Shown here piece after piece: positions 1 through 30,059 of a stretch of 30,059 bases of DNA; position 1 is the stretch's first letter; each line of letters starts with the position of its first letter. The stretch lies in the NCBI GenBank assembly GCA_002269645.1, contig NIVC01000902.1, positions 69,477 through 99,535 of the forward strand, read 5' to 3'. Both the position numbers and the translations under genes were made by a program. The notes under the pieces are model-generated. The model was given only the letters and a program-made list of their open reading frames with translations. It made no database searches and was not told the origin of the DNA. The stretch comes from Macrostomum lignano (lineage: Eukaryota).

Positions 1-69
1 CCAAATTTTCTGATTTTGTTGGCATAAATACGAATTACATGTAGGTAAAATCTATTATTGTTTTTTTAG

Positions 70-2397
70 ATCCAGAGTTGCAAGACATAACCGGAACTTC
101 CTGTTTGGACATCTTCAAGAAAGGATTCTACCTCTCTGACTACTACCTGATCAACAATGAGAGTCAGTATTGCCACCTGGCTGGTTAGTGAAATTGCCTA
201 CAAGTGTCGTTTTTCAAGTATCATTTTTGATCTTGATAGTTAATAAGAGCCAATCCCAAACTATGACCTGGCAGACAACTCATCCAGTCAGTGCGCCAAC
301 GGCAGCTTCGCATTCAATGGCTCTTGCTTTACCTTTCACAATCGCCCGGCTACGTTTGAGACGGCAAGCCAGAGCTGCGCCTCCTCGGGCGGACTGCTAG
401 CCAGTTTTGCTACTGTGGAGCGACTGGAGTTTTTAAAGATGACTCTCTCAAGTAGGTTGCTTTAGTGCTTTGTGGAAATCTTTCATCTTCGGGAATTAAG
501 CAGACAGTACGCGTGTGATATTTTCAAATAGCTTTCAAAAAAGGTGGTCACCATAGGCGCGCACCGGCACAAGCGCCAGTGTACTTTATGTCAAAGATCG
601 GGCATACTCGCGAGATCACAGGTGTACACGCGCAGATCAATGCGCAGTCAATGCTTGGTAGTAGATAAAGGTGATCAAGGTGTTTATTCGCCTTTCACAA
701 AGTACTTGATTGCACTGTATTTGTACGAAGTATTCGTACTAAAGTTCTGAACGCAATGAAAATTATTTGAGTCACAAAAACAAACAGATGTGCACTCGCT
801 GACGAACTCATCCAACTGGTGGCTCGGCTTCACCGACTCAAAGCAGCTCAAGATCCCCACGTGGCTCAACGGACACATCTACTCGGACAGCCAGCTGTTC
901 CCCCATGCTCGGACATTCCTGTTCAATCGCGGCTCGAAATTCTCAATAAAAAATGCGCCTGTATTGGGAAACCCGACTGGCGACCCCCTGAATGCCGCTA
1001 CCCTCGCCAGCTACGTCTGCGAGCCGAGAAGGACCCGGGCTGCCTGAAGATGGTCAGCCTTGCAAATTTCACGCACCGGTCCAGCTTCATGAGCCTCTCC
1101 ATGTGCCGCTACCTCTGCTTCTCCGCTGGCTTTGCCTACTCAGCCGTGATGCAGCAGAACTGCTCCTGCCTCAGCAGCCTCTCGGTGGCTGAGTACGGCA
1201 TTGAGGACACCAGACCGCTGGACTACTGCAATGCGCGGTGTCCGGGAAATCCCGACCAGTTCTGCGGCCGGTCAGCTGAGCCATACTTCTCCGTGCACAG
1301 CGCAGGTCTGTGTAGAATTTCATTTATACCGTACGTCGAAAACTGGAAAATGTCTTCCTAATATTCTGAAATTTTAGAAAACCTGCCTCCCGCCGCGAAC
1401 TGCTCAGTTCTGTACGCCAACGATATTCACTATCGGTTTCGGTACAAACTCTACAACACCAGCGGCCACAACTACTACTTCATGAACTGCGGCTTCACGG
1501 GTATGAACTTATGAAATTATTATAATTATGACAATATTGTCATGCTAACGTAAGTGTAATCAGAGAGTTCAAACATATATATTAGAAAATAATAACTTCC
1601 AGACCAGACTGCCTGCTCTGACGGCTGGTACGGCTTCAAGGGCAGCTGCTACCGGACGTTCAACGAGTCCCTGACTGAGGCGGCGGCCAGCCAGGCCTGT
1701 GCGCTGAACAACAGCTTCCTGGTGACTTTCCCAAGCAGCGAGTATTACGAGTTCGTGAAGAGCCTGACCACGCTGCTGCCGTACCACGCCAAGTTTCCCA
1801 ACTGGCTGCTGGGCTACGCAAAGCTGGACGGCTCTCAGGCGCAATCGCCCGTCATCAGCGCGTTGGCGACTTCGCAATGTACACCGGCGGCCCGGCAGTG
1901 CCGGACAGAGCGGCTACTGGAAATCTGCACAATTCTTCATGCGCAACGGCTCGGTGGTCTTTGAACCAGCCGCCACTGAATTCGCGCCCGTCTGCATCAG
2001 CAGCTCAAGTCAGTTCAGGCGTTGAATTTCATATTTCTCACCATTAACGTGCTTTTTGAAGTTTATTAGTATCTACTGGAAGTTTTACAAATAAACTTCA
2101 GTCATTTTTATACACAACTTTTACCAGATTTTGCTGCCTGCGGCCCGGCCTCGAACAGTTCGATGTCGATGCCTCTGCCCAGCGAGCTGTACCAGATCCC
2201 GCAGCAGTGCCTGCAGCTGTGCCGCTCAGCTGGTCTGCCATATGCCGGCCTGCTGCCTGGGAACTGCAGCTGCAGCGGTGCGCTTTCAAATTCCGCTACG
2301 GATAGAACTCTGTCTGACTGCTACGTGCAGCAGTGCAGCCATGTGAACTTTTCCAACTGCGGCTTCAACAATACCAACTGGGCCTGGTACCGGACGA
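70..2397 (+). CDS. Two repeats of [2-Cys cap, C-type-lectin-like domain, WSC domain] (part of unit 1)
   Basis: CTLD motifs: QCANGSFAFNGSCFTF...ASQSCASSGGLL...NWWLGF...YVCE and ACSDGWYGFKGSCYRTF...ASQACALNNSFLV...NWLLGY...PVC. WSC motifs: GCLKM...MCRYLCFSAGFAYSAV...NCSC...CNARCPGNPDQFCG and QCLQLCRSAGLPYAGL...NCSCS...C...QC...NCG. Confidence 0.8.
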
Positions 2398-5300
2398 GTA
2401 AGCATTGTTTAACCATCGCTCTAATTCTGTCTTATTTATAGCAAACTTTTGGACAGCGGCATTTATCATAATCGATCTGCCGTTAACTCTGCTTTTTCGC
2501 CGTCAGATGTTTCACAGTTCCGAATCGCTTCATCCTGCCGGGACTTGCAGGGCATGCTTTTTATGCAGCCCAAATCCCACAGCCTGCAAATCAAAGACAC
2601 TCTGGAGATCTATACTGCTGACTGCTTTTCAGAAAGGTGCGTTTTTACAATCAGCTGCTAAAAACTTTATTGCTAAAGCCCAATCCATTAATTTCCTTAC
2701 AGTTCAAGCTATGGAGCCATCAGTGTGTCTGGAAGAGAAGCCAGGGTTGAATTTAATCAGTCAACCATTGTATCAGGATATATTATGAAAGGTTTGCTTT
2801 TGCTTCCACAGATTAGTGGTTCCATGTTTTTTCACTGGTAGTACTATTATATAATTGCCTAAAACAATACTTTTTCGTAGAAGACGACGTGTTCAAGACA
2901 TTCAAGTACAGCTACAACAACGCTGAGCTTCATTGCAGCGCTTTAGCAAACAATTTTGGAAATGAAGTGAGCATCCTGTAGAAACACTTTAGAACAGAAC
3001 TTTCCAGTGCTTGATAAGTTTGACACAGGTCACTAGAATCTTGAGAACCTGAACTCCGGCCAACCAAACCAAAACTATTTCAGCGGTACCCTGGTTTTGG
3101 CGCATTCTTCACTCCAAAGACGGTGTTGTTCCAGCGGCCTGTGCTGACCAACAACTTCAGGCTGGTGACAGCTCATTCTGGCTGGCAGTTCAGCTCCAAG
3201 CTGCAGCTGAGGCTGATAGCTCAGCCCTACAGCTCGTTCAACGGTTGGTTGAGGAGTTATTTTAGTCGGATAGGTTAAATGCATCGATGCCCTTTGGGTT
3301 CAGATTGTCTATAAACAAAATTAACCAACATATAGGGTATCGAGTGACTAGTAGCAGATAAATCTTGAAATCAACAGTGACTGAAGTGTTCTGAAACTCG
3401 AATTACTTGTGTTTCTTGTCTCACTGTGTCTCCTATTCCAGTGAGCAACTCCTACTTGGGCTGCTACTACCTGCAGTCCGGCCTAACAGCTGCTGATTCG
3501 ATAATGCCGCACTGGTCTGAGGCGGCCTCTCAAAACGAGTCGGCCTGCACTGAAGCTTGCAGATCGTGGGACCTGCCGTACGCCATGTTTCAAACGAAGA
3601 CGATATCGGGTGAGTCTTCGAGATGGGAATGTGCGGATAAGTAGCTGTTAAAGTTGAAACTTTGTTGGGTGAGTCTTGAATGTAGAATACAGCAAAGATT
3701 ATAAGCTAAGGAATTTTATAATTTCAGACAAAGAATCGCAGAATTTGGCCTACTGCGGATCCAGACACTGGCACTTTAGCCCGCAACTGGGCGGCTGTGT
3801 GGCAATCCACAAGAACATCAAGTTCAGGCCAGCCAGTGTGCTGCTGGCTGACTTCCATCCGGGCAAGCTCGCTACCGAGGCGGCGTCTCTGTGCGGGGAG
3901 ATCGGAGGCTCCGTGTTGGTGCACAACGACTCAAAGCTGCCCGTCTGGCTTAGTGAGCAGATGTCTCTACTGGCACACCTTAATACTGTATAACTTTAGG
4001 AGATCTAAGATCTAAATTAAAAACCATAAAATAATCAGGAAGCTGTGTCTGATGTGGCTTTTGTCGAATATCTTTCTACCTTTGTAGAAAGTTTGCAGGT
4101 GTTTGTAGCCTAGTGGTTAGAGCGTCGAACTGAAAGGTCGGGAGTTCGATTCTTGACCCACTCGAACAATTTGTGTCCTTGAGCAAGACACTTAACTCTG
4201 CATTGCTTCAGCTCACCCAGTTGTAAGCTGGAGTAATTGAGGGTGTGTGACGACCCCGCAGTCCTTGGACTGAACAGCCGTACGCAGCCTTCAGATGCTC
4301 CGCACAATAGCTGCGGCTAATTGTCGGTTGCACATCTGCCCGTTGCGGCAGTTGTAATCAATAATCAATAATTATTATTCTACTTTTCAGATATCCTTCA
4401 AGAATTTCAGCCAAAGCCGTGGGTCTATCTGCTGAATTCAAGTGAGAGTCTGAAAGCAATTTCACGCACTCAACTCAATGTACAAGTATTTTTTCAATGA
4501 TAATTTCATATTTTCAGCCACGGATTCGCTGGTGGCGTACTTTAGCGGCCTCGATGGCGCTGTGCAGAAATTTAAAGAAGCCTACAGCGCTGACCATCTG
4601 AAAATGCACAACCTTCAGCTGAGCCTTTACGCACGCTCAGAGTATCCTCTCATTTGCTTTAAAGGTACATTGAAGCTTGGTGGCGGTAGAGCTTGAGCAT
4701 TAGTTTGCGTTGCAGTAAACTCTACACAAAAGCTTTTTTTCACCGCAAATCAACTTATTTCAGAAGCAAACGCTTCAACGTACAATCAGAGCACAGAAAG
4801 CAGCAACGGTGGGTATATTTTCTCGAAGCTCTGAGTGAAAAATACAAATCGATATTGCTGCATGCAACATTTTTCTCCAACCACCGCATCAAGCAGGCAG
4901 CTGCTTCTGTACGGTGGACTACACCATCTATGGCAAAACCGGCTCGGACGAACTATGCTCAACCCCCTGCTCAATTGCTAATAAACCGCAGTGCCAGGAC
5001 AATGTAGCTAGAGTTCATCGCACCTGGAGTGAGTCGTTTTGATTTAGGGTCTGAATGGCTGAGTATCGGACATACATCAATGATTTTCGCTATTCACCTG
5101 CAGACCTGGCCTGCTTTAACACGCCATCTGTGCTGAACGCCAGCATCGAGTCGGAGCCGCAGCCACACCACCGAGTTGGCGACAAACTGCTGGCCAACTG
5201 CATCTACGGCTTCGAGTTTCTACCTGAGGTCAGGGACAACAGGACCTACGTGTGCGACCAGAGCGGCAGCTTTGCCTACCTGCTGAGCTCGGGGCACCGG

Positions 5301-8300
5301 TTCTACAACACTAGCGATGCGTGTGTTGGTGAGTGCTGCTTTACCTGAAATACTGCATAGGTCACCTGGTGTTCTGAAAGTTGTAGGCTAAGCAAACTCC
5401 TTGACGATTTCAGTAAAGCGCTGCCCAGCTCTCAACAACCAAACAAGTCCTTTAACTCTGGAATCAACCTACCTGTATCAGAATAGAACATGGATTGAAT
5501 CCACGGTTCAGGAATCGTCCGCCCGGTTCCTGTTCGACCACTCGGATCCGTACAACAATGCGGTCAACGCCACGGCTGTCAAGCGCTGCAATCAGGGCTT
5601 CCTGCCATCAGATGACACGGAGATGCTGTGTCTAATTGACAAAACCTGGTTGAATTTTGATTCTCCTTGCACCCGTGAGTTGATTTTTAACTATTCACAT
5701 TTCTCATACGAGTACTTGTAGATGAAACTACTGTAATTAAAATTTTATTAAATTTTTTATTTTTTTCAATCAATCAGGAATTGCGTGCCCGGAGCCAGAC
5801 AACCTGACTGATGCCTGGATTGATCGGGTTGTCGCAAACGCTGCCCCAATCAATGGTACTCAAGTGCTTGCCTACAGAGACTATGTGGTCTACCGAACGC
5901 GGCAGGGCTACGAATTCCCGCCAGTAGACGGCTCGGAGGCTGTCGGGCTGTCGGAGTGGCGCTCCGTCTGTCAGGCCACCGGCAACTGGAGCTCCGTGCC
6001 GCTGCCTCGGAGTGAGTGTCGTTTTATGCTGAGCTGGCTTCGTGGAGATGATGTGCCTGATTGACATGTACCGTACAAATAGTTGCACAACGCAATCTTG
6101 AGTCATTTCTTGAGCAGCGTCAGAGGGCTGGGGTGCAAACCTGGGCCGCGAACAGAACCTGGTGCACCGGCTTTGCCAACAGACAATCGCAATAACGCCG
6201 AGTAGGGCGTCTGCAGTGCCTGCAGCAGCACCTCCTTTATCGGCTCAGTGCCGATGATGTGGCCTGCTAAGTGGACTCGCCGGCACAGCAACTGAGGGCC
6301 AAGTGGTTGACCCGCTCATCCTAGATACCATTTTATTAAATCGAAACATTGGGAGCAAACACTAATTTCCACAATAGTCTATTCTTCGAAATTAATTTTC
6401 TACCAAAAATTGGTTTAACTACAGAGATCTACTGTCACCTGAGGATCTCCAACCTGACCGCCCTGCCGAACGTCAGCCTGTCGAACTACAACAGCTCCGC
6501 TGCTCACAGGTACCTGGACACAGCCGTGATTTCGTGCGCCAACTCAAGCACGCACGAGTTCGCGCTGGCGCCCAGCGTCCTGCAGTTCGACATTCAGTGC
6601 AATGCCGACCGGGTGTGGACGAATGAGTCGGTGTGGAGCCGGGGCTGTAGGCGTGAGTTTCAGAGATTTAGAGCTTGTGACTTTGCGAGCATACTGAGGG
6701 AGTTATTGGGAGAGTATCGCGCTTTTGCATCATCGTACCAGACTGGGTCTGAAATTGGTGCTGTGAATTTCTATCAGTCGCATTTCTCATTTCCAGTAAA
6801 AACCTGCCCGCCGCCCGAAATCGAGTCGGTGCCCTATCAGCTGGTCGGCGTCAGCATTAACCGCACGGAGTACATTAAGCGGCTGCTCACTCACCCGATC
6901 GTTAGCAGCAAAGCTTTCGTGTTCAGCGAGCTGCAGCTCAGCTGCCCTGACGGATTCTTTGCACCGGATGAGGCGCCGCGCTCAACTCTCTGCCTGCCGA
7001 ATGGTACTTGGACTGCGTTCGAAAACTGCTCAAGTGCGTTGTGATTTACCCTAAATTCAAATGCTATTCCTAGTCTTGCAGATACCAAAGTCAGGATACG
7101 AGTGTTGTGCTCAAAAGCAGGTTTTTCCATTGCTTCTGCCTGATTTTCAACCTCCAGGAAGCAGCTGCGGTGAGCCGCCAGCGGTAGGGAAGGCCAGAAT
7201 CACTCGAAATGCGTCCAACATTGTGGGAGAGAACTTTCGACTCTACGACACGGTCTACTACTTAGCAGATGCGGGCTACCAGTTTTCTGGTGTTGAGCGG
7301 CCCTGGCACTTCATCAGCTGCACTTGGAACTCCAGTCTCAATGAGAGCTTCTGGACTGACCTGCCTCCGGTAGAATGTGAGTGCCGAGTGTATCCTATAA
7401 ATCGCAATGCGTTTACTGATTAGTGACATGTGACCTGACAGAGTAACCTGTGACCTGACTGAGTGACCTGCGACCTGACAGAGTAACCTGTGACCTGACT
7501 GAGTGACCTGTGACCTGACAGAGTAACCTGTGAGCTGACTGAGTGTCCTGTGACCTGACAGAGTAACCTGTGAGCTGACTGAGTGACCTGTGACCTGACA
7601 GAGTAACCTGTGACCTGACAGAGTGACCTGTGACCTGACAGAGTAACCTGTGACCTGACAGAGTAACCTGTGACCTGACTGAGTGACCTGTGACCTGACT
7701 GAGTGACCTGTGACCTGACAGAGTAACCTGTGACCTGACTGAGTGACCTGTGACCTGACTGAGTGACATGTGACCTGACAGAGTAACCTGTGAGCTGACT
7801 GAGTGACATGTGACCTGACTGAGTGACCTGTGACCTGACTGAGTGACCTGTGACCTGACTGAGTGACATGTGACCTGACAGAGTAACCTGTGAGCTGACT
7901 GAGTGACATGTGACCTGACTGAGTGACCTGTGACCTGACTGAGTGACATGTGACCTGACAGAGTAACCTGTGAGCTGACTGAGTGACCTGTGACCTGACT
8001 GAGTGACATGTGACCTGACAGAGTAACCTGTGAGCTGACTGAGTGAACTGTGACCTGATAGAGTAACCTGTGAGCTGACTGAGTGACCTGTGACCTGACT
8101 TAATGAACTGTGACCTGACTGAGTGACATGTGACCTGACAGAGTAACCTGTGACCTGACTGAGTGACCTGTGACCTGACTGAGTGACATGTGACCTGACA
8201 GAGTAACCTGTGAGCTGACTGAGTGACCTGTGACCTGATAGAGTAACCTGTGACCTGACTGAGTGACCTGTGACCTGACTTAATGAACTGTGACCTGACT

Positions 8301-11300
8301 AAATGACCTGTGACCTGACTGAGTGACCTGTGCCACTTAAAAAGTGTAATTTTCGCGCATGAGGCGCGGGTCGGATGAGTTCAGTTGTCCATGTGAACAT
8401 TTATTTTGATCCGAGAAAGCATTGTATTTTTAGTAGGTTATAAAATATATCACTCAGAATGCTGCACTTCAATCTTTTCACTCATTGCAGTGGGCCGCTG
8501 CCCGGCACCTGCCGTCCCACAAGCCGTGTATCAAATGCCGACCTGGAACTCCACCGCCAAGGCAGTCGAATTTGTGAGGCTCAACGTGAGCCTCTTCGCT
8601 TTTTCTTCCAACATTTCGCAGCAATCTTTCTCCAGAAACTTCATTGTGTGCGCACCTGGGCACAAGAACCTTGACAGCGTAGATCACATCGAGTGCCAAT
8701 CAAGCTGGCACTGGAGTCCGATGCCCAACTGCTCTCGTGAGTAGCTATTAATCTGGACGTTAATGATAATTCCAGGTAGGTTTTGGGCACCCTGGAACAA
8801 CGACTCCGGCCACATCGTCCCAAAACCACTGATGGTGCTGCTCTGCCTATTCCGCAGACTCCTGAGTTCGTATTGAAAATGTTTCATTCTGCAGGTTTGA
8901 ACTGTCCGGAGCCCCCACAGATGAGCAACGCATCGGTGCAGAGCAGCGTGCTTCAGTCTCCGAACTCCAGCTGGTTTCTGTACGACTCCGTGATCTACAG
9001 AGCGAGTCCCGGCTTCCAGTTCAGTGCGGTGAACAGCACAGAGTGGTTCAGCACCTGTCTTTTGAAGAGCGACAATGTCACTACCTACTGGAGGGAAGTT
9101 GCGCCTCCGAAAAGTAAGGAATTTTTATCATGCAATGTCGGTTGTGCTTAAAGTTTGTAAAATACGCTGGTGACTTTCAATTACGTTTTACGCATGAACT
9201 GCCTCGCACCTTACCGTAGGAATTCAGTGTCGTCCAAATCTGAGCGAAATTTTCGATGCAACACTTCTTGATGTCATGAATTCAACGGGAACATTGTACT
9301 TGGACAGTGCTGTCCTGCGCTGTGCCAACTCATCCCTTCGCGAGTTGAGCGCCAGTCGGGATCACAATGAGCTGTCTACCCAGTGCCTGGCAAACGGTTC
9401 CTGGTCCAATGAGTGGCTGTGGAGCTCTGGGTGCTCTTGTAAGTGTCGTTTTCAGTTATTTACTAAATTTGTACTTAGCCTGCCAGCCATTTGTCTTGCA
9501 TTAAATTGGTAGCCCTTACATGTACTTGAAATTAATTTGCAAGCAGAGCCCAGAGAGCACTTTTTATTTTACAAATGCTCCCTTCCAGTCATCAACTTTT
9601 TGTTCAGTCAGCTCGTCGTCAGCCAACGCTCCTAGGCCCATGCATTGCACAGTTGCAATAAAAGTACATGTTGTTGAGTCAGATAGCTTACCCTATAATT
9701 TCACTCTATCAGACTACTTTTGGCCCATTACCTAAAAGATTGTAGCTTATGTATGAAGTATCGAATGTATGTCGCATTCAAGCCATCGCAAAAGTCAGCT
9801 AAACCGCATGAAATGCTCAACTTTCTCTCGGCAGTGAAAACCTGCCCAGGCTTCGTTGCAAACCAGGAGGAAGTGTACACGGTTCATTGTCACAACGGCA
9901 GCTTGGACTCCGTCTACAACCAGACCATAAGCGTCAGAGTCGCCCCATTCACCAACTCGAACGTGTCGGCAGCGCCTGTGCACACAGAAGTGCAGCTGTG
10001 GTGCCCAGCAACTCACTTTCTTCCGCCCAGCGCGCCCAATAAAACCTGGTGCCAAGAGACCAAGAACTGGTCTAGTTATGAGTCCTGCGTCAGTAAGTTT
10101 ATCTGCTTGAAATCCGATGCTTAAATTGTTTAAGTACTGTTGTATTGATTTGCTGGTTGACTGATTCGCCCTAGTTAATTGAAATGATGTCTTTTGACTC
10201 GGATTCAGTTGGTTTATCTCGCATTATAATCTCACTAAACATAACTTTTAGGACTGGCCTGCCCGTCACCGCCGGCCCCGTCTGGTGCCAGCGTCAGCAG
10301 CCACTTCCTCAACCGGCCGCCAGACCCGCAGCTGCGGCTTTTCGACAGCGTCTTCTACGAGGCTCTCAGCGGCTCCTACTTTACCGTCATCAACTCTACC
10401 TGGTGGCTGAGCACCTGTCTTCTAAATGAGTCCAGCGGCCTACCCTACTGGACCGAGCTGTTCCCACTTGAGAGTGAGTGAATGACGCACCAAGTGACGT
10501 CATTTGTATTCAACGTGTTTTTATACATGCATACAAAAATTAAGTTATTAGGTTCAATACTGAAATTGTCCTAAACAGTAACAGTATAGGAACCATTGAT
10601 ATCGGTCATTGTATTTGATTTTTAGCGGGCCAATGCGTTCCCGGAATCGCGGAGCTGTCCGCTCTGCCCGGTATTTCTCTGATCGGAAACTCGAGCGAGC
10701 TCAACCGCACAATCGAGATCCGCTGCCTCGACGCAGCATCGCAGGAGTTTTTGGACGCGCCATCCGTGACCGAGTTTCACTCCGTGTGCCAGCCTGGAGG
10801 ACAGTGGAGAAACTTCAGTCAGTGGGGACATGGCTGCGGCGGTGAGTCTGGATGTCGCGAGCTGGCAGGGATTGGCCTGGCTGTAGACTTAGAAAAGTAT
10901 ATATTAAATATTGCAAAGCAACGTTGCTGCTTTCTTCCAGCGTAGGTTTTAACAATTAAATAATGATAAAAGCTGTTACTTTAAGCATTTACTAATAAAA
11001 TCTTAATGGATACTTTATAGTATCCTGTGCGCAATATTTCAAGAGCTGAAGACCTAGAACTGGGTAGTCATTCTTATTCTCAAACTTTCTAGGACGAACC
11101 TGTGACGCCATTTCCGTCCTTGAGCGGCTCTTCACCATCGCGGAGATCAATGAGAACGCCCAGCTTGCTGGATACCGCAACATCAGCTTGTCCTCGCTTA
11201 ACTTGACGTTGCCTGCGGCTGCCCAGAACGGCAGCAAGCTGCCAGTTGGGACTCGCCTGAGCATCGGCTGCCCTCCCGGACTTCGGTGGCAGAGTGGCGC

Positions 11301-11820
11301 TCCGGATTCCACCGTGTGCCGACAGGATAGGACTTGGAGCTCTTACCAGCTATGTCAGCGTGAGTTGCTACAGAATCTGACAGTCCCAATGTTCTTAGTG
11401 CTTGAAAAGAAGTATCACATGTGCTTTAGGTAACATCAAGTGCTACCGGAAGAATTTATTTAGCATGAGAGCATTTCTTTTTACCGTGCTACTATTTTAT
11501 CATAGAAGCAATCGATAATAACGGCACCCTACTAATACAATGAAAATGGAAACTTCAGGACATTTCCGGTTTTCTATACTTCAAACCTACTTCAGGCCAG
11601 TATTGCCGGATCGCTTCTCCCGTATTCGGAGCTGAGCTAAGCGACTTCCATCTGCTCGAGCAGGCGGAGAAGTACCGCGTGCACGACCTGATCCGATACA
11701 AGGCGGAGTACGGCCGCCTGTTCTCGGGCAGCAACAGCAGCTACGCTTACTCAAAATGCGCCTACAATGATGAAGAAGAATACGGCTACTGGACTCCGGT
11801 GCCTGCGACCTTCTTAGCCT
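70..11820 (+). CDS. Unit 1: spliced gene (5'-partial) for a giant extracellular mosaic protein with C-type-lectin-like, WSC and 14 Sushi/CCP modules
   Basis: Hand-built exons with AG/GT ends: 70-183, 248-451, 788-1305, 1378-1500, 1603-2008, 2128-2397, 2507-2636, 2812-2837, 2881-2966, 3084-3243, 3442-3609, 3728-3952, 4391-4441, 4518-4664, 4764-4808, 4897-5028, 5104-5328, 5414-5674, 5778-6011, 6425-6652, 6797-7033, 7158-7376, 8491-8736, 8895-9113, 9220-9438, 9835-10092, 10252-10473, 10626-10841, 11093-11359, 11596-11820. Splice phases chain correctly, mostly 1-1. Exons 788-1305 and 1603-2008 need indel correction. The 3' end is unresolved. Confidence 0.85.
2507..5028 (+). CDS. Third cap with degenerate CTLD, then a WSC domain interrupted by a four-exon CTLD-like cassette (part of unit 1)
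   Basis: 2507-2966 gives SSCRDL...DC and VPCFF...YNNAELHC. 3442-3609 is the WSC N-half (YLGCYY...CTEACRSWDLPYAM). 3728-4664 is CTLD-like (YCGSRHWHF...GGCVAI...EAASLCGEIGGSVL...PWVYL...PLICFK). 4897-5028 is the WSC C-half (SCFC...LCSTPCS...QCQ...VHRTW). Confidence 0.7.
4096..4379 (+). mobile_element. tRNA-derived SINE with CORE-like central domain (intronic)
   Basis: Pol III A box TAGCCTAGTGG and B box GAGTTCGATTC, then TGTGTCCTTGAGCAAGACACTTAAC...CAGCTCACCCAGTTGTAA, which resembles the MIR/CORE segment as I recall it. It has a (TAATCAA)/(TAT) tail. A second copy lies at about 19580-19886 on the minus strand. Confidence 0.8.
5104..11820 (+). CDS. Array of 14 single-exon Sushi/CCP-like modules (part of unit 1)
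   Basis: Fourteen phase 1-1 exons of 216-267 nt, all multiples of 3. Each shows C-P...(C)xxG[YF]...CxxxGxW...(C), for example VKTCPPP...LSCPDGFF...CLPNGTWTAFENC. Confidence 0.85.
6100..6300 (-). mobile_element. Decayed 3' fragment of an RTE-like non-LTR retrotransposon (intronic)
   Basis: The minus strand reads RRVHLAGHII..EPIKEVLL..LQTPY, then after a shift RRYCDCLL and AGAP. This resembles the post-RT C-terminal region of RTE-group ORFs. It is GC-rich within an AT-rich intron. Recognition is from memory. Confidence 0.45.
7422..8332. repeat. 20-bp minisatellite (about 45 units) with local 60-bp higher-order repeat, intronic
   Basis: Consensus GAGTGACCTGTGACCTGACT with variants GAGTAACCTG, GTGACATG, TGAGCTGACT and TGACA. 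Lines 7921-7980 and 7981-8040 are identical. Confidence 0.97.
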
Positions 11821-12889
11821 GTAAGTTACCTGCGTGTCCGCCTTTGTGCATTGGTTTGCAGATTTCTATAAACTGAAACTGCACGGCTGACGAACGGCAA
11901 CTGAGTCAAAAAGCAGCGACCAGATCTACAGCAAAGTTTCCAACGCCAAACACGGTGAGAAATTTACTGACAGTAGCTTTAATTAACTTTTTAATAATTG
12001 ATGTACGGGATAAAGCTTCATTACAAGGTAACGTGACAGGTGAGTGGTAAAATGAAACAGCATTTTAAACGGCGATGTTAACTTCTTCTTGTTCGTACCT
12101 GAAATACGAGCATGTACAATAGCTTTCAACTTCCGCAATGCTATTTTCATATGTACATTCAAAATTGCATTTATCTTTTAATGACTTTTTTTATTAATAA
12201 TCCTCAACCTTTATGCCTGTTTATGCTTCATGCTTCGTTCCTACGCGTAGACGCAATGCACTGGCGTAAAGTGTGCAACACTGAGTCATATTTCTGGATT
12301 GAAGCCAGCTGTTCTCTTAAGCGACTGTTTCAAACGCTGTGGCAAGAATTCATGTTGGCTTTTTAGTCGTAACTTAAAAAATTGTCATCTAAGTTGACTT
12401 TTATTGCTGTAGAATTGTGTCAGATGCAGCTGTGTGTGCGGTCTGTATTTTCACTATCGCAGTGTATCGTTACTACTTTCTCACTTCATAACGAAGCAGA
12501 TTATATTCATAGTTCCTCATTTCAATAACACGCAACTCGCAAGTTGAAACGGCTGTACTCTTCACGCGCGAGAAAATTAATTAATCAAATGGTGCATCAA
12601 AGCTGTTATTGATTATGTTATTATTGTAAATATAATGTAAATATAATAGTCTTTAAACTGCACGGCAAAGCGCAGGCTAAGAAAAACGCTTGTTTTACTG
12701 TTTGAAATGTGCATAACAAACATCCCTTGGCTTAATCTAGGCCAACCTGAAATCTGGCTCTTGTTGTGCCCGCGTGCACTTGCACTGTTGAGCTATCTAT
12801 TGAGCCCTCAGTGCGGGTGCACCCGCCGTTGCACCTTTCCTCACGTGCCTACCACCCCCGCTTTGTCTGAAGGTTAAGAATTTACGCGC

Positions 12890-13030
12890 GCCGCCCACCC
12901 CCCTTTCTCTGTGATTGGCTGAGCTGCCAGCCTAGCAACCCCCATTACTCATTTGTGATTTGTTAATTGTGTACGCGCTCGTGCCGGCCAATCGGCGGCC
13001 AAGAATTGGCTGTGGGCCCAAACCCCAAAA
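12890..13030. promoter_or_regulatory. Promoter-like or LTR-like CpG-rich patch with three CCAAT boxes
   Basis: GATTGGCT near 12913, GCCAATC near 12987, AATTGGCT near 13003, plus CGCGCGCCGCCC and a CCTAGCAAC half X-box. It lies downstream of the Gypsy remnant on the minus strand. No linked gene or paired LTR was found. Confidence 0.25.
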
Positions 13031-13204
13031 CCTAGAGGTTTGGGGTGGGGGTTGTGAGTGCGCTGGTCGAACTAACCTTGATAAGTCAACTCTTTATGTA
13101 CACAATACTAACTCTAGCAAACTCTCGGTCGCTCTGCCTCGCTCATCTGAGAAAGTAAACTGCCAGTCTGCGAAAGAATTGCAGTGAGTTGCCTCCGCTT
13201 AAAT

Positions 13205-13600
13205 TTCTTGGGCAAAAACTGCCTACGGGAGCTTGTGGCTGGCGGCTCAGGACATCTGCCGGGTTGTCTGCCCCGGCTGGTAGGTGACTTCAAAGGAGTT
13301 CCTGCAGCCGAAGTACCATGCGCTCGATCCACGGCGGGGGCCGCGAACCGGGACTGAGCAGGATGACCAGCGGCTTGTGGTCGGTGATGACCGATGACCT
13401 TGGACTTTGGGCAGCCGCTAAAGTAGTGGTGGAATTTGAGGCAACCGAATTTGACGGTCAGCGCCTCCCTTTCTGTCTGCAAAAGCGCTGCTCGGTGTCA
13501 CTGAAGTTGTGGCTGGCGTAGGCGATTGGCCTGGTGAGGCCGCCCGGTTGCACCTGGGCGAGGATTGCTCCGGTCGGGTTTCGAGTTGTGGGTTCTAGGG
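13205..13600 (-). pseudogene. Ty3/Gypsy pol remnant (RT-associated RNase H), multiply frameshifted
   Basis: Stitched minus frames give GAILAQVQPGGLTRPIAYASHNFSDTEQRF / QTEREALTVKFGCLKFHHYF / ITDHKPLVILLSPGSRPPPWIERMVLRLQ / SFEVTYQPG / NPADVLSR. These are the hallmark Ty3/Gypsy RNase H motifs. Confidence 0.85.
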
Positions 13601-14137
13601 ACGGACCGGCTCAGTGTTCGACGCGACGCGATCTCACGCTCAGATATTGCACTCAGTCCGGCCAGCGGGCTGAAGCGATCCTCAGCTCGTCCGCTGAAGG
13701 GGCCCTGAAGTGCCACACTAGATCAGGCCCTAGTCACAACACTCTTTAACGTAACCCAACAAGCTGGCTTCATCTAACAGCCCAACGATCAATGTATGAG
13801 AATATAAGATCTATGACCTAGCCTAGCCTTAGTTGAAGCCTTGAAGCCTAGTCAGGAAGTCCTTGAGTTAAAGATATTCGTAATTGAAGACGTTATTTTA
13901 GCATCCGTGGTCTGGCCAAAAGATCTTATATACTCTAGATAGACACTCATTTGAAGAGTTTATCGGGTGGTGATCAGTCACTCGAAAACTCCCACTTCCA
14001 GACCTTAAGCCTGGGAACAAAATTCAGTGATTACTTACTGGTGCGGGCTCCTCTTCTTTGTCGGGCAGGTCCGTAGAGCTCGTAGTCTTCCTCCGGAGTT
14101 GTCTTCTTGAATTCTAAAAATCCGTCGACGTCGAAGT

Positions 14138-14236
14138 ATTCCTTGAGTGCAGAAGTCAATACATTCCTCGGGTGCAGAAGTCAATATATTCCTCGGGTGC
14201 AGAAGTCAATACATTCCTCGGGTGCAGAAGTCAATA
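14138..14236. repeat. 25-bp tandem repeat TCAATACATTCCTCGGGTGCAGAAG; the last unit is split by the Tc1 element and resumes at 14862
   Basis: Full copies at 14156-14180, 14181-14205 and 14206-14230, a diverged copy at 14138-14155, and a split copy TCAATA (14231-36) ... CATTCCTCGGGTGCAGAA (14862-79). Confidence 0.9.
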
Positions 14237-14859
14237 TACTCAGCAACAGTCAAAAGTTCCACCCCACTAAGCGAGATGATTTTTTCACTTATTGCGAGTG
14301 ACGCAACCTACGGCAAGCGCAAAGCTTATTGCCGCTTGGGGGTGGCTTGGGTCTGCTTAATGGTCCAGGCCTGGACATTAAGCAGACCCAAGCCCAGGAA
14401 CAACGCCCCGCCACACCAAGCCGATGCTGTTAGTCAACTGAAGGAACAGCTACAGCTGCGCACTCTGCGCTGGCCTTCCCGGTCCCCAGACATGAATCCC
14501 ATCGAGCATGTCTGGGACTTCCTAAAACGTAGAATTCGAAAAGAGAATCCACCATAGAATGTTGCGGAGAGCTCTGCGTCATGCCATTGAAAACGCTTCG
14601 GAGCGGCTTCCCCAGGACTTTCTGCGCCGCCTCATCATTGGGATGCCCCGCAGAGTCGTCGCACTTCTGCGTGCGAGGGGATCCCACACGCATCGCGATT
14701 CTAACTGAATATTGCATAAAAAATTATGATTTTACTACGAGTATTGATAGTCAATCACTTTCCCTTCCTCGCGGCAGCTTAGTTGCGTAACTTGAGGGTT
14801 GAATTGTGAGTGTGAAGTTTTCGCGATTTGGAGGGTGGAACTTTGACTGTTGCTGAGTA
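14237..14859 (+). mobile_element. Non-autonomous Tc1/mariner element (623 bp internal-deletion derivative)
   Basis: TIRs TACTCAGCAACAGTCAAAAGTTCCACCC (14237-14264) and GGGTGGAACTTTGACTGTTGCTGAGTA (14833-14859). TA is duplicated at 14235-36 and 14860-61. A transposase C-terminal remnant lies inside. Confidence 0.92.
14395..14695 (+). pseudogene. Tc1 DDE transposase C-terminal remnant
   Basis: NNAPPHQA...LRWPSRSPDMNPIEHVWDFLKRRIRKENPP, a TAG stop, then after a shift LRHAIENASERLPQDFLRRLIIGMPRRVVALLRARG. The second catalytic D appears as N. Confidence 0.9.
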
Positions 14860-17536
14860 TACATTCCTCGGGTGCAGAAATCCGAGATGCGCCTTAATAA
14901 CAAAGTCAACTCTAGAACAATGACGAGGTACTCCAGAAAGGGCGTCTTCTTCTAGAAATAACGAAATCGGAGTCGTGTGCCCCTATTGGTTACTCCAGGG
15001 TAACAAAATCAATCAATCAATAATCCTCTAAGGGTATCGGAATCGCTCCGCAGATCCTATCCAATCCCTTAGGAAAAGGGAGGCCTCAAACTCAATAGAA
15101 TCAGTAATCTCAACTGATCAGTAACGGCCGACAATAGCACCGCTCTCAATAATCAAATAATCAAAGACTTGAACAAAGGCTTACCAATTGGTTTACCTCG
15201 TTTGGCTGCTATTGAAAAGCCCAAGATTTCTTGAGGCTGCTCAGAGTCTGGAGATTTCAGCTCAGATTTCAAATAGGTATAACTTTCCCTCGGAGATATA
15301 GTCCTGTCGGACTCCTCAGGTCGCTCTGAGTCTCGAGAAACTGTTTTAAGTCTCTTTGGACTGCTCCGAGTCTGAGATTTTAGCTCGGATTTTTGGCTTG
15401 TGTTTATAGGCAACTTTTGCGACCCCAAGGTCGTTTTGATGGGGTGACGGGTTCATTCCTTAGGAATTTGACCCTTTGAAAATTGAATTGAATTTTTGCT
15501 AATACAATAGCTTTCGGGCATCATTTACCATATTTGAAGTTCTAAAATTGAATATTACGAAATGGTCATTTACTGTTTTCGTGATATTACAAAAATGGAG
15601 TGTGACCGCATGGAATTTAAATTTTTTTAGTTTTTCGAATTTTTATCTTACTACTTCTAGTAGTCTGCTTTGTACTGTATTCTGGAGATCTCTACACATT
15701 GAATGCTTAATTAAGAGTGTAAGATGCCATTGAATGTAATGTGAACTTGGCAAGTGTACGGTGGTTAAGCTACTGAACTTGAGTAGCCCTGTTGCGCATC
15801 TCAATGTATAATTCCGACGCTCGTGCAATTCAAACAATTCCAAGAGTTCAGCTTTTCGCTGCTCATGCCGCCGGGCCTCCGTTCTTCAGCTTGACAGCCT
15901 GCTCATGGATGAAGAAAAGAATCTGTTCTCCTGGGCCAATGCTTCTTTTCAGTTGAATAGCAATATACTTTCATGTCCAAAAAGCTACTGAATTCAAAAT
16001 ATCAGTGGCACTTGTAGGTTTTTTGCCAAGGCGAAAAACCTTGCGTTCGAATTTTTCCCATTTGCTGGCATACAAAGCGGCCTATCTAGAGCATATGGTT
16101 GGTCTGCTCCAACAGCAGGTCAACTGAATAAGCCAAATCCAATATCAATCAAATAAAACGGATGCCTAAGTGGGGTTTAACCTCAATCCTATGAATTTAG
16201 TCACATTTAATAACATCTTCTAAAAGCATATAATCTTTCTCTGTACTAGCGGTATTCTGTAATGTGGCAGTGCAGTGCGAGAGTTGCCAGAAAGTTTTTA
16301 TGTATACGAGCCATTTCGCCTTGCATTGCCATTTAGCAGCTAAAAATCACTGCATGCAACTTGATGCGAGAAAAGCAAAATCTGCACGAGATTTTCGGAA
16401 CTACTAGGAGTTGAATGCAAGTTCTCCTTGTCCTTTTGGTTCTCTGCAGACCCAGCAGAGTTTCGAGCTGGTTTCATTAAATTTGACCAAATTCAAACGT
16501 GTCAGATCAATTTCATATTTTGCTTTCACTCGTTTTAGCTATATATAGCCAGATAGTATGAATAGAAGAAAGCAAGAAAGACCTGCATCTGTCATAATCT
16601 GCTCAGCTCAACTAAATTCTAGTGCTCCGCTTCTCACATTCTCCATCTGCGCCACGGAAATGTGCCCGGATGTCGAGGCCAGGCTGCCTTCGCTGTGAGC
16701 TACCGGGAAGTAAAACAGCCGGGTCGATAAGAATGATTGCGGATCGCCTGTTGCTGTTTCCAGGCACGTGCGGCTGCATTGTGTAGCTCACCGGGGCGGT
16801 GGGACGCCAAGCCATTGTCAAGAAAACTTTTCCGTTCTCCCATTTTAGTGACAAACAGAAGGATGCGTGTGGAAGGATTGTATCGATGGCAACGCAAGGA
16901 TGACAATGGCCAGCAAGCGATTGCAGAGTGGCTCTGGAATCCAGCGACTGCCTGTCTTGTGTGAGAGCAAAATGAGTAAGTTGACTGTGTAGAGAGCATG
17001 TCGCAGGCCCCTACAAAATAACTAATACCAAACGGGACTGAGACAACTGAGTCGAATAGCTGATATAAATTCCAAGCTAAAAGTGCAACAGAGTTTAAAC
17101 AGAGCTTCCAGCCTTGCTATGTGCAGTGGTTGGTCAAAAACTCAAAAAATTCCGACTTGAACGAAGCTCGTACATGTATAAAGCAGGACCTGATTTTTCA
17201 GAGCTGTCAAAAGTGAACAGTACTCCACTGACTGTGAAAAACAGTCCAACTTGTTTTATATTAGTACATTAGTTCATTCAATCAAAGAGACAAAGCTCTT
17301 TAATTACTAACTCTTCCCTGTCTATTTCAATAGAATCGATATGCAACCAAAAATACTGAGCAATTGTCTATGGCTGAAAGTAAGGAATTGCGGCAAAGCT
17401 CAAATTCAAATCGGATAGCCACTCCATTGTTTCATTTAGCCAAGTTTTATTCAGTCATTTGGGCAACACTTTTCGAGCTGTACTGCCAATGCACAGCATA
17501 AGAAACAGCTTTACCGTGTGAAGATCTCAAGAAGTC

Positions 17537-19133
17537 CCTAATACTCAGCTTGGTACACAAGTTAGCTTGATGCCACTGTTTTCAGCTCGGCCGAAATCTT
17601 CCCGCTTCTGGTTGCAGCTGTCATTCGCATGTAGTGAAGCGAGTCCCATAATGCGCCGTCTACGTACGCCTCTGTTAGACCTGCCATTACGTACGCCTCT
17701 GTTGTCTGGGTTAGCGCTACCCAGGTCAAAAGCCATGCAGACCTGCTCAACACGATCCAAGGCAGAGCGTGTAGGCTCATCTGCAACGCCACCAGGTCCA
17801 CGCCCTTTGCTGGCATGGGGGCCTTTCTTAATCTTCCGCCTCTTGACCTCTTCATCAGGGGTGAGGCGGCTAGAACGACGCGGCGTCTAATTGATGCCGG
17901 CGTCAAATTCATTTACATGAGAGCACCTGCTAAGCGGAACCTTGTCCCGCATAGCGATCTGTGCCTCAACTTTCTCAACGAGTGTCAGGCCAATCGCGTC
18001 TTCACCGATGGCATTGCCTCAACGCTCAACCTGAGACAGCGCTACTCCGTAGCTATCGACTCGCGCGATAACATCAATGACCATTGGAACCCTGGTGAGC
18101 TTCATTGCTACACCGACGGTTCTAAGCAGTCAGCCAACACCGGCTTTGGTGTTGGAATCTTTCTGAACGGGAGGGTCATCGCTACCCACGCTCAATACAC
18201 TGGGGTCAACTCCAGTGTTTTCCAAAATGAAGTTCTGGCCATCAGCTCCTGCACTGCAGAGCTTCTCGCCACTGGCGTTACTGGTAAGAACATCATTTTC
18301 CATTCGGACAGCCAAGCTGCCTTGCACGCCATCAGTGGCTGCAGCACCAACTCTGCTACAGTCCTTGACTGTATCAAACTCCTCAATGTGTTGGGTTCCG
18401 CCAACAAAATTACCCTTAAGTGGGTTCCGGGGCATGTGGGGATCCGAGGAAATGAGTTGGCTGACACCCTTGCAAAAGTTGGTGCCTCCGGCTCCTCTCT
18501 CGGCCCCGAACCTCTTGTCCCGATTCCTGGCTGTGTCATCGACTCGCGCATCAAAGCGTGGATCAGGACTCAGCACCGCTCGACTTGGGCGAACCGCACG
18601 AACTGCAGGCAATCCAGAGGCGCTGTCCCTCAGCCCTCTCACCAGCTCCGGAAGCTCCTCTTGCGCCTCTCGCGCAGAGACATCCGGGCTGCCACCATGA
18701 CCCTCTCTGGTCACGGCTGCTTCTCCAGGCACCAGTACCTGCAGGGCAACGCCACCAACGCCACCTGTAGTTTCTGCAACTCAGGTGACGAAACCGCTGA
18801 GCATTTCGTCAGCATCTGTCCCGCCTTCACGCGGGCCAGACTCACTTACCTCGGGCCACACACATCTATTACTGAAGCGTGCAAACCCGAAAACTTTAAT
18901 CAGCTCATGCGCTACCTTCGGGCCACCCGCAGGGCTGAACTCTCCTTTCCAGAGAGCACCATAGCTGCTGGCGACACTGGGGGACCTCCCTGGGCGGCGC
19001 CAACCCTCCGTCCATAGCGACGCGTCGGCCGTTCAGGGACTAGCGGAATGGGCGCCCGCGCCTTCCCGCTGTGTCCCCTCCGGGACAGCCCTGCAGCTAA
19101 GTCAAAGCGCCGTCTATTTGCAGAGCCGAGAAT
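17537..19133 (+). mobile_element. 5'-truncated non-LTR retrotransposon with RNase H (I/Loa/R1-like group)
   Basis: Recognisable post-RT motifs start near 17662. It has a GC-rich 3' UTR and a short AATAAGAAG end. Candidate 8-bp TSD AAGAAGTC at 17529-36 and 19134-41; the 5' boundary depends on that TSD being real. Confidence 0.8.
17638..19017 (+). CDS. Non-LTR retrotransposon ORF2 C-terminal part: RT thumb/linker, RNase H, CCHC zinc knuckle
   Basis: The frame is open from 17638. Motifs: VRPAITYASVVW, QGRACRLI...STP...LPPLDL, CYTDGSK, VFQNEV, HSDSQAAL, WVPGHVGIRGNELADTLAK, LSGHGCF, CSFCNSGDETAEHFVSICP. The ORF-track start at 17815 is an internal Met. Confidence 0.92.
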   Translation, partial: SESHNAPSTYASVRPAITYASVVWVSATQVKSHADLLNTIQGRACRLICNATRSTPFAGMGAFLNLPPLDLFIRGEAARTTRRLIDAGVKFIYMRAPAKRNLVPHSDLCLNFLNECQANRVFTDGIASTLNLRQRYSVAIDSRDNINDHWNPGELHCYTDGSKQSANTGFGVGIFLNGRVIATHAQYTGVNSSVFQNEVLAISSCTAELLATGVTGKNIIFHSDSQAALHAISGCSTNSATVLDCIKLLNVLGSANKITLKWVPGHVGIRGNELADTLAKVGASGSSLGPEPLVPIPGCVIDSRIKAWIRTQHRSTWANRTNCRQSRGAVPQPSHQLRKLLLRLSRRDIRAATMTLSGHGCFSRHQYLQGNATNATCSFCNSGDETAEHFVSICPAFTRARLTYLGPHTSITEACKPENFNQLMRYLRATRRAELSFPESTIAAGDTGGPPWAAPTLRP

Positions 19134-19579
19134 AAGAAGTCTGCACCCCGACTTTTAGCTTTTTAGTCTTCTTCGTATCGTTGCACATGTATGCTTTTCA
19201 AAGCAGAAGTCTGCTTCTGTGGAGTGAGCGGGGTATTTGGAGTCGAGGTTGTCCAATGCTAACACAAAGCCGACAGCTGCTGTGCCTGATGCAAACTGAA
19301 ACCTCCTGGGATAGACACTCAAATGCGGGTTGCATCAGTGCCGCCATCCTGCAAAAGAAATTTCCGGAACTTTGCAGTGCTAAAAGCCGTGTAGTTGCTT
19401 CTATCGATTAGCCGCTTAAACTCAGTTCCCTGGCATGATGCAGGTGAGATCAACTGAAGCTTTTTATGAGCAACTAGAAATTTGAGTCGGTAGCTTCTTT
19501 TCTCGCTGGTAGCAAACAAAAATTGCTATAAGCCATCAGCTTGATAGTGCAAATGTAAGTGAATTCTAGCAGAGATATT

Positions 19580-19886
19580 GGGCAGCTGTTGCAGCCGACA
19601 TAATGCCTAATGGGCAGCTGTGCAACCGACAGCTCAGCCGCTGCTATTGCGAGGCGCTTCTAAAGTCTGCGTACGGCTGTACAGTCAAGGACTGGGGGTC
19701 GCCACACACCCCCTCAATTAACCCAGCTAATGCTGGCACCCATTTTACAGCTGGGTGAGCTGAAGCACTGCAGAATTAAGTAGTGTCCTGCTCAAGGACA
19801 CAACTTGTTCCGAGTGAGTCGAGAATCGAACCCCCGACCTTTCAGTTGTGAATCCCACGCTCCAACCAGTAGGCTACAACCCCTGT
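19580..19886 (-). mobile_element. Second copy of the tRNA-derived CORE-like SINE
   Basis: The reverse complement reads TAGCCTACTGG...GGGTTCGATTC...TGTGTCCTTGAGCAGGACACT...CAGCTCACCCAGCTGTAAAATGGG...CAGCCGTACGCAG...GTCGGTTGCACA, collinear with 4096-4379. Confidence 0.85.
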
Positions 19887-19963
19887 CTATAACCCCCGTA
19901 CAGGCAGATAGGTACTTGTTAAAATTGTTAATTAGAACAACTGCTGCAGGTTACGGCCAGGTA

Positions 19964-20513
19964 GTTTTTGTGCAGTATCTCAGCTAGAATACTGACTCGA
20001 ACGCAATAAACTGCACAAGTTTTTGTGCAGTATCTCAGCTAGAATACTGACTCGAACGCAATAAACTGCACAAGTTTTTGTGCAGTATCTCAGCTAGAAT
20101 ACGGACTCGAACGCAATAAACTGCACAAGTTTTTGTGCAGTATCTCAGCTAGAATACGGACTCGAACGCAATAAACTGCACAAGTTTTTGTGCAGTATCT
20201 CAGCTAGAATACGGACTCGAACGCAATAAACTGCACAAGTTTTTGTGCAGTATCTCAGCTAGAATACGGACTCGAACGCAATAAACTGCACAAGTTTTTG
20301 TGCAGTATCTCAGCTAGAATACGGACTCGAACGCAATAAACTGCACAAGTTTTTGTGCAGTATCTCAGCTAGAATACGGACTCGAACGCAATAAACTGCA
20401 CAAATTTTTGTGCAGTATCTCAGCTAGAATACTGACTCGAACGCAATAAACTGCACAAGTTTTTGTGCAGTATCTCAGCTAGAATACTGACTCGAACGCA
20501 ATAAACTGCACAA
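19964..20513. repeat. 55-bp tandem array, 10 copies, with inverted-repeat unit ends
   Basis: Unit GTTTTTGTGCAGTATCTCAGCTAGAATAC[T/G]GACTCGAACGCAATAAACTGCACAA. Units are head to tail with no spacers. Confidence 0.97.
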
Positions 20514-20843
20514 GCAAACGATTTTTCGTTATCAAATAACTGTTTTCGCACTGAAAATTTATGAAAAAATAAAATAGCTACCTCTGAGCAATTTGCTATT
20601 GCAGTCGTTTGCAGTGTGTCTCTGGCGCAGGTGAACCAGTGCTGTACACCAGTGAGCACTCACAACTGAGTTGTCCCGTGTTCACTGATTGGCTGGTCCA
20701 GTGGTTTGCGAAAGCTAGAAATTGACTTGCAGAAAACCGATGTCTTATTGAGCCCTTGGTGCCTCATAGCGGCCTACTTTGATACCCCGGCGCAAAACAC
20801 TTCTTGACTGCGATTCGGTGCAAAAATACCCTTGACTCGGATC

Positions 20844-29927
<9,084 letters not shown>

Positions 29928-30059
29928 GTGAGTCATTCAATGGTTGCGTTATAATCTCTCAGCATCACCTGAAATCATCAATCTGCTCCGAGCAGATACA
30001 GCAGGATGATTAGCTTTTCTTTAGTACGAATTAAGGTCCCCAAAGAGATGGAAATGCGT

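Follow-up and report, generated by a model that had tools for sequence, protein, structure and literature searches.

Extracellular mosaic proteins are usually arranged like beads on a string, each module having its own symmetrical set of exons. Nesting is rare among small disulfide-rich domains, the laminin L4 domain within a laminin-type EGF-like (LE) module being the textbook case. A locus in Macrostomum lignano raises the question of whether a WSC domain can likewise house another module. In the window, that is, the whole stretch of DNA that was analysed (30,059 nt), one WSC domain, referred to as WSC3 in this text, is encoded in two parts that are separated by four further exons. We consider it probable that WSC3 is a discontinuous domain with a nested module, and that it belongs to a large secreted mosaic protein.

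Exon structure of WSC3 and its gene

The first-pass annotation had described two outer exons, four phase 1-1 exons between them (468 nt, 156 aa) and a TISGSCFC sequence at the point where the two outer exons would be joined. This description was confirmed by a check of splice sites and reading frame. All six exons lie on the + strand with AG acceptors and GT donors throughout, and their lengths (168, 225, 51, 147, 45 and 132 nt) are each divisible by 3. The four inner exons (3728-4808) make up the insert; a direct splice from 3609 to 4897 gives an in-frame ...KTIS-G-SCFC... The exons and their immediate neighbors are as follows.

2881-3243, + strand: X module, the upstream neighbor of WSC3; two exons, 2881-2966 (phase 1-0) and 3084-3243 (phase 0-1), splice sites and frame checked
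3442-3609, + strand: WSC3 N-half exon; Cys1-3, beta1, beta2, helix and beta3; ends with ...PYAMFQTKTIS at the hairpin; AG/GT, phase 1-1
3728-3952, + strand: insert exon 1 of 4; 75 aa that comprise a short linker and, after it, Cys10, Cys24 and Cys56 of the insert; AG/GT, phase 1-1; GC3 0.76
4391-4441, + strand: insert exon 2 of 4, a probable micro-exon; 17 aa, NILQEFQPKPWVYLLNS; strong acceptor tract, GTGAGA donor, phase 1-1; GC3 only 0.50
4518-4664, + strand: insert exon 3 of 4; 49 aa, ending with ...YPLICFK, which contains the fourth insert cysteine; AG/GT, phase 1-1
4764-4808, + strand: insert exon 4 of 4; encodes the 15-aa polar stretch EANASTYNQSTESSN, a linker that contains two sequons for N-glycosylation; AG/GT, phase 1-1
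4897-5028, + strand: WSC3 C-half exon; CxC strand beta4, Cys4-8 and beta5; AG/GT, phase 1-1
5104-5328, + strand: first of about 14 Sushi-like exons after WSC3, in the same reading frame and part of the 23-exon stop-free model

The WSC3 and insert exons belong to a stop-free model of 23 exons that encodes 1519 aa (4560 nt). On the + strand, the modules follow each other in the order 2-Cys module, C-type lectin-like domain (CTLD), WSC, 2-Cys module, CTLD, WSC, 2-Cys module, X, WSC3 and many Sushi-like modules. Genuine CTLDs adjoin WSCs in this gene, and over the Sushi-like region the Pfam Sushi profile reaches 67.5 bits. The X module, for which no Pfam family was found, sits in the slot that is held by a CTLD in the two preceding module-CTLD-WSC units. 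It is 40% identical to residues 550–599 of A0A1I8IWD3, a homologue discussed below. Judging from its sequence, the window appears to hold a section of a very large mosaic gene of flatworm type whose product is secreted. The region also contains a SINE-like repeat, and a search of the window for tRNA genes and Rfam families found none.

The 156-aa insert is judged to be true coding sequence and not a chance reading, on the basis of the contrast between its exons (GC3 0.50–0.76) and the flanking introns (GC 0.32–0.44), the stop-free model and the homologue matches of exons 3728-3952 and 4518-4664. An independent gene nested in an intron was considered and rejected: the inner exons contain neither a start nor a stop codon and share their phase with the host, and minus-strand ORFs in this stretch do not exceed 66 aa.

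The two halves of WSC3

That a single WSC domain is divided between exons 3442-3609 and 4897-5028, as the first-pass annotation had proposed, was borne out by the Pfam WSC profile (PF01822) and by the presence of all eight cysteines. The halves are complementary in profile coordinates, with positions 1-46 matched by the N half (16.1 bits) and positions 49-80 by the C half (12.1 bits). The joined sequence covers positions 1-80 of the 82 in the profile, with a score of 27.3 bits (E 4.4e-6) that is just 0.5 bit below the Pfam gathering score of 27.8 bits. With the insert retained, the score is 18.9 bits, and the match comes in two stretches.

An alignment with the four unsplit WSC paralogues of the window shows that the eight cysteines of joined WSC3, including those of the C-half exon, are the invariant cysteines of the paralogues. 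Nothing is lost or duplicated at the junction, and the joined domain differs from the other four only by 4 extra residues, which are located exactly at the split. Each of the paralogues forms one uninterrupted stretch across the split point, with no intron at this position.

For one of the paralogues (28778-29053), an AlphaFold model was obtained with a pLDDT of 74. In a Foldseek comparison, it was matched best by yeast Wsc1 (7pz2) and Kremen1 (5fws), with a probability of 1.00 and TM scores of 0.65–0.67. In this model, the strands 42-46 and 49-53 flank the position that corresponds to the split, which would accordingly be placed at the tip of a beta-hairpin in WSC3 as well. In the Kremen1 WSC domain, the disulfides are C1-C6, C2-C4, C3-C5 and C7-C8, and the sheet order is beta1-5-3-4-2 (PMC5014086). 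Since the N half of WSC3 carries Cys1-3 and the C half Cys4-8, the same connectivity would send three bridges across the split. A true domain-in-domain (A1-B-A2) arrangement is supported by these sequence comparisons.

The proposed arrangement would be assembled as follows. One exon would contribute the N half, which comprises beta1, beta2, the helix and beta3 together with Cys1-3; another would contribute the C half, made up of beta4, where the CxC motif lies, and beta5, together with Cys4-8. Three or four symmetrical phase-1 exons between them would supply a module of about 125–140 residues with four conserved cysteines, bordered on both sides by short polar linkers that could be glycosylated. 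For the mature protein, we expect a single WSC fold built from both halves and held together by the three disulfides across the split; the inserted module would extend outwards from the hairpin tip between beta3 and beta4. WSC3 and its insert may have a glycan-binding function.

Conservation and nature of the insert

An exhaustive phmmer search with exon 3728-3952 over 1.84 billion proteins yielded one relative, UniRef100_A0A1I8IWD3 (E 2.4e-16, 58% identity), which is a 'WSC domain-containing protein' of Macrostomum lignano; tblastn of the same exon against this entry gave 52% identity. The second match of the search, a repetitive 'LADFDPQ' protein, was discarded as a low-complexity match, since it involved only query residues 23–60. 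Word-indexed protein searches with the 255-aa spliced product and with the 1519-aa model returned no match, although A0A1I8IWD3 is contained in that database.

A0A1I8IWD3 runs colinearly with the window, starting at CTLD1 and continuing into the insert. No DNA record was found for this protein or for three ORFs of the window. Its residues 601–657 are 68% identical to the WSC3 N-half exon, and its WSC N-half passes directly into the insert (...PYAMFQRAAFS-TEKLTSLAYCGS...). The two sequences agree in all four cysteines of the insert and in 53 further columns; LAYCGS, LGGCV-IHKN and EIGGSV are the conserved patches in exon 3728-3952. Exon 4518-4664 aligns end to end with residues 732–779, and its cysteine is conserved. 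This alignment has a Smith-Waterman score of 53, compared to 21 ± 4 for shuffled sequences, none of which reached 53 (0 of 5000). There is no equivalent of 4391-4441 in the homologue. The gene model of A0A1I8IWD3 is incomplete and breaks off where the 4518-4664 equivalent ends, before 4764-4808 and the WSC C-half, and the C half following the insert was observed in this window only. We conclude that the insertion predates the divergence of the window gene from the A0A1I8IWD3 gene.

The insert had been labeled CTLD-like in the first-pass annotation. This label found no support in Pfam, PDB, hhalign or an HMM comparison with shuffle control. There was no match to the Pfam Lectin_C profile at E ≤ 10, neither for the insert nor for its counterpart in A0A1I8IWD3, and searches of PDB sequences (phmmer and hmmsearch) gave no match for the insert, used as a single sequence or as a two-sequence profile. 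A profile of three neighboring CTLDs served as control and matched CTLD structures with an E of 1e-23. Against the genuine CTLDs of the window, hhalign assigned the insert probabilities of 0.5% and 0.2%, BLASTP was negative, and an HMM built from these CTLDs scored 0.7 bits on the insert, a value equaled or exceeded by 298 of 2000 shuffles. A model of exon 3728-3952 alone, calculated with the N halves of the window CTLDs as alignment, had a pLDDT of 51.7, and its Foldseek matches were noise. By inspection, the insert has no C2/C3 cysteines and no WND motif; its only WIGL-like strings are YFSGL/FYSGY and WVYLL, the latter in 4391-4441 and not confirmed by the homologue.

The insert resembles CTLDs at the level of patterns, namely in where its cysteines lie, in a helix motif (KLATEAASLC) and in a similarly placed phase-1 intron. 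The four conserved cysteines, at positions 10, 24, 56 and 138, are compatible with C0, C0', C1 and C4 of a CTLD. MAFFT pairs three of them with C0, C0' and C1 of the neighboring CTLDs, with a C0'-C1 spacing that is 15 residues longer in the insert. A very divergent, compact C-type-lectin-like fold would be consistent with the N-terminal Cys hairpin, with a possible pairing between the helix cysteine and a cysteine in a C-terminal strand and with the lack of a long-loop region; we put the chances of such a fold slightly below even.

In a further-reaching version, the locus would encode a 'lectin within a lectin': a compact CTLD-like insert would extend from the WSC hairpin, the disulfides across the split would join the two glycan-binding folds rigidly, and inclusion of the cassette or of the 17-aa micro-exon would be regulated so as to alter binding specificity. 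We give this combination little credence. To our knowledge, no host-guest pair of a CTLD-like domain within a WSC domain has been described.

Other readings of the locus and comparison with known systems

Could the arrangement be a feature of a gene that is no longer intact? The exons upstream of WSC3 contain three frameshifts relative to the reading of A0A1I8IWD3, one at about 1030 (between CTLD1 and WSC1) and two at 1860-1895 (in CTLD2), and thus within about 900 nt of coding sequence. The window copy may therefore be partly decayed or mis-assembled. If the locus were a pseudogene or a partly dead gene, the nested arrangement would not be expressed here, and the word-indexed searches of the protein collection did not find a product of this gene. 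However, the 23 exons further downstream have kept their splice sites and run through 4560 nt without a stop or frameshift, a length in which the upstream indel density would predict roughly a dozen indels. It is also possible that the frameshifts are assembly errors, and the architecture occurs independently in A0A1I8IWD3. Decay of this copy seems unlikely to us.

The in-frame TIS-G-SCFC junction and the 468-nt, phase 1-1 block would also allow the inner four exons to be skipped or included as a unit, in a regulated fashion, to give either a plain WSC domain or one with an extra module, as the first-pass annotation had suggested. With the block removed, the sequence still fits the WSC profile as a whole, and the missing 4391-4441 equivalent in A0A1I8IWD3 could reflect skipping of at least that micro-exon. 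However, symmetrical phase-1 exons are typical of the entire gene, and most exons of mosaic genes of this type can be skipped in frame, so that in-frame skippability is no evidence of regulation. The insert is included in the sole homologous gene model, and the hairpin of joined WSC3 exceeds that of every paralogue by 4 residues, as if it had been adapted to bear an insert. We regard a regulated cassette as quite improbable; in the nested-module arrangement, inclusion of the insert would most likely be constitutive.

The alternating CTLD/WSC build of the gene makes it conceivable that the two halves are relics of two separate WSC domains, formerly located on either side of a module (WSC-module-WSC) and trimmed by two deletions, in which case the halves would not form a single fold. 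Such deletions would have to be exactly complementary, since the profile positions 1-46 and 49-80 leave neither overlap nor gap, and separate halves would be left with 3 and 5 cysteines. Both halves rank the four paralogues alike by similarity (28, 19, 18 and 29% for the N half; 26, 16, 20 and 28% for the C half). The flanking introns, at only 118 and 88 nt, show no trace of the missing halves, and the CTLD slot of this repeat unit is already taken by the X module. An origin from two domains is thus very unlikely. We give hardly any weight to a misplacement of the inner exons between the WSC3 halves by assembly or annotation: apart from the SINE-like repeat in the region nothing specific points to it, whereas the junction of N half and insert recurs in an independently assembled and annotated M. 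lignano gene, and the introns are short, with canonical sites and matching phase at every junction.

If WSC3 does carry a nested module, this would show that a PAN-like WSC fold can accommodate a large guest at the hairpin between beta3 and beta4. The locus would then be a second nested example, unrelated to laminin, and a natural test case for exon shuffling that places a module inside the exon of another module. The insert would also stand as a conserved module with four cysteines and without detectable relatives beyond this gene family.

Joined WSC3 resembles the canonical WSC domains (yeast Wsc1, 7pz2; human Kremen1, 5fws; PF01822) in its eight cysteines and full-length profile match, but it is interrupted at the beta3-beta4 hairpin, whereas the domains of Wsc1 and Kremen1 are contiguous. 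The combination of WSC and CTLD modules within one extracellular protein is shared with polycystin-1 and other mosaics. In polycystin-1 and similar proteins, these modules stand in series and are not known to be nested. A full-text literature search found no paper that describes a WSC domain interrupted by another domain.

Inserted domains are typically 50–200 aa long, and about 20% of multidomain proteins contain an insertion (PMC13114784). With 156 aa, or 139 aa without 4391-4441, the insert lies inside this range; lectin or WSC families are absent from the main text of that survey. The nested architecture is real and its kind is not unprecedented: domain insertion as such is common, and no major concept would be changed.

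The closest analogue of split WSC3 is the laminin L4 domain, a globular module which is inserted between Cys3 and Cys4 of an LE module (PMC5338690). In both cases, the guest lies between Cys3 and Cys4 of an extracellular host with eight cysteines; in laminin, the disulfides span the insertion and the host stays intact, as is predicted here for WSC3. The partners differ, with a PAN-like WSC domain instead of an LE module as host and a four-cysteine module instead of a CBM35-like beta-sandwich as guest. The laminin arrangement is conserved across animals, while the split WSC domain has so far been seen in two Macrostomum-type genes only.

Organization of the gene around the split domain

The + strand of the window encodes a large mosaic protein. 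Its upstream modules follow the order 2-Cys module - CTLD - WSC - 2-Cys module - CTLD - WSC - 2-Cys module - X module - WSC3, where CTLD stands for C-type lectin-like domain, WSC3 is a WSC domain encoded in two halves on separate exons, and the four exons between these halves are referred to as the insert. A 23-exon model (2128..11820) includes all six exons and is stop-free over 1519 codons; no competing gene was found on the minus strand of the region. Exon boundaries were set by reading 2800-5700, followed by a scripted check. All six exons have an AG acceptor, a GT donor, a length divisible by 3 and phase 1-1, meaning here that the first two bases of the exon complete a codon.

Modules of the gene and exons of WSC3
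248-1023, 1603-2008 and 29362-30010, +: CTLD modules used for the CTLD profile; match solved C-type lectin domains
1026-1304, 2130-2396, 27283-27642 and 28778-29053, +: uninterrupted WSC domains
2881-2966 and 3084-3243, +: ~82-aa X module, following the third 2-Cys module and preceding WSC3
3442-3609, +: exon 1, WSC3 N half
3728-3952, +: exon 2, insert
4391-4441, +: exon 3, insert; 51-nt micro-exon of 17 aa (NILQEFQPKPWVYLLNS) with strong splice sites
4518-4664, +: exon 4, insert
4764-4808, +: exon 5, insert; NAS and NQS N-glycosylation sequons
4897-5028, +: exon 6, WSC3 C half
5104-11820, +: Sushi-like exons

The profile of the three CTLD modules matches the structures of DEC-205, PLA2R, the mannose receptor and NKG2D, with E-values as low as 1e-23. 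Of these modules, one also passes Pfam Lectin_C when taken alone. The X module has no family match and a single, non-conserved cysteine. It sits in the slot held by a CTLD in the earlier units, so the insert is an additional element rather than just the following CTLD of the series.

The 2-Cys module (about 35-45 aa, sC-D/E-l-y...Y-L...yC) occurs in four copies (70-183, 1380-1500, 2491-2655 and ~29060-29200), each preceding a CTLD or the X module. A Pfam scan of the copies at 70-183, 1380-1500 and ~29060-29200 gave no match; the module is reminiscent of the start of fibrinogen-related domains. At 21378-25066, four tandem copies of a two-exon Sushi-like unit are 63-88% identical, which is evidence of recent internal duplication, whether in this gene's downstream portion or in another gene.

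The window also contains repeats. Two copies, ~80% identical, of a ~250-nt interspersed element lie at ~4100-4350 (+) and ~19590-19850 (-), the former accounting for the greater part of a 438-nt intron within the insert. With its tRNA-like head (GTAGCCTAGTGGTTAGAGCG...GGTTCGATTC) the element looks like a tRNA-derived SINE, a candidate on which ARAGORN and Rfam made no call. There are three tandem arrays, at 7300-8440 (20-nt unit), 19853-20622 (55-nt unit) and 25790-26750 (8-nt unit); the first gives rise to spurious long minus-strand ORFs at 7262-8009 and the last to a GC-skew spike at 26-27 kb. Coding blocks are separated by a gap at 12-20.5 kb, where transposon remnants lie at 14147-14554 and 17638-19014: a fragment of a DDE_3 transposase (38.9 bits) and an RNase H-domain ORF (44.6 bits).

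The two outer exons as one WSC domain

The first-pass annotation had described these exons with their phases and two complementary WSC halves, and we recovered both. Scored separately against Pfam WSC, the N half aligns to positions 1-46 with 16.1 bits, and the C half to positions 49-80 with 12.1 bits. Joined, they cover positions 1-80 of 82 with 27.3 bits (E 4.4e-6), 0.5 bit below the curated cut-off. An alignment of the joined sequence with the window's four uninterrupted WSC domains shows all eight cysteines to be invariant, and the sole difference at the junction is a hairpin four residues longer in WSC3. Identity to these four paralogues is 28/19/18/29% for the N half and 26/16/20/28% for the C half. 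The same ranking in both halves fits one ancestral domain better than parts of two separate ones.

For the paralogue at 28778-29053, an AlphaFold model (pLDDT 74) has yeast Wsc1 (7pz2) and Kremen1 (5fws) as its best structural matches (probability 1.00, TM 0.65-0.67). In this model the split position falls in a two-residue turn between strands 42-46 and 49-53, which correspond to the adjacent beta3 and beta4 of the Kremen1 WSC domain, with its sheet order 1-5-3-4-2 (PMC5014086). WSC disulfides connect C1-C6, C2-C4, C3-C5 and C7-C8 (PMC5014086); WSC3 carries C1-C3 in its N half and C4-C8 in its C half. If the Kremen1 pattern holds, three bridges would span the split and neither half would be satisfied alone. 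In the paralogue at 27283-27642, the loop that follows the CxC strand is expanded by ~23 residues; the WSC family thus accommodates larger loops close to where the insertion lies.

The insert exons total 468 nt (156 aa), in agreement with the first-pass annotation, and a direct 3609-to-4897 join stays in frame (...KTIS-G-SCFC...). GC3 is 0.50-0.76 in the insert exons, which are GC-richer than the flanking introns (GC 0.32-0.44). A tandem AAG-CAG acceptor (NAGNAG) precedes exon 6 at 4891-4896; splicing at its first AG would insert an extra alanine into the junction.

Conservation and fold of the insert

Word-indexed protein searches with the spliced product gave no match, and the product of the window gene itself is not in the collection. 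An exhaustive phmmer search of 1.84 billion representatives with the contiguous exon 2 (74 aa) returned one true relative (E 2.4e-16, 58% identity), UniRef100_A0A1I8IWD3 (P0001), which comes from the flatworm Macrostomum lignano and is named 'WSC domain-containing protein'. The window itself probably derives from Macrostomum or a close relative. By tblastn, P0001 and the window are colinear starting at the first CTLD, with identities of ~50% in CTLD1, 40% in the X module, 68% in the WSC3 N half and 52% in insert exon 2; WSC1 is nearly identical over long stretches. The 2-Cys copies at 1380-1500 and 2491-2655 also align.

P0001 passes from the WSC3 N half directly into the exon 2 equivalent, without the C half between them (...PYAMFQRAAFS-TEKLTSLAYCGS...), so their adjacency is not an accident of assembly. 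The exon 4 equivalent comes next (score 53 vs 21 +/- 4 for shuffles, 0/5000). All four insert cysteines and the patches LAYCGS, LGGCV-IHKN and EIGGSV are invariant, which argues for constraint on the insert. As a partial model, P0001 stops with the final residue of exon 4 and is silent on the WSC C half. Exon 3 has no counterpart in it, which may reflect a lineage-specific exon, skipping or an annotator's miss.

Relative to P0001, the window shows a 1-nt frameshift at ~1030 (1024-1036), between CTLD1, ending in frame 0 (...YVCEPRR), and WSC1, continuing in frame 2. Two further 1-nt frameshifts lie in CTLD2 at ~1860-1895 (frame 2 to 1 to 0 within ~35 nt). The 4560 nt of downstream coding sequence contain none. 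This distribution points to probable local assembly errors or decay confined to the 5' modules, rather than an old pseudogene.

The insert had been labelled a CTLD. In favour of this label, its N-terminus carries a Cys-x13-Cys with W and F within, the stretch KLATEAASLC resembles SLTEAAASQAC of CTLD2, and a cysteine lies three residues from the end. MAFFT aligns three insert cysteines with C0, C0' and C1 of the neighbouring CTLDs, and a phase-1 intron occurs at a similar place. However, the C2-C3 pair and the WND and EPN/QPD motifs are absent, and neither the window insert nor that of P0001 has a Lectin_C or related Pfam match at E <= 10. PDB sequence searches with a single sequence and a two-sequence profile found nothing, BLASTP detected no significant similarity to the CTLDs of the window, hhalign gave probabilities of 0.5% and 0.2%, and an HMM of these CTLDs scored the insert at 0.7 bits, reached by 298/2000 shuffles. 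Pfam barely detects even the neighbouring CTLDs, so these negative searches argue only weakly against a CTLD. Modelling exon 2 by itself gave an unreliable fold (pLDDT 51.7) whose structural matches were noise. The label thus stays unproven: going by pattern, a CTLD is a serious possibility, just short of a probable one. Exon 3 carries the only WIGL-like string (WVYLL) on which the label could have drawn.

Proposed architecture, origin and known arrangements

A constitutive domain insertion is the best reading; the splicing toggle suggested by the first-pass annotation, between a plain WSC domain and one carrying the insert, is a hypothetical alternative. The complementary WSC halves and the adjacency of N half and insert in P0001 support the nested-domain interpretation of the first-pass annotation. 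The WSC3 halves would co-fold into one WSC domain, from whose hairpin tip the guest module would project, its linkers glycosylated (exon 5 carries NAS and NQS). A composite binding surface of WSC and guest is plausible, since both WSC domains and CTLDs bind carbohydrates or proteins.

The insertion predates the split of the window gene from the P0001 gene. None of the four paralogous WSC domains has an intron at the split position, which leaves two routes: an intron may have been gained in WSC3, with phase-1 exons shuffled in afterwards, or a segment bringing its own splice sites may have landed in the WSC3 exon.

In the literature we found no description of a WSC domain interrupted by another domain. 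Domain insertion affects ~20% of multidomain proteins; the guests span 50-200 aa, and their termini lie close together (PMC13114784). WSC3 and its insert are therefore a new host-guest pair in a known kind of arrangement; the closest analogue comes from laminin, whose L4 domains interrupt an 8-cysteine LE module between Cys3 and Cys4 (PMC5338690).
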